A program made the position numbers and the translations under genes. From a virus (Duplodnaviria > Caudoviricetes), in IMG/VR virus record IMGVR_UViG_3300014208_000026, positions 96,001-160,000 of that record: a stretch of 64,000 nucleotides of DNA, one strand, 5' to 3'. Below, in pieces: positions 1 to 64,000 of the stretch. The notes under the pieces were generated by a model that did no database searches, was not told the origin of the DNA, and saw only the letters and a program-made list of their open reading frames with translations. The stretch's first letter is position 1. Every line of letters begins with the position of its first letter.

Positions 1-3000
1 CGTGGGTTCCTTCAGTCTCTGTTGCCAGGGCTCAAGACGGCTTCAAAGACGGCCGGATTGGCGGATGATCTCGAAAACAGGGTCCAGGTTCTAATCAAGG
101 ACTATGAAGCAGCCCTGTCCGATCCCAAGGTCCGTAACAACTATCAGGCCATGGTTTCAATCGGGCAGGCTTTTAAGGATTGGTTCCTGTCGAAGTTCCA
201 AACAGGGTTGGCGAGGACTCCAGTAGGGGGTAAGACGGTCAAGAAGGCCGTTGATATGTTCCTGTGGATGGCTACGGCTGCTGTACACCAGGACGGGAAG
301 ACCAAGCGTTTGCGTGAGGGCTGGGACGAGTTCAAGCCTTTCGTTCCGGAACTGCTGAGGCTCTTTTCTCCCGAGGGACACCTTTCGGTCGAGACCGAGA
401 TCCAAGGAATCCATGCCGCGTACCTGAATCCAAAGGGACTGGCCACGCCCACTTTCAAGAAGTACGTGAAGGCCCTGGACGTCCTGTTTGGTTCCCTGCA
501 GGGCTGGAGAAAGAGGGCTCTCGTTGGAAACTTGAAAGTCGCCCTGGCTGGGGCGGATAGTTTCCGCGGGACCGCCTCTGGCAAGTACGTTACGGCCGAG
601 GATACCCTGTACGTGCGAGCTACACCCAACGTTCTGAAAAGAACTCCCGGGAAGTACGCCTCTCCCGACTACATTCTCATCCACGAGTTGGGGCACCGGT
701 ACGAAAAGAAGGTTGGGGCCAGTGTGGATTTCGACAGGGAAGCATGGCGCACGACTAGGTATAGCCTCACAGAGAGCATGTCCGGCCACTCTGAAGCTTT
801 TGCAGAACTGTTTGCCCTCGGGCATTTCGGTATCACCGAGTTGTCAGGCAAAGATTTCGGGAGCACTCTGGAGAAGTTCGAGAAGCTCATGACTACGGGA
901 AAGATGGCGTCCGTTACAGACAAGCTGTTCCGTCTGTACGAACGGCGGGGCGAGCTTCATTCGCAGTGCGGAATGCCGGACGGGGATGAGAGGTTCGTTT
1001 GTCCTGAGTGCGGCAAAGTGATTCAAGCAAAGTGCCCGGGTCCGCCCGAAGGAAAAACGGATAGGGCGGTGGTTTGCCGTGACTGTGAGCAGAACCTCAG
1101 GGGCACGACCGGACAGGTAAAAGTCGGAGGGATCATTGAGGCCCCTCCCAAGTTGGTGGAAGAGATCACGAAGTGGGCGTTCCACGTCACGGCGGAGAGC
1201 CGGATTCAGAATATCGATGAGACCCTAGAGTACCAGTTCAGGAACACCCCTCCGGAGAAACGCTCGAAAGGGCATAACGATCTGATAGCAAAAGAACGAC
1301 AGGAACAAGATTTCCTCAAAAAGTACCTCTCTAGCGAATATGCCGGTTGGGGGACCAAGCACCATTTCCGTGTGGCCGAGTACCTAGCAGGATGGAAATA
1401 CTTAGGACTTGGAAAGAAATCGGGTGGGTCTAGGGAGTACAACGACCAGACAACAATCGAAGTCATCCTAGTCCGTTATAACTACAAAGGCTACAATAAT
1501 GGCAGGGGTGGTTCCTGGGACAAAGATGCAAAAACTCTTCGGGTGTTCCTGCCCTATAGTTTGAAGCTTCAGCAGGACATCAGCGGTCTGGAGAATATGG
1601 TTGAGCATGAGTGCCGACATTTTGCTCAGTCCTACCTCCAAGATGCCATAGGGGTTGCGGAGGCAGGGTTTCCCCCCAGGAAGATTCGGACACCACAGTA
1701 CCAGCAGAACACCTCTCAACCTGGGCATAGGGGAGATCCCTCTCTCGAAGATCACAACCTCGATGATGTTGAGTTTTTCACGGACCTGGGGAGTGCGATC
1801 CGGGAGTTTAAGTTAGGGGTTTCTTTGAACAAGATTCCCAAGAAATCGTGGGATGAGGCTTTGGACGTATTCACGGGCGTAAAGGATAGGGTGTCGGGGG
1901 CTGCTGTTCTTGAGTCTGTCTTTTTCTATCACCTCAAGCACAATGAGAAGGCTCGTGGTAAATACCTCCGTGCGATCAAAGAAATCCGAAAAGCCATGCA
2001 GTACAAAGGTGGTAGGGCTGTCCTGGCTTCTACCGCTTCTCCTTTGCTCCAACTGAACGCCTCTGCCAGCAACCTGGAAACTCTCCTGGCCCAGTTGATT
2101 GAAGGAGCCCAGGACGCCAAGGCACTCGAAACTTCAATCGGGTTTAACCTTCGTGATCTCCCCAAAATGCTGGCCGAGGCAGTCCACAGCGACGATGATT
2201 ATCACAACGGGGAGTCTGTCCTCCAGCACACCAAGGAGGTTTTATCGGACCTGGAAGAGCATCTCGAAGGGCTCGACGCCATCCAGAAGCAAGTGTTCCG
2301 GCTGGTGGCGGTGCTCCATGACCTGGGTAAGCCCGTGACCCACGAGTTCGTGGAAGGGCACCACAGGTTCCAGGGACACGCTGATGTATCTTTGGAGATT
2401 GCCAAGGCCCTTCTCCAATCGTTCGAGGCGGAAGCCTCCGATCTGGTTAAGCAGATTCTGTTGCTCGTGAAGCACCACGATACCTTCCTCACCCTCATCA
2501 ACAACCGCGGGAACGCCACTTCCCCCGCCTACTTGAAGAAGTTCATGGCTAAGGAGATCGGGACGAAAGAGATCCTGTTGGACCTCGCTCGGTTTGCAAA
2601 GGCGGACTCCGCCCGAAGCAAGACCCTGGACAAAACCCTCAGCGATATCGCGGTTGTGCTGGGGGACGTAGACCGGTGGTTCGTCTTACAAGCGGAGAGG
2701 GAAGCCCAGAGGATTGAGCAAGAAGCACTGGCCTCAAAGAATCTTGTCGAGAGAAAGGACGAGATTCTGACCCTCTTGGAGTCTGCTGTGCCAGGGTCTT
2801 CGCAGCACTACCCCAATATCCAGGCTATCAAACGCGCTCTGGGGATGGCTAAGCAGTTTAAGGCCATTCGAGAGCTGGAGGACGTTTTGGGGCATAGGAA
2901 GACCGCAGCAGAGAGAGTCGCCTCCAGGTTCTTGAAACAGGCTACGAAGACGCCCGCCGAGAAAGAGGATGAGGCTGTTTCCGATCTGGTCAAGCCGGAC

Positions 3001-5820
3001 CCTAAATTAAAACCCCCCCGCTATGACCTTCGTAAGAGGCGGTTGGATACGGCGGACCCTGACCTGGATACCAGCAAAGAGGACAAGGACCTCTCTTTGA
3101 ACTATAAGAGGGTGGCTTTCGAGTGGTACACGGGACTCCCTGCGCTAGCCTCCCCTGCGAGGATTGCTTCCGCTTGGGTCTCAGCCGGAGTTGGAAAGAC
3201 CAAGCCCAAACAGACCGGTAAGAGCCAGAAGCGTTTGGAGAAGAAACAACGCAAGAACCCTTTGGCTTTGAAACCCGTCCCAGGATCTCCGCCTCCGCCT
3301 GCTCCTGGTTCGGCTAAGAAGACGGAAGAGCCGGAGCACAAGGCCGGAGACGTGTGGGAGACGGAAAAGGGCTGGACGGCCAAGAATCCAGACGGTAAGG
3401 CCCACGTCTTTACGGAAGAGGACGGTAAGGATCGGGCCCAGGCTTACGCCAAGGGCAAGGAGTACGAGGAAGAGGAAGATAAGAAGCCCGGATCCGAAGA
3501 GATGAAGCCCCCTGGAACGCTCAGCGCTAAAACCTGGGCTAAGCTGAGCCCTCTTCTAAAGAAGGACACCATCACAGAGGAAGATTTCCGGACAGCGTTG
3601 GGTACGGATAATATCTGGGGAACCATCAATCAACTAGATGGTCATATGACGGAGGATGCTGATGGTAACTGGCACCCTAAAACTCCGAAAGAATCTGAGA
3701 AGCCTAAACCTGAAAGCGAAACCAAGGAGCCGGATGAAGTAGCGCCGGAGGACAAGGCCCTCGATGATTTAGACAAGGATCAAGACGACAAGGATCTCGA
3801 TGATCTTGACAAGGAAGAACCCTCTGTCGAGGATTGGGTTCGAGGGATGAAGGATAAGGCCGGGTTCAAAGAGACGGTTAAGAGTTTGAAGAAGGTGTTT
3901 GATTCTGCAAAAGGTGAACTGTCAGGGGCAGAGGACTCCCTGTCTGTAGATAACGATATGGTCAGGGTCGTTCTTGAAGGTTTGGCTGTCCCTAAAGGGG
4001 TGTTTAAGACGGTTGGTGACATTCGTGATTTTGTGCAATCTGAGAAGACGCACGCCAAGCTGGTAGGAAAGCCGAAGGAGCCTGAGAAGAAACAAGAGCC
4101 TGAGAAGAAACAAGAGCCTGAGAAGAAACAAGAGCCTGAGAAACAGCTCCTCCCAGACACTAAGACGGAACAAGATAAGGGGAAGGGCGCTCCCGATACC
4201 GGTAACCCTGACAAGACCGAGCAAGATAAGGGGAAAGGTGCTCCCGCTTCCACTAACCCCAATGAGGATCCGGACCTCGATTCGTTGGACGATGAGCATT
4301 CCAAGAAAAGTAAGATAGGGGATTGGGTTGACTGGATGCCCAATGAGAAAGAGTTTGTCAAAGCAGTGGCTGGTCTCCATAAGGCTTTCGACCCGAAAGA
4401 GGGTCCGTTGGCTGCTTTGTCTACGGACACCTCCACGGAGGATCCTACTGTAGAAAAGGCTCTCGACGAGATCGGTGTTCCCAAGGGGACTTTCAAGACG
4501 GTCGGGGACGTAGCAGAGTTTCTCCAGAGTGAGAAATCCTATGCTGCCCGAGCCGGAAAGGCTCGCGCTAAGGCCGAAAAACACCTTTCGAAACTGGATG
4601 CTTTGGATAAGAAGAATATTGTCCTGAAGGGGCGAATGTTCCTAGAAGAGCAGGCGGAAGCTGGAAAAACAGACGAAGATCCGTTTAACGAAAGTGAGTA
4701 TGCTTTCGAGTTGGGGTTGCCTGACTCTGCATTCAAGACCTTGGGGCAGGTTAAACGTTTCATCGACGAACTCAGCGCCAAGGAAGGCGGCGAGCCTACA
4801 GAGGCTCAGAAAGAGAACCGTAAACGCCAGAAACAAAGAGACAAAGAGGTTAAGCAGAAAGCGTGGGACAGTCAGGTGAAGCAGCAAGAGTCTATCGGGA
4901 AAATCCTGAAGGGGATCGTTCCTGGCCCACGGTCCAGCGAAGACATGCATGCTCTGTCCAACCAGACTTTCGAGGCCGCCCATGCCCTGAACACAGAGGG
5001 CCGAACCGCTATGCTGTCGGAACTCAACAGCGAAGCCGCCCGTTACGACAAAGACTCTCCGGAGCACAAGCAGGTACAGAGGGCGATTGACGGTGTGTGT
5101 CTAGCACAGATTCTGAAGAACGAGGACGTCTCAGGGAGGCCCGAACCTTCGGAGTCTTTCATCCAACTCGCCAAAGTCCTTCATAGGAACGGTCATGCAG
5201 ACACTCTTCTGAATACAGTCGAGGACTTCACCTCTGCCGACAGTCGGAAGTACATTCACGACGCGATGGCAAATATGAGCGAAGCCGAGTTCGTCAAGTT
5301 CGCCGGAGGACACGACGGTCCGATGAAGGAACTTATCTCGACCATGACCGACCCGATGCTTTCAGAGGAACAGCGGGGCATGGCTCGCGAGTTCATGCAG
5401 GATGCAGCCCTTACCAACATGACTCTAGGGCATGCCCTAGTAGTTACCCACCTCAGGGGCCAGGAAGAAGGGGGCCAAGAAAGCCAAAGCAAAAAGAAGG
5501 CGCCTCAGTCTCAAGAGCAGAGGAGAGAAGCCGTCGCTAAGGTTGTCAACGCGGCCATGCAAGACCCTGCGTACACGCATTCTCGGGATCAGTGGCTTAC
5601 CTGCACCAAGACCGGTAAGTTCTTCGATGAGTGCAACGAACTCGCAGGCGAGACAAAACTTCGTCATGCAGCAGTTCTTCTGAAACATGCAGAAAAAGAG
5701 TTCGGTCCTATGTCTGACACGAATCCTGCCAAAGCCTTGATAGATAAGGCAATTAAGGACCACGATCCCACCGTTTTGGACATGGATACAGAGCCCGGCC
5801 TGATCAAACCCGCCGCCTAG
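1..5820 (+). CDS. Large multidomain protein (>=1932 aa, open at the 5' window edge): two HExxH zinc-metallopeptidase-like domains, CxxC zinc ribbon, HD phosphohydrolase, acidic/Lys-rich repeats; probable internal virion protein
   Basis: Frame 1 has no stop from base 1. Motifs: IHELGH...RYS...EAFAELF; CPECG...CRDC; EHECRH...DDVEF; HNGESVLQHT...LHDLGKP...HHD; RKTAAERVASRFL. Sits directly upstream of the head operon. Confidence 0.8.
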   Translation, partial: RGFLQSLLPGLKTASKTAGLADDLENRVQVLIKDYEAALSDPKVRNNYQAMVSIGQAFKDWFLSKFQTGLARTPVGGKTVKKAVDMFLWMATAAVHQDGKTKRLREGWDEFKPFVPELLRLFSPEGHLSVETEIQGIHAAYLNPKGLATPTFKKYVKALDVLFGSLQGWRKRALVGNLKVALAGADSFRGTASGKYVTAEDTLYVRATPNVLKRTPGKYASPDYILIHELGHRYEKKVGASVDFDREAWRTTRYSLTESMSGHSEAFAELFALGHFGITELSGKDFGSTLEKFEKLMTTGKMASVTDKLFRLYERRGELHSQCGMPDGDERFVCPECGKVIQAKCPGPPEGKTDRAVVCRDCEQNLRGTTGQVKVGGIIEAPPKLVEEITKWAFHVTAESRIQNIDETLEYQFRNTPPEKRSKGHNDLIAKERQEQDFLKKYLSSEYAGWGTKHHFRVAEYLAGWKYLGLGKKSGGSREYNDQTTIEVILVRYNYKGYNNGRGGSWDKDAKTLRVFLPYSLKLQQDISGLENMVEHECRHFAQSYLQDAIGVAEAGFPPRKIRTPQYQQNTSQPGHRGDPSLEDHNLDDVEFFTDLGSAIREFKLGVSLNKIPKKSWDEALDVFTGVKDRVSGAAVLESVFFYHLKHNEKARGKYLRAIKEIRKAMQYKGGRAVLASTASPLLQLNASASNLETLLAQLIEGAQDAKALETSIGFNLRDLPKMLAEAVHSDDDYHNGESVLQHTKEVLSDLEEHLEGLDAIQKQVFRLVAVLHDLGKPVTHEFVEGHHRFQGHADVSLEIAKALLQSFEAEASDLVKQILLLVKHHDTFLTLINNRGNATSPAYLKKFMAKEIGTKEILLDLARFAKADSARSKTLDKTLSDIAVVLGDVDRWFVLQAEREAQRIEQEALASKNLVERKDEILTLLESAVPGSSQHYPNIQAIKRALGMAKQFKAIRELEDVLGHRKTAAERVASRFLKQATKTPAEKEDEAVSDLVKPDPKLKPPRYDLRKRRLDTADPDLDTSKEDKDLSLNYKRVAFEWYTGLPALASPARIASAWVSAGVGKTKPKQTGKSQKRLEKKQRKNPLALKPVPGSPPPPAPGSAKKTEEPEHKAGDVWETEKGWTAKNPDGKAHVFTEEDGKDRAQAYAKGKEYEEEEDKKPGSEEMKPPGTLSAKTWAKLSPLLKKDTITEEDFRTALGTDNIWGTINQLDGHMTEDADGNWHPKTPKESEKPKPESETKEPDEVAPEDKALDDLDKDQDDKDLDDLDKEEPSVEDWVRGMKDKAGFKETVKSLKKVFDSAKGELSGAEDSLSVDNDMVRVVLEGLAVPKGVFKTVGDIRDFVQSEKTHAKLVGKPKEPEKKQEPEKKQEPEKKQEPEKQLLPDTKTEQDKGKGAPDTGNPDKTEQDKGKGAPASTNPNEDPDLDSLDDEHSKKSKIGDWVDWMPNEKEFVKAVAGLHKAFDPKEGPLAALSTDTSTEDPTVEKALDEIGVPKGTFKTVGDVAEFLQSEKSYAARAGKARAKAEKHLSKLDALDKKNIVLKGRMFLEEQAEAGKTDEDPFNESEYAFELGLPDSAFKTLGQVKRFIDELSAKEGGEPTEAQKENRKRQKQRDKEVKQKAWDSQVKQQESIGKILKGIVPGPRSSEDMHALSNQTFEAAHALNTEGRTAMLSELNSEAARYDKDSPEHKQVQRAIDGVCLAQILKNEDVSGRPEPSESFIQLAKVLHRNGHADTLLNTVEDFTSADSRKYIHDAMANMSEAEFVKFAGGHDGPMKELISTMTDPMLSEEQRGMAREFMQDAALTNMTLGHALVVTHLRGQEEGGQESQSKKKAPQSQEQRREAVAKVVNAAMQDPAYTHSRDQWLTCTKTGKFFDECNELAGETKLRHAAVLLKHAEKEFGPMSDTNPAKALIDKAIKDHDPTVLDMDTEPGLIKPAA
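4078..4146 (+). repeat. 18-bp coding tandem repeat GAGCCTGAGAAGAAACAA (EPEKKQ) x3 plus a partial copy
   Basis: Read directly in the sequence, in frame within the large ORF. Confidence 0.95.
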
Positions 5821-5844
5821 AACAAAATTCTTTCAATATCTTCT

Positions 5845-5864
5845 CTATAAAGTCTCCGTAGTAG
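5845..5864 (+). promoter_or_regulatory. Putative late promoter, CTAT-N12-GTAG class
   Basis: Matches a motif found upstream of nine structural-type genes. Confidence 0.65.
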
Positions 5865-5929
5865 TGAAGGGCTTTGTGGTTTTGAGCCACGAGCACGTTC
5901 TAACCATGACTTCAAGAAGGAGATTTCGA

Positions 5930-6517
5930 ATGGGAAAGCTGACGCAGAAGGGGGCGCTCCTCGTGACTCGTGACATCAACAAGCTTGCGGCTCTCTTGGA
6001 GGCGGACCACGCGACCCTCGGGATTTCCCAGAAGGTTGCCGCCAATATGGTCGAGCGGCTGGATCGTGTCGCGGACCATATCGAGCGTGTTGCCGGTCTC
6101 GACCCGCAGGACGAAGAGAAGAAGGACGCTATCCTGGCGTCGTTCGACCCCAGCAATATCGGCGAAGAGCAGTCCGGTCCGATCGAGACGGTCGAAGCGG
6201 ATGAGCCGTTCATGCAGGGTGAGTTTACCCAGCAGGAGAATCGTGAGCTGGCCGACCGTCAGGAAGCGGGCGCTTTGGGCACCACTCCGATTCTCACTCC
6301 GCGGGCTCCGACTCCTGGCAAGCAGGCCGAGCTGAAGACCGCCGCTGAGGCGTTCCTTCGCCTCGCCAATGCCGAGAACGTCAAGGTCGGTGCCTATCTG
6401 AAGCAGCACATGGCTGCTGAGAAGGCCGCTGCTGAGGCTAAGGCCAAGACGGCCGCCGAACTCAAGTCGAAGCAGGCTGCTCAGGGTAGCGGTCACGGTT
6501 ATCGGCTGGACGCCTAG
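5930..6517 (+). CDS. Hypothetical head-associated protein (195 aa)
   Basis: AAGGAG RBS before ATG 5930; strong codon bias; two KTAA motifs; in the head operon. Confidence 0.75.
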   Translation: MGKLTQKGALLVTRDINKLAALLEADHATLGISQKVAANMVERLDRVADHIERVAGLDPQDEEKKDAILASFDPSNIGEEQSGPIETVEADEPFMQGEFTQQENRELADRQEAGALGTTPILTPRAPTPGKQAELKTAAEAFLRLANAENVKVGAYLKQHMAAEKAAAEAKAKTAAELKSKQAAQGSGHGYRLDA

Positions 6518-6542
6518 TCTCTTTCTTTTGGGAGGTTCCCTT

Positions 6543-7160
6543 ATGAGGGAAACTAAGAACAAGAAGAGAGCACAACTGATCACCGACTACCAAGCTCGGG
6601 CCTCCGAGTTTGCGGTTGGTACCAGGGTGGCGCCGATCGGCGTGGACGTCTATTCCCATACGGGAGAGGTGAAAGCCGTTTTCCCCGCTATCGGTATGGT
6701 GGACGTGGAGTTCGCTTGGGGCTCGCAGCGTTTCCCTGTTGAGGACCTCAATATCATCGAAGACGCTCCGCTGGCCGCCCCTCAGCACGATTCTATTCCT
6801 GGCGGTCCGGCAAAGGTTTCCGTTCCTGGCGGTCCGACTCCCAAGACTGCGGCCCAGCGGCAGAAGACCGCCAAGCGGGTTGCCGAGGCTTTCGTAATGG
6901 CTTCCATCACGAAGAACGCTCTCTACTGGGGTGACAGGGATCGGAAGTACCGTGCGACCAAGAGGGAACTGGGTGAGGGCAATTACTTCTGCCCGAAGCA
7001 TCGTGACGTCCCGCTGCGTCCCGCCGTGTTCATGCGGGAGAACGGTAAGAGCCTGCGTCTCATGGGTTGCCCCGAGTGCATGTTCCTTATCCGTCGAGAC
7101 GATATCTGTCACGAGAAGCCCGTGGTGAACGTGACTGTGGAAATCGAGGGGGCTGAATAG
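6543..7160 (+). CDS. Hypothetical head-operon protein with C-terminal CPKH...CPEC zinc finger
   Basis: GGGAGG RBS before ATG 6543; KTAA and KTAKRVAEAF motifs; abuts the protease gene. Confidence 0.75.
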   Translation: MRETKNKKRAQLITDYQARASEFAVGTRVAPIGVDVYSHTGEVKAVFPAIGMVDVEFAWGSQRFPVEDLNIIEDAPLAAPQHDSIPGGPAKVSVPGGPTPKTAAQRQKTAKRVAEAFVMASITKNALYWGDRDRKYRATKRELGEGNYFCPKHRDVPLRPAVFMRENGKSLRLMGCPECMFLIRRDDICHEKPVVNVTVEIEGAE

Positions 7161-10100
7161 ATGGCTTTCCTGAAGTTCGCAAATGCACGAATCATCACGC
7201 CGGACCTTGGTGGTCAGGCGGGGTGGAAAAAAGTGCGTACCGCGGCTAAGAAAGCTGACGTGTCCCCCGACCTTTTGGAGCAGGCCAGCGGTATTCTCGG
7301 GAAGCCTTTCAATCCCGATGACTACCTGCTGACTCACTGCACCATCGTTTCGAGCGTCGACGTGGAGCCTGTTCCTGGGGCCAAGATCGGTAAGATCAAG
7401 GAGAACGGCTTTACTGTCAATCGTATCTACGGTGACTACAGGATCACTGAAGACACTTTGGAGCAGATCAACGCGAACAAGGATGCATGGGCCCGTGGTG
7501 TCATTCTGAAGTCCTACCAGACGTTCAGGGGTGGCCAGAATTTCTGTTTTGCTCCTGGCACTGAAGTTCTGATGGCTGACGGAACTTACCGTCCTATCGA
7601 GAAGGTAGTGGCAGGGGACGAAGTGATCACGCATACGGGTGAGGCTCATAAGGTCACTCAGACTTTTGTTAGGGATTTCGAAGGCCCGATTCAGGCTCTC
7701 TACGTAGACCGATTCAAGGATCCTCTTCTCGTTACGGGAAATCATCCGTTCAGAGCCATTTCTGTCACAGCTTCTCAGTTGACCTCTTACTCTGGAGCTA
7801 AGCTTTCTAGTCAGGTTCGCTATCGAAGAGATCAGATAGTAGACTCCCTTCGGGATGGAGAGGGTCATTTTGGTAAGGCGTTTCCGGCAGTCCGCGAGAT
7901 CAAAACTCTCCTGGCTAAAAGCGCTATGCTAGCCGGGGACATTGCAGAAGCGATGGGCCATAAGAGAACTTATTCTTCTGTCATCATTCAGAGAGTTCTA
8001 AAGCGGCACACAGACCAGTTTTTTTCCCGTCCTTTGCTTGTTTCAGAGTATCCGTCTTTACAGAAGGGGCGGTGGTGCAGTCGAGTGTGGGCTGTTAGAG
8101 AAGACGCCCCTGATTTGCCGGATACTGACGTGAAGGCAGACAAAGATTGGGTAGCTGCTGAGCATTTCAAAGCCGGGGATTTCATTCTCGGCCCAGAGCA
8201 AAAGTTAGGGCAGATATCCGAACCTGAGAAGGCCACTCTTCTTGGTTATTACCTTGCAGAAGGGTGCCGTCTTGATCCTCATAAGGATTATGGGGTGTGT
8301 TTGGTTTTCGGGGCACATGAGCGAAATCTCGTAGAGCATGCTGCGAAGCTGGCTGAAGGGTGTTTCCCGGGAACTACGGCTCATATTCAGAATCCTAAAA
8401 ATGGGGCTTTGAGAGTAGATTTGCGCGGTTCTGAGATTTGTAAGTGGATGGTTCGAAACGGCGGCATTTATTCTGAATCAAAGCGTCTCCATCCGGACGT
8501 TTTCTCTTGGGACAGAGAATCTCTTTTGAGAATGTTTGCCGCGTGGATGGCTGGAGACGGGGATCATCACAAAGGAACCTTACGTCTTCGTGGAGTTTCC
8601 GTGTCTCATGAGCTTGCACAGCAAATGCACAGAGTTGCTGAGTTGTGTGGGATAAAATCTTCTGTTGTTTTTACGCGCCAAAAAATTGGCGAGGTTTGTA
8701 GTCAAGTGACAATGGTTATTGGGGGTGAGCCTCGCGTTTTCAACGTGATTCCTCGGCACCACGTGTGGACTGTTTTGGTATCTAAAGACTCCACTCCTGA
8801 AGTTACTTGCCGGAATATTCGGTGGGGGGTTCCTCTACACGTTGTTGAAGATGTGCACAAACGTCAGGAGTTTGCTTGGTGGGGTGGTTGCAGGGTTCAT
8901 AGGGTAGATTCTAATGAGTCTATCCCCTATAAAGGTAAAGTGCATAATATAGAGGTTGAGGAAGATCATTCCTATGTAGTCGATTATGGTATTGCGGTAC
9001 ATAATTGTGAGCACATACAAATCACGGAACTTTCCAAGGGCCGCATCATCGATGCCGTAGCCCGTGACGTTGGGAATTCGATTTACGTGGATATCCTGAT
9101 TGCTACGGACAGGAAGCACACGGACCTCATTCGGGATATCAAGTCGGGTAAGATGGGCACCCTCTCAATGGGTTGTTTCCTCCCCGGGACTCAGGTGTCT
9201 CTGGCTGACGGTAGTCGTGTAGCAATCGAAAACGTGCAGGCTGGAGACAAGGTTCTGACGCATAAGGGCCGTGCTCGCGAAGTGCTGAACAAGCAGGTTC
9301 GTGAGGGCGTGTGGAACATCCGGCGTATTCAGGTAGCCGGGGTTTCGGCTGTGATCACTGCAACGGACAATCACCCCTTCTACGTGCTTCGTGACGAGTG
9401 GGAGTGGATTCGGGCCGACGAACTTCAGGCAGGAGATCTCCTGTGTGTTCCTGTGGGGGATCAGACCGCTTCTGTTGTTCTTTCTATTGAGTCTGGTACC
9501 TACGAAGGTCCTGTCCATAACATGGAAGTGGCGGAGGACAACTCCTATGTTGTGGAGGGAGTCGCTGTTCACAACTGCACGACCGATTTTACTATCTGCA
9601 CCAAGTGCGGGCACGTCGCTGTCGACGATACTGACCTCTGCAGCCACATTAAATACGAGAAGGGCAACACCTTCTATTACCCCGATGGGAAGAAAGGTAT
9701 TGTTGCAGAGTTATGTGGGCATTCTTCAATCGATCCGACCGGAGGCGTCTATTTCATCGAAGCCTCTTGGGTTGGTAAGCCCGCATTCCTTGGCGCTGTG
9801 CTCCGTAACATCATCGAGGCCAGGGAAGTGTCGCCCTCTACCCGTAAGAAGGCTATGGAGGTTCTCTCCTCCCTGCCCCCGCAGTGGACTACGAATGGCC
9901 GTAAGAAGGCCGCCAGCATGTACCTCAGTGCTTTCGACGACGGGATGGATGAAGGGACCGAAGAGGCTCCGGCTGAATCCGAAGGAGCCCCTGCAGAGTC
10001 CGAAGGAGCCGCGTCTCCCTGGTCCGATCTCGAAGACAAGATGGTCCAGAAGATTCTCCAGAACGTCGAGAAGAAGCTGTCCGACCAGCTAGGTCCGGAC

Positions 10101-10475
10101 GGTAAGTCTGTGCCTTCTGCTCAGTCTGAGACGGCCCCGAACAACAACATCATCAAGCAGGCTGTCAAGAAGACGGCGGCTCAGTTCTACAACAACACTC
10201 TCTCCGCCATGCTCCGTACCGCTTCTTCGGATGCGGATCTCATGGATCGTGTGGCTGCATTGAATACTGCGTTCGGGATTTCCATCCCCGTGCCTCTGTA
10301 TCGTGCGGCTTTGAAATTCAGCGGTAGGAATACCACGCTGAAGGGTTATGTCGCCTCGTGCGAACGTGCTTTAGGCAGAAAGGTCGAAGCCGGGGAGGCC
10401 AAGACTTTAGTGCGTTTGGGGAAACTGCTGGAGCAGTTCTCCAATAAAACGGCAGCGAAACAGCAATCACGGTAG
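7161..10475 (+). CDS. Prohead maturation protease precursor (1104 aa; about 483 aa after removal of two inteins)
   Basis: Spliced exteins give NF^CEH and LSMG^CTTDFTICTKCG...FIEASWVGKPAF, the His/Ser pattern of HK97-type prohead proteases. Position upstream of scaffold and MCP. Confidence 0.85.
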   Translation: MAFLKFANARIITPDLGGQAGWKKVRTAAKKADVSPDLLEQASGILGKPFNPDDYLLTHCTIVSSVDVEPVPGAKIGKIKENGFTVNRIYGDYRITEDTLEQINANKDAWARGVILKSYQTFRGGQNFCFAPGTEVLMADGTYRPIEKVVAGDEVITHTGEAHKVTQTFVRDFEGPIQALYVDRFKDPLLVTGNHPFRAISVTASQLTSYSGAKLSSQVRYRRDQIVDSLRDGEGHFGKAFPAVREIKTLLAKSAMLAGDIAEAMGHKRTYSSVIIQRVLKRHTDQFFSRPLLVSEYPSLQKGRWCSRVWAVREDAPDLPDTDVKADKDWVAAEHFKAGDFILGPEQKLGQISEPEKATLLGYYLAEGCRLDPHKDYGVCLVFGAHERNLVEHAAKLAEGCFPGTTAHIQNPKNGALRVDLRGSEICKWMVRNGGIYSESKRLHPDVFSWDRESLLRMFAAWMAGDGDHHKGTLRLRGVSVSHELAQQMHRVAELCGIKSSVVFTRQKIGEVCSQVTMVIGGEPRVFNVIPRHHVWTVLVSKDSTPEVTCRNIRWGVPLHVVEDVHKRQEFAWWGGCRVHRVDSNESIPYKGKVHNIEVEEDHSYVVDYGIAVHNCEHIQITELSKGRIIDAVARDVGNSIYVDILIATDRKHTDLIRDIKSGKMGTLSMGCFLPGTQVSLADGSRVAIENVQAGDKVLTHKGRAREVLNKQVREGVWNIRRIQVAGVSAVITATDNHPFYVLRDEWEWIRADELQAGDLLCVPVGDQTASVVLSIESGTYEGPVHNMEVAEDNSYVVEGVAVHNCTTDFTICTKCGHVAVDDTDLCSHIKYEKGNTFYYPDGKKGIVAELCGHSSIDPTGGVYFIEASWVGKPAFLGAVLRNIIEAREVSPSTRKKAMEVLSSLPPQWTTNGRKKAASMYLSAFDDGMDEGTEEAPAESEGAPAESEGAASPWSDLEDKMVQKILQNVEKKLSDQLGPDGKSVPSAQSETAPNNNIIKQAVKKTAAQFYNNTLSAMLRTASSDADLMDRVAALNTAFGISIPVPLYRAALKFSGRNTTLKGYVASCERALGRKVEAGEAKTLVRLGKLLEQFSNKTAAKQQSR
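7545..9005 (+). mobile_element. Intein with LAGLIDADG homing endonuclease (487 aa)
   Basis: Starts CFAPGTEVLMADG; block B VTGNHPF; LLGYYLAEG and AWMAGDG motifs; ends VHNIEVEEDHSYVVDYGIAVHN followed by C+1. Confidence 0.95.
9174..9575 (+). mobile_element. Mini-intein (134 aa, no endonuclease)
   Basis: Starts CFLPGTQVSLADG; block B ATDNHPF; ends VHNMEVAEDNSYVVEGVAVHN followed by C+1. Confidence 0.95.
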
Positions 10476-10490
10476 AAGGAGGAACGAGCA

Positions 10491-11870
10491 ATGAAACGAC
10501 AGCGTAGTACCTGGGTCAAGAAGGCTTCGGCCGCCCCGGCGGTCCCGTTTGAGTCCGGCGGTCACCCTGCTGAGCAGCCCGATCCGAACGAGCACGATTA
10601 CGAGAACGGGGACACCTCGTCTTGGAACGAAGATCCCAAGCCCGGCCCCTACACGCAGAGCGGTCACCCTGCGACCCCCGATGAGGGCATTACTCATCCG
10701 GCCGCCAAGAAGGCTCGCCTTACTCCGAAGCAGGCTGCTGTCATGCAGAAGCGTGCTGAGGTGAAGGCCGCCAAGTGCGTGAAGATGGCGACTGCTTTCC
10801 TCGGCGAAGACGCCGACGAAGGCGACGTTGAGGATCAGGCTCTCGCGTTCATGGATCTCGACGACGCCAAGGTTGAGGCTTCCCTGAATCGCCTGAGCGA
10901 GGATGTCCCTGAGGACGAGGAAGCGGACGACGACGAAGAGGCCATGCTCGCCGCCATGCTCGCCGAGGAAGAGGAGAAGGACGACGAGGCCGACGACGTC
11001 GAGGAAGAGCCTGAGCCCGAGACGGACAAGACCGCTTCGCTGAAGCGGCGTCTCGCCAAGGCGGAAGCTCAGCTTCGCAAGCTGGCCGAAGAGGATGAGC
11101 CTGAGGAAGAGGACGACCCCGAGGTTGCCTCCCTGAAGAAGCGTCTCGCCAAGGTTGAGGCTCTTTTGAAGAAGGCTACCCGTAAGGCCGCCGACGACGA
11201 GCCCGAAACCGAGGAAGAGACCGAGGACAAGACTGCCGGTCAGAACGAGCCCGACGCTTTCTATACCGACAAGGGTAAGGAAGCCGATGATGGCAACGAG
11301 GATCTCGACGACGAAGAGAAGGCCATGCTGGCCGAGATGACCGCTGAGGAAGACGACGGCGACGAGGATCTCGACGACGAAGAGAAGGCCATGCTCGCTG
11401 AGATGCTGGCTGAGGAAGAGACCGAAGAGAAGCCCGAGGAGACTGAGGCTGAGGAGCCCGAGGAAGCCGAAGGCAAAGAAGCCTGCGACGCTTGTGACGG
11501 TACCGGCGAAGACCTCGACGGGATCGATGACATCTTCATCGACGACGCCGATATGGTCCCCGAACTGGAAGAGCCGATTGTCCTTGACGGCGACCCCATG
11601 GGCATGCTGGCCGATGACGTCGAGTTCACCCCGGAAGACGAAGCCGATCTGGCTTCCCTGTACGCTTCTGACGAGACCGAGGAAGTTCCTGTCGAGAAGA
11701 CGGCCCGTGCCAAGACGGCTTCCCGTAAGGTTGCCCCGAAGCCCGTTCCGAAGAAGGTCAGCACTGGTGCCAAGAAGCTCGGTAGCGTCCGTACGGCGTC
11801 GACCGAAGCCAGCTCGCTTGAGAACATCTGGGAAAGCGCTCCGGACGTTTCGGACGTGTTCAACCAGTAG
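10491..11870 (+). CDS. Putative capsid scaffolding protein (459 aa, highly acidic)
   Basis: Between protease and capsid genes; Asp/Glu-rich; repeated coiled coil ASLK[RK]RLAK and EDLDDEEKAMLAEM; hydrophobic C-terminus LENIWESAPDVSDVFNQ. Confidence 0.7.
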   Translation: MKRQRSTWVKKASAAPAVPFESGGHPAEQPDPNEHDYENGDTSSWNEDPKPGPYTQSGHPATPDEGITHPAAKKARLTPKQAAVMQKRAEVKAAKCVKMATAFLGEDADEGDVEDQALAFMDLDDAKVEASLNRLSEDVPEDEEADDDEEAMLAAMLAEEEEKDDEADDVEEEPEPETDKTASLKRRLAKAEAQLRKLAEEDEPEEEDDPEVASLKKRLAKVEALLKKATRKAADDEPETEEETEDKTAGQNEPDAFYTDKGKEADDGNEDLDDEEKAMLAEMTAEEDDGDEDLDDEEKAMLAEMLAEEETEEKPEETEAEEPEEAEGKEACDACDGTGEDLDGIDDIFIDDADMVPELEEPIVLDGDPMGMLADDVEFTPEDEADLASLYASDETEEVPVEKTARAKTASRKVAPKPVPKKVSTGAKKLGSVRTASTEASSLENIWESAPDVSDVFNQ

Positions 11871-11972
11871 TCCTACGACTTTTCGAAATCGGGGCTGAAG
11901 CCTAGTAAGCCCCGAAGTTCGAAGAATCGACAGATGCAAATCAGATTTCGATAAATACCTTCAATTAGATGC

Positions 11973-11992
11973 CTATAAGACAGACGTATTAG
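11973..11992 (+). promoter_or_regulatory. Late-promoter variant CTAT-N12-TTAG upstream of the decoration/MCP genes
   Basis: One mismatch to the recurring motif. Confidence 0.5.
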
Positions 11993-12087
11993 TGGAGAGG
12001 ATGACCTGCTTGGGGTGGGTCACTGGGGAGGGTTGAAAGACCCAAACCACCTCGTACTTCGCTGGTGAACAATGTTCGGAGGAAATC

Positions 12088-12756
12088 ATGCCCCTGAATG
12101 GACAGCCAAGCGGAGGGTGGACTGAGTCGAGTTCGTCTCTTAGGCTTCTGCACGTCGGAGTCCGTAACTCCGTCGGCGAGCTGTGCGACGACGCTTTCAC
12201 GCAGACTAACCCCCCCAACGTGGCAACTGCTGCTGGTGTGAGTGCTCAAGCGGACACTTCGGTGTTTGGTGTCCTGTCCGGCTCGGTCGCGTTCGCGCGT
12301 CCCGACGTCGGATCCAACTTCATTGGTGGACCTGCTCCGATGACCGTCGATGGAACGATCAATCAGACCTTCGTCCGCCCCCTCGGCTGCTTCCTGAATC
12401 ACGCTGTCGGTTATGCGTGGGAAAACCAGCCGGGTCTTGCTTCGGGTAAGGGTCCCTACGTTTCGGCGTGCGGCACTTACGCGAACGCCCTGTTCGAGGA
12501 CAAGTGCATCGCGACGGCGGGTGCCGTCACGGTCGGCGACCCGCTGTACTACATCACGGGTGCCCAGCTTGTCGCTTCGCTGAACGGCTACCTGATGCCC
12601 GCCAACGGGCACACGGGTGGCGTCCTGATCGCCTATGACATTGATGGTCTGGCGTTCCAGGCGACGTTCGGTGCGGCTGCCACCACTGTAATCGGCGTTC
12701 TCAAGATGCCCGCGGATAGCGAGCAGAATGAGATCGTCTATGATCAGCGCATCTAG
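12088..12756 (+). CDS. Putative capsid decoration/cement protein (222 aa)
   Basis: GGAGG RBS; Gly/Ala/Val-rich beta-type sequence; immediately upstream of MCP; strong codon bias. Confidence 0.65.
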   Translation: MPLNGQPSGGWTESSSSLRLLHVGVRNSVGELCDDAFTQTNPPNVATAAGVSAQADTSVFGVLSGSVAFARPDVGSNFIGGPAPMTVDGTINQTFVRPLGCFLNHAVGYAWENQPGLASGKGPYVSACGTYANALFEDKCIATAGAVTVGDPLYYITGAQLVASLNGYLMPANGHTGGVLIAYDIDGLAFQATFGAAATTVIGVLKMPADSEQNEIVYDQRI

Positions 12757-12767
12757 GGAGGTATAAG

Positions 12768-13643
12768 ATGACTAACGTAAGTACCGCCCAGAAGCAAGAG
12801 ATCATCAGTCGCTACATCACCAGCCCCCAGGGCCGCGTCAAGCTGGCTGCCAGCATGACCCAGCCGCTTCGTACTCGGCGTGATTACACGTCGGTCGGCC
12901 GCAAGACTTTCCTGGTCGAGCAGCTTCCCGATGGCGCCTTGCCGCTGTACGATAAGGACCCCGACGTCACGGCGTTCGTGGTCGGCGAAGAAGGCGAGAA
13001 CATCCTGGCGGTCACGAAGCCTCGGCGCGTGATCTTCCCGCTGTTCGAGATCGCTTCGCTCCCCGAGATTCCTCTGACGCAGATCAAAGAACGTCGCTTC
13101 GATCTCATCGAGCGTGCTCAGGATCTGGCCCGTGCTCAGATCCAGGCCGCTGAGGATGAGCGCGTGTTCGCAATTCTGGACGCCATTGCCGTGGCGGGCT
13201 TTGATAGCCTTCCTGGCCAGATGAACCCTGACATCCCCGTCATTGCCCCCATCAGCCCGGCCGTCCTCGCGGATGCGTTCGCTCTGATCGAGGCTCATGA
13301 CCTTCGGGTTGCTCGTGTGTTCATGAATGCCCGCGATTACTCGGACCTGCGTAAGTGGGGCCGTGACATCCTGGACATCGAGTCCCAGGCTGCGCTGCTG
13401 AAGACTGGCCTGATGGCGACCCTCTGGGGCGCTCAGATCATCGTCAGCCGCCTTGTCCCCGTGGGCACCGTGTATGTCACTTGTGAAAGTGACATGTTTG
13501 GACGCATCCCCGTGCGTACGGAACTTACGGTTTTGAGTGCGGACGATCCCCGTGCGCGCACGATTGGGTTCTCCTGCTTCGAAAACCTGGGCATCGGGGC
13601 GTACAACCCCCGTGGCCTCACCCGTCTCACCGTAACCCGCTAG
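12768..13643 (+). CDS. Major capsid protein, HK97 fold (291 aa)
   Basis: GGAGG RBS; PLRTRRDY...GRK...PLFEIASLP...RRFDLIERAQ...AAEDERVF...LWGAQIIVS...ENLGIG pattern of large-phage MCPs; followed by a strong terminator. Confidence 0.9.
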   Translation: MTNVSTAQKQEIISRYITSPQGRVKLAASMTQPLRTRRDYTSVGRKTFLVEQLPDGALPLYDKDPDVTAFVVGEEGENILAVTKPRRVIFPLFEIASLPEIPLTQIKERRFDLIERAQDLARAQIQAAEDERVFAILDAIAVAGFDSLPGQMNPDIPVIAPISPAVLADAFALIEAHDLRVARVFMNARDYSDLRKWGRDILDIESQAALLKTGLMATLWGAQIIVSRLVPVGTVYVTCESDMFGRIPVRTELTVLSADDPRARTIGFSCFENLGIGAYNPRGLTRLTVTR

Positions 13644-13688
13644 TCGGCGTTATTGTTGGGGTTTTTGACCCCGACTGGTGAAACCAAG

Positions 13689-13721
13689 AAAGCCCGGTGG
13701 CTTCGGTCACCGGGCTTTTTT
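13689..13721 (+). terminator. Rho-independent terminator after MCP
   Basis: AAAGCCCGGTGGC-TTCG-GTCACCGGGCTTT stem-loop with T tract. Confidence 0.9.
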
Positions 13722-13974
13722 GTGTCTGAAATAGGGACTCGCTATCCGGGCCTGTTCTTCAAAATCCCCTCATAGCATTTTCCGGTAGATGTTTGTTTAG
13801 ATCCCGATCCGTGCGGGCAGGTTTTAAGCCAGAGCCTCTCAAGGGTCCGGTCTTATTTGTTATCGGATGTTGAACTTTTTTCTGTTGCCCTGCCCCGCTA
13901 TAGAGTATAGTTATAACGGAACAGGAAACCGTCGGTGCCAGTTCAGCCGAGCCCGACCAGGAAAAGGAGTTCAC

Positions 13975-16900
13975 ATGAAGTTGACCCCCGAAATTCTCAA
14001 GGACCTGTATCTGGTGCAGTTGAAAACGGAGACTGAAATTGCCGGTATGTTCGGAACTTCCCAAGTCCAAGTTGGGCGCCTTCGTAAGAAGTGGGGCATA
14101 CCGACTTTGGGTAAGACAGGACGCCTGGAAAAATTGCTGCCTCCAGTTCTAACTTCCGAACAGGAAGAGGTTCTAATAGGGTCTCTGTTAGGGGATGGTT
14201 GTCTTAAAGGTATTTCGGAAAAGACGGCTCTGTACACGGAGACTCACGGACCTTCCCAATACGCCTATCTCGATTGGAAAGCCGAAATATTAGGTCCTTT
14301 TGCTCTAAGTGTTTATCCGACGATGAAAAGAGTAGGGGATAAAGAGTTTCCAGGTAGAGGCTTTACTACGCATGCTAGCACTGTTCTCAGGCCCTATTAC
14401 GATATGTTCTATCCTGCTCCGTCCCGTAAAAAGGTTTTTCCGGTTGATCTCTCCAAGAGGTTGACCCCTCTGGCTCTGGCAGTTTGGTATATGGACGACG
14501 GAAGTCTGGCAGGCACACACACTGCACGAATAGCTTTCGGACTGGACCCTTTAAGTCTGGAAAGGGCTTTACAGGCGCTACGTGATTTAGGGTTCAATCC
14601 TGTAGCCTACGGTAAAAAGGGCAATCAGGCTATTTGGCTCACGGGGGATACTCATCTGTTTTTGGACTTGACCGGCAAATACGTCTCAGAGCACATGCCT
14701 CAAAAGCTACCCTGTTGGACGGAAAGGCAGAAAGGAGATTTGAATGCCGAGAAATTAACACCGGAGCTGGCGGCTGAATTGTATTCTGGAAACTCTACAG
14801 TTGAGGATATTGCTGAAAAGTTCGGTGTCGGTACAAGCACCGTGAAACGCCGTTTGCGGGATGCTGAAACTCCGATGAGACGGTCTGGCCCACGTGATGC
14901 AGAGCCGGGGGATACTGCCATGCAGCCCCTTAGAGTTAAACCGAGTTTTCAGGAATGCGGGGTGGTTTTACCATGCCCTGACTACAACGGCCCTATAGAC
15001 AAGAGCAATTATCAGTGGGCAAAGAAAGCCGGATTGACTCCAGATACTCTACGGGTGATATATGCTAAGTACGGTGATGAAGAGATAGCTGAGCTATTCG
15101 GGGTTTCAGGTGTAGCCGTTGGAGTTCAGCGTAAGAAATGGGGCATTGAAAGTATCAGTGCCAGACAAAGAAGAGACAAGGTGGAACGCAAGGGTTTGCC
15201 CTCGCTCGACAACCTCACGCCTGAAGGGTTGAAGGTTCTTTCCAAAACTATGGGGGACCAGAAGATCGCTGCTATGCACGGAGTACAAAAGCCTGCGGTT
15301 TCTCGACTGAGGGAGCAGTGGGATATAGCGGCAACGTCTAAGTCTGAACGGGCCACTTCTGAAACGATACTGACGGATGAACAGAAAGAAGCCTGTATTG
15401 GAACACTTCTAGGGGACGCTCATCTTACAGAAAGCGGTAGCTTGAGAGTTTCGCACAGCCACGATCAGATCGGGTATCTGAAAGCTTTACGCGCTATTCT
15501 GGTTCCTTACGCTAGACCGATTCATTATTCTGAGTCTAGTATGCCTAGTGGCCAAGTGTGTTTCACTTTCGGTTTCAAGACGGTTCAGCATATGTGGTTG
15601 AAAGAACTCCGTAACATCTTCTATCCAGAGCCGGAAAAGGTGAAAGTATTCCCAGAGAGTATTATCCGCACTTTAACACCCCTATCACTGGCATACTGGT
15701 ATTTCGATGACGGTCACTGGGGTGATGTTCTATATATAGCCTTGGGTCCCATCTCAGATTATGAAAAAGAGTACATTCCAGTTTGGCTGAAAGACCGTTT
15801 TGGCTTTGACTCCTACATAAAGGGGAAACCCAACTGTCGACTGCTGTTCATTCGTGGGGCTTCTCATGAGATTTTCTTCAATCTGATCCGAAACTACGCC
15901 ATTCCAGATATGCTGTACAAGTTCCCGCCGAAGTACCGTCCTGCGGGTATTCTTCCCATCCACCCCGTTAGGACAACGCCGCAAATCAAGATCCCTCCCG
16001 ATCTGCTGGAGGGTTGTGAGGACTGGCTCTCTAAGACCTCTGTACAGCAAGAACAGACAGTCGATGATCTGTGCGGTTTCTGGCGGAGCCAGGGTTTCCC
16101 CCACTGTGAAATCCGCCCCGAGGAGCTGATTACTCTTTTGGAAGTTACTCCGGATCAGATAATCCATGAAGGTGTGATTCGACCCCGACAAGTCGGGCAA
16201 TCCCTTTGTCATGCTTTCATGCCTCATATCTGGAAGGCCCGTTCCAGGAGCAGTGAGCAAAGTCCTTTCGACCTATTCTCTGATGACACTACGCTCAAGG
16301 GAGCTTTGCGGTATCTGTTGGAGAAAGGCAGTAAGCCAACGGCTGCGGGATTGCGCGGGGCTCTTCGTTACTGGAGGTACTCAGGAGTTTACAATTTCCG
16401 GCCCTCCGCAGCTAAGGCTTTGGTGGACACCTATTGCGTTCCTGGAGGCACAGTGTGGGATCCCTGCGCTGGTTACGGCGGGCGTCTCTTGGGTACTTTG
16501 CTGTCCAGGAACTCCCCGAAGTACATTGCTTGCGAACCACAGTCTGAGACCTTCTGCCGACTGCAAGAGTTGGCAGGCTGGTTAGAGAAGTATCTCCCTG
16601 ACATTTCTTCCCGAGTGCAGTTGAACCACGTTCCCGCTGAGGAGTTCAAGTTGCCCGAGTACGTCGACATGGTTTTCACTTCTCCGCCGTACTGGCAGCA
16701 GGAGGTTTACGGAGAGGAAGAGACCCAATCTGGGATTCGGTACAAGACCTATGAGGCGTGGTTAGAGGGCTTCTGGAAGCCCGTGCTTCGACAGGCGGTA
16801 GCAAAGCTGAAAGCTGGTGGCTGGTTGGTTTTGAACGTCGACACTTTCGTTGCCAACCACAAGACCTATGACCTGCCTGGGGACACGATCGCTATCTGCA

Positions 16901-17667
16901 AATCGTTCGGGTTCGACAGGGAGCCGGAGACGTTGCGTTATGCTATGAACGGGGACAATTACGAATCAGTATTGTGTTGGAAGAAAGCGGTGGCTGTGGT
17001 TGAGGATTCTGTTCCCGTTCCCATTCCGTCGGTTCCGAATCAAGTGATTGTTTCCCGTTGTGAAAACTGCGGGATTACGGTTCCTATTGGTGGGATCAAG
17101 GACGGTAAGTGCCCTGAGTGCCGTGTTCCAGGAGGGCACCGGACGTGCTGTAAGGGCTGTGGCGAAGTGTTCCAAGCCGTTCGAAAGGACCGAGAGTTCT
17201 GCGATGAAGCTTGTAGGGCTCGTTGGCGTCGCAGAGAATTCCGCAAAGTCCATCCAGCCAAGACCACCCGCACCTTCACATGCCAGTTCTGTGGCAAGAA
17301 GTGGGAGTCCTCGGAACTTGGATCGCCAAACAAGTGTACCGAGTGTAAGGCCGCCAAGGAACTCGCGAGCCGAACCAAGGTCTGCCAGTACCGTCATTGC
17401 GGCCAGACTTTCGTCGACACGTCGGAAAAGAACAGCATGAGTTACTGTCACGTGGAACACCGCCGCAGAGAGAAGCTTCTTCGTTCCGGAATGGCCCCTG
17501 ATCTGAGCTATTTCACGAAGCCGGATCCCGTGCTCGACACGGCTACTCCTGCAATGCCCGCAAGCACTGACAGCCCGACAAGTCAGCCCAGCGTGTCTGA
17601 CTTGTTTGGCATGCCTCCCCGCTCGGACCCTAAGATCCACAGTTCTGATTCCGACTACTCCATTTAG
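13975..17667 (+). CDS. Fusion: HTH repeats + two LAGLIDADG endonuclease domains + SAM-dependent amino-DNA methyltransferase + C-terminal CxxC zinc fingers (1230 aa)
   Basis: AAGGAG RBS at ATG 13975; LIGSLLGDG...LAVWYMDDG; CIGTLLGDA...LAYWYFDDG; NFRPSAAK; motif I WDPCAGYGG; motif IV FTSPPY; several CxxC pairs. Confidence 0.85.
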   Translation: MKLTPEILKDLYLVQLKTETEIAGMFGTSQVQVGRLRKKWGIPTLGKTGRLEKLLPPVLTSEQEEVLIGSLLGDGCLKGISEKTALYTETHGPSQYAYLDWKAEILGPFALSVYPTMKRVGDKEFPGRGFTTHASTVLRPYYDMFYPAPSRKKVFPVDLSKRLTPLALAVWYMDDGSLAGTHTARIAFGLDPLSLERALQALRDLGFNPVAYGKKGNQAIWLTGDTHLFLDLTGKYVSEHMPQKLPCWTERQKGDLNAEKLTPELAAELYSGNSTVEDIAEKFGVGTSTVKRRLRDAETPMRRSGPRDAEPGDTAMQPLRVKPSFQECGVVLPCPDYNGPIDKSNYQWAKKAGLTPDTLRVIYAKYGDEEIAELFGVSGVAVGVQRKKWGIESISARQRRDKVERKGLPSLDNLTPEGLKVLSKTMGDQKIAAMHGVQKPAVSRLREQWDIAATSKSERATSETILTDEQKEACIGTLLGDAHLTESGSLRVSHSHDQIGYLKALRAILVPYARPIHYSESSMPSGQVCFTFGFKTVQHMWLKELRNIFYPEPEKVKVFPESIIRTLTPLSLAYWYFDDGHWGDVLYIALGPISDYEKEYIPVWLKDRFGFDSYIKGKPNCRLLFIRGASHEIFFNLIRNYAIPDMLYKFPPKYRPAGILPIHPVRTTPQIKIPPDLLEGCEDWLSKTSVQQEQTVDDLCGFWRSQGFPHCEIRPEELITLLEVTPDQIIHEGVIRPRQVGQSLCHAFMPHIWKARSRSSEQSPFDLFSDDTTLKGALRYLLEKGSKPTAAGLRGALRYWRYSGVYNFRPSAAKALVDTYCVPGGTVWDPCAGYGGRLLGTLLSRNSPKYIACEPQSETFCRLQELAGWLEKYLPDISSRVQLNHVPAEEFKLPEYVDMVFTSPPYWQQEVYGEEETQSGIRYKTYEAWLEGFWKPVLRQAVAKLKAGGWLVLNVDTFVANHKTYDLPGDTIAICKSFGFDREPETLRYAMNGDNYESVLCWKKAVAVVEDSVPVPIPSVPNQVIVSRCENCGITVPIGGIKDGKCPECRVPGGHRTCCKGCGEVFQAVRKDREFCDEACRARWRRREFRKVHPAKTTRTFTCQFCGKKWESSELGSPNKCTECKAAKELASRTKVCQYRHCGQTFVDTSEKNSMSYCHVEHRRREKLLRSGMAPDLSYFTKPDPVLDTATPAMPASTDSPTSQPSVSDLFGMPPRSDPKIHSSDSDYSI

Positions 17668-17706
17668 GTTCCCTGGCCTCCTGGCACCTAACCTCCGGTT
17701 ATCCGC

Positions 17707-17726
17707 CTATCCTTTCCTCTCTGTAG
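17707..17726 (+). promoter_or_regulatory. Putative late promoter CTAT-N12-GTAG
   Basis: Exact match to the recurring motif. Confidence 0.65.
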
Positions 17727-17750
17727 GGCCACCTCCCGGGTACTTCGTAA

Positions 17751-18905
17751 ATGCTCCTGTCCGACCGAGTTGCTTCTCGCTGGTTATCGGAGATATCGAA
17801 GAGATCTAAAGTGTCTCTCCATGCCCTCTTCTCCCAGGCAGTGGAAACTTACGAAAAAGCCGGTAATCCCGAACCCCTGTTGGCTTTTCTGCCGGTGTTC
17901 AAGACCACTCTTGGCGTAACTGAGACCGCTCAGGAGATCGGGTATTCTCGTTCTATCGGGGCAGATTGGTACTACGCTCTCGGCCCGCAGAAGCGGAACA
18001 AGATTAAAGACGTTGTGCGGACTCTGTTTGACCTCGAACGGAACCTAGGGAGCACGTTCTATACGCATCCGATTCCTTCTACGCTCAAGGCTCTGCAAGG
18101 GCTGGTGCCTACGATGTTGTGGCTGGAAACTCAGGTTCAGGAACAGGACTCTGAAGTTCCTCACGGTCCTTTCGTGCTTGTCCAGATGCCTGGAGTTTCT
18201 CAGAAGGCTTGGGGCGGGGCCCTTGAAGCCCTGGACAAAGCCACCGAACTCATCCGTAAGAAGTTCCCGCAGCTTCTGTACGGTAAGGTGTTCGTCACTC
18301 CTAGCGTCAAGGGCGGTAAGGCGGGGACCGTGGCCATGTACATGCCCTCTACCGATATCATTTACCTGTCTTTGCGGGCTCAGAAGACTGTCGGGGACGT
18401 CCTAGCTTTGGTTCATGAGTTCGGGCACAGGTACGACTATCGGTTCTGGCGGGATAAGGATGCGAAGCAGGAGTTTTTCAGTCTGTCGTCTGACACCGTG
18501 TACGAGAAGATTCCGATAGACCCCGCTCTTAAGAAGAAGCTGGTTGAAGAGTTCCTGGTAGCTATGCGATCGTACCGCTCGGGTAAGAAGCCTGTCCATT
18601 GGTCTGATCTGCTTACGCAGTTCACTCAGGAGTCCAACAAGGATTCTAGGAGGCGGTATATTCTGCGGGACTTGTCACAGAAGGCTATCAAGGGAGGGAC
18701 CGCCGAAGAGAAGGCCCTACGGGACAAGTTCTTGGAGATCGGGCCTAACGAGATCGTGACGGACAAGATTCTTCGGGGACCGCTGGCCGTGACCCCCTAT
18801 GGTGCGACGGATTGGAAAGAGAACTTCTGTGAGGCGTTTGCCCATTTCTTGGTGGGTAAGCCTCTCCCTCCTGAGATTCAGTCTTTCATGGAACATCTGA
18901 AGTAA
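17751..18905 (+). CDS. Zinc-metallopeptidase-like protein (HEFGH, lethal-factor-like) with N-terminal DRVASRWL tag
   Basis: LVHEFGHRYD...VTPYG...KENFCEAFAHF; same motif set as the first domain of the 1932-aa protein. Confidence 0.7.
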   Translation: MLLSDRVASRWLSEISKRSKVSLHALFSQAVETYEKAGNPEPLLAFLPVFKTTLGVTETAQEIGYSRSIGADWYYALGPQKRNKIKDVVRTLFDLERNLGSTFYTHPIPSTLKALQGLVPTMLWLETQVQEQDSEVPHGPFVLVQMPGVSQKAWGGALEALDKATELIRKKFPQLLYGKVFVTPSVKGGKAGTVAMYMPSTDIIYLSLRAQKTVGDVLALVHEFGHRYDYRFWRDKDAKQEFFSLSSDTVYEKIPIDPALKKKLVEEFLVAMRSYRSGKKPVHWSDLLTQFTQESNKDSRRRYILRDLSQKAIKGGTAEEKALRDKFLEIGPNEIVTDKILRGPLAVTPYGATDWKENFCEAFAHFLVGKPLPPEIQSFMEHLK

Positions 18906-18947
18906 CCCGTCATTTCTTTTTTATCTCCCAAAAAGCACTCTCTCACC

Positions 18948-18957
18948 GGTACAGTAA
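18948..18957 (+). promoter_or_regulatory. GGTAYAGTAG-class promoter-like motif (variant GGTACAGTAA)
   Basis: One mismatch to a motif seen upstream of seven other genes. Confidence 0.45.
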
Positions 18958-18986
18958 GGCTACTCGCCGATTTTGGGTATACTTAT

Positions 18987-19328
18987 ATGAGCAGGTCGAA
19001 TAAAGTCCAGAACAGCCAAATTGATTGTGAAGTAGCGGTCCCTGACCCTCTGGTTATGGGGGTCTATGCCAATGCATTCCGCGTGGTCGGTGAAGTAGGG
19101 CACGATTGCCTGTTGGATTTTGCTGTCTACTCAGCCGACAAGCAACGAGCGGAGGTTGTGTCGAGGGTACGGGTTCACCGCAGTTTCCTGGCCGACTTGC
19201 ATCGTAGGCTGGGAACGGTGCTTTCGCCGGACGCTTCCGTTTTGCCTGGAGATAGCGATAGCGACTATCCAGACCAAGAAACGGCGGAGGGGATTTTGAT
19301 CATGCCCGGGAGCAGCAAGAAAAACTGA
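18987..19328 (+). CDS. DUF3467-like small protein
   Basis: GVYANAFRV...LLDFA...V.RV pattern recalled for DUF3467. Confidence 0.55.
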   Translation: MSRSNKVQNSQIDCEVAVPDPLVMGVYANAFRVVGEVGHDCLLDFAVYSADKQRAEVVSRVRVHRSFLADLHRRLGTVLSPDASVLPGDSDSDYPDQETAEGILIMPGSSKKN

Positions 19329-19350
19329 GGCTCGGTCGGGCGGTTTGGTG

Positions 19351-19360
19351 GGTACAGTAG
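19351..19360 (+). promoter_or_regulatory. GGTACAGTAG promoter-like motif
   Basis: Exact motif upstream of the 19390 gene. Confidence 0.5.
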
Positions 19361-19389
19361 AAAACGAGAACTTGGGAGGAAAGAAGATC

Positions 19390-21024
19390 ATGCCAGTAGC
19401 TATTCAGTTCGTGACCGGACAGTTCCAGGAGTTTCGGGTTGCCAAGGGGTTCCATTTTGGGCCTCTCGCTCGGGACATGGCCCTGGACGAGGTGTTTGAG
19501 TTCGACGGGCGGACTCTCAAGGTTGGCGGTGAGACGTGGCCTGCGGAGAAGCTGAAAGGCGCTATCCTGGCGGGTTGGATTGTGTTGTCCAGCGACGTGG
19601 ATTATGTGCCCCCCCGTCCGCAGCCTGCGGGTGTATCAGTCCGTCCGGCGGACAACAGTGTGAAGGGTAAGGCTCCCTCGGATATGACGACGGTGGGTCA
19701 TGAGGAGCGTGAGGTCGGGCTTCTGAAGGACTTTACGGAGAGAAGCAAAGCGGCACTGACGGGGGCTCAGCAGAAGGCCACGCGGATGGTTGCGGCCCAT
19801 GCCCGTGCGGGGGACACTGCTGAAGAGATCCTGGGCGGTGAGGTTGCTGTCTCGCCTAGGGGTACTTCTAAGTACGCGATGAGTTCGCAGGATGATGAGC
19901 GGCAGGTTCGGCGTTTGACTCCTTGCACCCCGCAGGGGGTTGCGAGGGCGGCGGCAGAAGCGGCCCAGGGGGGTGGCAGGGCTAGGACGGCTTCTCGGAG
20001 CAGCACTATGATTGAACCCCAGGAAGGGGTTCCGGTGCGTTCGGTGACTTCTTTGCGTTCCAAGCAGGACAGCACCCTGATTACCGGCACCTCTGACATT
20101 CAGCGGGGGATTCGGGAAGCCCACGATACGGCTGTGGCCTCTACGACGCAGACGGTTCGTCGAGAGCTTACTCCGCAGGAGTACGCCAAGGTGCTGGCGG
20201 CTCAGAAGGGGAGGGAGGCTGCTTTCAATGCTGCCAAGGCCTCGGGTATGACGGCGGAGCAGGCCAAGGAACTGTTGGCTCAGCACGCTCGGGTTGGGGA
20301 TGATCTGGCTGAGATCATCGATGAGCGCCCTGTTGCTACCGAGGCAAAGCCCGTGCTCGACGCTGCTTACTGGCAGGCCTTGATGAACATGGCCTTCACG
20401 AAGTGTGGCGGGGATCCCGACACTCTCCAGAAGGTCATGGGAATCATCATGCAGTGGCGGGAAGCCGAAAGTGCGGATCCCGACCTGGAGAAGGCGTGGG
20501 CGGCTATCGAGGATATCCTGAATCCTCCGGCGTTCGTGCCCGACGCGGTTTACTGGCAGGGTTTGATGAGCAAGGCGTTCCAGGAGTGTAGCGGGGATCC
20601 TGCCAAGCTTCAGAAAGCCATGGGGCTGATTATGCAGTGGCAGAAGGAAGGTTCGGCGGCTGATCCTGACGTCGGTATGGCGTGGGAGATTGTCGAAGTT
20701 GCCATTGCGGAACCGGATATCGAAGTGGCTCCGGCTTCCTCCCTGCCTCAGGGCGGGGACATTTCTGAAGAGCTTTACGAAGAGGGTGAGCCGGTCGACG
20801 AAGAAAACCATAGCGAGTGGGATACGAACCTCCAGTATGCTAAGCGCATCAAGCTGGCCTTGGAGAAGTTCGGCAATGACCAGAAGGCCCTCACGCACAT
20901 CATCTCCGTAGAGACTCGGGACGGCAACGGTTCCAAGAGTTCGGCGGCTGTGGTTGAAGCCCTCCGCAAGCGTCTTCAGGAGCTTCTGACTTCCGACGTG
21001 GTCATGACCCCCGCCGTTTCCTAG
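19390..21024 (+). CDS. Hypothetical protein (544 aa) with a duplicated ~50-aa helical repeat
   Basis: GGGAGG RBS; DAAYWQALMNMAF...QW...ADPD and DAVYWQGLMSKAF...QW...ADPD. Confidence 0.75.
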   Translation: MPVAIQFVTGQFQEFRVAKGFHFGPLARDMALDEVFEFDGRTLKVGGETWPAEKLKGAILAGWIVLSSDVDYVPPRPQPAGVSVRPADNSVKGKAPSDMTTVGHEEREVGLLKDFTERSKAALTGAQQKATRMVAAHARAGDTAEEILGGEVAVSPRGTSKYAMSSQDDERQVRRLTPCTPQGVARAAAEAAQGGGRARTASRSSTMIEPQEGVPVRSVTSLRSKQDSTLITGTSDIQRGIREAHDTAVASTTQTVRRELTPQEYAKVLAAQKGREAAFNAAKASGMTAEQAKELLAQHARVGDDLAEIIDERPVATEAKPVLDAAYWQALMNMAFTKCGGDPDTLQKVMGIIMQWREAESADPDLEKAWAAIEDILNPPAFVPDAVYWQGLMSKAFQECSGDPAKLQKAMGLIMQWQKEGSAADPDVGMAWEIVEVAIAEPDIEVAPASSLPQGGDISEELYEEGEPVDEENHSEWDTNLQYAKRIKLALEKFGNDQKALTHIISVETRDGNGSKSSAAVVEALRKRLQELLTSDVVMTPAVS

Positions 21025-21025
21025 T

Positions 21026-21045
21026 CTATAGCTTTCCTCTTGTAG
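21026..21045 (+). promoter_or_regulatory. Putative late promoter CTAT-N12-GTAG
   Basis: Exact match to the recurring motif. Confidence 0.65.
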
Positions 21046-21067
21046 GACCTACGAGAGGAAATTTCCA

Positions 21068-21463
21068 GTGAAGCCTGCCAATGCAAGTAGTCAAAGTGCC
21101 TGGGCTCTCCTGACAAACGGAGTGACTTCGGCCAGAGTTAGGACTCACCGTCTCCAGCAGCTTGTCAGTCGAGTGTTGAAGATGATCGAAGATTCGGAGG
21201 AGAAAGAGCATCTCTACGAAGTGGCGGGGGATATTATCATCGCCCTGCCCGAAGGTCTTACGGCGGTAGCTTCCGAGCTGGATCAGACTTCGTACGCTCT
21301 CTCCCTGTTGGGGCAGGAGTTCCTGAAGGATCGGCTCCCCCTGGCAGACAAGAAAGAGATTGAGGACGCGGTGGAGTCTGTTACCATGACTCCCCCAAAG
21401 CAGGATAGCCCTGCTAGCTCCGCTAAGCGGGTTGCCAGTCGATTCCTCAAAGGCCAGGAGTGA
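21068..21463 (+). CDS. Hypothetical helical protein with C-terminal KRVASRFL tag
   Basis: GAGGA RBS before a GTG start; follows a late-type promoter. Confidence 0.7.
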   Translation: MKPANASSQSAWALLTNGVTSARVRTHRLQQLVSRVLKMIEDSEEKEHLYEVAGDIIIALPEGLTAVASELDQTSYALSLLGQEFLKDRLPLADKKEIEDAVESVTMTPPKQDSPASSAKRVASRFLKGQE

Positions 21464-21469
21464 CTAGCG

Positions 21470-21784
21470 ATGACTGACCCCCACGGGCTCCAATTGGAAC
21501 AAGAGGGCAGGGCCCTTCTTCTGGAGGGAGATGAGGACCTTGTTCTCAGGTTGCGGATCCTCGAAGGGCACTTTGACGACGACGGCAAAGAAATGCGGGT
21601 GATCAAGGTTCTCCTGGTAGGCCCCTTGGAGGGTCCTCTGCACCACAAGCAGATTGCGGAAGAGTTAGTGAATGCGGCTCAAGATGTTTATCAGCGGCAC
21701 ATGGACGATTTCCATCCTACCGAGGGGTTTTCCCAGAAGCTTCTAACGGTGGCCGTTAAACAAGGGGCTGGTAAAAAGAAGTGA
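21470..21784 (+). CDS. Hypothetical protein (104 aa)
   Basis: Fills the operon between coupled genes; overlaps the next start. Confidence 0.6.
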   Translation: MTDPHGLQLEQEGRALLLEGDEDLVLRLRILEGHFDDDGKEMRVIKVLLVGPLEGPLHHKQIAEELVNAAQDVYQRHMDDFHPTEGFSQKLLTVAVKQGAGKKK

Positions 21785-23430
21785 GTCGACGTAGAGCCTA
21801 TTCGCCTCCTACCTCTGAGTTGCCTGGGTACAAGACTCTGGTAACGGAGGATTCCGAGAAGGGGTTGCCAGGGACTACCTCTCTGCCTTCTTCCGAAGAT
21901 TCGGGGGGGAAACAGGACCCGGAGCATATCGAGCGGGCTCTTCCTATGCCCCCGAAGCGCCGAAACTTGGAGGTCAAGAAACAGGAGTTCAACACCCCTT
22001 ACCGTCCTGACGACAAACCTGTTCAGCCTCGTACCCGTTCTACTCCCGGGGAAGAGTATGATCATCCTTACATGGAACAGGGGACGGGGATTATTCAGCG
22101 TCGTCCTGGTATCACTGCCGGACTGACTACTCCGTACCCTTCGGCTACGGACAGACAACGTGACCAGAAGGGGGATGCAAAGAGATTTTATCGGCGGAAC
22201 TACCGAAAGAACCGTGGCAAGATTCTCCAGAGGGCCCGAAAGCGGTATCTGAAAATGAAGCACCGTCCTGCATACAAGAGGGACGTCGTAAGGCGTAGGG
22301 ATCATCCTGAGAAGTTCGAGCGGAGACCTTCGGGAGGATTCAGTTCGCCTGCTGAACGGGCTCGGGAACAAAGAGAAGAAGCCAAGAAGGTTGCCTCCCT
22401 ACAGCAGTTGCAGGGACTTTGGTTCAATGACCTTCCCCTTCTTAGCTTGGACGTGGATTCCGACACGGGGGCTGTTCGTTTCACGACTTCAGAAGGCTCT
22501 TACGACCTCCCCCTCGACAGCTTCGTCAATCAGGTGGATTTCGAGTCTCGTGGGATCATGAAAGGGTTCTTTGAGTACGTCGACACTCTCTTCGAATATA
22601 CTGAGAACGGGGACGACGCTTGGTGGCTAGAAGAGGATACTCCTTCTATGGTCGAACGGGTCGCCAGAAAGTACGCGGGAGACGTTATGTTGTTCGACCG
22701 GAAGCCTCCCGAGGATCGGGACGGGGCTGAGATGGACATTCCGAACGGAGGGACTACCTGGGTGGTTCCTACCCACACCCAACCGAACGTGAATGAGAAG
22801 CCGGACAAGCAGATTCCGGCTTACGACTTGAACATAGACCACGAGGTCATGGACAACCCTGGCTCCGCTCGGGTAATCCCTGACAATCACGACTTCGTGA
22901 ACAACAAGGGGGCCTCTGCTGTCCAGAGGTTATCCAAGATTGCTGTTCGAATGGCAGAGATTGTGGAAGCTACGAGTCCGAAGGTTAGAGCAAAGTCCGT
23001 TGGATTGAGGGTCGTGCTTTCCCGAGTGAACCGGAAGAGCTTGTCGTGGCGGTTCACGGTGCAAGGGTCTGACGAGCCTTACACGGTGTTGATGAAGGCT
23101 CTCCCGAAGGGTCCTGGAATACGGAACCTGAAGAACACGGACGTGTTGGTTTCCTGTTCCTGTCCTTTCTGGCGTTGGCAGGGGCCTGAGTATCATGCCA
23201 AGCAGAAGGGTTATCTGTACGGGACGCCTGTTGGAACTGCTTCGACGCCGGATATCAAGGACCCGAACAGGGAACACCTTGCATGTAAACACACAATTGC
23301 CGTCCTGGCTTTCGCTGAGAACTACCGACTGCCTGGACGCGATTGGAAACTAGGGTCGGTGCTAATCGACCTGGAACGGGTTTGGAGAATCGCGGCTCGC
23401 GTTGCCGGCCGGTATAATAGAGGGGAGTGA
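21781..23430 (+). CDS. SWIM-type zinc-finger protein (549 aa) with a very basic segment
   Basis: VSCSCPFW...ACKH; RRNYRKNRGKILQRARKRY; two RVAx[RK]Y tags. Confidence 0.7.
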   Translation: MSRRRAYSPPTSELPGYKTLVTEDSEKGLPGTTSLPSSEDSGGKQDPEHIERALPMPPKRRNLEVKKQEFNTPYRPDDKPVQPRTRSTPGEEYDHPYMEQGTGIIQRRPGITAGLTTPYPSATDRQRDQKGDAKRFYRRNYRKNRGKILQRARKRYLKMKHRPAYKRDVVRRRDHPEKFERRPSGGFSSPAERAREQREEAKKVASLQQLQGLWFNDLPLLSLDVDSDTGAVRFTTSEGSYDLPLDSFVNQVDFESRGIMKGFFEYVDTLFEYTENGDDAWWLEEDTPSMVERVARKYAGDVMLFDRKPPEDRDGAEMDIPNGGTTWVVPTHTQPNVNEKPDKQIPAYDLNIDHEVMDNPGSARVIPDNHDFVNNKGASAVQRLSKIAVRMAEIVEATSPKVRAKSVGLRVVLSRVNRKSLSWRFTVQGSDEPYTVLMKALPKGPGIRNLKNTDVLVSCSCPFWRWQGPEYHAKQKGYLYGTPVGTASTPDIKDPNREHLACKHTIAVLAFAENYRLPGRDWKLGSVLIDLERVWRIAARVAGRYNRGE

Positions 23431-23454
23431 TCAACTCCCAAGGACCTTTCAAAA

Positions 23455-23853
23455 ATGCCAGTCTACGAATTCAAGTGCCAGAACGAAGAGTGTGCTTCTG
23501 ATTTCGAGGTTGTTCTCAAACTTTCCGCTTACGACACACCTCAGGTCTGTCCGGAGTGTGGTTGCGAAAAGACGCAGCGGAAGATTTCCAATGTGGGATT
23601 CATCTTGCAAGGTCCTGGCTGGCCCAGCAAAGCGGACCGCGTGAACAAGCAAATGCTCGCTCGACGGGAGAAGGTCGGACGAAGAGAGAACCAGTTGAGG
23701 AACGAGGCTCCTGGTGTGGCTCTGGTACCTAATGTCGACGGGGAGCGGACGGATTCCTGGTCTGAGGCTCAGAAGTTGGCCAAGGATAAGGGTAAGGATA
23801 CTAAGAGCTACACTCCGATGATCGAGAAAGAGAAGGCCAAGAAGCTCATCTAG
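23455..23853 (+). CDS. FmdB-family zinc-ribbon protein
   Basis: MPVYEFKC...C...FE...CPECG...RKIS...F.LQG.GW. Confidence 0.85.
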   Translation: MPVYEFKCQNEECASDFEVVLKLSAYDTPQVCPECGCEKTQRKISNVGFILQGPGWPSKADRVNKQMLARREKVGRRENQLRNEAPGVALVPNVDGERTDSWSEAQKLAKDKGKDTKSYTPMIEKEKAKKLI

Positions 23854-23874
23854 TCGGACAGCCCCCTTTTTTCC

Positions 23875-23895
23875 CTATAGAGCCTGTCTGGGTAG
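23875..23895 (+). promoter_or_regulatory. Putative late promoter CTAT-N13-GTAG
   Basis: Exact match to the recurring motif. Confidence 0.65.
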
Positions 23896-23923
23896 TGGAT
23901 CTAACTACCTGGAGACGATTCAA

Positions 23924-24373
23924 ATGGCTACTCTGAGAAGTGCGTGTGTGAAGTTGGCTTACGAGAATCCGGAACTTCGTCCTCTGTTGATGCCTTTGAT
24001 CAAGTTGGCAGGGAATCCGCCTAAGTACCAGGACTATGCGAAGGATAAGCAGAAGGCCGGAGAGAAGCCGTTGGACAAGGATGTCTGGGAGAGGAAGGTT
24101 CTCCACAAGAAGGGCCCTGTTAGTCCCTCCGGTCAGACGAAGGTAAAGATCCCCTGGGAGTTAGAGGATGTTCTGCACGAGTGGGGTGGCACAGGAGGCC
24201 CTCTGGATGATTTGGTTTCCAATAGGGCCATCACGTCTGACTCGCTGGACAGGGCAGTCAAGCACATCAAAAAGACATTGGCAGATCCGGATACCTCAAA
24301 AGGGGAGATTCGAGCTTTGAATAAGGCCATGCAGCTACTGAAGCCCGTTTTGGACAAGCACGAAAAGAAGTAA
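23924..24373 (+). CDS. Hypothetical protein with shared N-terminal leader (LRSACVKLAYENPELR...IKLAG)
   Basis: GGAG RBS; leader shared with the 32578 and 58539 genes. Confidence 0.75.
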   Translation: MATLRSACVKLAYENPELRPLLMPLIKLAGNPPKYQDYAKDKQKAGEKPLDKDVWERKVLHKKGPVSPSGQTKVKIPWELEDVLHEWGGTGGPLDDLVSNRAITSDSLDRAVKHIKKTLADPDTSKGEIRALNKAMQLLKPVLDKHEKK

Positions 24374-24386
24374 CTCGTTTTTCAGC

Positions 24387-24406
24387 CTATGGGCGCTCTT
24401 AGGTAG
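24387..24406 (+). promoter_or_regulatory. Putative late promoter CTAT-N12-GTAG
   Basis: Exact match to the recurring motif. Confidence 0.65.
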
Positions 24407-24427
24407 AGACTGTGTGAGGGCTTCGAA

Positions 24428-25117
24428 GTGTTGAACGTCGTTCAAAGACTTCCGAACTTTGTGGATCTGGCGATCCCGCGTAAAGCGGGGGTTACAGAGT
24501 ACCGTATCTCAGGGCACTATGACTTGGACACGGCTTTTTCGGCGCCGGTCCCTTTCATCACGATTGCTGCAGGCGGAAGTTTCCGGTCCCCTGCTCTGTG
24601 CAAAACGAAGAGGGGTCAGATCGCTGAATCGAATCGCGGGCTCACTCGTGTCAAGTTTGACCCCGACGATTATGCAAATCCCGTGACGGGACTTCCGGCT
24701 GACCCTGAGACAATTTATCTGGTGTTGGAAGAGTGGTCTACTGCCGCAGGTGCCTGGGTTCGCGATGGGGGTGTAAAGATCGTGCCCTGGGTGGGGTTCT
24801 TCAACACCCCCAGGCCTCTGTTGACGTACCAAGGGACTGCTCCTGTTGTGGCTGGGGTGACTATCGGGGATCTACCTCCCGTGGGTTCTTTGTGGGTTAC
24901 CATGCCCCGTATGACACGGTGGGGCAAGCTCCGGAACCAGGACGAGGATGTTACGCTGCTTTTCTCTCAGAGCCCCACGGAACAGCTTATTGAGCTGGAT
25001 CCCGAGGAACATTTTGAGTTCTTCGAATCGGGGCCGAAAGAGATTTTGCTGGTGTCCGGTGGGCCGACTGCGGTGAGCTTCACTGCAAGGTTTGCCATCG
25101 AGAATGGTGGTCAATAG
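24428..25117 (+). CDS. Putative virion structural protein (229 aa, beta-rich)
   Basis: GTG start; follows a late-type promoter; composition of a structural protein. Confidence 0.55.
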   Translation: MLNVVQRLPNFVDLAIPRKAGVTEYRISGHYDLDTAFSAPVPFITIAAGGSFRSPALCKTKRGQIAESNRGLTRVKFDPDDYANPVTGLPADPETIYLVLEEWSTAAGAWVRDGGVKIVPWVGFFNTPRPLLTYQGTAPVVAGVTIGDLPPVGSLWVTMPRMTRWGKLRNQDEDVTLLFSQSPTEQLIELDPEEHFEFFESGPKEILLVSGGPTAVSFTARFAIENGGQ

Positions 25118-25122
25118 TTGGC

Positions 25123-25142
25123 CTATAGTTGCCATGTAGTAG
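25123..25142 (+). promoter_or_regulatory. Putative late promoter CTAT-N12-GTAG
   Basis: Exact match to the recurring motif. Confidence 0.65.
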
Positions 25143-25161
25143 AGAACTGACCGAGAGGTGA

Positions 25162-25902
25162 ATGATGCTCTACAGTGTATACGTGAATTTGGCTCGGGCG
25201 GATGTACCGCCCGGGATTCTCCAGCTTCTGGACCTTGATCCCAACACCTCTCAGCCGCATGGTGTTATCGATCCTCCGGGGCAGACACGGTACGTGTCGT
25301 TCCCGATGGAAAACGACGTAATCCATGTGGTCTCCAGCGGTGGCGGTGGTGCAACCAAGACGACATACCAGACCACTTGGGGTCTGGCTACTTATCTGAT
25401 GGACAAGGTGAACGGCGGTGGTTTGGGTGCGGGGCCAAACTTCCCTGCTCTGACGCCTACTCAGGCACGTACTGCGGCCCTGGCGCTTCAGACTCGGGCT
25501 GCCAGCGGACTGGCTTTGACCCTTACGGATATCAATGCCGTGCTTGCGGCAGTGCTTGCAGCTACGGCGTTGACGACGGGTGGTTCGGTCGGTACGGTTG
25601 AAGAGGTTTTGCGTATTCTGGCGGGCGAGCGTTTCTATCTCCCCGCCGGAACGGTTGTGCAGCTCGTTGGCCCCCCGATTGCATGGCAGGGTTCACATGG
25701 TGCTTTCGTCGGTATCGACGGCACTTCTGCTATCACTCTGCACAATCCTCCGAGGATTCGGAATCTCGTGATTAGCGGGGCTCTTTACGCTTCCATCGCC
25801 AATGGACACATCTATGAACTCACTCAGGCCACGTACACTTACCTGGGTGTTACGGGGCGTGCAATCACGGTTTATGACGTCAGCGGCAACGTGCTGGCGT
25901 AA
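25162..25902 (+). CDS. Putative virion structural protein, paralog 1
   Basis: GAGGTG RBS; aligns by eye with 25920 (TVEEVLRILAGERFYLP; TYLGVTGRAITVYD). Confidence 0.7.
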   Translation: MMLYSVYVNLARADVPPGILQLLDLDPNTSQPHGVIDPPGQTRYVSFPMENDVIHVVSSGGGGATKTTYQTTWGLATYLMDKVNGGGLGAGPNFPALTPTQARTAALALQTRAASGLALTLTDINAVLAAVLAATALTTGGSVGTVEEVLRILAGERFYLPAGTVVQLVGPPIAWQGSHGAFVGIDGTSAITLHNPPRIRNLVISGALYASIANGHIYELTQATYTYLGVTGRAITVYDVSGNVLA

Positions 25903-25919
25903 GAAGGGAGTAGAAAATC

Positions 25920-26687
25920 ATGGCAGTACCCCAGTTCTACATTTGCAAGGTTCGCAGTGACGTCCCCGCGGCCCTCCTTCAGACGAAGGATCTCAAGCCG
26001 AATTCTTCTCAGCGCCATCCGGTGTATGAGAGTGCAGGGCAGACGGGCTACCAGAGTTACATGCCGGACAATACCGCCCTGGGCACGCTGGTTGTAGGTC
26101 CGCCCAAGGCGACTTCCTCGGCGGCTTACGGCCTGTCCGCGTACCTGCTCAACAACGTCGAGAATGTTCACGTTGTGATGGGTGTTCCTGAAGCTTTGAA
26201 CCTGACGATCGTTCAGGCGGCTGCGATTGCGACGGCTCTCATTGCCCGTAAGAATGCTGGAACGGCTCTGGCTCTGGCAAACATCAACACGGTGATCAAT
26301 GCCGCAGCGGGCGTGACGGACTCCGACCTCAATGGTGTTGTTGCGGATTCGCACTCGACGGGCACTGTCGAAGAGATCCTCAAGATCCTCGCGGGCCATC
26401 GTTACTATCTCCCGTCCGGTGTTGAGATTTCGGACGGCGGTGGCAACTTCGATCCTGACGCGACCCGCGGTTGGTTCGTGGGTGTGGATAACCTGACGGC
26501 AGTTACGAATGTTGAGCCGGGGCATGCATCGAACCCCAGCCGCATCCGCCCGATTTACATCAGCGGTTCGGCTTGTTCCTCGCTGGTCTCCGGTGATCTC
26601 GCGAAGATGCAGTCCGCGTCGTTCTCTTACCTGGGCACCACGGGTCGGGCCATCTCGGTGTACGACTACCTGGGCAACGTTGTGTAG
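25920..26687 (+). CDS. Putative virion structural protein, paralog 2
   Basis: GGGAG RBS; TVEEILKILAGHRYYLP; SYLGTTGRAISVYD. Confidence 0.7.
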   Translation: MAVPQFYICKVRSDVPAALLQTKDLKPNSSQRHPVYESAGQTGYQSYMPDNTALGTLVVGPPKATSSAAYGLSAYLLNNVENVHVVMGVPEALNLTIVQAAAIATALIARKNAGTALALANINTVINAAAGVTDSDLNGVVADSHSTGTVEEILKILAGHRYYLPSGVEISDGGGNFDPDATRGWFVGVDNLTAVTNVEPGHASNPSRIRPIYISGSACSSLVSGDLAKMQSASFSYLGTTGRAISVYDYLGNVV

Positions 26688-26769
26688 TTGCGGTTAGAGG
26701 GGGTGTCTGACAAGGTGTTATTCACCCCCCCTGGATTTAGAACAGACAGATGAAAGGGCCTGAAAAATC

Positions 26770-27012
26770 ATGAGCACTACCATTCCATTCAAGACCTCGG
26801 ACCTGCACTTCGCCGCTTTCCTCAAGGTGGCCGAAGTCCCCTTCCTCGAAGCCAAGGCGGACCCGGGCGAGCGTCGGGTGTACTTCTACTTTGAGGCCAT
26901 CGCCGATATCCTGGACTTCAAGCGGGACTACTTCAACCGCACCGCGAAGGTGAGTGCTTTGACGTTCGGCGAAGAGATCAAGGCCCTCAAGAGCCTTATC
27001 CACAACCTCTAA
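26770..27012 (+). CDS. DUF5659-like small phage protein
   Basis: F.TSDL.FAAFL...RV.F.FE pattern recalled for DUF5659. Confidence 0.55.
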   Translation: MSTTIPFKTSDLHFAAFLKVAEVPFLEAKADPGERRVYFYFEAIADILDFKRDYFNRTAKVSALTFGEEIKALKSLIHNL

Positions 27013-27030
27013 GAGGCAGGTACTACGTAA

Positions 27031-27375
27031 TTGTCGACTACAGCCGTCATAGGTAGGGCGTTCACCTTCCAAGTCCGGTTTGTAGACGGCACAGGCACCC
27101 CTATTGACCCTCCCGATCCGACCATTACTGTTTTCCGGTTTTCTGGGGATAGTAAGGTCCTGTTGATTGATGCGGCTGCTATGTTCCCTGCGGACCCCGT
27201 AGAGGTGGGCCGGTACGTTTACCCCTACACGATTCCTGACACTCTGGAAGACGGGGATACTATCTATGGGGATATGGCGGGAACGGGTGCGGAGTTCGTT
27301 GAGGTAGAGGTATCCCTGCTGGCTCCCGACGCGGAAAGGGGCAGGGTGATTTCTAGATTCGTGCGGGGCGGCTAG
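27031..27375 (+). CDS. Small Ig-like putative structural protein
   Basis: TTG start after GAGG; GRYVYPYTIP...GD pattern resembles the N-terminus of the 28366 protein. Confidence 0.55.
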   Translation: MSTTAVIGRAFTFQVRFVDGTGTPIDPPDPTITVFRFSGDSKVLLIDAAAMFPADPVEVGRYVYPYTIPDTLEDGDTIYGDMAGTGAEFVEVEVSLLAPDAERGRVISRFVRGG

Positions 27376-27384
27376 TTTCTGAGC

Positions 27385-27394
27385 GGTACAGTAG
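27385..27394 (+). promoter_or_regulatory. GGTACAGTAG promoter-like motif
   Basis: Exact motif upstream of the methyltransferase. Confidence 0.5.
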
Positions 27395-27433
27395 ACAGGC
27401 AAGAAATCCGACCTCTCTACTGGAGACGTTTCT

Positions 27434-28264
27434 ATGACCATTCAGCAGCTCTTTGGTTCTAATCCCGATTCCATCGGAGTCCGTTTACAGGAATCCTCCG
27501 AGCTTCTCGATTCCCTTCCGGATGCTTCTGTCCAGTTGATCGTGACGGATCCTCCGTACGGAATTTCCTACCAGTCGAACTACTGCAAAGCCGGAAAAAG
27601 AAAGCCGATATCGGCGGACTGGAATTTTCAGATCGGCCCGTTCCTCCGTTCTGCCGAGAGGGTTCTGAAACCAGGAGGGGCGATTTACCTGTTTAGTAGA
27701 TGGGACGTGTATCCTCTCTGGACCCTGAATATGCCCGCAGAACTGAAGCTGAAGAACGTGATCGCCTGGGTGAAGGATAACCACTCGGCGGGGGACTTGA
27801 CGGGGAACTTCGGGTTCAAGTGGGAGGCTATCCTGTTCATGGTGAAGGGCAGGCACCAACTCAGAGGTACCCGTTGGCCTAACGCTTGGGAGTTCCCGAG
27901 AGTTCCTTTTGCACGACAGATTCATCCAGCAGAGAAACCCGTGGCTCTACTGGAGAGGGCCATTACAGCTTCATCAGACGTAGGGGATATGGTGGTCGAC
28001 CCATTCTGCGGGTCGGGCTCTACAGGAGCGGCGGCTTGCAACCTAGGCCGTAAAGCAATCCTGGGGGACGTAGACGCCGATTACGTGCGGAGGGCTAGGG
28101 AGAGGTTGGGGTTGCCTGTTGAGCAGGTGGAGACGGAGAAAGAGATCCCTAAGGATCCGAATTGGGGCAAGGGCTCTATCGGGGTCTGTACGGATGCCCT
28201 TGAAGGTGTTCATCCTGAAGACGTGGCGGCTCTGGTCGAGTGGTTCCGGTCGACGAGGGCCTAA
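27434..28264 (+). CDS. DNA methyltransferase, N6-adenine/N4-cytosine beta class
   Basis: Motif IV TDPPY precedes HPAEKP and motif I DPFCGSGSTG. Confidence 0.92.
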   Translation: MTIQQLFGSNPDSIGVRLQESSELLDSLPDASVQLIVTDPPYGISYQSNYCKAGKRKPISADWNFQIGPFLRSAERVLKPGGAIYLFSRWDVYPLWTLNMPAELKLKNVIAWVKDNHSAGDLTGNFGFKWEAILFMVKGRHQLRGTRWPNAWEFPRVPFARQIHPAEKPVALLERAITASSDVGDMVVDPFCGSGSTGAAACNLGRKAILGDVDADYVRRARERLGLPVEQVETEKEIPKDPNWGKGSIGVCTDALEGVHPEDVAALVEWFRSTRA

Positions 28265-28304
28265 GTCTGTCTGACTCCTTTCACGTTTTTCATCCTCTAG
28301 AATC

Positions 28305-28314
28305 GGTACAGTAG
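28305..28314 (+). promoter_or_regulatory. GGTACAGTAG promoter-like motif
   Basis: Exact motif upstream of the 28366 gene. Confidence 0.45.
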
Positions 28315-28365
28315 AGAACACGGATTCTTAGCGGAGTCCTGTTTAGACTAAGGGAGTGAGGCACC

Positions 28366-29145
28366 ATGGGCGTAATTTTTTCGCAGGGAGACATTTTGGG
28401 CCGTGGGGACCTGGATGCGTTTTTCCAAAATTCTCTCGGGAATCCCCAGAATTTATTCGAGATCACCTATGCCATCTACTACGTGACCCCCGTCACCGAG
28501 GTAGAGGTTCTCATTGGTTCTGCCGCCCGTGTCCCCGTGAATCCCGCCGTGGGGGAATACTACGCGGCTCTCCAGGTTCCCGCCAGTGCCGCCGCTGGGG
28601 ATTACCGTATCCGGTGGACGTTCAGGGAGTTCGCAGGAGCACCCCAGCAGTTGATCGTCCAGGAGTGGGGGGTTGTGCTGGCAGGTACCACTACGGGGAC
28701 GAGTACGTTTTCTACGGGTGAAACAGAGATGATCTGGAAGTTGAGAGTATTTTTAAGAGATTCCAACCCAGATCGCAACTACCATTTCAGACCACCTGAA
28801 GCAGAAGGCTCGGTCGGCCAGTACAATCAAGTGTTCGGGCAGATATGGGAAGATGATGAGTTGCTTATGTATCTCGAAGCAGCTCTCGACTGGTTCAACA
28901 TGTTCCCGCCCGAGACAGAAGCATACAGCACGCTTGACCTGCTGTTACAAAGAAAGCCTGTCTGGCGAACTGCTATCATAACAGGTGCAATTGCACATGC
29001 TTGTACAGCATTAGCATTAAATTGGATCTCGGACGAATTTTCCGTGGAAGAGAATACTAATATAAAAGTACATTTAGATAGTGATTATTCGTTAGCTATT
29101 CCGATTGGGGAGCTATGGGATATTATTTATGGAGATACTAAATGA
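28366..29145 (+). CDS. N-terminal half of a putative neck/head-tail adaptor (225-aa extein) fused to a 34-aa N-intein
   Basis: Extein ends LNWISDEF, followed by SVEENTNIKV...IPIGELWD (intein block A pattern) and a TGA stop. Confidence 0.8.
   Translation: MGVIFSQGDILGRGDLDAFFQNSLGNPQNLFEITYAIYYVTPVTEVEVLIGSAARVPVNPAVGEYYAALQVPASAAAGDYRIRWTFREFAGAPQQLIVQEWGVVLAGTTTGTSTFSTGETEMIWKLRVFLRDSNPDRNYHFRPPEAEGSVGQYNQVFGQIWEDDELLMYLEAALDWFNMFPPETEAYSTLDLLLQRKPVWRTAIITGAIAHACTALALNWISDEFSVEENTNIKVHLDSDYSLAIPIGELWDIIYGDTK
29041..29142 (+). mobile_element. Short N-terminal fragment of a split intein (IntN, 34 aa, Ser1, no Cys)
   Basis: S-V-x-x-x-T-x-I...I-x-I-x-E-L pattern of Ser-initiated inteins; no other intein blocks in this ORF. 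Confidence 0.75.
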
Positions 29146-30149
29146 ATAAAAAGCAAGCTCTTTCAGTATTGAAAATGAATTTCAAATTACTTGAGACTCT
29201 TATAGAGGAGGGCATTCTTGCCTGTGATTCTTCTGGAGACATAGATCCGGAGTCTTTTGTTTGTCTTGAAGAAAACTTCCATTTTGTGTTCTGTTTAGAG
29301 TGCGGGGCTAGGGTGGCTCTTCTGAACGGTAAGCATCTTAAAAGCTGTTCAGGCATGACACAGGCTGCTTATTTAGAGAAACATCCAGGGGCCGCTGTGC
29401 TGTCGGGCATGTCCGCCGCATTCAAAACCAAGACCGAAGACCAGAAACGGGCTCAGTCCGAAAAGCTCAAGGCCAGATTCCAAACTCCCGAGGGGGAGGT
29501 TACTCGACAGCAGATTTCAGAAGCCTCAAAGAAAATGCAGGCGTCAGAATACGGGGAGATAGCTGCTGAGCACCTTCGAACAATGACCCGCAGTCCTGAA
29601 GGGCGTGCTCGTATTAGTAAGCAAATGTTTGCACGGTACGCTTCTGGGTGGAATCCTGTAAAAGACTGGCATGCTGCAAACAAAGAGGAGTCTAAGCAGA
29701 GGGCTTTTCATGCCAGGAGCTTTATCCAGAAAAAGAAATCAAAGCCTCATCTCGCTTTCAAAGCTGCGATGGAAGAAGCAGGGTTATTGGGTTTCGAGAC
29801 TGAGTGTCCTGTGGGGTATTACCACATAGATGAAGCTCGGCCCGATCTTAAGTTGTCCGTGGAAATTGATGGATGTTTCTGGCATGGTTGTGTAGATTGT
29901 GGTTTTCCAGGAACTCCTGGAATAAAGAAAACAGATAAGCGGAAAACGACTTTTCTGCTTAATAGAGGATGGACGATACTCCGCTTCAACGTGTGCGTCA
30001 TTAAAAAAGACTTGGCCGGTTGTCTAGATAAAGTAAGGCAGAGCGTGGAATCCTTGTCACAGCAGAAAACCACTCTCAAAGTACGTGCTACAATCTGCGA
30101 CATTTTCGGAGCCCATAAAGAGGAGGTGTCCAATGGCACTAAGCCCTGA
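29142..30149 (+). CDS. Free-standing Vsr/DUF559-like (PD-(D/E)XK) endonuclease with zinc finger and helical DNA-binding repeats
   Basis: FCLECG...HL; YHIDEARPDLKLSVEIDGCFWHGC...RGWTILRF; ATGA overlap with the upstream gene and overlap with the downstream start. Confidence 0.85.
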   Translation: MNKKQALSVLKMNFKLLETLIEEGILACDSSGDIDPESFVCLEENFHFVFCLECGARVALLNGKHLKSCSGMTQAAYLEKHPGAAVLSGMSAAFKTKTEDQKRAQSEKLKARFQTPEGEVTRQQISEASKKMQASEYGEIAAEHLRTMTRSPEGRARISKQMFARYASGWNPVKDWHAANKEESKQRAFHARSFIQKKKSKPHLAFKAAMEEAGLLGFETECPVGYYHIDEARPDLKLSVEIDGCFWHGCVDCGFPGTPGIKKTDKRKTTFLLNRGWTILRFNVCVIKKDLAGCLDKVRQSVESLSQQKTTLKVRATICDIFGAHKEEVSNGTKP

Positions 30150-30546
30150 AGTCAGAAAGGCCATTCGAGAAGCCTATGAGGCAGGTACCCTGCAAGTTGA
30201 TTCCGTCGACGCCGCTACCGGTAAGGTGTTCCGTGCTGTAGTTGCGGACGTTCTGCGGCACCGGACTCCCCATAAGCCTCTTGTCAGAGTAGAGGTTGAT
30301 ACGGGGCAGTGGGTCGAGTGTACTAAGGACCATAGCCTGTTTGGCAGGGATGCTGAGGGGCAGATTGTTCCGGTAGAAGCTGGAACCTTGCAGCCTGGGG
30401 CTTCGATTGTGGTGGTGAAGGACGGGCAGGCGGTAGACGTCCAGGTGATTTCCTATGAGGAAGGCGCACCCGCGGAATTTACCTTTGACTTGGCCGTTCC
30501 GGGGCCGGAGAACTTTGTACTCTCCAACGGTATTTTGGCTCACAAC
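30133..30546 (+). mobile_element. Long C-terminal fragment of the split intein (IntC, ends His-Asn, Ser+1)
   Basis: Has blocks B, F and G but no block A. Confidence 0.88.
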
Positions 30547-30774
30547 TCCTATTCGTGTGGTGGAATATCATTAGACCTAGAGAAGTCATCTAAGTATGAA
30601 TCAATCAAACAGAACGCTGAGAGTCAATTTGATAAGGCTACGGAAGCTAAAGCTAGAACAACAAAGTATGTTAGAGGATTAAAACAACAACGTTTCGGAA
30701 TGGGTGTGCGCAGTTCCTTTGGTCCGGCAACAGGTCATGGTATATTATCACCCCGCTCGTTTACGGGCGGTTAG
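30133..30774 (+). CDS. C-intein (138 aa) fused to the 75-aa C-terminal half of the putative neck protein
   Basis: Own AGGAGG RBS before ATG 30133; block B CTKDHSLF; F/G blocks FTFDLAVPGPENFVLSNGILAHN; extein SYSCGGISLDLEKSSKY. Confidence 0.85.
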   Translation: MALSPEVRKAIREAYEAGTLQVDSVDAATGKVFRAVVADVLRHRTPHKPLVRVEVDTGQWVECTKDHSLFGRDAEGQIVPVEAGTLQPGASIVVVKDGQAVDVQVISYEEGAPAEFTFDLAVPGPENFVLSNGILAHNSYSCGGISLDLEKSSKYESIKQNAESQFDKATEAKARTTKYVRGLKQQRFGMGVRSSFGPATGHGILSPRSFTGG

Positions 30775-30862
30775 TAGTAAAAATCAATAGTATAGAGTAG
30801 ACTCCGGTAGGGGTGTGTTAGATGTGTGCAATCAAAGCTGGTACTATATTTTCAATTTTTCC

Positions 30863-30882
30863 CCATAGCCCTTTCTAAGTAG
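30863..30882 (+). promoter_or_regulatory. Late-promoter variant CCAT-N12-GTAGAA
   Basis: Nearly the same as the 32538 and 58561 copies, including the downstream AA(A)CC. Confidence 0.5.
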
Positions 30883-31072
30883 AAACCACGGCGTCTGCGC
30901 GAACAGACCCGGGGCGTGACCGACAACCCTGAGAAGGGGGCTACTGATGTTCCCTTCTACCGGAAAAAATCTGCCCCCATGCCGAATCTACTTTGTTCTA
31001 TCGGGTATACTTAAGAGGCACCCTCTCGAACGAGGGTCTCTGACGCCACAAACAAGTTCGGCGAGGTGAGTC

Positions 31073-31849
31073 ATGCCTGTTACGTGCCCTTACTGTTCCA
31101 GAGAATTTTCAGGGGACAAGCTTAGTGCAAGGCATCTTTCTATATGCGATCCTTCGTGCCGTATTCCGATATTCCCCTGTCTCTGCGGACACGAAGCTAC
31201 AAGCAATACCCAAATGAAACGGCACCACAAAGTCTGTCCTGTTTGGCAGGCTCGTGATGTCGAGGCTGTCAAAAGAGCCCGTATGCGTGAAACGAGTTTG
31301 GCCCGTTACGGGGTAGAGAACGCGAATCAGACAGAGGAGGCTCTGGCCAAGAGGGCGCGTACCAATCTGGAGAGATATGGCGCAGAGAACCCTTTTTGTC
31401 GGGAGTCTTCTCTTTTTGAAGAGGTTCAGATTGGTTCTAAGGAAAACAGAGTTTATGCCACAGGGGAAGATTGCGTGTTCTCCCGTCCGGAAGTGAAAGA
31501 GAAGATTCGGAACTACTGGCAAGAGAACCATGGTGTTGTTGGGCCCCAGCAGGTTCCTGAGATTCGAGAGGCTACGCGACAGACGAACCTGGAACGTTAT
31601 GGTACGGAAGAGGTTCTGGCCGCTCCCGAAATCCGTCAGAGGATTCGAGATACTTGTGAGGCTGTTTATGGCGGCCCTGCTCCTTCGTGCAGTCCGGAGG
31701 TGATAGCGAAGCAGCTAGAAACTAAGCTGTCTCGTTGTGAAGTGCCTTGGGCGGAGGACTTGCTTGTGTCTGATACTCCGCCCGTTGAATCGGTATCTGC
31801 CCCAACCATCCTCGATCTCTTCTCCTCTTCTAAGAACCCTGCCAAGTAG
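31073..31849 (+). CDS. Zinc fingers + (T/S)xL[AE]RYG repeats (homing-endonuclease-type DNA-binding repeats); no nuclease domain seen
   Basis: GAGGTG RBS; CPYC...H...C and CLCG...H; repeats TSLARYG, TNLERYG x2, TCEAVYG. Confidence 0.7.
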   Translation: MPVTCPYCSREFSGDKLSARHLSICDPSCRIPIFPCLCGHEATSNTQMKRHHKVCPVWQARDVEAVKRARMRETSLARYGVENANQTEEALAKRARTNLERYGAENPFCRESSLFEEVQIGSKENRVYATGEDCVFSRPEVKEKIRNYWQENHGVVGPQQVPEIREATRQTNLERYGTEEVLAAPEIRQRIRDTCEAVYGGPAPSCSPEVIAKQLETKLSRCEVPWAEDLLVSDTPPVESVSAPTILDLFSSSKNPAK

Positions 31850-31934
31850 ATAGGGCCCCGTCGACCCTTTCCATCTTTGCCGCACAGCCCGTTTGCTAAT
31901 TGCTTTTTGCAGAAAGGGCAGACAGCCACAGCCT

Positions 31935-32132
31935 CCGGCTCTGCATCTTCGTGCTTAGCACCTGACCTCAACCGGCTCTGCATCGTCGTGCTCAGCGCCC
32001 AGTCTCCCCCTTACGTTCAACCCTTACTCCCAACCGGCTCTGCGTCTTCGTGCTCAGCGCTCAACCCCAACCGGCTCTGCACCTTCGTGCTTAGCACCTC
32101 ACCCCAACCGGCTCTGCATTATCATGCTTAGC
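31935..32132. repeat. Five copies of a 25-bp core CCGGCTCTGCATCTTCGTGCTYAGC, mostly at a 37-bp period
   Basis: Cores start at 31935, 31972, 32034, 32071 and 32108; spacers are 12, 37, 12 and 12 nt and C-rich. Confidence 0.93.
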
Positions 32133-32152
32133 CCCCAACCCCAACTGACTCC

Positions 32153-32181
32153 TTGACACATCTGGGGGTTTGGGGTAAGGT
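32153..32181 (+). promoter_or_regulatory. Sigma70-like promoter TTGACA-N17-TAAGGT
   Basis: Perfect -35, 17-nt spacer, TAnnnT -10. Confidence 0.65.
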
Positions 32182-32211
32182 ACAGAATGGTATTGGGTAT
32201 GGAGAAGAGGC

Positions 32212-32400
32212 ATGGAGACTCTGACCCTAAGTGACGTTCAAAAGTGCAAGAGGCTTTGGGATAAGCTACTGAAATCCCATCAGGATCTTGATGCAGCTAT
32301 AAGGGCCAGGGGTGACTCCCCTCAGATTAGAGATCTCTATCGAGAATTCCAAGAATTTAAGCTTTCCAGCCAGAGAAAGATCGGCAACCTTTTAATTTAG
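32212..32400 (+). CDS. Hypothetical helical protein (62 aa)
   Basis: GAGG RBS; downstream of a sigma70-like promoter. Confidence 0.6.
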   Translation: METLTLSDVQKCKRLWDKLLKSHQDLDAAIRARGDSPQIRDLYREFQEFKLSSQRKIGNLLI

Positions 32401-32537
32401 ATAGCTACCAGGAGTCTGCCAAGCGTGCAGGACAGCTTAGAGGACGGTTGTAAGGAGGACTCGGATTTGGTGTCGGCAGAGCCGTCCGTGAACTAGGGTC
32501 TTTCCCCAACCCCCCAACCCTCTGTTCGTTTTTCAGC

Positions 32538-32558
32538 CTATCCCCTTTCCTTTAGTAG
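32538..32558 (+). promoter_or_regulatory. Putative late promoter CTAT-N13-GTAG
   Basis: Exact motif; flanks nearly identical to 58561. Confidence 0.7.
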
Positions 32559-32577
32559 AACCTAAGGAGAACTCGTT

Positions 32578-33120
32578 ATGAAATCCCTGAAAGCTTCCGT
32601 TGTTCGACTGGCCTACGAGCACCCTGAGTTCCGTGGTGAGCTGCTGGGTGTGCTTGCAGCTCGGCAGGGCCGTAAGACCGCCGCTTCCACAGATCCCATT
32701 GGCAAAGGGAAGAATGGCTACATCGCTTTCTACAAGGGCAAGAAGGTGGAAGTGATGGCCGACACGAAGCTTCAGGCTCAGATCACGGCTGCTGCGTATT
32801 TCAAGGCGAAGAAGTCGTATGAAGTGGATGTTGAACTGGCTGAGACGGACGGTAAGCAGGTGACTCATAAACCGATGTTTGCTTCATCGGTTGAGACAGC
32901 GGCTAAGGCGGACCCAAATCCGTGGAAAGCCACGCACGAAATCACTTGGTCAAAAACTCGAAAAGCTCCTAAGAAAACAGTTAAGGTGATGTTGTCCTCG
33001 GACGGTCAAGTGTACACCAAGCCTGAGTGGGATGCTGGAGACAACGGGGATTTCAGTGTGCATAAGGGGGAATGGCAGTTCCAGGGTGAGCCTTTTGATG
33101 GCTCTGTCAAGAAGCTGTAG
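32578..33120 (+). CDS. Leader-bearing two-domain protein (180 aa); C-terminal domain shared with the 38045 gene
   Basis: AAGGAG RBS; MKSLKASVVRLAYEHPEFRGELLGVL...RKTAA; WKATH...YTKPEWDAG...GEW. Confidence 0.8.
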   Translation: MKSLKASVVRLAYEHPEFRGELLGVLAARQGRKTAASTDPIGKGKNGYIAFYKGKKVEVMADTKLQAQITAAAYFKAKKSYEVDVELAETDGKQVTHKPMFASSVETAAKADPNPWKATHEITWSKTRKAPKKTVKVMLSSDGQVYTKPEWDAGDNGDFSVHKGEWQFQGEPFDGSVKKL

Positions 33121-34203
33121 TTAGTTTCTGGCTAACCACTTTCCTACAATTTTCCTAACCAACATAGCTTTTCTAACTGCCGCCCTTTTACTCGGCCCTC
33201 CCTCATGAATCAACTCGATCTTCTCGACAGGAGCTTTCCCTACGACCTGGAAGTCCTTCACCCTGCCTGCGTCGAGGGTCTTTACGAGGTACTTTGTGTT
33301 CATGACTACCCGCCAAACGTCCCGTTCCTCGCTCGAACCTAAATCGGTTGCCAGACCGATGGCCCTATCTGCATCGGTGGTCAAGAAGATGTTCGAAGGA
33401 ACGCTATGAGCCCCTTCGTAGATTCGACGGTCTTTGGTTGGGCGGGCGGTGTAGAGGACGATCCGCTTACCTTGGTCGGAACTCCCTGGGCTACGGATTT
33501 CCTGGACCAAGGCGAAATAGTCTGCCTGTTCCTGTCCTCCGGAATCCCCGACGGGGAAGAAGTCCCTGTCTCCCCCTTCGAGCACGTCTTCCACTTCGGT
33601 GATCTTGCCGTGTTCGTCGGTAAAGACGGTGAAGTTAGCGTCGTGATCCCCCACTTCTATGCTGAAGACGTGGGAGGCTTGCATGCCTTCGTCGGTGTTG
33701 CCTGTCTCTGCTCGTATAGAAACGTGTTTCGTTTCGAAGAACGGTGCCCTAGAGATCGCTGCCTTGACTTGTGCCTGGACGGCCTTGGCATTTTTTAGAG
33801 TACCTTCCACGGTTTCTTTCTCGTACCCTGCAAATTCCTCCTTGAGTTGAGGGAAGGTTTGCGGGATGCCTTCTTCCAGTGTCTCTTCGAAGTCCATTAA
33901 CGTACGGACAAGGTGATAGAATTCGTCCCAGCGGGAGTGATCTCCTGAGTGGAGTGCCTTGGAAGAGACTTCGTTCAGCTCCAGGGCTACGGCACGGATC
34001 CCCTTCTGGTCTCGTTTACGGATGGGGTTGCCAACGTGAGGTTTGTCGAGCAGACGTTCCGCTTCCCTGGCGAGTTCCTCGGGGTTGTACTTTGTCTCGA
34101 ACTTCTTCTGGTTCCTGGCAAAGGAGTGGTCCAGGAGTTCTGCGTAGTAGTCCTTGGCCTTGGCTTCGAATCGGCTGAGGTTGATTGTCACGGTGGTGGG
34201 CAT
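33121..34203 (-). CDS. Hypothetical protein with a C-terminal ADP-ribosyltransferase-like segment and RKIVGKWL tail
   Basis: IVLYTAR...NIFLTTDADRA...VWRV...DFQV resembles the ART core strand order; follows a late-type promoter. Confidence 0.55.
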   Translation of the reverse strand: MPTTVTINLSRFEAKAKDYYAELLDHSFARNQKKFETKYNPEELAREAERLLDKPHVGNPIRKRDQKGIRAVALELNEVSSKALHSGDHSRWDEFYHLVRTLMDFEETLEEGIPQTFPQLKEEFAGYEKETVEGTLKNAKAVQAQVKAAISRAPFFETKHVSIRAETGNTDEGMQASHVFSIEVGDHDANFTVFTDEHGKITEVEDVLEGGDRDFFPVGDSGGQEQADYFALVQEIRSPGSSDQGKRIVLYTARPTKDRRIYEGAHSVPSNIFLTTDADRAIGLATDLGSSEERDVWRVVMNTKYLVKTLDAGRVKDFQVVGKAPVEKIELIHEGGPSKRAAVRKAMLVRKIVGKWLARN

Positions 34204-34225
34204 TTACGAAGTACCTAAGGGTGTC

Positions 34226-34246
34226 CTACTAGATCGGAAGCTATAG
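34226..34246 (-). promoter_or_regulatory. Putative late promoter CTAT-N13-GTAG (minus strand)
   Basis: Exact motif upstream of the 34203 gene. Confidence 0.65.
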
Positions 34247-34265
34247 GACAGATAGCTAGCGGGTG

Positions 34266-34275
34266 GGTATAGTAG
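34266..34275 (+). promoter_or_regulatory. GGTATAGTAG promoter-like motif
   Basis: Exact motif; divergent from the 34246 late promoter. Confidence 0.55.
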
Positions 34276-34304
34276 AGGGAGATTGGGAGCCAGAGGTTTA
34301 GACC

Positions 34305-34565
34305 ATGGACGGTTTTCGTAGGCACGTTTTGTCTCTTGTGACCTCTTCGGAGAAGGGCCGTGAGGTTCTCAGGGAAGTCCTGGTGCCGGTGTATGTCGAT
34401 CCCGACATGGGATCTTTTGAGCTTTTTCCCTACAAGGAATTTTGGGAAGTTGTCAGTAAGGAGTCTATGGGTAAAGGGATTCCTTTGTGCGACGCTTACA
34501 TAGAGTTGGCGTCGGAGGATTTCAGTCCTGAGACAGGGCACCCTTTTCTTCGAAGAAAGGAATAG
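34305..34565 (+). CDS. Small protein, paralog of 34572; N-terminus weakly resembles the MCP N-terminal helix
   Basis: VTSSEKGREVL...EFWEVV...GHPFLRRKE. Confidence 0.7.
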   Translation: MDGFRRHVLSLVTSSEKGREVLREVLVPVYVDPDMGSFELFPYKEFWEVVSKESMGKGIPLCDAYIELASEDFSPETGHPFLRRKE

Positions 34566-34571
34566 AATACC

Positions 34572-34922
34572 ATGAGCATCCAGTACAAACCCGTGAATGA
34601 GATCGTCGAATCGTTCGTAAAGACCGAACTGGGCAGGGAGGCTCTCCGGCAGGCTGTTGTCTGGCCCCTGGCAGTTCGATTGGGGGAAGGATACCGGCCC
34701 GAGTTATCCCCCTACGAGATTCTGTCCTCTGAAGACTTCTGGAAAGAGGTTATGCTCTACGCTTTGACCCAAGGGCTGTCGGCGACAGGGGCTTTCTTGG
34801 AGTTGGCCGATCAGAAGCCAAGTTTGGAGAAGGGACACCCGTTCCTGAGGCTGAAAGAGAAGGAGTCGGAGCCCGAGAAGGCGTGGGATAGGGAGCGGGA
34901 AGCCCTGACGGTCCTTGGATAG
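34572..34922 (+). CDS. Small protein whose first ~35 aa resemble the MCP N-terminus
   Basis: NEIVESFVKTELGREALRQAVVWPLAVR vs MCP QEIISRYITSPQGRVKLAASMTQPLRTR. Confidence 0.7.
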   Translation: MSIQYKPVNEIVESFVKTELGREALRQAVVWPLAVRLGEGYRPELSPYEILSSEDFWKEVMLYALTQGLSATGAFLELADQKPSLEKGHPFLRLKEKESEPEKAWDREREALTVLG

Positions 34923-34932
34923 GGTATAGTAG
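34923..34932 (+). promoter_or_regulatory. GGTATAGTAG promoter-like motif
   Basis: Exact motif upstream of 34962. Confidence 0.55.
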
Positions 34933-34961
34933 AGGCTGGTAGTTTAAACGAGAGGTACTCC

Positions 34962-35264
34962 ATGAAACTGTCTTTGTGCCCTTGGGAGAGTGTTCGTGTC
35001 AAGGTTTCTTTGACTGAAGTAGAGCTGCACGAGGCGGTCTTGGACTACGTGGAGAAGCTTCACGGTCTGCACAAGTTGTCTGAGGACTATGAACAGAATC
35101 TGGTGCTGACTCCCTGCATTGGCCAGGATGTTGGAGGCTTTGATTTCATCGTCAGTCCCTCTGACGAGACCGACGGTGAAAATGTCTACGAAGCTTCCTG
35201 GGATCATGGTTTGAATCCCCGCCGGAGTGGAAAGGATTCTTTGACCGAACGAGAAGCGGAATGA
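34962..35264 (+). CDS. Hypothetical acidic protein (100 aa)
   Basis: GAGG RBS; ATGA overlap with the next gene. Confidence 0.65.
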   Translation: MKLSLCPWESVRVKVSLTEVELHEAVLDYVEKLHGLHKLSEDYEQNLVLTPCIGQDVGGFDFIVSPSDETDGENVYEASWDHGLNPRRSGKDSLTEREAE

Positions 35265-35764
35265 ACAATCCCTTCGCTAGCCTTTCCGAGAAAGTACACG
35301 ACCTCGAAGTCAGGGCCTCGTACCTTGAGACGGTAGCTTCGGTGTTGGCCAATCAGGTGATCGCGCAGTATTCGCAGAGGCTCCGGTCGATGAAGCGTAT
35401 CGAGAATCTGGAGATAGAGTCCCGAGAGGTCTTATCTATTCTGGCCGATTTGATGTATGCGGTTAAGGGGCTGGGGCAGAAGCCTTGGCTGGTTACAATG
35501 CCTTCTTCGGTTCTGAAAAGGTTGCAGAAGGAACTTGATCTATATCCCGCGGACGGCGATGTGGTTGAAGGCTCTAGTAGGGGGAGCGCTTTTGCGGGCA
35601 TGGTGTGGGGCGTTTCGGTCTTCGAAATCTATATCGAGAGCGATCCGGTCATGGTCTGGGGAGACGGGAACCCGTATCACACTGAGCCGGTAGTGTACGG
35701 AGTCCAGTTGACGGATCCCGGTATTCCGGAAGTACGGATGGAGGGCTTAAAATGTACACCTTGA
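35261..35764 (+). CDS. Protein with an MCP A-domain-like segment (167 aa)
   Basis: SILADLMYAVK...LVTM...LQK...LDL...AGMVWGVSVF vs MCP AVLADAFALIE...RVFM...LRK...LDI...MATLWGAQII. Confidence 0.65.
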   Translation: MNNPFASLSEKVHDLEVRASYLETVASVLANQVIAQYSQRLRSMKRIENLEIESREVLSILADLMYAVKGLGQKPWLVTMPSSVLKRLQKELDLYPADGDVVEGSSRGSAFAGMVWGVSVFEIYIESDPVMVWGDGNPYHTEPVVYGVQLTDPGIPEVRMEGLKCTP

Positions 35765-35925
35765 AGTGGCTGATCGAAAAGTCTGGACAGGTGCAGAGAG
35801 GCACTCGTGACGGGAAATACGTTCCGGCCCGTCCGGTGGTTCATTTCTTCTTGAGCCGATTGCGGGATGCGTGGGAAGTGCTCAGAGGCAGGGCGGATGC
35901 TTTCACATGGCCTGACGGGCAGTAG
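35752..35925 (+). CDS. Small hypothetical protein (57 aa; not in the ORF track)
   Basis: GAGGG RBS, ATG 35752, TAG 35923; MYTLKWL...PARP...RLRDAWEVLRGRADAFTW. Confidence 0.6.
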   Translation: MYTLKWLIEKSGQVQRGTRDGKYVPARPVVHFFLSRLRDAWEVLRGRADAFTWPDGQ

Positions 35926-35941
35926 GGGGATATAAAAAACC

Positions 35942-36463
35942 ATGGACGACAAGCAGACCGCAGAATTTAAGGCCCTCTGGGAAGGGCCTGTCCCGTCCAT
36001 TCTTGATATTCTACAGAGGGTCGAAGATCTGGAAGCCAAGGTGAAGCACCTTGAGGACATTAATGGAGTTTTCCCCGAAGAACCAGAGGAAGTAGAGGGA
36101 CCAGAGGCACTTCTGACTGCGGATAGTCCTTGCCTTCAGCCGAACCAGTTCCTGCTCGACGCCTATCCTGCAATGGTAGAGAAGGCAGGCAAGATCCCTG
36201 TCGAAGACGATGCGGATTTAGAATCCGTCTTGGATCTGTTCTCCTCTATCGAGCGGCACCGGCAACGTACAGTTATTTTCACTTTGGGGCTGAGAGCTTG
36301 GTCTGCATTGGAGAGGTTTTTGCCTCGGTGGTTGAACTCTTTTGGTAAACTGTACGGGGCTCAGGTTCTCGTGTCTCCGGAGTTCGAAGAGGATTTGGTT
36401 CTGGTGTGGGGAGACGCGGAGGAGGTCCAGGACCGGATCGTCGTGGGCTGTAGGATGGCGTGA
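35942..36463 (+). CDS. Protein with a coiled coil and an MCP A-domain-like C-terminal half (173 aa)
   Basis: DLFSSIERHRQR...RAWSALERF and KLYGAQVLVS...LVLV align without gaps to MCP DAFALIEAHDLR...RDYSDLRKW and TLWGAQIIVS...TVYV. Confidence 0.75.
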   Translation: MDDKQTAEFKALWEGPVPSILDILQRVEDLEAKVKHLEDINGVFPEEPEEVEGPEALLTADSPCLQPNQFLLDAYPAMVEKAGKIPVEDDADLESVLDLFSSIERHRQRTVIFTLGLRAWSALERFLPRWLNSFGKLYGAQVLVSPEFEEDLVLVWGDAEEVQDRIVVGCRMA

Positions 36464-36466
36464 CTC

Positions 36467-36670
36467 ATGCCTATAACAGAAGAACGGAAGCTAGCAGTGG
36501 TAGAATCTCTGTTTATAGCTGAGTTAAACGGAGAAGACGTCCGTAAGAGGTTGTGGGACGTTCTCCGAGAGGTTTTCGGCAGTGAGGTGGATGAATTCAC
36601 TTTGGCACAGGCTGCCAAGGAAATGCACGCTAAGATCAGGGCCTCTGTAGACCGCCTACCGCCTCTATAA
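36467..36670 (+). CDS. Small helical hypothetical protein (67 aa)
   Basis: Coupled to the upstream gene; hydrophobic pattern of the N-terminus loosely like the MCP start. Confidence 0.6.
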   Translation: MPITEERKLAVVESLFIAELNGEDVRKRLWDVLREVFGSEVDEFTLAQAAKEMHAKIRASVDRLPPL

Positions 36671-36698
36671 GCGGGTGATTTCTGGTGGGGTCTAGTCC

Positions 36699-37304
36699 TT
36701 ATTCCTCTTCGTCCGGTTCTCCCTTCCGAGCGTAGAGAGCCCAGCTTCCGCCGTCAGAATTCACGTACCCGTCCCCATCGCAGCGAGTGCATTCGGGGTG
36801 GGGCTTGTCCGAAGAGTTGCCAGAGAACTCACAGTAGAACCGGCCACGCTGATGAGTCCCGATTGCCTCTGCGTCCAGGGCCACCTTACCCTCCGCAATC
36901 CAGGCCAGCACCTTCTCTGCCGGAATTGGCTCGCGAGGCTCGCCTGCCGCTCCCGTCCACCAGTCCAGGCGCCCGTGGCAGTTGCATTCCCTGTCGGTTT
37001 CTTCGAGACTGCCCTGGCGGACCAGTTCGTACGTGCTATCTCCGTCCTTGTATTCCTTTGGCCACTCGGTGGCGGGGAAGTGCCCGCTGTTCGGGGCGAA
37101 GGCATACACGGGACAGTCCAGGCCGTAGAATTCGTAACGGGCACTCCTGCCCTCTTCGACGATCCACGGCACGCTATCGGGGTCAGGGTCCGTCCAGACC
37201 ACGCAGGCGCAGTCCTTGAGCCCTTCAGGGGCGTCTTCGAAGGAGTAGCCTCCCCCGTCCAGGTCGTAGGCTTCGTTCAGGTGCTTGATGCGATCGTCGT
37301 CCAT
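36699..37304 (-). CDS. Hypothetical protein (201 aa) with Cys/His zinc-binding motifs
   Basis: ATG 37304 just after the upstream stop; CNCH and CTRCDGDG. Confidence 0.65.
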   Translation of the reverse strand: MDDDRIKHLNEAYDLDGGGYSFEDAPEGLKDCACVVWTDPDPDSVPWIVEEGRSARYEFYGLDCPVYAFAPNSGHFPATEWPKEYKDGDSTYELVRQGSLEETDRECNCHGRLDWWTGAAGEPREPIPAEKVLAWIAEGKVALDAEAIGTHQRGRFYCEFSGNSSDKPHPECTRCDGDGYVNSDGGSWALYARKGEPDEEE

Positions 37305-37306
37305 GA

Positions 37307-37495
37307 TTAGACCCCGCTTTCTCTGTTGAGGAGTTCCCAGTTGTCCTGGCCTTGCTTTTCGACGACGGCGTCCACTTTCCTGGCCCATTCGAGCATTTGG
37401 TTTTCCGCCTTTCCGTTGTCGTCGACGAAACCAAGTTCGTCTAGGGTTCCTTCTAGAAGGGTGACGTAGCGGATTCGGTAGACGGGCTGTTCCAT
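37307..37495 (-). CDS. Hypothetical protein (62 aa)
   Basis: GAGGAG RBS; operon packing. Confidence 0.65.
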   Translation of the reverse strand: MEQPVYRIRYVTLLEGTLDELGFVDDNGKAENQMLEWARKVDAVVEKQGQDNWELLNRESGV

Positions 37496-37502
37496 TTTCG
37501 AT

Positions 37503-38045
37503 TCACTCCTCGTTTATCGGGCAGTAGAGGGTTTCCAGGTCCCGCAGGCTTTTCAGAATATCGCGGGTTTCCTGTTCCACAGTCATTTCCTTTTGCCCAC
37601 TTTTGGCAGGTGTTTTGGATATCTTTACGACACGCCCCTCCTCCAGATGATCCGGAGCGTACCATGTTTCTCTCTCGTAGAAATAAGTGCATCTGTAGTG
37701 ACCTTCATCCCATTCCGATTTCGTGTAGGCAGGGCCCTCTCCTTTGCTGTTTGTTCCGTAGAGTTTTAGCTCTATGCGGTTTCCCTGTGCGTCGATCGCT
37801 ATATGGGTTGGCTTCCATTTGTTACGGATCGGTTTCACGACATACCCTGTATCGAAACGGAACCCCCGCAGGTACCACACGCCCTTTTCTCGGGCGTGTT
37901 CGCAGTCGTCGCAACCAGCGTCCCACTCGGGTTTCGTGTAGGCGGGGCCGTCGCCTCTGCTGTTCTGTTTGCACAGCATAATCTCGGTACGGTGGCCGTT
38001 GGGGGCAACCACGACGTGCGTTGCGACCCACTTTGGTTCTTCCAT
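37503..38045 (-). CDS. Protein with two copies of a WxxTH...YTKxEWD domain
   Basis: WVATH...GPAYTKPEWDAG...GVW and WKPTH...GPAYTKSEWDEG...TW. Confidence 0.8.
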   Translation of the reverse strand: MEEPKWVATHVVVAPNGHRTEIMLCKQNSRGDGPAYTKPEWDAGCDDCEHAREKGVWYLRGFRFDTGYVVKPIRNKWKPTHIAIDAQGNRIELKLYGTNSKGEGPAYTKSEWDEGHYRCTYFYERETWYAPDHLEEGRVVKISKTPAKSGQKEMTVEQETRDILKSLRDLETLYCPINEE

Positions 38046-38051
38046 GGTTCC

Positions 38052-38315
38052 CTACCTGTTTCCGGTGTTACCAAGCAGTCCGACGAGGTCTGCGTCTTCG
38101 ATGAGTTCCCTGATCTCGCCCATCGCGGGAACGTCAAGGGTTCCGCCCGGGAGCCCTTCGAGGGCTTCGAACTGTCGGGCCTGTTCGATCGTGTGCCCCA
38201 GCAGGTAACGCAGGTCGGTTTCCAGGTTTCTGGACGTCTGGACGACGGCGAAACGGGAAGCCCGAAGATTTGCTGAGATCCAGTCCCGCAAGATCTCGAT
38301 GCTGTCGGTCTGCAT
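38052..38315 (-). CDS. Small hypothetical protein, paralog of 38581
   Basis: MQTDSIEILRD...EGLPGGTLDVPA. Confidence 0.75.
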   Translation of the reverse strand: MQTDSIEILRDWISANLRASRFAVVQTSRNLETDLRYLLGHTIEQARQFEALEGLPGGTLDVPAMGEIRELIEDADLVGLLGNTGNR

Positions 38316-38317
38316 TC

Positions 38318-38581
38318 CTAATCCCCTTCGTTTTCGTAGGTGGCTCTTTCGGCGGCCCGTTCGTCCAGGTGCTCTTTGAGTTCCGTCAGGGCGGGGACAT
38401 CGAGGGTCCCTTCGGGGAGCCCTTCGTTGTACTCTAAACTGTGGACAGCCTGAGAGATTCGGTTGTACAGTCGGAGGAAGTCCCGATCAAAGTCTCCCGA
38501 GGAATCATTGATCCGATAGCGCCCGTCCCAAACGGCTTTGTCCAACAGGTCTTTCAGGATTTCGATGGTTCCGGTTTGCAT
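38318..38581 (-). CDS. Small hypothetical protein, paralog of 38315
   Basis: MQTGTIEILKD...EGLPEGTLDVPA. Confidence 0.75.
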   Translation of the reverse strand: MQTGTIEILKDLLDKAVWDGRYRINDSSGDFDRDFLRLYNRISQAVHSLEYNEGLPEGTLDVPALTELKEHLDERAAERATYENEGD

Positions 38582-38613
38582 TTTTATTCCCTACCCGCAG
38601 TGCTTACGTCCTA

Positions 38614-38651
38614 TGTATACACCAGAGCGGGGAGGAATGAAACTGAAATCG
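38614..38651 (-). promoter_or_regulatory. Putative early promoter GATTTCAG-TTTCAT-N17-TATACA
   Basis: One of six conserved copies. Confidence 0.75.
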
Positions 38652-38665
38652 TTTAGGCAGGAGGC

Positions 38666-39910
38666 TTAGTTCTTTGGAGTCTGAATAGAGAAGGAGGCCG
38701 CAGTCATCATTCGACGGGCGTAGTCCTGTACGAGCTGACGCATCTTGTCGAATCGGCAGTTTCCGATTCGGGCTTTGACGTGTTCCAGCGTTTGTTCGGA
38801 CAGATCGATGGACCTGCCTCGATAGAAGCTTTTGTCTACGAACATCCAGGCATAGCCAGAAGAAGTCTGGGCCCCGTTTGCCAGATTGAACAGTACGTGG
38901 GACACAGAGGTCATCAACTGGGCGTCGGTGAACTTTCCGTCCGCTACGTCCTCGATGATCTTTTTCATCTCTACGCAGGCGTCCTCTACGTTCTTGGGGT
39001 TGGTGGCTGCGTAGAGAACAGCCGTGCCGTTATCCCAGGAGCCCATCTCGAACATCGCGGTATCGTAGCACAGGCCCTTCTCTTCTCGAAGCCGAAGGAA
39101 CGCCAGGGAGTGCATTCCGCCGCCGATGAGATCCTGGGCAATATCATCGGCGTGGTGATTCAAACAGCTATCCTTGAAGGCGAGCCCTGGCATGAGGAGG
39201 GCTACATACGCCTGATCGGCTGCATGTTGGAAGAGGTGGGTTTTCGGGGAGGCCCACGTTCCGGTATCCGATTCGATTGTCGGAATGCTGTTTGGAGTGC
39301 CGGGTTCCAGGACGTATTGGTCCAGAACGATGGAGAGGTCGGGGTTTGCAGAGAGATCCCCGACCAGGGCTACAACTACGTTCTGTGCGGTGTAGTTGGC
39401 GGCCTTGTAGACTTTCAGGTCGTCCAGGGTCATATCGAGGATATCCTGGCGCTCACCGAGTGTTTCTCTGCCCAGGATAGGGCCGAAGTGGGCGGTCTCG
39501 GTCATGCCGAAGAAGTGGGAGGCGGGGTCATCCTCGAACCTCTGGCGTTCTTCCAGAATGACGTTCCGCTCTCGTTCGAATTCATCCTGGTCCAGGGAAG
39601 GCGTGAAGGCCATTTCGCAGAGGTAGCCGAGGGCTTCCAGGATCTTGTCGGGGGTAGTGTCGATGTAGAATGCGGTTCGGTCGTTGTCAGTGTAGGCGTT
39701 CGTGCTACCTATGGCCGCGATGAGGCGGTTCATCTCTTCATAGGATCTTTTCGCTGTCCCTTTGAAGATCATATGCTCCAGGAAGTGGGCCGTTCCCGAT
39801 CGCACGTCCTGGATGGAGCCTGAGTTGACGATGATGCGGACCGACACGACCGGTGTCGGCATATGATGCTTGATGACCCGGAACCGGCCGATTGTTTCTA
39901 CGACGGGCAT
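38666..39910 (-). CDS. M16-family (pitrilysin/insulinase) zinc peptidase
   Basis: GTAHFLEHMIFKGT (HxxEH); NAYT; ERNVILEE; C-terminal GGGMHSLAFLRLREEKGLCY. Confidence 0.93.
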   Translation of the reverse strand: MPVVETIGRFRVIKHHMPTPVVSVRIIVNSGSIQDVRSGTAHFLEHMIFKGTAKRSYEEMNRLIAAIGSTNAYTDNDRTAFYIDTTPDKILEALGYLCEMAFTPSLDQDEFERERNVILEERQRFEDDPASHFFGMTETAHFGPILGRETLGERQDILDMTLDDLKVYKAANYTAQNVVVALVGDLSANPDLSIVLDQYVLEPGTPNSIPTIESDTGTWASPKTHLFQHAADQAYVALLMPGLAFKDSCLNHHADDIAQDLIGGGMHSLAFLRLREEKGLCYDTAMFEMGSWDNGTAVLYAATNPKNVEDACVEMKKIIEDVADGKFTDAQLMTSVSHVLFNLANGAQTSSGYAWMFVDKSFYRGRSIDLSEQTLEHVKARIGNCRFDKMRQLVQDYARRMMTAASFSIQTPKN

Positions 39911-39943
39911 GGCAGGATTCCTTTTCCGAAGGTTATTGCTCCG

Positions 39944-39953
39944 CTACTATACC
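39944..39953 (-). promoter_or_regulatory. GGTATAGTAG promoter-like motif (minus strand)
   Basis: Exact motif upstream of the M16 gene. Confidence 0.55.
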
Positions 39954-40124
39954 CGAACGGAGGGATTCAGATTCGAGGGGAGTGGTTTCTCGTCAAAGGA
40001 GACGAGTTATGAGGGTGTTTCTGGTTTGTCTCGTCGTAGATTGCGAGTTAGCCTGTTTTCGGGAACCTTTTCTGGACGTATCTCGCAACGGTTGCGAGAT
40101 AGGTTGCTGGATAGATTGCGAGAT

Positions 40125-40640
40125 TCAGGCCAGGGCCCCGAGCAACAGGACCATGATCTCGTCGATCACGTCGGATTTAGCTCCAGGGCGGCCCTGACAG
40201 GTGGTCTTGACGAGTTTCTTGACGGCAGGGGTCTCATCCCTAAAGAGAATATAGACGTAGACCTCCCCCACCTTGGAAGCAGCGGCATTCGCGGGATCTA
40301 CGCGGGACAGGCTACCCGTTACTCCGACTGACACAGAGGCTCCGGTGCCCCTCATACCTACGGCGGCCATCTCTCGTGCTACCTCGAAGGAGTAGACAGA
40401 GTACTCCGCTATCTGTCTCTCCATGGTTCGTGCCCAAGCTCCTGTTTCGTCTACGGAGCGGGCCAGCCGGATTTTGGCCTCGTTGCAGTACACCACGAAC
40501 CCCTGTTTGAAGATCTCGCTGGCTCCAGGGATATCGGTGATTGCGTTCGCTAGTCCTCCACCGGTACAGGATTCGACCGTGGTGAGGGTGAGTTTCTTGG
40601 CGGCCAAGGTTTTGACAACCTCTTCAGCAAAATGGCTCAT
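40125..40640 (-). CDS. pncC: CinA C-terminal domain / NMN deamidase PncC-like
   Basis: TVESCTGG...ITDIPGASEIF...YCNEAKI...VAREMA.G...GVTG. Confidence 0.88.
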   Translation of the reverse strand: MSHFAEEVVKTLAAKKLTLTTVESCTGGGLANAITDIPGASEIFKQGFVVYCNEAKIRLARSVDETGAWARTMERQIAEYSVYSFEVAREMAAVGMRGTGASVSVGVTGSLSRVDPANAAASKVGEVYVYILFRDETPAVKKLVKTTCQGRPGAKSDVIDEIMVLLLGALA

Positions 40641-40972
40641 TCAGGAACCTCTGTGTGGGCGGTTACAACTTGCTTGAAGCCCTGGTCTGTCAGCACCTTG
40701 TCCCCAAGGAGTATTTCCGAGACGAGGACCCAGCGGGGGTCTTGGCGGCCTCTCATGGTGAGAATCCGCAAGTCCTCGTCAGGTCTTGTTTCCAGGATTT
40801 CTTCCATGGACGTGATTTTGACCATGAAGTCATATCCGGACGGGCGGATTTCATCTCCGATGTTGACGTTTTGGGCTTCTGCCCAGGCGGGGTAGTTGGC
40901 TCCCTTTTTACAAACCCAGAGCTTGAAATTCGGGGTGAGTTTCCACTGGTTGTTGAACAGGATAGGGTTCAT
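40637..40972 (-). CDS. Hypothetical protein (111 aa) with two Hint-like W-x5-IGD/LGD elements
   Basis: WAEAQNVNIGDEI and WVLVSEILLGDKV; 4-nt overlaps with both neighbours. Confidence 0.6.
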   Translation of the reverse strand: MNPILFNNQWKLTPNFKLWVCKKGANYPAWAEAQNVNIGDEIRPSGYDFMVKITSMEEILETRPDEDLRILTMRGRQDPRWVLVSEILLGDKVLTDQGFKQVVTAHTEVPE

Positions 40973-42891
40973 TCTTGGATCCTCCAATCTGCGAACAGTG
41001 CCTTTTCAGGGTCTTCATCATGGTCCTGGCCCGACTTGAAAGCCTTGCCGATCATGCGCAGCGCCTTGGCCTCGTCGGTTCCGATCGTGCGGTGCTCTTG
41101 GACCTTTAACTTCCACCACCGGACCAACCGCTCCGCCCGAGCCCGCTCCGGCTCGCTGTTTGGGTCAAGAGGATTCACGCCGTTCTGGGACAGGACCAGA
41201 TCGATGAACGGACGTTCCGCCTCGGTTTCCGTCTTCTTGAGCTGGTGCCAGTGGAACATCGGCTGGAAGAAGTCGACGTAGAACTCCCGCTGAGAGCGAT
41301 TCTTGAGGAGGTGCTCGATCACCCGCCAGGAGAGCAGATCGAAGGGCAACACCTCGCTGTCGTAAGCGCCGAAGGTGAGCCTGTTTTTTCGGTACTGCGG
41401 TTCCGGGTTGTATTTGAACGCAAAGTCAAACGTGTAGGGGTAACTTTTGAATCCCGATTCCAGGGTATGCAGGTCACCGCTGGAAGGCCAGCGGTCGATA
41501 CGCTTGTTTCCGGTCCGGCCATACAGAGGATGATGTCGATCAGAGGAATGTCGATAGTCAGGAGTACCGATCCAAAGTACGCGCTGACCTTCTCCCAGCT
41601 TGGACTGCAACCACTCGCGGTAGCTTTTCCAGGTGATGCTGTCCAGGGCGGATCCTGGCAGAATCTTGTTGCCTTCGTCGTTACGGACGAGACGGAAGTA
41701 GAGGTCGACGTGCTCAGGGTTGAAAACATCGATCTTGGGGCAGGGCAAGGGATGGAACACAGGGGACCGTTCCAGCAGGCCCTGCACGGCGATCAGTCCG
41801 CCGATATACTGCTTCAGTTGGTTCTCTGCATTCTTCTTGTCACTGCCCCAAACAGTCTTCTCCTGGTGCAGGAAATCAAACTCCTCGGTTTGCTGGAAGA
41901 AGCGGGGCCACAGTTTCACGTCCGTCCAGATTCGGTAGAGGCACTCGCCGTTTCTAATCAGGAGGTAGGTCTTCTTGTCCTCCTCCGCTTCCTGAGCCTT
42001 GAAGTAGCGTTCGGCGGGGTCCTCGTTATAGCCCCGATCCTTTTCCTTACGACGGATGCGGAGGGCTACGATCCCCTTCTGAGCAGGCAGAACTTGGTTC
42101 AAGTGGGCAGAGTCGGACGTGACCCACGAGTCGAAAGCTTCGATGGTCCTGTAGTCGAACTGGCCGATCTTCTCGGGGTTGTGAAGCCAGTCCCACAAGG
42201 CACACTCTTCGTCCATACAAAGCGTCTGCTGGTAAATCGTGATGGGCTCGGTCGCAGAGGCCGGAGTCCCTGTGGACAGTTGGAGGATCTCCTCGTGGGA
42301 CCCCAGGAACAGCTCGATGATCCAGATATTCTCTAATCGCTTCTTGACTTCGGCGTTGAGGACGGCGACCTGACTTTCCAATTCTCGCTTCTGGAGTTCC
42401 AGTTCCCCCTGCTTGCGGGCCAGCTCAAGCTGCTTGGCTTCGATCTCCGACCGCTTGGCCTGGGTGATTCCGGCCAGGGTCTGGTTTCTCACAGGAGCAA
42501 GGTCGGTAGAGCCACTCAGGGCTCGTTCGGTGGTCTGTTGGATGCTGTTCGGGAGCATCCCGATGCTGAAGTCTTCAGCCTCGTCTCCCTCGGGAGGGAT
42601 CTGGGCGATCTCTACGTGGCGTCCATCTACGATGACGGAGACGGGGATATAACCTCCCGGGAGGCTTTCGAGGTAGGTGTCTTCGAGGTAGCCCCTGGCA
42701 CTGAGAACTTGGGACTTCACCCTGTGGTCTTTGTCCGTGTATTGATGGGGGAACAAAACTCCGACACGGAACACACGGACAGCCTTGGCAAGGGAGTCAG
42801 CGGTGATGTGCTTGGGTTGCGTGGCCCCGCCATGGTAGGAGTCCAGCCCGAAGTAGTAAGCGGTCGATTTTCCGTCGTACTGGCACTTCAT
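40969..42891 (-). CDS. Large hypothetical protein (640 aa) with a central coiled coil
   Basis: ATG 42891 just after the HD gene stop; typical codon bias; no family recognised. Confidence 0.75.
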   Translation of the reverse strand: MKCQYDGKSTAYYFGLDSYHGGATQPKHITADSLAKAVRVFRVGVLFPHQYTDKDHRVKSQVLSARGYLEDTYLESLPGGYIPVSVIVDGRHVEIAQIPPEGDEAEDFSIGMLPNSIQQTTERALSGSTDLAPVRNQTLAGITQAKRSEIEAKQLELARKQGELELQKRELESQVAVLNAEVKKRLENIWIIELFLGSHEEILQLSTGTPASATEPITIYQQTLCMDEECALWDWLHNPEKIGQFDYRTIEAFDSWVTSDSAHLNQVLPAQKGIVALRIRRKEKDRGYNEDPAERYFKAQEAEEDKKTYLLIRNGECLYRIWTDVKLWPRFFQQTEEFDFLHQEKTVWGSDKKNAENQLKQYIGGLIAVQGLLERSPVFHPLPCPKIDVFNPEHVDLYFRLVRNDEGNKILPGSALDSITWKSYREWLQSKLGEGQRVLWIGTPDYRHSSDRHHPLYGRTGNKRIDRWPSSGDLHTLESGFKSYPYTFDFAFKYNPEPQYRKNRLTFGAYDSEVLPFDLLSWRVIEHLLKNRSQREFYVDFFQPMFHWHQLKKTETEAERPFIDLVLSQNGVNPLDPNSEPERARAERLVRWWKLKVQEHRTIGTDEAKALRMIGKAFKSGQDHDEDPEKALFADWRIQE

Positions 42892-42898
42892 TTTATTC

Positions 42899-43438
42899 TC
42901 AGCTTTCCAACAGCCGGTCGTACTCGGCCCACATGGCATCGCACACGCCAACGCTGTGGTAGGCGAGGTAGAAGGTTTTCCGCTCCTTGCGGTACATGTG
43001 GAACAGGCTACCGCGGTCCTGGAGGGTGGACCGGATGTTGGCAATGCGATCTGCCAGCTTCACCCTCATTCCGATTGGTACCGCGTCCCACTCTTCGTCA
43101 CTTAGAGGTGCTCTTTCATCTCGTTCTTCCCAAGCGGCGATGTCGCGGATAACAGCGGCATAGGTATCCCTTTTCCGCAGACGCCTGTTCGGCCCGAGTT
43201 CGTCCGTGGCAAACAGGACGGCACGGGCGACTGCGCTGCCGAAGATTCCCAGGAGAGTCGAGAATTCGGTTTTGGTGTCCTCCAGTACGTCGTGAAGGTA
43301 CGCCGCTGCTAGGGTCTCGTCGTCCGTGTACCCGAACTCCTTCAGCACCCCCACCACGCCATCCAGGTGGACAACGTAGGGCTCCGTGCCATATTTCTGA
43401 TCGCCGTGGGCTTTGATCGCAAACTCTCTCGCGTCCAT
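42899..43438 (-). CDS. HD-domain hydrolase, RelA/SpoT hydrolase (Mesh1/small alarmone hydrolase)-like
   Basis: AHGDQKY...EPYVVH...AAYLHDVLEDT...VKLADRIAN. Confidence 0.88.
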   Translation of the reverse strand: MDAREFAIKAHGDQKYGTEPYVVHLDGVVGVLKEFGYTDDETLAAAYLHDVLEDTKTEFSTLLGIFGSAVARAVLFATDELGPNRRLRKRDTYAAVIRDIAAWEERDERAPLSDEEWDAVPIGMRVKLADRIANIRSTLQDRGSLFHMYRKERKTFYLAYHSVGVCDAMWAEYDRLLES

Positions 43439-43465
43439 TTTCTAGAACCCTCCCTAGTCACTTCC

Positions 43466-43503
43466 CGTATACACCGAACCTGGAAGGAATGAAACTGAAA
43501 TCG
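43466..43503 (-). promoter_or_regulatory. Putative early promoter GATTTCAG-TTTCAT-N17-TATACG
   Basis: One of six conserved copies. Confidence 0.75.
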
Positions 43504-43510
43504 TACGCAG

Positions 43511-43966
43511 TCAATCTCGACAATCGGGGCAGAGGTACAGACTTCCGAGGTGGTCCTGGAGGGCAATCCAAACCTGCCAGCTAGCAGGGCCAGAGCCTGC
43601 AACTACATCGGAAGCCGTCACTTCCATCCACGGAACCCCCAGAGCGTCGAGGTCACCGGCCTTGATGCTGTCGACGGCTTTCTTGTTCCGCACCTCTATG
43701 AGAGCCACGGGGTTCCTGGCTTTGTCGAACAGGCACACGTCAGCTCTCCGTCCGTTGGATAACAGGTACTCGATGAGTACGTCATGGTACTCGGGCAGGA
43801 CTTCGTAGAGGTCGAGGATCTCAGCATCCCCGAAGTCAAACAGGACTTGATTACCGCCCTGACAGCGGACGCAGAACCGTACAACGTCTATAGGTTCCCT
43901 GTTGGACAGAGCCCTGGCTACGATGGCTTTGGCGTTTTGATGGTGGACAGATTCTGTTCGTTTCAA
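43511..43966 (-). CDS. PD-(D/E)XK nuclease-fold protein (CoiA-like)
   Basis: H..AK; EY.L.NGRRADV...LIEVR...WMEV.A; CxxC pairs. Confidence 0.7.
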   Translation of the reverse strand: MKRTESVHHQNAKAIVARALSNREPIDVVRFCVRCQGGNQVLFDFGDAEILDLYEVLPEYHDVLIEYLLSNGRRADVCLFDKARNPVALIEVRNKKAVDSIKAGDLDALGVPWMEVTASDVVAGSGPASWQVWIALQDHLGSLYLCPDCRD

Positions 43967-44003
43967 CGCAGCCTGCGCCTTTGTAGGGCCTCAGGCTATC
44001 ATT

Positions 44004-45170
44004 TTACCGCAGGAGAGTGCCTTCGAGAAAGTGAATCTTGGTTTCCACGTTATTGAGGGGAAACTCAAGGGCAATATCAATTCTGTTCATGTTCAATTGT
44101 GCTTCATTCCGTTTCTGCTCCCAAGTATCCCGCTCCGTGAGCAGTGCCTTACGGACTTCGATCAGGCGATTCCGCTCTGCTATAAGTTCCGCATGGATTT
44201 TGCGGAGAGTCTGTTGGAATGCATCTTTGGTTTCAACAGCTACGCTGAGGACTACGTTGATAGCGGTCTCAGCATCCTGTTTTCCAGGCACGTACCGGTG
44301 CATTTCTTCCAAGGCTTCCGGAGTAGGGATAGGCAACGGGGGAGTCGTGAGAGTCCCCTGCTGAGGCGGCAGTTCTCTGATCTTGGATTTATCGAAGGGG
44401 TCCACTACCTCACTGTCGTATCTCACGCCCTTCGGGACCTGATCAACAATGTAGGTTTTGATTTTGGGTTCTGGGGGTTGCAGTCCCAACCCTGTGTAAA
44501 TGAGTCTGTCCCATTCAGGGTCTTTTTCCGGCTCAGGGACCGACACGTAGTCAGAGCATTCCGGAGCCAGGAGATTCAGGACCGCTTTTTCATCCTTGGT
44601 CTGTCGGGCTTCCATTTTTGGAGGGGGCGTGGGGAGGGGGAACTCCCGAATAGTGCCGTTGGCAAGGTGCCTCAGCATCAGCCAGACACTTCGGGCCAGC
44701 AGCAGAGCCGCTTTGTCCGCGTCCTCGTCCGACTCGTAGTGATCGAATCCAATTCGGGTGCTTTCCACCCAGAGGGATACAGCGGTTTCACTACTGCGAT
44801 GTCCTTGTTCCGGACCTCCGGTCCAAACTTGGATATTGGCGCAACGCCACTTACGGCCTATCTCTCTGGAGGGTGATTCATTGACCGGCAGTTGAGAGGA
44901 AGGAGTAGGCAGGAGGGGCTGAAAAGAATGGCGTCGCACATACTCAGCGAGCCGATCGCAGCAGATATCGTGGACGTTCCTGGCTGCTCGAAGTGCTGCA
45001 GTCTGGTCCGTGAAGTGAACAGTGACCCGTTCCCCTTCCTTGTTGCTGGCCCTGTTGCCGCTGAGGAGTCGGGCGAAGAAAACTTCGAAGCTGTTCTCGT
45101 TTTTCTTGTTGGTTCCCGAGATATACTGAGTCCCGGGGAAAATGTGGCTGTCCCGCGACGAGATGGTCAT
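44004..45170 (-). CDS. Hypothetical protein (up to 388 aa) with C-terminal coiled coil
   Basis: Long ORF filling the gap; start uncertain. Confidence 0.6.
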   Translation of the reverse strand: MTISSRDSHIFPGTQYISGTNKKNENSFEVFFARLLSGNRASNKEGERVTVHFTDQTAALRAARNVHDICCDRLAEYVRRHSFQPLLPTPSSQLPVNESPSREIGRKWRCANIQVWTGGPEQGHRSSETAVSLWVESTRIGFDHYESDEDADKAALLLARSVWLMLRHLANGTIREFPLPTPPPKMEARQTKDEKAVLNLLAPECSDYVSVPEPEKDPEWDRLIYTGLGLQPPEPKIKTYIVDQVPKGVRYDSEVVDPFDKSKIRELPPQQGTLTTPPLPIPTPEALEEMHRYVPGKQDAETAINVVLSVAVETKDAFQQTLRKIHAELIAERNRLIEVRKALLTERDTWEQKRNEAQLNMNRIDIALEFPLNNVETKIHFLEGTLLR

Positions 45171-45267
45171 GGATTTGAACTCCGGCAGATTGTCCGTCCT
45201 CTATATACTCCATTCGGCGGTAAAGCGTCTATAGGTTTCGCTAGACAGGGAGCCAAAGGAAGAAACC

Positions 45268-45591
45268 ATGACTCGCCCCAAGATTTTCGAACATGCCAAG
45301 ACGGCTCTGACTGTTCTCGTGATCCCCCTGTTCGTGTGGGGGGTGGGGTTGGAACGGGAGCGGGCAACTAACCAGCAGATCCTGGTAGATCTGAGGGGCT
45401 CAGTTGAATCACTGACACAGGACCTGAAGGAGTCCAGGGAGAAGTCTGCAGCGAAAATGGCCGAAGGTAGATTAGCAGATCAGGCTATTCGTGAGGACGT
45501 CATTCGACTCGGCGGCAAGCTGGACGCTCTGAAAGAAAGCACCGTGAAGATCGAGGATCTGTTGAAAGAGATCCTGCGGAGAGGGCATTAG
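45268..45591 (+). CDS. Membrane-anchored coiled-coil protein (holin/spanin-like architecture)
   Basis: AAGGA RBS; hydrophobic ALTVLVIPLFVWGVGL followed by heptads. Confidence 0.55.
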   Translation: MTRPKIFEHAKTALTVLVIPLFVWGVGLERERATNQQILVDLRGSVESLTQDLKESREKSAAKMAEGRLADQAIREDVIRLGGKLDALKESTVKIEDLLKEILRRGH

Positions 45592-45593
45592 CC

Positions 45594-45839
45594 ATGCTAT
45601 CTGTAGTTTTGCTCTTCTCATTCCTGTGGTTGGGCCAGTCTGTTCCGGAATGCCCCCAGGGCACTGCCCCCGCTCCTGCTTTGCAGTCGGATCCTTTCGT
45701 GCTCATCCCTGCCGAAGACCCTCCCGCGATGCAGATTCAGCAGGTGGTCCAGGACGCAGATATTCTTCAGCAGAGAGTTGAAATCCTCGAATCCCTCGTG
45801 CGCCAGAATAGAGACCAGCTTGCAAGGCAGGTCCAATGA
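45594..45839 (+). CDS. Small signal-peptide-bearing protein
   Basis: MLSVVLLFSFLWLG, Pro-rich linker, short coiled coil. Confidence 0.55.
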   Translation: MLSVVLLFSFLWLGQSVPECPQGTAPAPALQSDPFVLIPAEDPPAMQIQQVVQDADILQQRVEILESLVRQNRDQLARQVQ

Positions 45840-46051
45840 AAAAGGGCGAACGGGTCTACGAGTATCAAACCCCTGACGGTAAGGTCTTCTGGTCTTACGA
45901 GAGACTCCCGAATATCACGACCAACAACATGCGGCTTATCCTGCAAAGTGTAGTGGGCCAGCACATTAACAATTTCCTCCATGCTGTCAGGCAACGAGGC
46001 GTAGAGATCCGGCAAGCTGAGGAAGCGTCTCTGGAGTCCGAGGCCGAGTAA
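45836..46051 (+). CDS. Hypothetical protein (71 aa)
   Basis: ATGA overlap with the upstream gene. Confidence 0.6.
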   Translation: MKKGERVYEYQTPDGKVFWSYERLPNITTNNMRLILQSVVGQHINNFLHAVRQRGVEIRQAEEASLESEAE

Positions 46052-46118
46052 AAAATCTCCCGTCAGTTCCGATCGGGCCGGTACTATTACCTTCGAACAC
46101 CGCTTTGGAGAAGATTCA

Positions 46119-46478
46119 ATGGCAGACACCACGGACAACGTCGTAGACATGAGCGCCCACAAGGCCAAGGACCCCAGCATCGTTGGCTCCCTGAATGAAG
46201 AGGAGCAGCAGCAGGTAACGTTCCTGAGCCAGCGAGCCCAGGCTCTCACCAATCAGATCGGTGAGATTTCGATTCGACACTCGCGTCTCCTCGGGGCTTT
46301 CGGTGAAGTGGAGCAGCAGGCCCAGCAGACCATGATGGCAGCGGCCAAGCGTCTCGGTGTGCCGGACGGCCGTCAGTTCAACATCCTGCCTTCCGGTGAA
46401 GTGCAGCTCGTGCCGATCAAGGCTCCCGCTCCGCAGCCTCAGCCTGTCCACAAGACCGAAGACGCTCCCACCGTCTAG
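46119..46478 (+). CDS. Coiled-coil hypothetical protein (119 aa)
   Basis: GGAG RBS; strong codon bias. Confidence 0.7.
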   Translation: MADTTDNVVDMSAHKAKDPSIVGSLNEEEQQQVTFLSQRAQALTNQIGEISIRHSRLLGAFGEVEQQAQQTMMAAAKRLGVPDGRQFNILPSGEVQLVPIKAPAPQPQPVHKTEDAPTV

Positions 46479-46507
46479 TTGACACTCCGCCTTTCCCGTG
46501 CTATCTT
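46479..46507 (+). promoter_or_regulatory. Sigma70-like promoter TTGACA-N17-TATCTT with TG extension
   Basis: Perfect -35, 17-nt spacer, TGn-TATCTT. Confidence 0.65.
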
Positions 46508-46526
46508 CCCAAAGTAACAGTCTCAG

Positions 46527-46709
46527 GTGCTCTCGATGCACACCAGCGACAAGTACGACGCAGTTGCGGAGATCCTGCACGAGAAAAGGTTGAATGCTAC
46601 CAGCAACTTCCACAAGACTCTCCTAGGCGTCCTGGAAAGTTGTGTTCGTGAGACTACCCCAGACAAAGAACACGACTACAGGATTCCGGAGCCCTCTCCC
46701 TCCCGCTAG
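46527..46709 (+). CDS. Hypothetical protein (60 aa)
   Basis: Downstream of a sigma70-like promoter; start uncertain. Confidence 0.45.
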   Translation: MLSMHTSDKYDAVAEILHEKRLNATSNFHKTLLGVLESCVRETTPDKEHDYRIPEPSPSR

Positions 46710-46763
46710 TCGTCCTATAGGTTTCGGTTCTATGGGTTACACCTACGGAACCGGAACTATCCA

Positions 46764-48146
46764 ATGGCTCCTCCCAACTGGGCCCCCGCACTTGGCGAAT
46801 ATCCCACCCCGCCCATAAACGGGGCTGTCATGTCCCCCTATATCCAAGGGGCTCAGGATATCCGTTGGGACAATCCCGCCCTGCTGACAAGCAACACCTC
46901 TTTCAACGTCGTCGGCGTGAACATTTATCGCTCGGATGTTTCCGACCGCGGACCCTTTGTACGAATCAACGACGCTCCCGTGGGGGGTTCTTTCTATCGG
47001 GACTACACGGACAACATCCTCGTCTCGAAAGAGATCATCCCCTGGGACACGGGTTGGCAGTTCAAGGGGGACGCTCCAAACAACCGACAGTGGATTTTCT
47101 GGACCCGATATCCCATCGTCAAGCGGGTTACGGACGGACCTTTCCAGACTCCGACGTACGCGAACTCGATTTTCGACGTTTCAGTTACAGTAGACGGCGA
47201 GCCCGCCTATATCCACCAAGTTTACGGTGAAGGGCACCGAGTAGAACTGGTCAATCAGTGGGGGGTGGAGCCTGGGACCGAAGAGTATTTCAGCCCGAAC
47301 CTCCCGACTGCTACGAGTGAAGTTGCGGTCACCTACTACACGAGCCGGAACTTCGTCCGGTCCGGCCTCGACGCCAAGATCACATACCGCCTGACAACCG
47401 TGGCGTTGAACGAAGCCGGTACAGGGTACATTGAGACACCGCTGACGTTTGCCGAGCCTCTCTCCAGTGTTGCTGTCGAGAAGCTTAACTACATTTGGAA
47501 AGAGGCCATCCGCCGGAACTCCTGGATTCGAGATCAGTGTGGGGAGCGGGTGAAGCTGTTCATCCGGAAAATGTCGGGGGTTCGGTGTTTCTGCGGACGT
47601 GCGCCCGAAGAGGTTACGTACGCCGACCAGCCCTCCCAAATGTGTACTGTGTGTTACGGAGCCGGTTGGGTTGGGGGGTATGAAGGGCCTTACGATATCA
47701 TCATCGCTCCAGAGGATGGGCAGAGGGCAATCGCCCAGACCCCTCAGGGTCGTAAGCAGTCTTTGAACTACGAAGTGTGGACCGGTCCCTCCCCTCTGGT
47801 TACGCAGCGAGACTTGATCGTGAAGCAAACCAACGAGAGGTATTCCATCGGGCCTGTGACCCGTCCGTCGAGTCGAGGAAACATCCTGCAGCAGTCGTTC
47901 TCCATTGCTTACCTGGACCAGCAGGATATTCGGTACCGTGTTCCTGTGCCGGATCCTGCTCACCAGACTTTCCCGCAGACACGGTACACACCGAAGCCCG
48001 AGCTTTGGGACAAAGGCGGCTTGGACGGAGATCCTTGGCCGGTCGGCCCGACTGCGGTCAACCCGATGGTGGGGGATAAGGACGGGGTTTCCGTGGATAG
48101 ACAGCAGAGAGGTCGTACTCCTGCCTGGGAAAATGAAACTTGGTAA
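46764..48146 (+). CDS. Putative head-completion/neck protein with FN3-like N-terminus and CxC...CxxC motif
   Basis: VVGVNIYRSD; RCFC...MCTVCYGAGWVGGY; RYSIGPV; in the tail operon. Confidence 0.6.
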   Translation: MAPPNWAPALGEYPTPPINGAVMSPYIQGAQDIRWDNPALLTSNTSFNVVGVNIYRSDVSDRGPFVRINDAPVGGSFYRDYTDNILVSKEIIPWDTGWQFKGDAPNNRQWIFWTRYPIVKRVTDGPFQTPTYANSIFDVSVTVDGEPAYIHQVYGEGHRVELVNQWGVEPGTEEYFSPNLPTATSEVAVTYYTSRNFVRSGLDAKITYRLTTVALNEAGTGYIETPLTFAEPLSSVAVEKLNYIWKEAIRRNSWIRDQCGERVKLFIRKMSGVRCFCGRAPEEVTYADQPSQMCTVCYGAGWVGGYEGPYDIIIAPEDGQRAIAQTPQGRKQSLNYEVWTGPSPLVTQRDLIVKQTNERYSIGPVTRPSSRGNILQQSFSIAYLDQQDIRYRVPVPDPAHQTFPQTRYTPKPELWDKGGLDGDPWPVGPTAVNPMVGDKDGVSVDRQQRGRTPAWENETW

Positions 48147-48156
48147 AGGTTTTTTC

Positions 48157-48708
48157 ATGGCACGATCCGCTTTTCGCGTGAAGTTCACGCCCAAGAGAAA
48201 GGTCTATGGAACCCCCTGGTCCAAGATGGCTGGAGGTGTCGAACTTTCTCTGGAGGTTCTGAACCGTCTCGGGAAAGCCATGGTCAAGGAGATCCGGAAG
48301 GAAGCGAGACGGGCTTTTGCTATGCGAGGGGTTAGTCCTGGAGGCAAAATGGGACTCCCCGCCAGTCACAAGTTCTACGAGTCCATCAACTATCGGATTT
48401 CTGGGAAGCGAACGGTCGAGATCGTTTCGAACTGGCCCTGGATGGATGCTTATCTGGAAGGAAGAGACCCCTATCCCATGACGTGGCTCTCTCAGGAGAA
48501 GGGGGTTACGAAGGTCCCTCTCATCGATAAGTCGGGGGAAGTGATTATCCGGATGGCTCCCTTGCAAGCCAAGGATGCCTGGATTCATCCAGGAGTGGCA
48601 AAGTATTCGTTCATCGAACGAGGGGTGAAGAAGGGCAGGGAGAAGATGGCGGAGATCATTCGGGAAGAGGTCGCTCGATTGCTTCTCGAAGGGGATCCTT
48701 TCAGCTAG
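48157..48708 (+). CDS. Putative tail-completion/neck protein (basic, 183 aa)
   Basis: ESINYRISG...IHPG...FIERGV pattern of neck/gp10-like proteins; position. Confidence 0.55.
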   Translation: MARSAFRVKFTPKRKVYGTPWSKMAGGVELSLEVLNRLGKAMVKEIRKEARRAFAMRGVSPGGKMGLPASHKFYESINYRISGKRTVEIVSNWPWMDAYLEGRDPYPMTWLSQEKGVTKVPLIDKSGEVIIRMAPLQAKDAWIHPGVAKYSFIERGVKKGREKMAEIIREEVARLLLEGDPFS

Positions 48709-48724
48709 AGAGGAATAGATACCC

Positions 48725-49915
48725 ATGTACTTTAAGCTTTCCAAGGCCGTCAAGAACCGAATCATCGAGGAGCTTCGTGCTTTTTGGGGCACGCACCCCG
48801 AGTACGAAGGTATCGCCGAGAACATTCAGGGCAAGTACGCTTTCAAGGAGCGTCCCCAGTACGGAATCATTGTCAAGGTTTCTTCCGCAAACAGACTGGC
48901 CCTCTCGGCAGACAACTACCAGGGGATCGACCGCAGCTACGTGCTTCTGACCAACGTGGGGTTGAAGACAGGTTTGGCGGTCGAGTGGGTCCGTGAGGAT
49001 TCCATCGCGATTCAGAATAACGGGGGCGTGTTCCCCTCCCCTCCTGGTGTCTACTATATTGCGGTCGACGAGAATGACCGATTCAAGTTTTTCGTGGACA
49101 CTCTACTGGACGCTCGGAATGAAGCCCTGGTCATGAGCGATTCCACCACGGGGGTCTTGCAGCAGACTCCTGTGCAGAAGACCCTGCGGTTGACCGAAAT
49201 GCCTTCTCGGTTCGTTTACGAAGAGGATATCAACTACACGGTCGACTACACGACGGGGGAGGTTACGCTTACTGCCCCTCTGACTCACCAGCGCTATCTT
49301 GTAGCGGACTACCGGTATGCGGCTCCTACGAGGGGCCCTTTTACGATTCACCAGGACTACGCGGACCACACAACCATCCCAGGTTGCGTGATTGCATTTG
49401 GGCGTCGGAACCGTGCTGGGGATGTGCAGGCCGTCATGGTGCAGGAGACTAGACTTCCTGCGGCTTTGGAGTATGGCGGACGGTGGGAAATGTCCCTGGA
49501 CCTGGAGATTGTAGCCCGTGACGTTCTGGCCCAAGAAGAACTCACGGATATGACCATGATCTATCTGGATGGGGTGCTCAAAAGCAGACTGTCTTTCGAG
49601 GGGATAGAGATCACGGAGATTTCCGGAGGGGGAGAGTCTGAAGAACCTTATGACGACACGGGGGACGACTACTACTTTGGTGCGACCATCGGGCTCACGA
49701 TCCAGACCGATTGGTCTATTGCGGTGCCTCTGGCAACGTATCTTCAGCAGATCACTCCCACGACTTCTGTCCAGGCCCGACAGATTGCGGGGATGACTGA
49801 CGATGAGTTGACGGGGGTTGTGGGGAATATCCAGCTTGTCGAAAGCTTGGGGCTGAGGGCTGTACGGGATCCTTTCTTCCTGAATCGGACGGGTTCTTAC
49901 GCCTGTCTGCGGTAA
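48725..49915 (+). CDS. Putative tail terminator/tail-completion protein (396 aa)
   Basis: GAGGA RBS; KERPQYGIIV...LDLEIVARD...EELTD; position before the sheath. Confidence 0.55.
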   Translation: MYFKLSKAVKNRIIEELRAFWGTHPEYEGIAENIQGKYAFKERPQYGIIVKVSSANRLALSADNYQGIDRSYVLLTNVGLKTGLAVEWVREDSIAIQNNGGVFPSPPGVYYIAVDENDRFKFFVDTLLDARNEALVMSDSTTGVLQQTPVQKTLRLTEMPSRFVYEEDINYTVDYTTGEVTLTAPLTHQRYLVADYRYAAPTRGPFTIHQDYADHTTIPGCVIAFGRRNRAGDVQAVMVQETRLPAALEYGGRWEMSLDLEIVARDVLAQEELTDMTMIYLDGVLKSRLSFEGIEITEISGGGESEEPYDDTGDDYYFGATIGLTIQTDWSIAVPLATYLQQITPTTSVQARQIAGMTDDELTGVVGNIQLVESLGLRAVRDPFFLNRTGSYACLR

Positions 49916-49956
49916 TCGGTCTATATCCTCCTCACTAATAGGGGAGGTACCCAATC

Positions 49957-50406
49957 GTGCCCATCTACGACTACCAGTGCTCCTGCGGGAAACAGTTCGA
50001 GAAGTCCGTCCGCTTTGCGGATAAGGACACCCCTCAGGAATGCCTCTGCGGAAAGAAAGTTCCTCGGGTTGGAGTGCCTGACACGGTAGCTTTCACGTTC
50101 AACCAGAAGACCTCCGGTATGGCTCCGCAGAACACGGGGGTTTCTTCTTTTGACGCCAACGCGGACAGGATCATCGGGACGGACGCCAAAGAGAAGTGGG
50201 CTCTCATCACCAAGAGGGTGAGGGACAAGCGGACCATTCTCCGTGACAACCCTGATGTGACTCCGGATCATATCACCCGATTGCCTGACGGGCACTATTC
50301 CCTTCAACCAGAACCTGAACGTCGGTCTCGGGCAGTTCTCAATAATGAGGCTATTGAAGCACTAAGAGTGAAGAGGGGCGCGACCTCTCCGACAACCTCC
50401 CGATAG
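49957..50406 (+). CDS. FmdB-family zinc-ribbon protein
   Basis: MPIYDYQCSCGKQFE...ECLCG; GGGAGG RBS; CTAT-N13-ATAG promoter variant at 49921. Confidence 0.8.
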   Translation: MPIYDYQCSCGKQFEKSVRFADKDTPQECLCGKKVPRVGVPDTVAFTFNQKTSGMAPQNTGVSSFDANADRIIGTDAKEKWALITKRVRDKRTILRDNPDVTPDHITRLPDGHYSLQPEPERRSRAVLNNEAIEALRVKRGATSPTTSR

Positions 50407-50522
50407 GGAGGACAGATAGATTCCCTAATGAAAACATGTTGTGCTGTTTGCGTTCCTCCTTCGGGAGGCCAGATGAAAATGGACGTGAGGTAATTGAACA
50501 ACTCTGTTGAGAGAGGTACAAA

Positions 50523-53500
50523 ATGGGTTTCCCCGGCAAGCAGTACGCGCCCCCTGGTGTCTACACTGAGACCACCACCGAGAATCCGGTCAGTGCGGTT
50601 CTCACGGGACTGAAGCTCCCCGTTTTCATGGGTGAGGGTAACGAGAACCTTGTGCAGACGGCACTTGAGGTTGTTCGTGGTTCTTCCGCTTCTGTGGACC
50701 AGCAGGTCGTGCAGGAGGACATGGACGGGCGTGCCGTGGTTTCGATCTCCGGTACTGGAGTCGTGACGCTCGGTGCTTTCGACGGTGTTCTGGACCGTAT
50801 CCAGGTTCGTAATTTCCCGCTGGTGTCCGGAGACGGCACTGGGGTTACGACCAACAGCCGCAACGCTGTGACGGTCACGATCAACCAACAGCCGATCGTC
50901 ATTCGGGCGGTTACTGGCGTCAATGGTGTCATCCAACTGGCCCAGGCTCCTGCTCTCGGCGATGTTGTAAGGGTTACTTACTTCTTCGACCGCACCGACA
51001 CTCTGACGACGGACACCGTCTCGGGTCAGGTTACAACGGACCCCGCGACGATCTATGGTGTGGTTGGTGTTGCGGACGTCGATGTGGGCGGGACTGAGAC
51101 TTTCGATTTCCTTTCGACGAACAACCAGTTGGTCCTGACGGTTGACCGCGAAGTGCAGACCACGATCACGATTCCGGTTGGGTCGTACTCGGCTCGGATG
51201 GTTGGGATCATCCTCGATTCTGCTGGTGTTGGTACTCTGACAGCTACTCGTTACGAAGACAACTTCGGTAAGTCGGCGGTTGTGCTTGTAGCGGACAATG
51301 ATATCACCATCGGGGCTGGCTCCGCCAATGCTGTACTCGGTCTCGTGGCAGGCCAGACCACGGCTCGTAACCGTACCTTCTATACCTACAACGGCCCCAT
51401 CGTCGACGGTTCCAACGGTGGTGTGACTACGACCGACCCGGGGACGGTGACGGTTCGTGTGGACGGCACTGCTGTAGTCCCCACGTCGGTGGACGGTTCC
51501 AGTAGGGCTGTGACTCTCCCCTACGCTCCGGCATCGGGTTCTACTGTCACGGTTACCTACTACTTCAATACGTGGCAGGACACTTTCGATTACCTCGCCC
51601 ACATTGGGGTTACGGACGTGACCCGTTGCGGTATCACGGCGGACCGCTCGGACTTCGTCGAGGGCGCTGACTTTGTGCTTCATGACGACAAGATCGTGTG
51701 GGGTACGGCTGCTCTCGTGGATGCTGGGACTACGGTATCGGGTTCCGGTTCCTTCGGATCGAACCAAATCACGCCGACCCTCGTGGACGTGCGGGCTTAT
51801 CTGGAGACCTGCAATACGGTCGTGGATACTTCGGTCACTCCCTCTGTGGTCAGCAAGCGAGTGTTCCAGCTTCCGTACCAGCCCACTACAGGTAACGGTC
51901 GCTCCACCCCGCTGGGTTCGAGCCTGTTCCAGTCGGTGTCGAATAACCGCATTGGTCTTCCGACTGATCGCCCTGACCTTGTGCTGGCTTACTGGGGTTA
52001 CAGCGTCCAGGATGCTCTGTCCCGAGGTGCCGTGACGGTAGTGAAGGTCGATTCGACGAACTCGACTTTCACGCTGGCTTCGGATGTGCCTCCGGATGCT
52101 AACGTCTACGCCACGTTCTACTACAACACGATCACGGACGCGACCTACACGATGACGTGTGTGACCCCCGGGGCCTCTGGTATCGGTACTTACACGGTTC
52201 AGGATTCCGCGGGTGATGACGTCTACGGTCTGACTTACAACACGGGTAGTAAGGGTTCCTCGCTGACGGGTATTGCCATTCAGTTCCCTTCGGGTTCTGA
52301 GTACACTCCGGATTTCAGGTTCGAGAGTGGGAGCCAGGGTCCGGTTGAAGAGGCAATTACCGTCCGGTTCGCCGCAACTCAGGACAAGCTGGCCAAGTAC
52401 GCTACTCCGGGTTACGGGCCTTACTACCCGATCTCGGGGGCTTCGGATCACGTGGGCCTTACGGTTGACGCCGCAGCCTACAATGTGGATCTTTCCACTC
52501 CTTCGGGGATTGCTGCAACGGGCGGTGGTTTCTTCGCCACCCTCGTCGGTGAAGAGGTCGTCTATACAGGTGGCGGGACAGCGGGTATCGTCGGTAGGAA
52601 CTTTGAGTTGGATGCCAACGAAGAGTTCAACCTGAAACTCGACGGGGTGACTTATACTGCGTCGTTCCCGATGAAGGCTGCTGCGACCCGTACGGTTGCG
52701 GACATGGCGTCTTACATCAACCGTGCAGTGGTTGGTGAGACAGGGGCTGCTCAGGCTGGTGGAGCAGCATCTATTACTCTGGCTTCCACGGCGAGTGATG
52801 TGGATGACTACTACGTAGGTTGGACGGTTTTCGTTAAAGCCGGTCCTGCGAACCACGACGTGCGAATCATCACCGCTTATAACGGCGGAACGAAAGTCGC
52901 TACGGTAGCTTATAACTTCACGGGCATACCTCTCATTACCAACACTTATACCCTGAGAAACATCAAGAGCGCGATGGGTGTTGCTCAGGCCAATATTGGT
53001 GGGTTGTCGACCGTTACTTTGGACACTTCGGCCAGTGCGGTAAATGACTACTACGTGGGATGGAAAATCTTTGTGACTACGGCTCTTGGAGTCTACTACG
53101 ACGAGAAGACCGTCACAGACTACGATGGGGCTACGAAGGTAGCTACGGTGAGTTCGGCTTATGGAGTACTTCCTGCTGCTACAGACCTCTACTACCTGTA
53201 TGATTTGACTCCCGTTCGTGCTAAGTACACCGCGGCAGGGCATTTTACTGGTAGCTACACCGTAGCTCTCGCTTCCGGTTTCCACACCCTTCGTTTCACC
53301 TATACCGGCTTCCCGACTACAGCAGCGAACGTCGTTGCTACCATTGCGGATGGGACTTACACGCCTTCCGCCCTTGCCGCAGCGGTAGGGGACGCCATCA
53401 ACAAGGCTTTGAGAGCCCATGCCAGTTTTGCTCTGGATCCGCCTCCGACTGTGGACGTTACGCTCAATGGTTCGGGTCAGTTGGAGTTCGCTTTCACCAA

Positions 53501-55991
53501 GTCCCCGTTGGACAGCAGTGCCGTGTTTGAGTTCGTTGCCACGGCGGCTCTTGCCGATGACTTCTCTCCCGTCGCCGGTATTTCTACGGATGATGCCACT
53601 GGTAAGGGTCAGGCCAAGATTATCGACGGTGCGGTGTCGACCTATTACTCGGACAGTAATGCCACGGAAGCGGCCCAGGATCGCTTGATCCTTCGTAACC
53701 GCCTTGTCCCTGGTAGTGCTCTGGGTAGCCCGTTGCCCTTCGCGGCCATGGCACAAACGGGTATTGAGGTTCTGGCGGGTTCGGCTAATGCCAAGGCGGG
53801 TCTCACCACAGGTTCTACGGGCGAGGCCGGTTGGAAGGCGACGGTTCTGCCTGCAACTCTGGTCGGTTCTGCCGTGGATACCGCCCTGACGGCTACCGTG
53901 CCTCAGGTTACGTTCTATGCTGATGGCGGCACTACGGATCAGAACAACATCTTCAAGTTCAATTTCGAAGGTACTCCTATTCAGGTTACCTTCGCAGATT
54001 CCACCGGAACGGCCATTGCGGCTGGAGCGTCGGCGGTTGTGCCTCTCTGCAATGACGGTGTCGCGACTGATTGGGTGGTTAAGCAGATCGCTGATGCCAT
54101 TGACACAGCCTTCGGTCTGGTTGCAGGCACTTCTCTGACCAACGGGTATGTTGCCCTCGAAGGAGATGCTGTCCGTTTCATGGGTAGTGTTTCCGATACC
54201 ACATCCGTAGTGACTATTGGGGCTGGTAATGCAAACTCCCTTCTGGGGTTCGTTGAAGGTACTACGGCGGTCCGCACTTCGGCTACGGCCAAGGCGATTG
54301 CCTCGGCTTGTATGAACCAGAACGATGTAACGGCTCCCGCTCTCACTGACTGGTTGAACACTAAGTTCACGGCGCCGGATGCTTCCAGTTTCGCAAAGGA
54401 GGCTCTGGCTTCCACGATCCTGGACGATGCTGGCCGTGAGTACTTGTTCTTCGAAAGCCAGGGTGCTCCTGGTGCTTACGGGTCCAGCACGAGCGTCTAC
54501 TGGACTGCCAGCATCACGGATTCCGTGCTTCTGCATGGGACTGGGGTCAATGCTGAAGTCGGTGATGGCGCTGTTGGTGACGACGGGGTCTCGGGCTACT
54601 TCGTGACCTCTTCGGTTTCTGACGGTTCGGGCTCGGCTAACACCTCTGTGTTCAATGCCGTTGCTGGTACCAGCTATGGTCAGGACGGCGTGGTTGGTCA
54701 GACCTATCGCGACGACGTTACGGGTCTGACGTTCACGGTTCTGCCTCTGGCTGGCGGGCAGAAGTACCCCACTGGGGTCAATGCCACGTTCCAGTTCCAG
54801 TGCCGTAAGACCTTTACGACGAATTCGAACATCCCGATCACGACGATCCCTGGTATCGAGCTTCTCGTGACGAACACCGCTTCGGTCGGGGCTGCGAACA
54901 CGGCCCTGCTTTCCACCTACCACCGGTCCGGCAATGAGCCTGGAATCGGGGAGTACTACTACGCGACCTACATTTACACGAAACAGAACTTCAGCACTGC
55001 TCTCTACACGAAGCTTTCGATCATCGAGCAGGCATTCGGAGAGACTAGCCCTGACAACCCCGTTTCCTTGGCCGCTCACCTTGCCATGCTGAACGGGGCG
55101 GTCATCGTCGGGATCAAGCAGATTCTGAAGGGCGAGAATGGGGTCCAGGGTACCGTGACGGCTTACAGGGATGCCATTGACGAACTCGAAGGTTCGCTCC
55201 CTGGTTCGGTCTACCCCGATATCCTGTGCTCGCTCCGTGGGGATAACCTGGAGCTGTACCAGTATCTCCTCCGGCACTGCGACTTGATGAGCAGCATCCG
55301 CTATCGGGCGGAGCGCACTGCGGTGTGCGGTACGGCCAGTGGCACCTCTCCGACCACGGTCCAGTCGTGGGCTCAGAACATCGGTGGGGCTCGGTTCCGC
55401 ATGATGTACCCCGATTCGGCCACGCTGAACCTGACGGATGCCCTGAACGTGACCACCGAATACTTGGTCGACGGTCCGTTCTTGGCTGCGGCTCAGATTG
55501 GGCGAGTTGCCTCTCCCAACGTGGACGTGGCGACTCCGTGGACCGGCATGAACCTCGTTGGGTTCACCGGCCTGGGTCGGAACCTCGATATCGTGACGAT
55601 GAACCAGATTGCTCAGAAGGGCGTCACGCTCGTCGAGTCTCGTCCCCCGAACCTGCGTATTCGGCACGGGCTCACGACTGACATGACCAACAATCTGACG
55701 AAGATCCCGACGATCTACCAGATCACCGATGAGGTCCAGCAGCGTACCCGTGACGCCATGGAGAAGTTCATCGGTGTCAAGTTCCTGCCGGGTATTCTGA
55801 GTCAGATCGAAGGTCGTCAGGCTCAGGTGTTCAAGTTCCTCGTGGACGCCCAGATCATCTCGGCTTACACGGGGATCCATGCGAGCATCGATCCTTCAAA
55901 TCCTACAACTGCGGACCTCAGCGCTGCATTTTCTCCTATCTTCCCCCTCGAAATGATCCTGGTCCGCTACTTTTTGCGGAGCAGCCTCTAG
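50523..55991 (+). CDS. Contractile tail sheath protein, very large (1822 aa)
   Basis: N-terminal PPGVYTE; C-terminal sheath-like domain ending FIGVKF...FSPIFPLEMILVRYFL; GAGG RBS; beta-rich central insert. Confidence 0.88.
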   Translation: MGFPGKQYAPPGVYTETTTENPVSAVLTGLKLPVFMGEGNENLVQTALEVVRGSSASVDQQVVQEDMDGRAVVSISGTGVVTLGAFDGVLDRIQVRNFPLVSGDGTGVTTNSRNAVTVTINQQPIVIRAVTGVNGVIQLAQAPALGDVVRVTYFFDRTDTLTTDTVSGQVTTDPATIYGVVGVADVDVGGTETFDFLSTNNQLVLTVDREVQTTITIPVGSYSARMVGIILDSAGVGTLTATRYEDNFGKSAVVLVADNDITIGAGSANAVLGLVAGQTTARNRTFYTYNGPIVDGSNGGVTTTDPGTVTVRVDGTAVVPTSVDGSSRAVTLPYAPASGSTVTVTYYFNTWQDTFDYLAHIGVTDVTRCGITADRSDFVEGADFVLHDDKIVWGTAALVDAGTTVSGSGSFGSNQITPTLVDVRAYLETCNTVVDTSVTPSVVSKRVFQLPYQPTTGNGRSTPLGSSLFQSVSNNRIGLPTDRPDLVLAYWGYSVQDALSRGAVTVVKVDSTNSTFTLASDVPPDANVYATFYYNTITDATYTMTCVTPGASGIGTYTVQDSAGDDVYGLTYNTGSKGSSLTGIAIQFPSGSEYTPDFRFESGSQGPVEEAITVRFAATQDKLAKYATPGYGPYYPISGASDHVGLTVDAAAYNVDLSTPSGIAATGGGFFATLVGEEVVYTGGGTAGIVGRNFELDANEEFNLKLDGVTYTASFPMKAAATRTVADMASYINRAVVGETGAAQAGGAASITLASTASDVDDYYVGWTVFVKAGPANHDVRIITAYNGGTKVATVAYNFTGIPLITNTYTLRNIKSAMGVAQANIGGLSTVTLDTSASAVNDYYVGWKIFVTTALGVYYDEKTVTDYDGATKVATVSSAYGVLPAATDLYYLYDLTPVRAKYTAAGHFTGSYTVALASGFHTLRFTYTGFPTTAANVVATIADGTYTPSALAAAVGDAINKALRAHASFALDPPPTVDVTLNGSGQLEFAFTKSPLDSSAVFEFVATAALADDFSPVAGISTDDATGKGQAKIIDGAVSTYYSDSNATEAAQDRLILRNRLVPGSALGSPLPFAAMAQTGIEVLAGSANAKAGLTTGSTGEAGWKATVLPATLVGSAVDTALTATVPQVTFYADGGTTDQNNIFKFNFEGTPIQVTFADSTGTAIAAGASAVVPLCNDGVATDWVVKQIADAIDTAFGLVAGTSLTNGYVALEGDAVRFMGSVSDTTSVVTIGAGNANSLLGFVEGTTAVRTSATAKAIASACMNQNDVTAPALTDWLNTKFTAPDASSFAKEALASTILDDAGREYLFFESQGAPGAYGSSTSVYWTASITDSVLLHGTGVNAEVGDGAVGDDGVSGYFVTSSVSDGSGSANTSVFNAVAGTSYGQDGVVGQTYRDDVTGLTFTVLPLAGGQKYPTGVNATFQFQCRKTFTTNSNIPITTIPGIELLVTNTASVGAANTALLSTYHRSGNEPGIGEYYYATYIYTKQNFSTALYTKLSIIEQAFGETSPDNPVSLAAHLAMLNGAVIVGIKQILKGENGVQGTVTAYRDAIDELEGSLPGSVYPDILCSLRGDNLELYQYLLRHCDLMSSIRYRAERTAVCGTASGTSPTTVQSWAQNIGGARFRMMYPDSATLNLTDALNVTTEYLVDGPFLAAAQIGRVASPNVDVATPWTGMNLVGFTGLGRNLDIVTMNQIAQKGVTLVESRPPNLRIRHGLTTDMTNNLTKIPTIYQITDEVQQRTRDAMEKFIGVKFLPGILSQIEGRQAQVFKFLVDAQIISAYTGIHASIDPSNPTTADLSAAFSPIFPLEMILVRYFLRSSL

Positions 55992-56023
55992 TCCTTGATT
56001 TCATTCAGGTTTCCTAGTTTCTG

Positions 56024-56052
56024 TTGACTCAGGCTGCCATCGGGTCTATACT
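56024..56052 (+). promoter_or_regulatory. Sigma70-like promoter TTGACT-N17-TATACT
   Basis: Near-consensus elements with a 17-nt spacer. Confidence 0.7.
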
Positions 56053-56055
56053 CCT

Positions 56056-57567
56056 ATGAGGATAGGAGTAGGTGATTTGATGGGTGGTTGTAGATCCAAA
56101 GCGACTGTAGAAGAGATATTGGCAGCTTTCCATACCGATGAAGGTTTTAAGGCCGTAGCCAAACGTTTGGGTCTGTCTCCCAACACTCTTCGGCCTATAT
56201 GGCAAGAGAAATTCGGAGAAGACGCTTTCGTGAGTAGAGGGAAAGCCCTCCAAGCCCGAGCCGCAGCCAAGACCCTCAAGGAAACAGCAGGCAGTCGGGT
56301 CTATAAAAAGGAGACAGTTCCCTGTTCAAAATGCGGGATTCAAGTGTTGCTGAAAAAGACTCAAACGGCTCAGCTTAATTGGGAGGCTTTCGTCTGTGAT
56401 GCCTGTAAGTTTGATCGGGCCTGCCCGGTTTGCGGGCAACTCGTGGATGGCAAGAAGGGTCTTGCCATCCACTTCGGACACCAGCGAAATGCAGAGGACA
56501 AGGCACATACTATCTACCAGGAAACTTTGAGCGCCCGTTATTGGGGGGATCTTGTTGAAGGGGAGGACTTTGTCAGTTGTCTTTTTTGTGGTGCCCGAGT
56601 TAAAAGCTTGGTTTTGCATCTGACTGCCGCTCATGCCATGATGGTTGGGGCTTATCGAGAGAGATTCCCCGACGCCCCTATCCAGTCTCGTAAATGTTCG
56701 GAAGCCCGCTCGGAAGCTGCTCAGAACCGAGAAGACTACGGTAAAGGAGAAACTAAGGACATTATTTGTCCCGATTGCGGGGTGTCTTGGACGGGCTCTA
56801 AATTTCTAGCCCCTGAAATGCATGACCTTCGGTGCTCCTCTTGCCGTGACAAAGCTGAAAAACTTTTGAAACAAGAGACGGAGACTTATTGGGCTGGAAA
56901 AACAGAGCCAGATGATTATGTTGAGTGCCGATTGTGTGGGTGGAAAGGGTCGGTTATTTTGGGGCATGTCTTAGGAGCCCACCCTCAAGTTCCGATGCCA
57001 GAGTACAGGAAACAGTTTCCTGGTGCCCCACTGGCAGCTACCGGAGTGTTGACTTACCCTACCCATAGGATTGATCTTACCAAGGATGACCTTGAACCTT
57101 TCAAGGACGAGAAAGGTCGAGTACAAGTTGCTAAGGCAGCAGAAGCTCTCAACTGTTCGTGGGTTACGGTTCTCCACTATTGCAGAGAAACAGGTATTCC
57201 GACTCGAAACAAGTTGGCATTCCAGAAGTTGGTGCTAGATACTGTGTCTGGCCTTTTGGGGGAGCCCTACAAATGGGAGTGGCACGACCCCAGGATTGTG
57301 AACCCTCTGACAGGCTACTGTCTATTTTTTGATGGGTTTTTCTCAGGCCCCAATCTTTTGGTCGAGGTGCACGGAAGACAGCACGATGTTCAAGTGGATT
57401 ACTGGCACAAGACCAGAGATATTTTCGAGCAGATGCAAGAGAGAGATCATTTGAAAGCCAGAATGGCGGTCCAGTTGGGATTCAAGATGCTGACTATCCG
57501 TTGGAACGAGCCCTACACGGATGTGGGGTATCTGAGGAAGAAACTCGCTAGTATTGGCGTGCTGTAG
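56056..57567 (+). CDS. Free-standing putative homing endonuclease: HTH, repeated zinc fingers, C-terminal PD-(D/E)XK (DUF559-like) domain
   Basis: Two CxxCG...H...H...YR..FP.AP repeats; LFFDGFF...LLVEVHGRQH...LTIRW; ATG 56080 with GGAG/AGGTG RBS is an alternative start. Confidence 0.78.
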   Translation: MRIGVGDLMGGCRSKATVEEILAAFHTDEGFKAVAKRLGLSPNTLRPIWQEKFGEDAFVSRGKALQARAAAKTLKETAGSRVYKKETVPCSKCGIQVLLKKTQTAQLNWEAFVCDACKFDRACPVCGQLVDGKKGLAIHFGHQRNAEDKAHTIYQETLSARYWGDLVEGEDFVSCLFCGARVKSLVLHLTAAHAMMVGAYRERFPDAPIQSRKCSEARSEAAQNREDYGKGETKDIICPDCGVSWTGSKFLAPEMHDLRCSSCRDKAEKLLKQETETYWAGKTEPDDYVECRLCGWKGSVILGHVLGAHPQVPMPEYRKQFPGAPLAATGVLTYPTHRIDLTKDDLEPFKDEKGRVQVAKAAEALNCSWVTVLHYCRETGIPTRNKLAFQKLVLDTVSGLLGEPYKWEWHDPRIVNPLTGYCLFFDGFFSGPNLLVEVHGRQHDVQVDYWHKTRDIFEQMQERDHLKARMAVQLGFKMLTIRWNEPYTDVGYLRKKLASIGVL

Positions 57568-57582
57568 ATAGGACGAGAAGAA

Positions 57583-58539
57583 CTAGATCACCGCAGGAAC
57601 GCCAGCCTTCATCAGGTCCGACTTTTCTTTCGTGAGCAGGCGGTCGAGAAGAACGGCCTGATCATGGGCTCCCGTAGTTTCCATCAAGTGGACGCAGAAG
57701 GACGCCACTAACATCGGGGTCGTGAGCTTCTTGGCGACGAGGGCCAGCAGAGCCTTGAATGCCATCGGGAAGCGGAGCGTGAAGCCAGCGGTCTTTACGT
57801 TAGTATCGGTGCTGGCCAGAACAGTAGCGGCCGGTTCAACATTCCCGAGGGCCACGAAATCCGACTTCTCACGGGTGAAGAGGCGGTCGACCAGAACGGC
57901 CTGATCGTGGTAACCCTTGGTTTCGAGCAGATAGACCACAAAGGCGGCCACCGTCAGGGGGTTCGGAAGTTTGGCGGCTACGACGCCCATTAGCGTCTTG
58001 AAAGCCATGGGGTAGTGGAACACAAAACCTGCTGTCTTCACTGCTGGAGCGCTGGCGGTCTTGTCCGCTTCAGGCTCCGCCTTCTTCAAGTCCCCCTTCT
58101 TCTGAGCGAGGATCTTGTCGATTTTAACTGCTTCCGCCGTGGCGCCCAGGACGTCCAGGAGGTGAACGCAGAAAGCTGCGGCAACCAGCGGGTTGGGCAT
58201 TTTCTTGGCAACCATGGCCAGGAGAGCCTTCTGAGCCGGATTCAGCTTGAGCTGGTAGGTCGGGCCGTCAGCAGCCTTCTTGGCAATGTCTTCGATCTTG
58301 CCTTTGTTGGCTTCCCACTTAGCTTTCGCTTCGGGGCTCATGCTATCCGTGGGGTCTTTGCCCGCCTTCTTGGCAATGTCTTCAATCTTGCCCTTGTTTG
58401 CTTCCCACTTGGCCTTGGCCTCGGGGCTCATGTTCTCGGTGGGGTCCGCTCCGGCGGTCTTGAGCACGCCGAGCAGTTCGGAGCGGAATTTCGGAAGGTC
58501 GTGAGCGAGTCGGACGATGGACGCACGAAGATTCTTCAT
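57583..58539 (-). CDS. Leader-bearing repeat protein (318 aa): two 29-aa and three ~60-aa repeats separated by KTAG/KKAG
   Basis: MKNLRASIVRLAHDLPKFRSELLGVLKTAG; DPT..MSPEAKAKWEANKGKIEDIAKKA x2; P.A.K.L...VA.K...P...A.F.V.L x3. Confidence 0.85.
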   Translation of the reverse strand: MKNLRASIVRLAHDLPKFRSELLGVLKTAGADPTENMSPEAKAKWEANKGKIEDIAKKAGKDPTDSMSPEAKAKWEANKGKIEDIAKKAADGPTYQLKLNPAQKALLAMVAKKMPNPLVAAAFCVHLLDVLGATAEAVKIDKILAQKKGDLKKAEPEADKTASAPAVKTAGFVFHYPMAFKTLMGVVAAKLPNPLTVAAFVVYLLETKGYHDQAVLVDRLFTREKSDFVALGNVEPAATVLASTDTNVKTAGFTLRFPMAFKALLALVAKKLTTPMLVASFCVHLMETTGAHDQAVLLDRLLTKEKSDLMKAGVPAVI

Positions 58540-58560
58540 AGGATGTTTCTCCCTTAGGTT

Positions 58561-58581
58561 CTACTAAGGGAAAGGCTATAG
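58561..58581 (-). promoter_or_regulatory. Putative late promoter CTAT-N13-GTAG (minus strand)
   Basis: Exact motif; flanks nearly identical to 32538. Confidence 0.7.
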
Positions 58582-58596
58582 GGGGAAAATTGAACG

Positions 58597-58773
58597 CTAG
58601 GACTGAGGTTCTTGACGGGAGACGAATGTCTGACAGTAGGAGCGGGAGGCGCACTGGTCGCAGTTACAGCCCTGTTCGTGGGAATGCCCATGGGATTTCT
58701 TTCGGGAATGGGCAACCAAGCAGGCCAGCAGGTAGGCTGCTGTGAGAAGGATGAGGCCGGTTCCGGTTTCCAT
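58597..58773 (-). CDS. Small membrane protein with His/Cys-rich tail
   Basis: One TM helix then HGHSHEQGCNCDQC...C. Confidence 0.55.
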   Translation of the reverse strand: METGTGLILLTAAYLLACLVAHSRKKSHGHSHEQGCNCDQCASRSYCQTFVSRQEPQS

Positions 58774-58774
58774 G

Positions 58775-59290
58775 CTAGGCACTCTCCCTTTCTTCGGGGT
58801 ACTTCAGGAAGCGTTCTTCCCGTTCCTCTTCGTGGCGGATTCGGCAGGGGAACTGCCAGAACCCGTAGTGATCGAGGTGACCCTTGCCATACGAGAGGTT
58901 CTCGGCGATATCGCTGGAAGTACCGCAATCAAGGTCCCCACAGGTTGGGATACCACGGGGCATTTCGGAGTCTGCCGACCTGGGATGGTTCCGACAGATT
59001 TGGTTCCAGGTGTCCTGGCGGAGAGCCCTACATAGCGGGTCGGTACACTTGAAGTTTCGGATTCCGTGGGTACGGCACCCGAGGATCTTTTCGAGCAGGT
59101 AGTACAGGACGGGGTACTGATGAAGCTTGTCGGCGTCGGTCTGGTATCCGACCACTGCGGACTGCCAGTCTCCGTGACGGAGCCACAGGCAGACGTCTCG
59201 GGCGACACCACTGTTGTACCGGTACAGCCGACAGCAGTTCTCTATGCCGTCAGCATAGACTTTCTGCAGTTCGAGCGAGGGAGTGTCCAT
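58775..59290 (-). CDS. Cys/His-rich hypothetical protein (171 aa)
   Basis: ATG 59290 lies downstream of the early promoter at 59324. Confidence 0.6.
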   Translation of the reverse strand: MDTPSLELQKVYADGIENCCRLYRYNSGVARDVCLWLRHGDWQSAVVGYQTDADKLHQYPVLYYLLEKILGCRTHGIRNFKCTDPLCRALRQDTWNQICRNHPRSADSEMPRGIPTCGDLDCGTSSDIAENLSYGKGHLDHYGFWQFPCRIRHEEEREERFLKYPEERESA

Positions 59291-59323
59291 AGTGCTCTGG
59301 TCCGTCAGTCTATCCACGTTTTC

Positions 59324-59361
59324 TATATACGCCAAAGCGGGCCGGAATGAAACAGAAATCA
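59324..59361 (-). promoter_or_regulatory. Putative early promoter GATTTCTG-TTTCAT-N17-TATATA
   Basis: One of six conserved copies. Confidence 0.75.
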
Positions 59362-59748
59362 GACCGCCATTTGTCCACGAACGAGTCGGATTGTTTCTTC
59401 TGGTGTGTTGGCTTCGACGGGAGCACATTCTGCCCAGCGACCCTGGAAACAACCTGCCGTGACACTGACCCAGAACTGAAGGTAGGTTTCCTTTTTCTTG
59501 TCGGTGCAGGCATAGACCTCACGCTGTTTCTTGTCAAGTTTCCAGGTGTACTGCGGGAAAGCGGCACGGACAGCAGTGCAAAGGTCTTCGTAGTCCTGGT
59601 CAGCGGCTTTGCGGGCTTCCTCTTGCAGAGCCTTTTTGTCCCTCAAAAGATTGGAGTCTTTGATGTTGAGTGAGGAGAAAACGGCTAGAGCTTCATTCGA
59701 AGGCAGGGTCCACGTGTAGGGTTTCTTGGCCCAATCGGTCAGGTGCAT
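59359..59748 (-). CDS. Hypothetical protein (129 aa)
   Basis: GGAG RBS; operon packing. Confidence 0.65.
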   Translation of the reverse strand: MHLTDWAKKPYTWTLPSNEALAVFSSLNIKDSNLLRDKKALQEEARKAADQDYEDLCTAVRAAFPQYTWKLDKKQREVYACTDKKKETYLQFWVSVTAGCFQGRWAECAPVEANTPEETIRLVRGQMAV

Positions 59749-59751
59749 GAT

Positions 59752-59985
59752 CTAGTCTCCTTCTTTTTTCGGGTGAGCACACTTGGGGCAATAAACAGTA
59801 TGGCCCATCATCATAGCGAAGAATCCAACGGTGTATCCCCAGCCATCCTTCTCGTTTGCCTGTTCGCAGGCTTCGAGTTCCGGTGCTGCGGATTGTACCG
59901 AATAGGACTTGGATTTCGTTCCGCAAGTGTCGCAGGTCAGAATGCCCGACCGTTTCTTGCCTTTGCCCGTCACGTCAACGCCCAT
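59752..59985 (-). CDS. Small zinc-finger protein (CDTC...CPKC)
   Basis: Two CxxC pairs; operon packing. Confidence 0.65.
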   Translation of the reverse strand: MGVDVTGKGKKRSGILTCDTCGTKSKSYSVQSAAPELEACEQANEKDGWGYTVGFFAMMMGHTVYCPKCAHPKKEGD

Positions 59986-59991
59986 GTTCGT

Positions 59992-60750
59992 TTAACTCCC
60001 CTGCTGTCCGAAGATATCTGTGATGGTTGGAGCCCTGTGGTTCTGCCACAGGACCTCGACAGATTTCTTCCCGCCCGTTTTTGATTCGTTCGCTTTGATG
60101 GAACCGAATTCTTGAAAGGGGAGCCAATCGGTCCCTTCGGCTCCGTTTTCGCAAACCAGTACTTGACCTTTTCTGGTTTTGCACCAATCACCGAGGGCCT
60201 GGAAGTCGATATCTTTAGAACTGCACCGGTAGCTTTTCCCGGCTTTCAAGTACGGGGGATCGATGAAGTAAGTCGCCTCAAGGTCGGGAGTAGTCTCGTA
60301 GGAGCCCTGCTGGATTGTCCAGTGCCGAATGTGCTGTACTTGATCTGCGATTCTTCGACGAACGGTGTTCCCCCAGTCGGAGTTCGGTCGAATTCCGCTT
60401 TTCATCCACGTTGAAGGTGTCTTGCAAGGAGTAGGGGAACCACGGTTGATCCAGAAACCGATCAGCCAACGTGCCTCTTGCGGCAGTTCCGGAAAGTCGT
60501 CAGTGCTCTGGTCTGGCCCGAGATCAGGGAGGGCCAAGATTTCTTCGGGTGTGACGTGGATGAGGTAATCCCAGAGGCCGCAGATCACCTCATACTTGTC
60601 GACGAGGATTATCCTACGGTCGGAGTAGCGAAGGGAGTAACCCGCGGCACCGGCAAACGGCTCGATGATCGTGTCATGAATAGGTGCGGGGTAGCGAGGT
60701 GCGGCTCTCCACTTGCCCCCGTAGTAGAGAAAGAACGGTTTCAGGTTCAC
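59992..60750 (-). CDS. DNA adenine methyltransferase (Dam/D12-like, alpha class)
   Basis: YYGGKW; IEPFAGAAG; YFIDPPY. Confidence 0.92.
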   Translation of the reverse strand: MNLKPFFLYYGGKWRAAPRYPAPIHDTIIEPFAGAAGYSLRYSDRRIILVDKYEVICGLWDYLIHVTPEEILALPDLGPDQSTDDFPELPQEARWLIGFWINRGSPTPCKTPSTWMKSGIRPNSDWGNTVRRRIADQVQHIRHWTIQQGSYETTPDLEATYFIDPPYLKAGKSYRCSSKDIDFQALGDWCKTRKGQVLVCENGAEGTDWLPFQEFGSIKANESKTGGKKSVEVLWQNHRAPTITDIFGQQGS

Positions 60751-60752
60751 AT

Positions 60753-61928
60753 CTACTCCTTGATTAACCCCAGTTCCCGAAGAGCCGTAAAGACAAGCTT
60801 CATTTCCTGCTTCTGGAAAGCCCCAGACAAAGCCCGCAGTACAGGAACCTTCCCCACCACGGTGATATCGAGTCCCGTTGCCTCGTAAGCAGTCCGGACC
60901 TTATCGTGCCAGCGGATCTTGGAAGTCACAATCCCCACGGCTTTCTCGATTGTACCCAAGCTGGCGTCAACCTGCGACTGGTTGAATTCCTCCAGGAGAA
61001 GTTTCACGGTTCCTTCGACGGTTGGCTCAGGAGAAGATTCCAGCAGGTTCCACACGGTCGGGAGGATTCGAGACAGAGGGATAGTGTCGGACGCCCAGTG
61101 AATGCATTCCACACCCTCGGGCTTGGCCTTGTAGAGGTGCCACTTCTGCTCTGCATCCCGGAGGTAAAGAACATAACCCTCGGTCCCGTCGATGAAGGTT
61201 TGATCCCCTTCTGTTACCTTCTTGTTCGTGGCTTCCGCCTCGGTCCGCAGCTTGTTGTAGAAAGCAATAAGGTCTGCCCCGCTGGTCAGACGTGCCGCAG
61301 GTTGCAGGACAACCGGATTGGTCTTGTCAAACTGGTCGTTGGGGATCACGGAGGCAGTCTTCTGGTTCACCCCGAACAGAAGTTTCGTTGCCAGGGACTC
61401 GGGGTAGCGGATCAGGTGGGTGTTGCGTTGGCCGTACATTTCGAACGAGAGACCCAGATTCTCGTCGACGAGAGCAACGAGAGCCCGCAGGCTTTCGTTC
61501 GTGTCGAGGAGTTCCTGCCACATGGAGCGGAACGGCCCGAAGCGGGATTCCGTCAGCACGGGGGTCAGGCGGGTCTTGAAAGAGGTGAAACGATTCCCCT
61601 GTGAATTCGCGTAGTTATAAGCGAACACGTTAGACCCGTCCAATTTCAAAAACGCGATTACGTCCTGAGCGGGGGGAAAGTGGTATGACCGAGTTCCCAG
61701 GTCCGTGGAGCCAAAGGGATAGTGAAGCTTGGGGGTTCCATAGATCACTTGGGGCTCAGGCAAGTCTGCCCCTGCCACTTTGAAAAGAACCATAGCGCCG
61801 TAGCGATGGTCTGACTGGTGGCAGAGGTACCCTTCGAGGACTTGATTCCCATTGAAGGTGTCCGGTACCTCGAAGGGAGCCAGGACCGAGGTCTTGCAGT
61901 CAAGTAGTTGGGCGGCACGTTCCAGCAT
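60753..61928 (-). CDS. ATP-dependent RNA ligase (Rnl-type nucleotidyltransferase)
   Basis: KLDGSN (motif I); FEMYG; LLFG; EGYVL; YKAK. Confidence 0.85.
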
Positions 61929-61964
61929 TTCTTTTGTCTCCTACCGTTCCAGCCAGTCTTTTTC

Positions 61965-62002
61965 TATATACGCCATCCCGCTGGAAAAGGAAACTGAAAT
62001 CG
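61965..62002 (-). promoter_or_regulatory. Putative early promoter GATTTCAG-TTTCCT-N17-TATATA
   Basis: One of six conserved copies. Confidence 0.75.
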
Positions 62003-62017
62003 TCCGGCTCTGGAGAC

Positions 62018-62027
62018 GGTATAGTAG
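62018..62027 (+). promoter_or_regulatory. GGTATAGTAG promoter-like motif
   Basis: Exact motif directly upstream of the GIY-YIG gene. Confidence 0.5.
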
Positions 62028-62031
62028 AGGC

Positions 62032-62604
62032 ATGGCAAAGTGGTTTGTCTACGTAATTCAAAGCAGGGCGCCTCGGTACTCGAAATCGGGGAAGCCTCTG
62101 CCTGGATTCTTTTACGTCGGGTGTACAACGGATCCTGTCAGGAGACTCCGCGAACACAATGGTGAGCTAGCCAACGGAGGGAAATACACCTCTAAACATA
62201 GACCTTGGGTCCCGCGTGCTTTGTTCAAGTTTTACGCTGACCGTCGAGAAGCCATGAAAGCAGAGTACGCCCTGAAGCACGGCAAGCGAGGGATTGCCCG
62301 TACTCAATGGACGCCCGAGGATTCTGTTTGGTGCAGGGGGTTGGGGCCGGATGACCCTTGGGTCTTGTGCGGAGGGGCTAGGCTAGCCTCGGAAATTGAA
62401 CAGGTTCCTGACGAGTTCGGAATCGCTGTAGACGAGGCCATAGATTCCGAAACCCAGGGCTGCGAGGCTCACCAGCATGACGAGGAAGTCAGGGCCGATG
62501 GTCTCTTGCCGTCGGATGATCTCAAGGGCAGTCTTGATGCATCCGAACAGCCCGAAGCCGAAAAGCACAGTCCAGCAAAAGACAACGAAGGCGGGGTCGG
62601 TTGA
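62032..62604 (+). CDS. GIY-YIG nuclease, SLX1/UPF0213-like
   Basis: WFVYVIQS...[18 protein letters not shown]...GGKYT...RPW...AMKAEYALK. Confidence 0.88.
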
Positions 62605-62628
62605 GGTCGTGATCTCGTTCAGTCCCAT
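62383..62628 (-). CDS. Small two-TM membrane protein (81 aa)
   Basis: GGGAG RBS; own early promoter; two hydrophobic helices. Confidence 0.65.
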
Positions 62629-62665
62629 TTTCATCTCCCTTGGGTTAGGTTCCATCTACACCTAA

Positions 62666-62703
62666 GGTATACACCGTCGAAGGTGAAAATGAAACTGGAA
62701 TCG
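62666..62703 (-). promoter_or_regulatory. Putative early promoter GATTCCAG-TTTCAT-N17-TATACC
   Basis: One of six conserved copies. Confidence 0.75.
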
Positions 62704-62725
62704 TCAGTTAGAGATCGGGCAGGAA

Positions 62726-63718
62726 TCAAGACACGTAGCTGCTGAGCTTTGACACGGCCCGATTCGTGATCAGGGTGTTCGGGCCCATGATCGCCGAGTT
62801 GAAACGGTTTTCGTTCCGCTTCTCAGGAGAGCCGTTAGCTCCGGCCAAGTGGGTGACCCACTGCGTGACGGCGTTCATGGCGGCCCAACCGGTGCCCGCG
62901 ACTCCCGGGATATCCTGACCGATACCGTTTTCGAACAGGAGCCGAAGTTCGGTTCGACGGAGGGACGCCTGGAGGTTACTGGCTCCGAGCTTGACGGGAT
63001 CGGGGAGGACGTGCAGAGCAAACTCGTCCCACTTCTTCTCGTCGATCTGGACCTTGGCGAACGCCGTCATCAGTTCGCCGTAGGCCGCGTATTCCTTTTC
63101 GGCGATCCCGAGAATCTCACGGGCTTTTTCCAGTTTTCCCATGATGTTCACCGAGTGCTGAAGGCTCACGGTCCGCCCAGGTTCACGGCTGTTCATGGCC
63201 AGCGTCATAGTATTCGCGCACACTACGCGAATCGGCGTCATGAATACCTTGAGGGATCCCGTGCCGTCGTGGGTGTTGCAGAGCAGGACGAAACGTCCGA
63301 CTGCATCCCCCTTGACCGGCTCGATGACTCCAGGCAGTTGGGCCAGCAGCCAGACCTTACGCCCCTCGAAGAGGGATCCGGCGGTATGATACCTCATCTG
63401 GCCGATGGTCACCAAGCTGTCCATCAGGGAGAGAGCGGTCTCGTTCTGGATTTCGCGATAGCGGTTTCCGACGATCCCGAGGATCTTGCTGTCGGAGGCA
63501 CGACGAATGGCAAAGTTGCCATTCACCATGTCATGCGTGAGGGAGGTGTTGTCCTGGGTTCGCGTCTCGACGAAGAGCGGCACCCGTTCCACCTTCCAGT
63601 CCAGTCCCGCGAGTTGCAGAACGTCGTTGGAAAGGATCGGCTCCTCCCCCACGTACGTCCCCTTGCCATGCCATGGAGTTGCGCCTGCGAATAGCAACGA
63701 CTCTACTTGGTCCGACAT
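62726..63718 (-). CDS. DUF932/DUF945-family phage/plasmid protein
   Basis: TPWHG.G...AGLDW.V...LGIVGNRY..IQN...TAGSL..GRKVW...NTHDG..S...TPIRVVCANT...W...NAVT. Confidence 0.9.
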   Translation of the reverse strand: MSDQVESLLFAGATPWHGKGTYVGEEPILSNDVLQLAGLDWKVERVPLFVETRTQDNTSLTHDMVNGNFAIRRASDSKILGIVGNRYREIQNETALSLMDSLVTIGQMRYHTAGSLFEGRKVWLLAQLPGVIEPVKGDAVGRFVLLCNTHDGTGSLKVFMTPIRVVCANTMTLAMNSREPGRTVSLQHSVNIMGKLEKAREILGIAEKEYAAYGELMTAFAKVQIDEKKWDEFALHVLPDPVKLGASNLQASLRRTELRLLFENGIGQDIPGVAGTGWAAMNAVTQWVTHLAGANGSPEKRNENRFNSAIMGPNTLITNRAVSKLSSYVS

Positions 63719-63764
63719 TTTCGTATCTCCCCTCGTCAGTCCAGTTTTCAACCCTCACGTTTTC

Positions 63765-63802
63765 TGTATACGCCAAGTCGGTGGAAAATGGAACTGAAAT
63801 CG
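63765..63802 (-). promoter_or_regulatory. Putative early promoter GATTTCAG-TTCCAT-N17-TATACA
   Basis: One of six conserved copies. Confidence 0.75.
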
Positions 63803-64000
63803 TCAGGAAGAAATCGGGCGGTAGATAGCTGCAGAGAAAGGTGCGGGCTTTCCGTTGTTATCTGTGGCGTCACGGCGGGAGATATAATCGGGGTGACGGG
63901 CCAAGAAACAGACCATGCAGTTACACCAGCCGTCCAGGGACGTCCAGCCATGCTCTGCCGTTACGTTTGTCACCCACTCGTAGCCGTCAGGTGCCTGCCT
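63803..64000 (-). CDS. 3' part of a hypothetical gene running off the window edge
   Basis: Open frame RQAPDGYEWVTNV...IYRPISS ending at TGA 63803. Confidence 0.5.
   Translation of the reverse strand, partial: RQAPDGYEWVTNVTAEHGWTSLDGWCNCMVCFLARHPDYISRRDATDNNGKPAPFSAAIYRPISS

Follow-up and report, generated by a model that had tools for sequence, protein, structure and literature searches.

The locus analysed here raises the question of whether a small phage protein made of a leader, repeated units and a recurrent Lys-x-Ala motif is a polyprotein cut into its parts inside the head, or whether it does its work in one piece. The gene, referred to below as P0001, comes from a 257-kb viral contig of a huge uncultured groundwater phage, the completeness of which was estimated at about half. 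It was studied in a window of 64,000 nucleotides (positions 96,001 to 160,000 of the IMG/VR record IMGVR_UViG_3300014208_000026). The initial annotation of this window had described a leader followed by two short repeats and three long units and had proposed that the prohead protease releases five small peptides of two types inside the head. The described architecture was borne out; the gene lies on the minus strand, which had not been stated, and is divided as follows (window coordinates):

57583..58539 (-), whole gene, 318 codons and a stop, from the ORF list and translation
58450..58539 (-), leader tag, residues 1-30 (leader 1-26, KTAG 27-30), from the leader HMM and AF2 helices
58363..58452 (-), short module copy 1, residues 30-59 (G-ADPTENMSPEAKAKWEANKGKIEDIAKKA), then G60, from the module profile match
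58273..58362 (-), short module copy 2, residues 60-89 (G-KDPTDSMSPEAKAKWEANKGKIEDIAKKA), then A90, from the module profile and the tandem DNA repeat
58054..58272 (-), long helical unit 1, residues 90-162, ending D-K-T-A (KTAS 160-163), from unit alignments
58030..58053 (-), 8-residue spacer SAPAVKTA, residues 163-170, between the KTAS and KTAG candidate sites, from motif positions
57787..58029 (-), long helical unit 2 and linker, residues 171-251, ending V-K-T-A, from alignments and AF2
57586..57786 (-), long helical unit 3, C-terminal, residues 252-318, from alignments; the portion matched by a 108-residue relative (P0005)

The 34-kDa protein P0001 thus comprises an address tag, two phage-specific peptide modules and three small helical domains. 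The short repeats start with (A/K)DPT(E/D)(N/S)MSPEAKAKWEANKGKIEDIA and end with KKAG (57-60) and KKAA (87-90), and the linkers between the long units read ...DKTAS-APAV-KTAG (160-171) and ...TNV-KTAG (249-252). In a simple genome-trained codon model P0001 ranked 5th of the 202 called genes in codon-usage score per residue and is therefore regarded as a real gene with typical coding statistics. The stretch was present in two groundwater DNA metagenomes, one of them probably its source, as identical contigs, offering no natural variation, and no RNA sequencing runs containing it were listed.

Comparisons of the whole protein brought little. No Pfam, PHROG or PDB sequence match was found, tblastn against GenBank phages gave zero matches, a word-index search for whole-protein relatives returned the self-match alone, and the ESM Atlas had no usable match. 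AlphaFold run on the full protein without an alignment gave a pLDDT of 44, unusable except for the helical content. An exhaustive HMMER search with residues 31-318 yielded five matches, which were P0001, P0005 and three proteins that carry the short module.

The leader of P0001 is a helix-Pro-helix peptide (AF2 helices 2-14 and 16-27) that ends L-K-T-A-G. It is basic (pI 11), N-terminal and helical, with Lys or Arg at P3. A leader HMM (first 30 residues) matched eight ORFs of the genome with E values of 3e-19 to 3e-7, seven of them at the N terminus and one at the C terminus; residues 1-32 of P0001 scored E 1.9e-17 and belong to this family. The consensus, x-L-R-x-x-x-V-R-L-A-H-x-x-P-E-L-R-x-x-L-L-P-L-L, covers about 26 residues at the protein end. 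All seven N-terminal copies are followed after 0-8 residues by [KR]-x-A-[GAT] (KTAG, KTAA, RTAA, KTAG, KLAG, RTAA and KTAT); in the case of the C-terminal copy, R-L-A-S stands immediately before the tag. Whichever end carries the tag, the motif is thus found in every case on the side facing the remainder of the protein, and this switching of sides with the position of the tag is new here. The tag occurs also outside this genome, in P0005, in two loci of other phages (L061 and L069) and in others. In L069:2989-3393 and L061:2815-3882 it shares one chain with the short module described below, in either order; the L061 protein runs tag, module, tag and a partial third tag. A reading of P0001 as a RiPP precursor was rejected because the leader is common to unrelated proteins of 150-270 residues. 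Complex prediction for the tag and the major capsid protein, computed without control runs, scored 0.00.

Among the leaders, that of the gene at window 32578 is closest to the one in P0001, with 60 % identity, and the resemblance continues upstream of both genes:

58541..58596 (-), shared upstream block (…CCCTATAGCCTTTCCCTTAGTAGAACCTAAGGGAGAAAC…) with Shine-Dalgarno-like AAGGGAG, from alignment with the upstream region of the 32578 gene

The near-identical block of about 55 nt (CCTTTCCnTTAGTAGAACCTAAGG and the Shine-Dalgarno sequence) stands at 32544-32577 (+) and 58541-58596 (-). These are its two copies in the 257-kb genome, both placed before leader-tagged genes, the ones with the two most similar leaders. 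Such an arrangement suggests that expression signals and leader may have moved jointly as a mobile promoter/RBS/leader cassette. A 61-codon ORF directly upstream of P0001 (58597-58782, minus strand), whose N-terminal segment (GTGLILLTAAYLLACLVA) is hydrophobic and whose tail is rich in His and Cys, has its stop at the 5' edge of the shared block; the codon model made no gene call there.

The two short repeats of P0001 are identical at 28 of 31 residues and at 77 of 93 nucleotides, and form a 90-nt tandem repeat of 81 % identity. Ten codons differ synonymously and three non-synonymously, and both copies are therefore considered to be under purifying selection. In the exhaustive HMMER search the repeats matched three large proteins carrying ...[RK]FEEGKPADPTxNMSxEDAxxW+xxxxxxKDxFK-x-A..., which defines a full module of about 40 residues (...FEEGKPADPTxNMSxEDAxxW...KDxFK-x-A). 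A pattern scan located this DPTxNMS module at 60 loci in viral contigs, mostly of 70-536 kb, and at a single locus among 185,579 species genomes; it is strongly conserved and specific to phages and viruses. It has no Pfam family, and no paper that contains its sequence was found; Pfam OAS1_C matches on module-bearing proteins were treated as chance, as they fall on the short DPT motif. Of 71 distinct copies, 66 have [KR]-x-A at +25/+26 relative to the Asp; A/S/G follows it, and right after that residue (after P1') the conservation stops. Module-bearing proteins contain 288 K.A[GAS] matches, compared with 85 expected and 95 for the reversed control.

When 72 copies of the module from other phages were made into a profile, it matched P0001 twice without gaps, at residues 31-60 (i-E 9.5e-11) and at residues 62-91 (i-E 2.1e-8). 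The register is kept throughout, with D-P-T, M-S, W at +13, D at +22 and K-x-A at +25 to +27. The N-terminal [RK]-F-E-E-G-x-P part is absent from both P0001 copies, which start with (A/K)DPT right after K-x-A-G, as do trimmed tandem copies in three other loci (P0004, L058 and L059). The DPTxNMS family and its in-register homology to the short repeats are new here. The earlier proposal, in which the two short units would be among the released effector or structural peptides, was not supported as stated, as they are diverged, trimmed copies of a widespread phage module that ends in K-x-A. The module is found in phage proteins of many unrelated kinds, where 7 copies are N-terminal, 12 C-terminal and 59 internal, often in tandem. 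The short units of P0001 therefore look like cassettes, and judging by these occurrences they are more likely portable tags, addresses or cut sites than effectors or cargo.

The three long units do align with one another, as had been claimed, at 37-57 % identity and with 18 invariant columns. Structure prediction and a fold search, which the initial annotation had recommended for this unit, were fruitful in the first part only: AF2 applied to residues 171-240 with a four-sequence alignment gave three helices at a modest mean pLDDT of 65.6, but Foldseek of this model against BFVD and PDB returned nothing at E ≤0.001. Their GRAVY values (0 to +0.61) mark the units as hydrophobic, and in charge they are neutral to mildly basic. 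A transmembrane reading was rejected, as the hydrophobic helices span about 16 residues and the highest 19-residue Kyte-Doolittle mean, 1.72, is borderline.

The sole detectable relative of the long unit is P0005, a protein of 108 residues consisting of the leader and one unit, which matched all three P0001 units in offline BLAST with E values of 1e-10 to 9e-7. The long-unit profile found P0005 alone among proteins of 36-142 aa, and nothing in viral contigs. Since P0005 is made of the leader and a single unit, the long unit is taken to be an autonomous domain delivered with the tag; this single-unit relative is new here. The P0005 gene is carried by a contig of about 254 kb from a huge phage, where it comes immediately behind the neck genes and a further leader-tagged gene; in the present window its slot is held by the leader-tagged gene at 32578. 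On the related contig of about 254 kb (L005:9415-10327) two leader-tagged genes, one of 194 aa and that of P0005, stand back to back after the neck genes, which looks like a variable cargo slot.

A candidate for a protease that might act on such a protein lies among the head genes. The head module has the canonical gene order, in which a 1104-aa ORF with two Hint/intein inserts (window 7161-10475) is followed by a 459-aa scaffold candidate (window 10491) and by the major capsid protein:

12768-13643 (+), major capsid protein, phrog_2522, E 3e-50

From this order the intein-bearing 1104-aa ORF is the candidate for the head protease. Against Pfam and PHROGs it matched Hint domains and one phrog of unknown function, with no protease match; a comparison of its C-extein with PDB sequences gave nothing credible, and PF03420 and PF04586 had no match anywhere in the genome. 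The capsid protein is 49 % identical to that of Tunturiibacter phage Tunturi_5 and 37 % identical to gp27 of Bacillus phage G among deposited phages. It has about 2,000 detectable relatives (E ≤1e-10), many on contigs of 200-530 kb, and identity is 83-97 % for the best 120 of these about 2,000. P0001, by contrast, lacks an orthologue. The capsid shell is extremely conserved, while the putative cargo genes turn over fast. P0001 itself is not part of the head module: its gene is on the opposite strand, 45 kb further downstream. Syntenic relatives were sought with the neighbouring 391-aa protein, and none were found.

The motif K-[TK]-A-[GAS] occurs at six sites in P0001, one per module border. 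In 20,000 shuffles of the protein K.A[GAS] was present 1.55 times on average, compared with six observed (P 0.003). For KTA[GAS] the mean was 0.10 and the observed number, four, was never reached, although the two KTAG copies of units 2 and 3 are not independent events, as these units are duplicates. VKTAG has been kept between the long units although the surrounding linkers have diverged. The enrichment extends to the whole genome: the 202 called genes contain 32 KTA[GAS] sites, about 6-fold more than the 5.5 expected from composition, and 48 [KR]TA[GAS] sites compared with 11.2 expected, and four permuted or reversed control motifs stayed at expectation. The [KR]TA[GAS] sites cluster in head-region proteins, with four each in the protease candidate, the scaffold candidate and P0001. 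Among the other leader-tagged proteins the number of [KR]-x-A-[GAST] matches is one to three, mostly one, placed at the tag, and P0001 is accordingly the most site-dense small example, a point that is new here. A search of the literature found no characterised phage prohead protease that cuts at K-x-A, and the phage G proteomics paper reported no cleavage sites.

In the preferred reading, to which a probability of roughly 40 % is assigned, P0001 is a late tagged precursor composed of portable parts, which would be cut in the head into three helical domains and small peptides. The tag, and perhaps the modules too, would dock the precursor inside the assembling prohead, and the head-maturation protease, possibly the 1104-aa candidate, would then cut after the Ala of K-[TK]-A|[GAS] at the six sites. 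The predicted products are three helical domains of 7-9 kDa and small tag peptides, so that a single docking event might deliver three copies of the helical domain. This reading preserves the polyprotein idea of the initial annotation in so far as one ORF holds several autonomous units with one conserved short motif between them (six K-x-A-[GAS] sites at unit borders), the motif being the one that closes the leader tag and is enriched about 6-fold; it abandons the short units as effector peptides.

The closest precedents for such a precursor, by analogy, are the internal proteins of T4 and the multi-site head processing of SPN3US and other phiKZ-like phages. In T4 the capsid-targeting sequence of IPI-III and Alt, trimmed by the prohead protease gp21, is likewise a short N-terminal tag on unrelated small proteins, with a conserved motif directly after the tag and with genes scattered outside the core head genes. 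The logic proposed here, docking in the prohead core followed by trimming, is the same. Unlike the T4 tag of about 10 residues, the present tag has about 26 residues and two helices and can be C-terminal, its motif is K-x-A|[GAS] and not L/I-x-E, and P0001 carries three putative cargo domains and two extra modules per chain. No homology of P0001 to the T4 targeting sequence or internal proteins was detected in the Pfam, PHROG and PDB sequence searches. The prohead protease of SPN3US (gp245, A-x-E motif) makes several cuts within the propeptides of head proteins, and there are N-terminal propeptides as short as 20-24 residues (PMC10052503). Multiple motif copies, multi-site propeptide cuts and short N-terminal propeptides are thus shared with the processed head and ejection proteins of this group, but motif and clade differ, the capsid protein here being closest to those of Tunturi_5 and phage G, and the multiple cuts of SPN3US break up a propeptide, while those proposed here would free repeated folded units from one another.

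Two more distant systems bear a resemblance. Herpesvirus assemblin has scaffold M and R sites of the form (V/L/I)-x-A|S. Ala at P1, a small residue (Ser, Ala or Gly) at P1' and scaffold-associated substrates are common to both, but here the strongest determinant is Lys or Arg at P3, and the phage protease is a candidate from gene order. Viral polyproteins and multi-core precursor peptides also consist of one ORF with a leader and repeated units separated by a short motif. The units of P0001, however, are helical domains of 65-80 residues and not enzymes or short cores, and its leader is common to unrelated single-domain proteins, so the resemblance is one of design only.

It is possible, though rather unlikely, that P0001 is never cleaved and acts as a modular repeat protein, in which the tag and the DPT modules bind another partner (an assembly site, a membrane or a host factor) and K-x-A-[GAS] is an inherited helical end-cap. 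K-x-A is indeed integral to, and in register in, both the DPT module and the leader family, and the recurrence of the motif at the borders therefore follows in part from module duplication; on this view the K-x-A ends may be nothing more than conserved module sequence passed on by duplication. The distance of the gene from the head genes points in the same direction. An end-cap, however, does not readily account for the about 6-fold enrichment of KTA[GAS], which holds outside the modules too, with the four sites each in the scaffold and protease candidates, nor for the retention of VKTAG in the linkers between the long units, where the rest has diverged. The change of side with the tag, after it when N-terminal and before it when C-terminal, also speaks against an end-cap.

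A cut at K-x-A made purely for clearance before DNA packaging is an improbable alternative. P0001 would then be a scaffold-like or core assembly helper that leaves no functional cargo fragment. Like the scaffold candidate it is all-helical and rich in sites, and the two proteins rank 5th and 1st, respectively, in codon score; propeptide fragments, moreover, generally leave the head (PMC10052503). P0001 nevertheless has no similarity to the scaffold candidate, and a unit that is autonomous and leader-tagged in another phage (P0005) and is kept here in three diverged, selected copies exceeds what a spacer would need.

The phage also encodes a peptidase of a different kind, which was considered as a candidate leader- or peptide-processing enzyme:

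38666-39910 (-), M16 (insulinase/pitrilysin-type) metallopeptidase, 414 aa, E 9e-28 and 2e-22 for its two halves

M16 enzymes act on short peptides and presequences. A role as leader peptidase would resemble that of the mitochondrial processing peptidase, which takes off presequences that are basic and amphipathic and have Arg at position -2 or -3. The zinc motif HxxEH is intact in the phage enzyme (H-F-L-E-H), and the leader is basic and helical with K/R at P3. That this peptidase removes the tags in the cytoplasm, in a process unrelated to the capsid, is nonetheless very improbable, as a head protease would account better for the motif sites found in the scaffold and protease candidates.

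If the preferred reading of P0001 as a cleaved precursor is correct, it may be asked how far it extends. More speculatively, and with little likelihood at present, the huge phages related to phage G might possess a modular peptide grammar of portable cassettes, the two-helix tag and the DPTxNMS module, each of which would join a docking or recognition helix to a K-x-A scissile site. P0001 would in that case be a multiplexed cargo precursor that brings in three copies of a new hydrophobic three-helix domain with each docking, and this domain might act on the host, for example at the membrane, after ejection. Such a grammar could direct a protein of any kind, or a chain of domains, to the capsid and have it cut out there. 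Were the K-x-A sites true cleavage sites, sequence would suffice to read the packaged proteome of a clade that is very large and almost wholly uncultivated, and the tags would offer ready-made handles for bringing foreign proteins into large capsids. P0001 would be a good test substrate for this, being small, with six sites and with fragment sizes that are easily resolved.

Two further observations concern the flank of the gene. The Arg-rich frame of 1858 codons at 50304-55880 (-) runs antisense to a 1822-codon gene at 50523-55991 (+); the codon model chose the latter, and the antisense frame was taken as a composition artefact and not a gene. Between this 1822-aa structural gene and P0001 lies a gene at 56056-57567 (+) for a 503-aa protein with a ROS/MucR-type zinc-finger match (E 5e-10) and weak HNH/homing-endonuclease PHROG matches. 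It is convergent with P0001, and its end is 15 bp from the P0001 stop.
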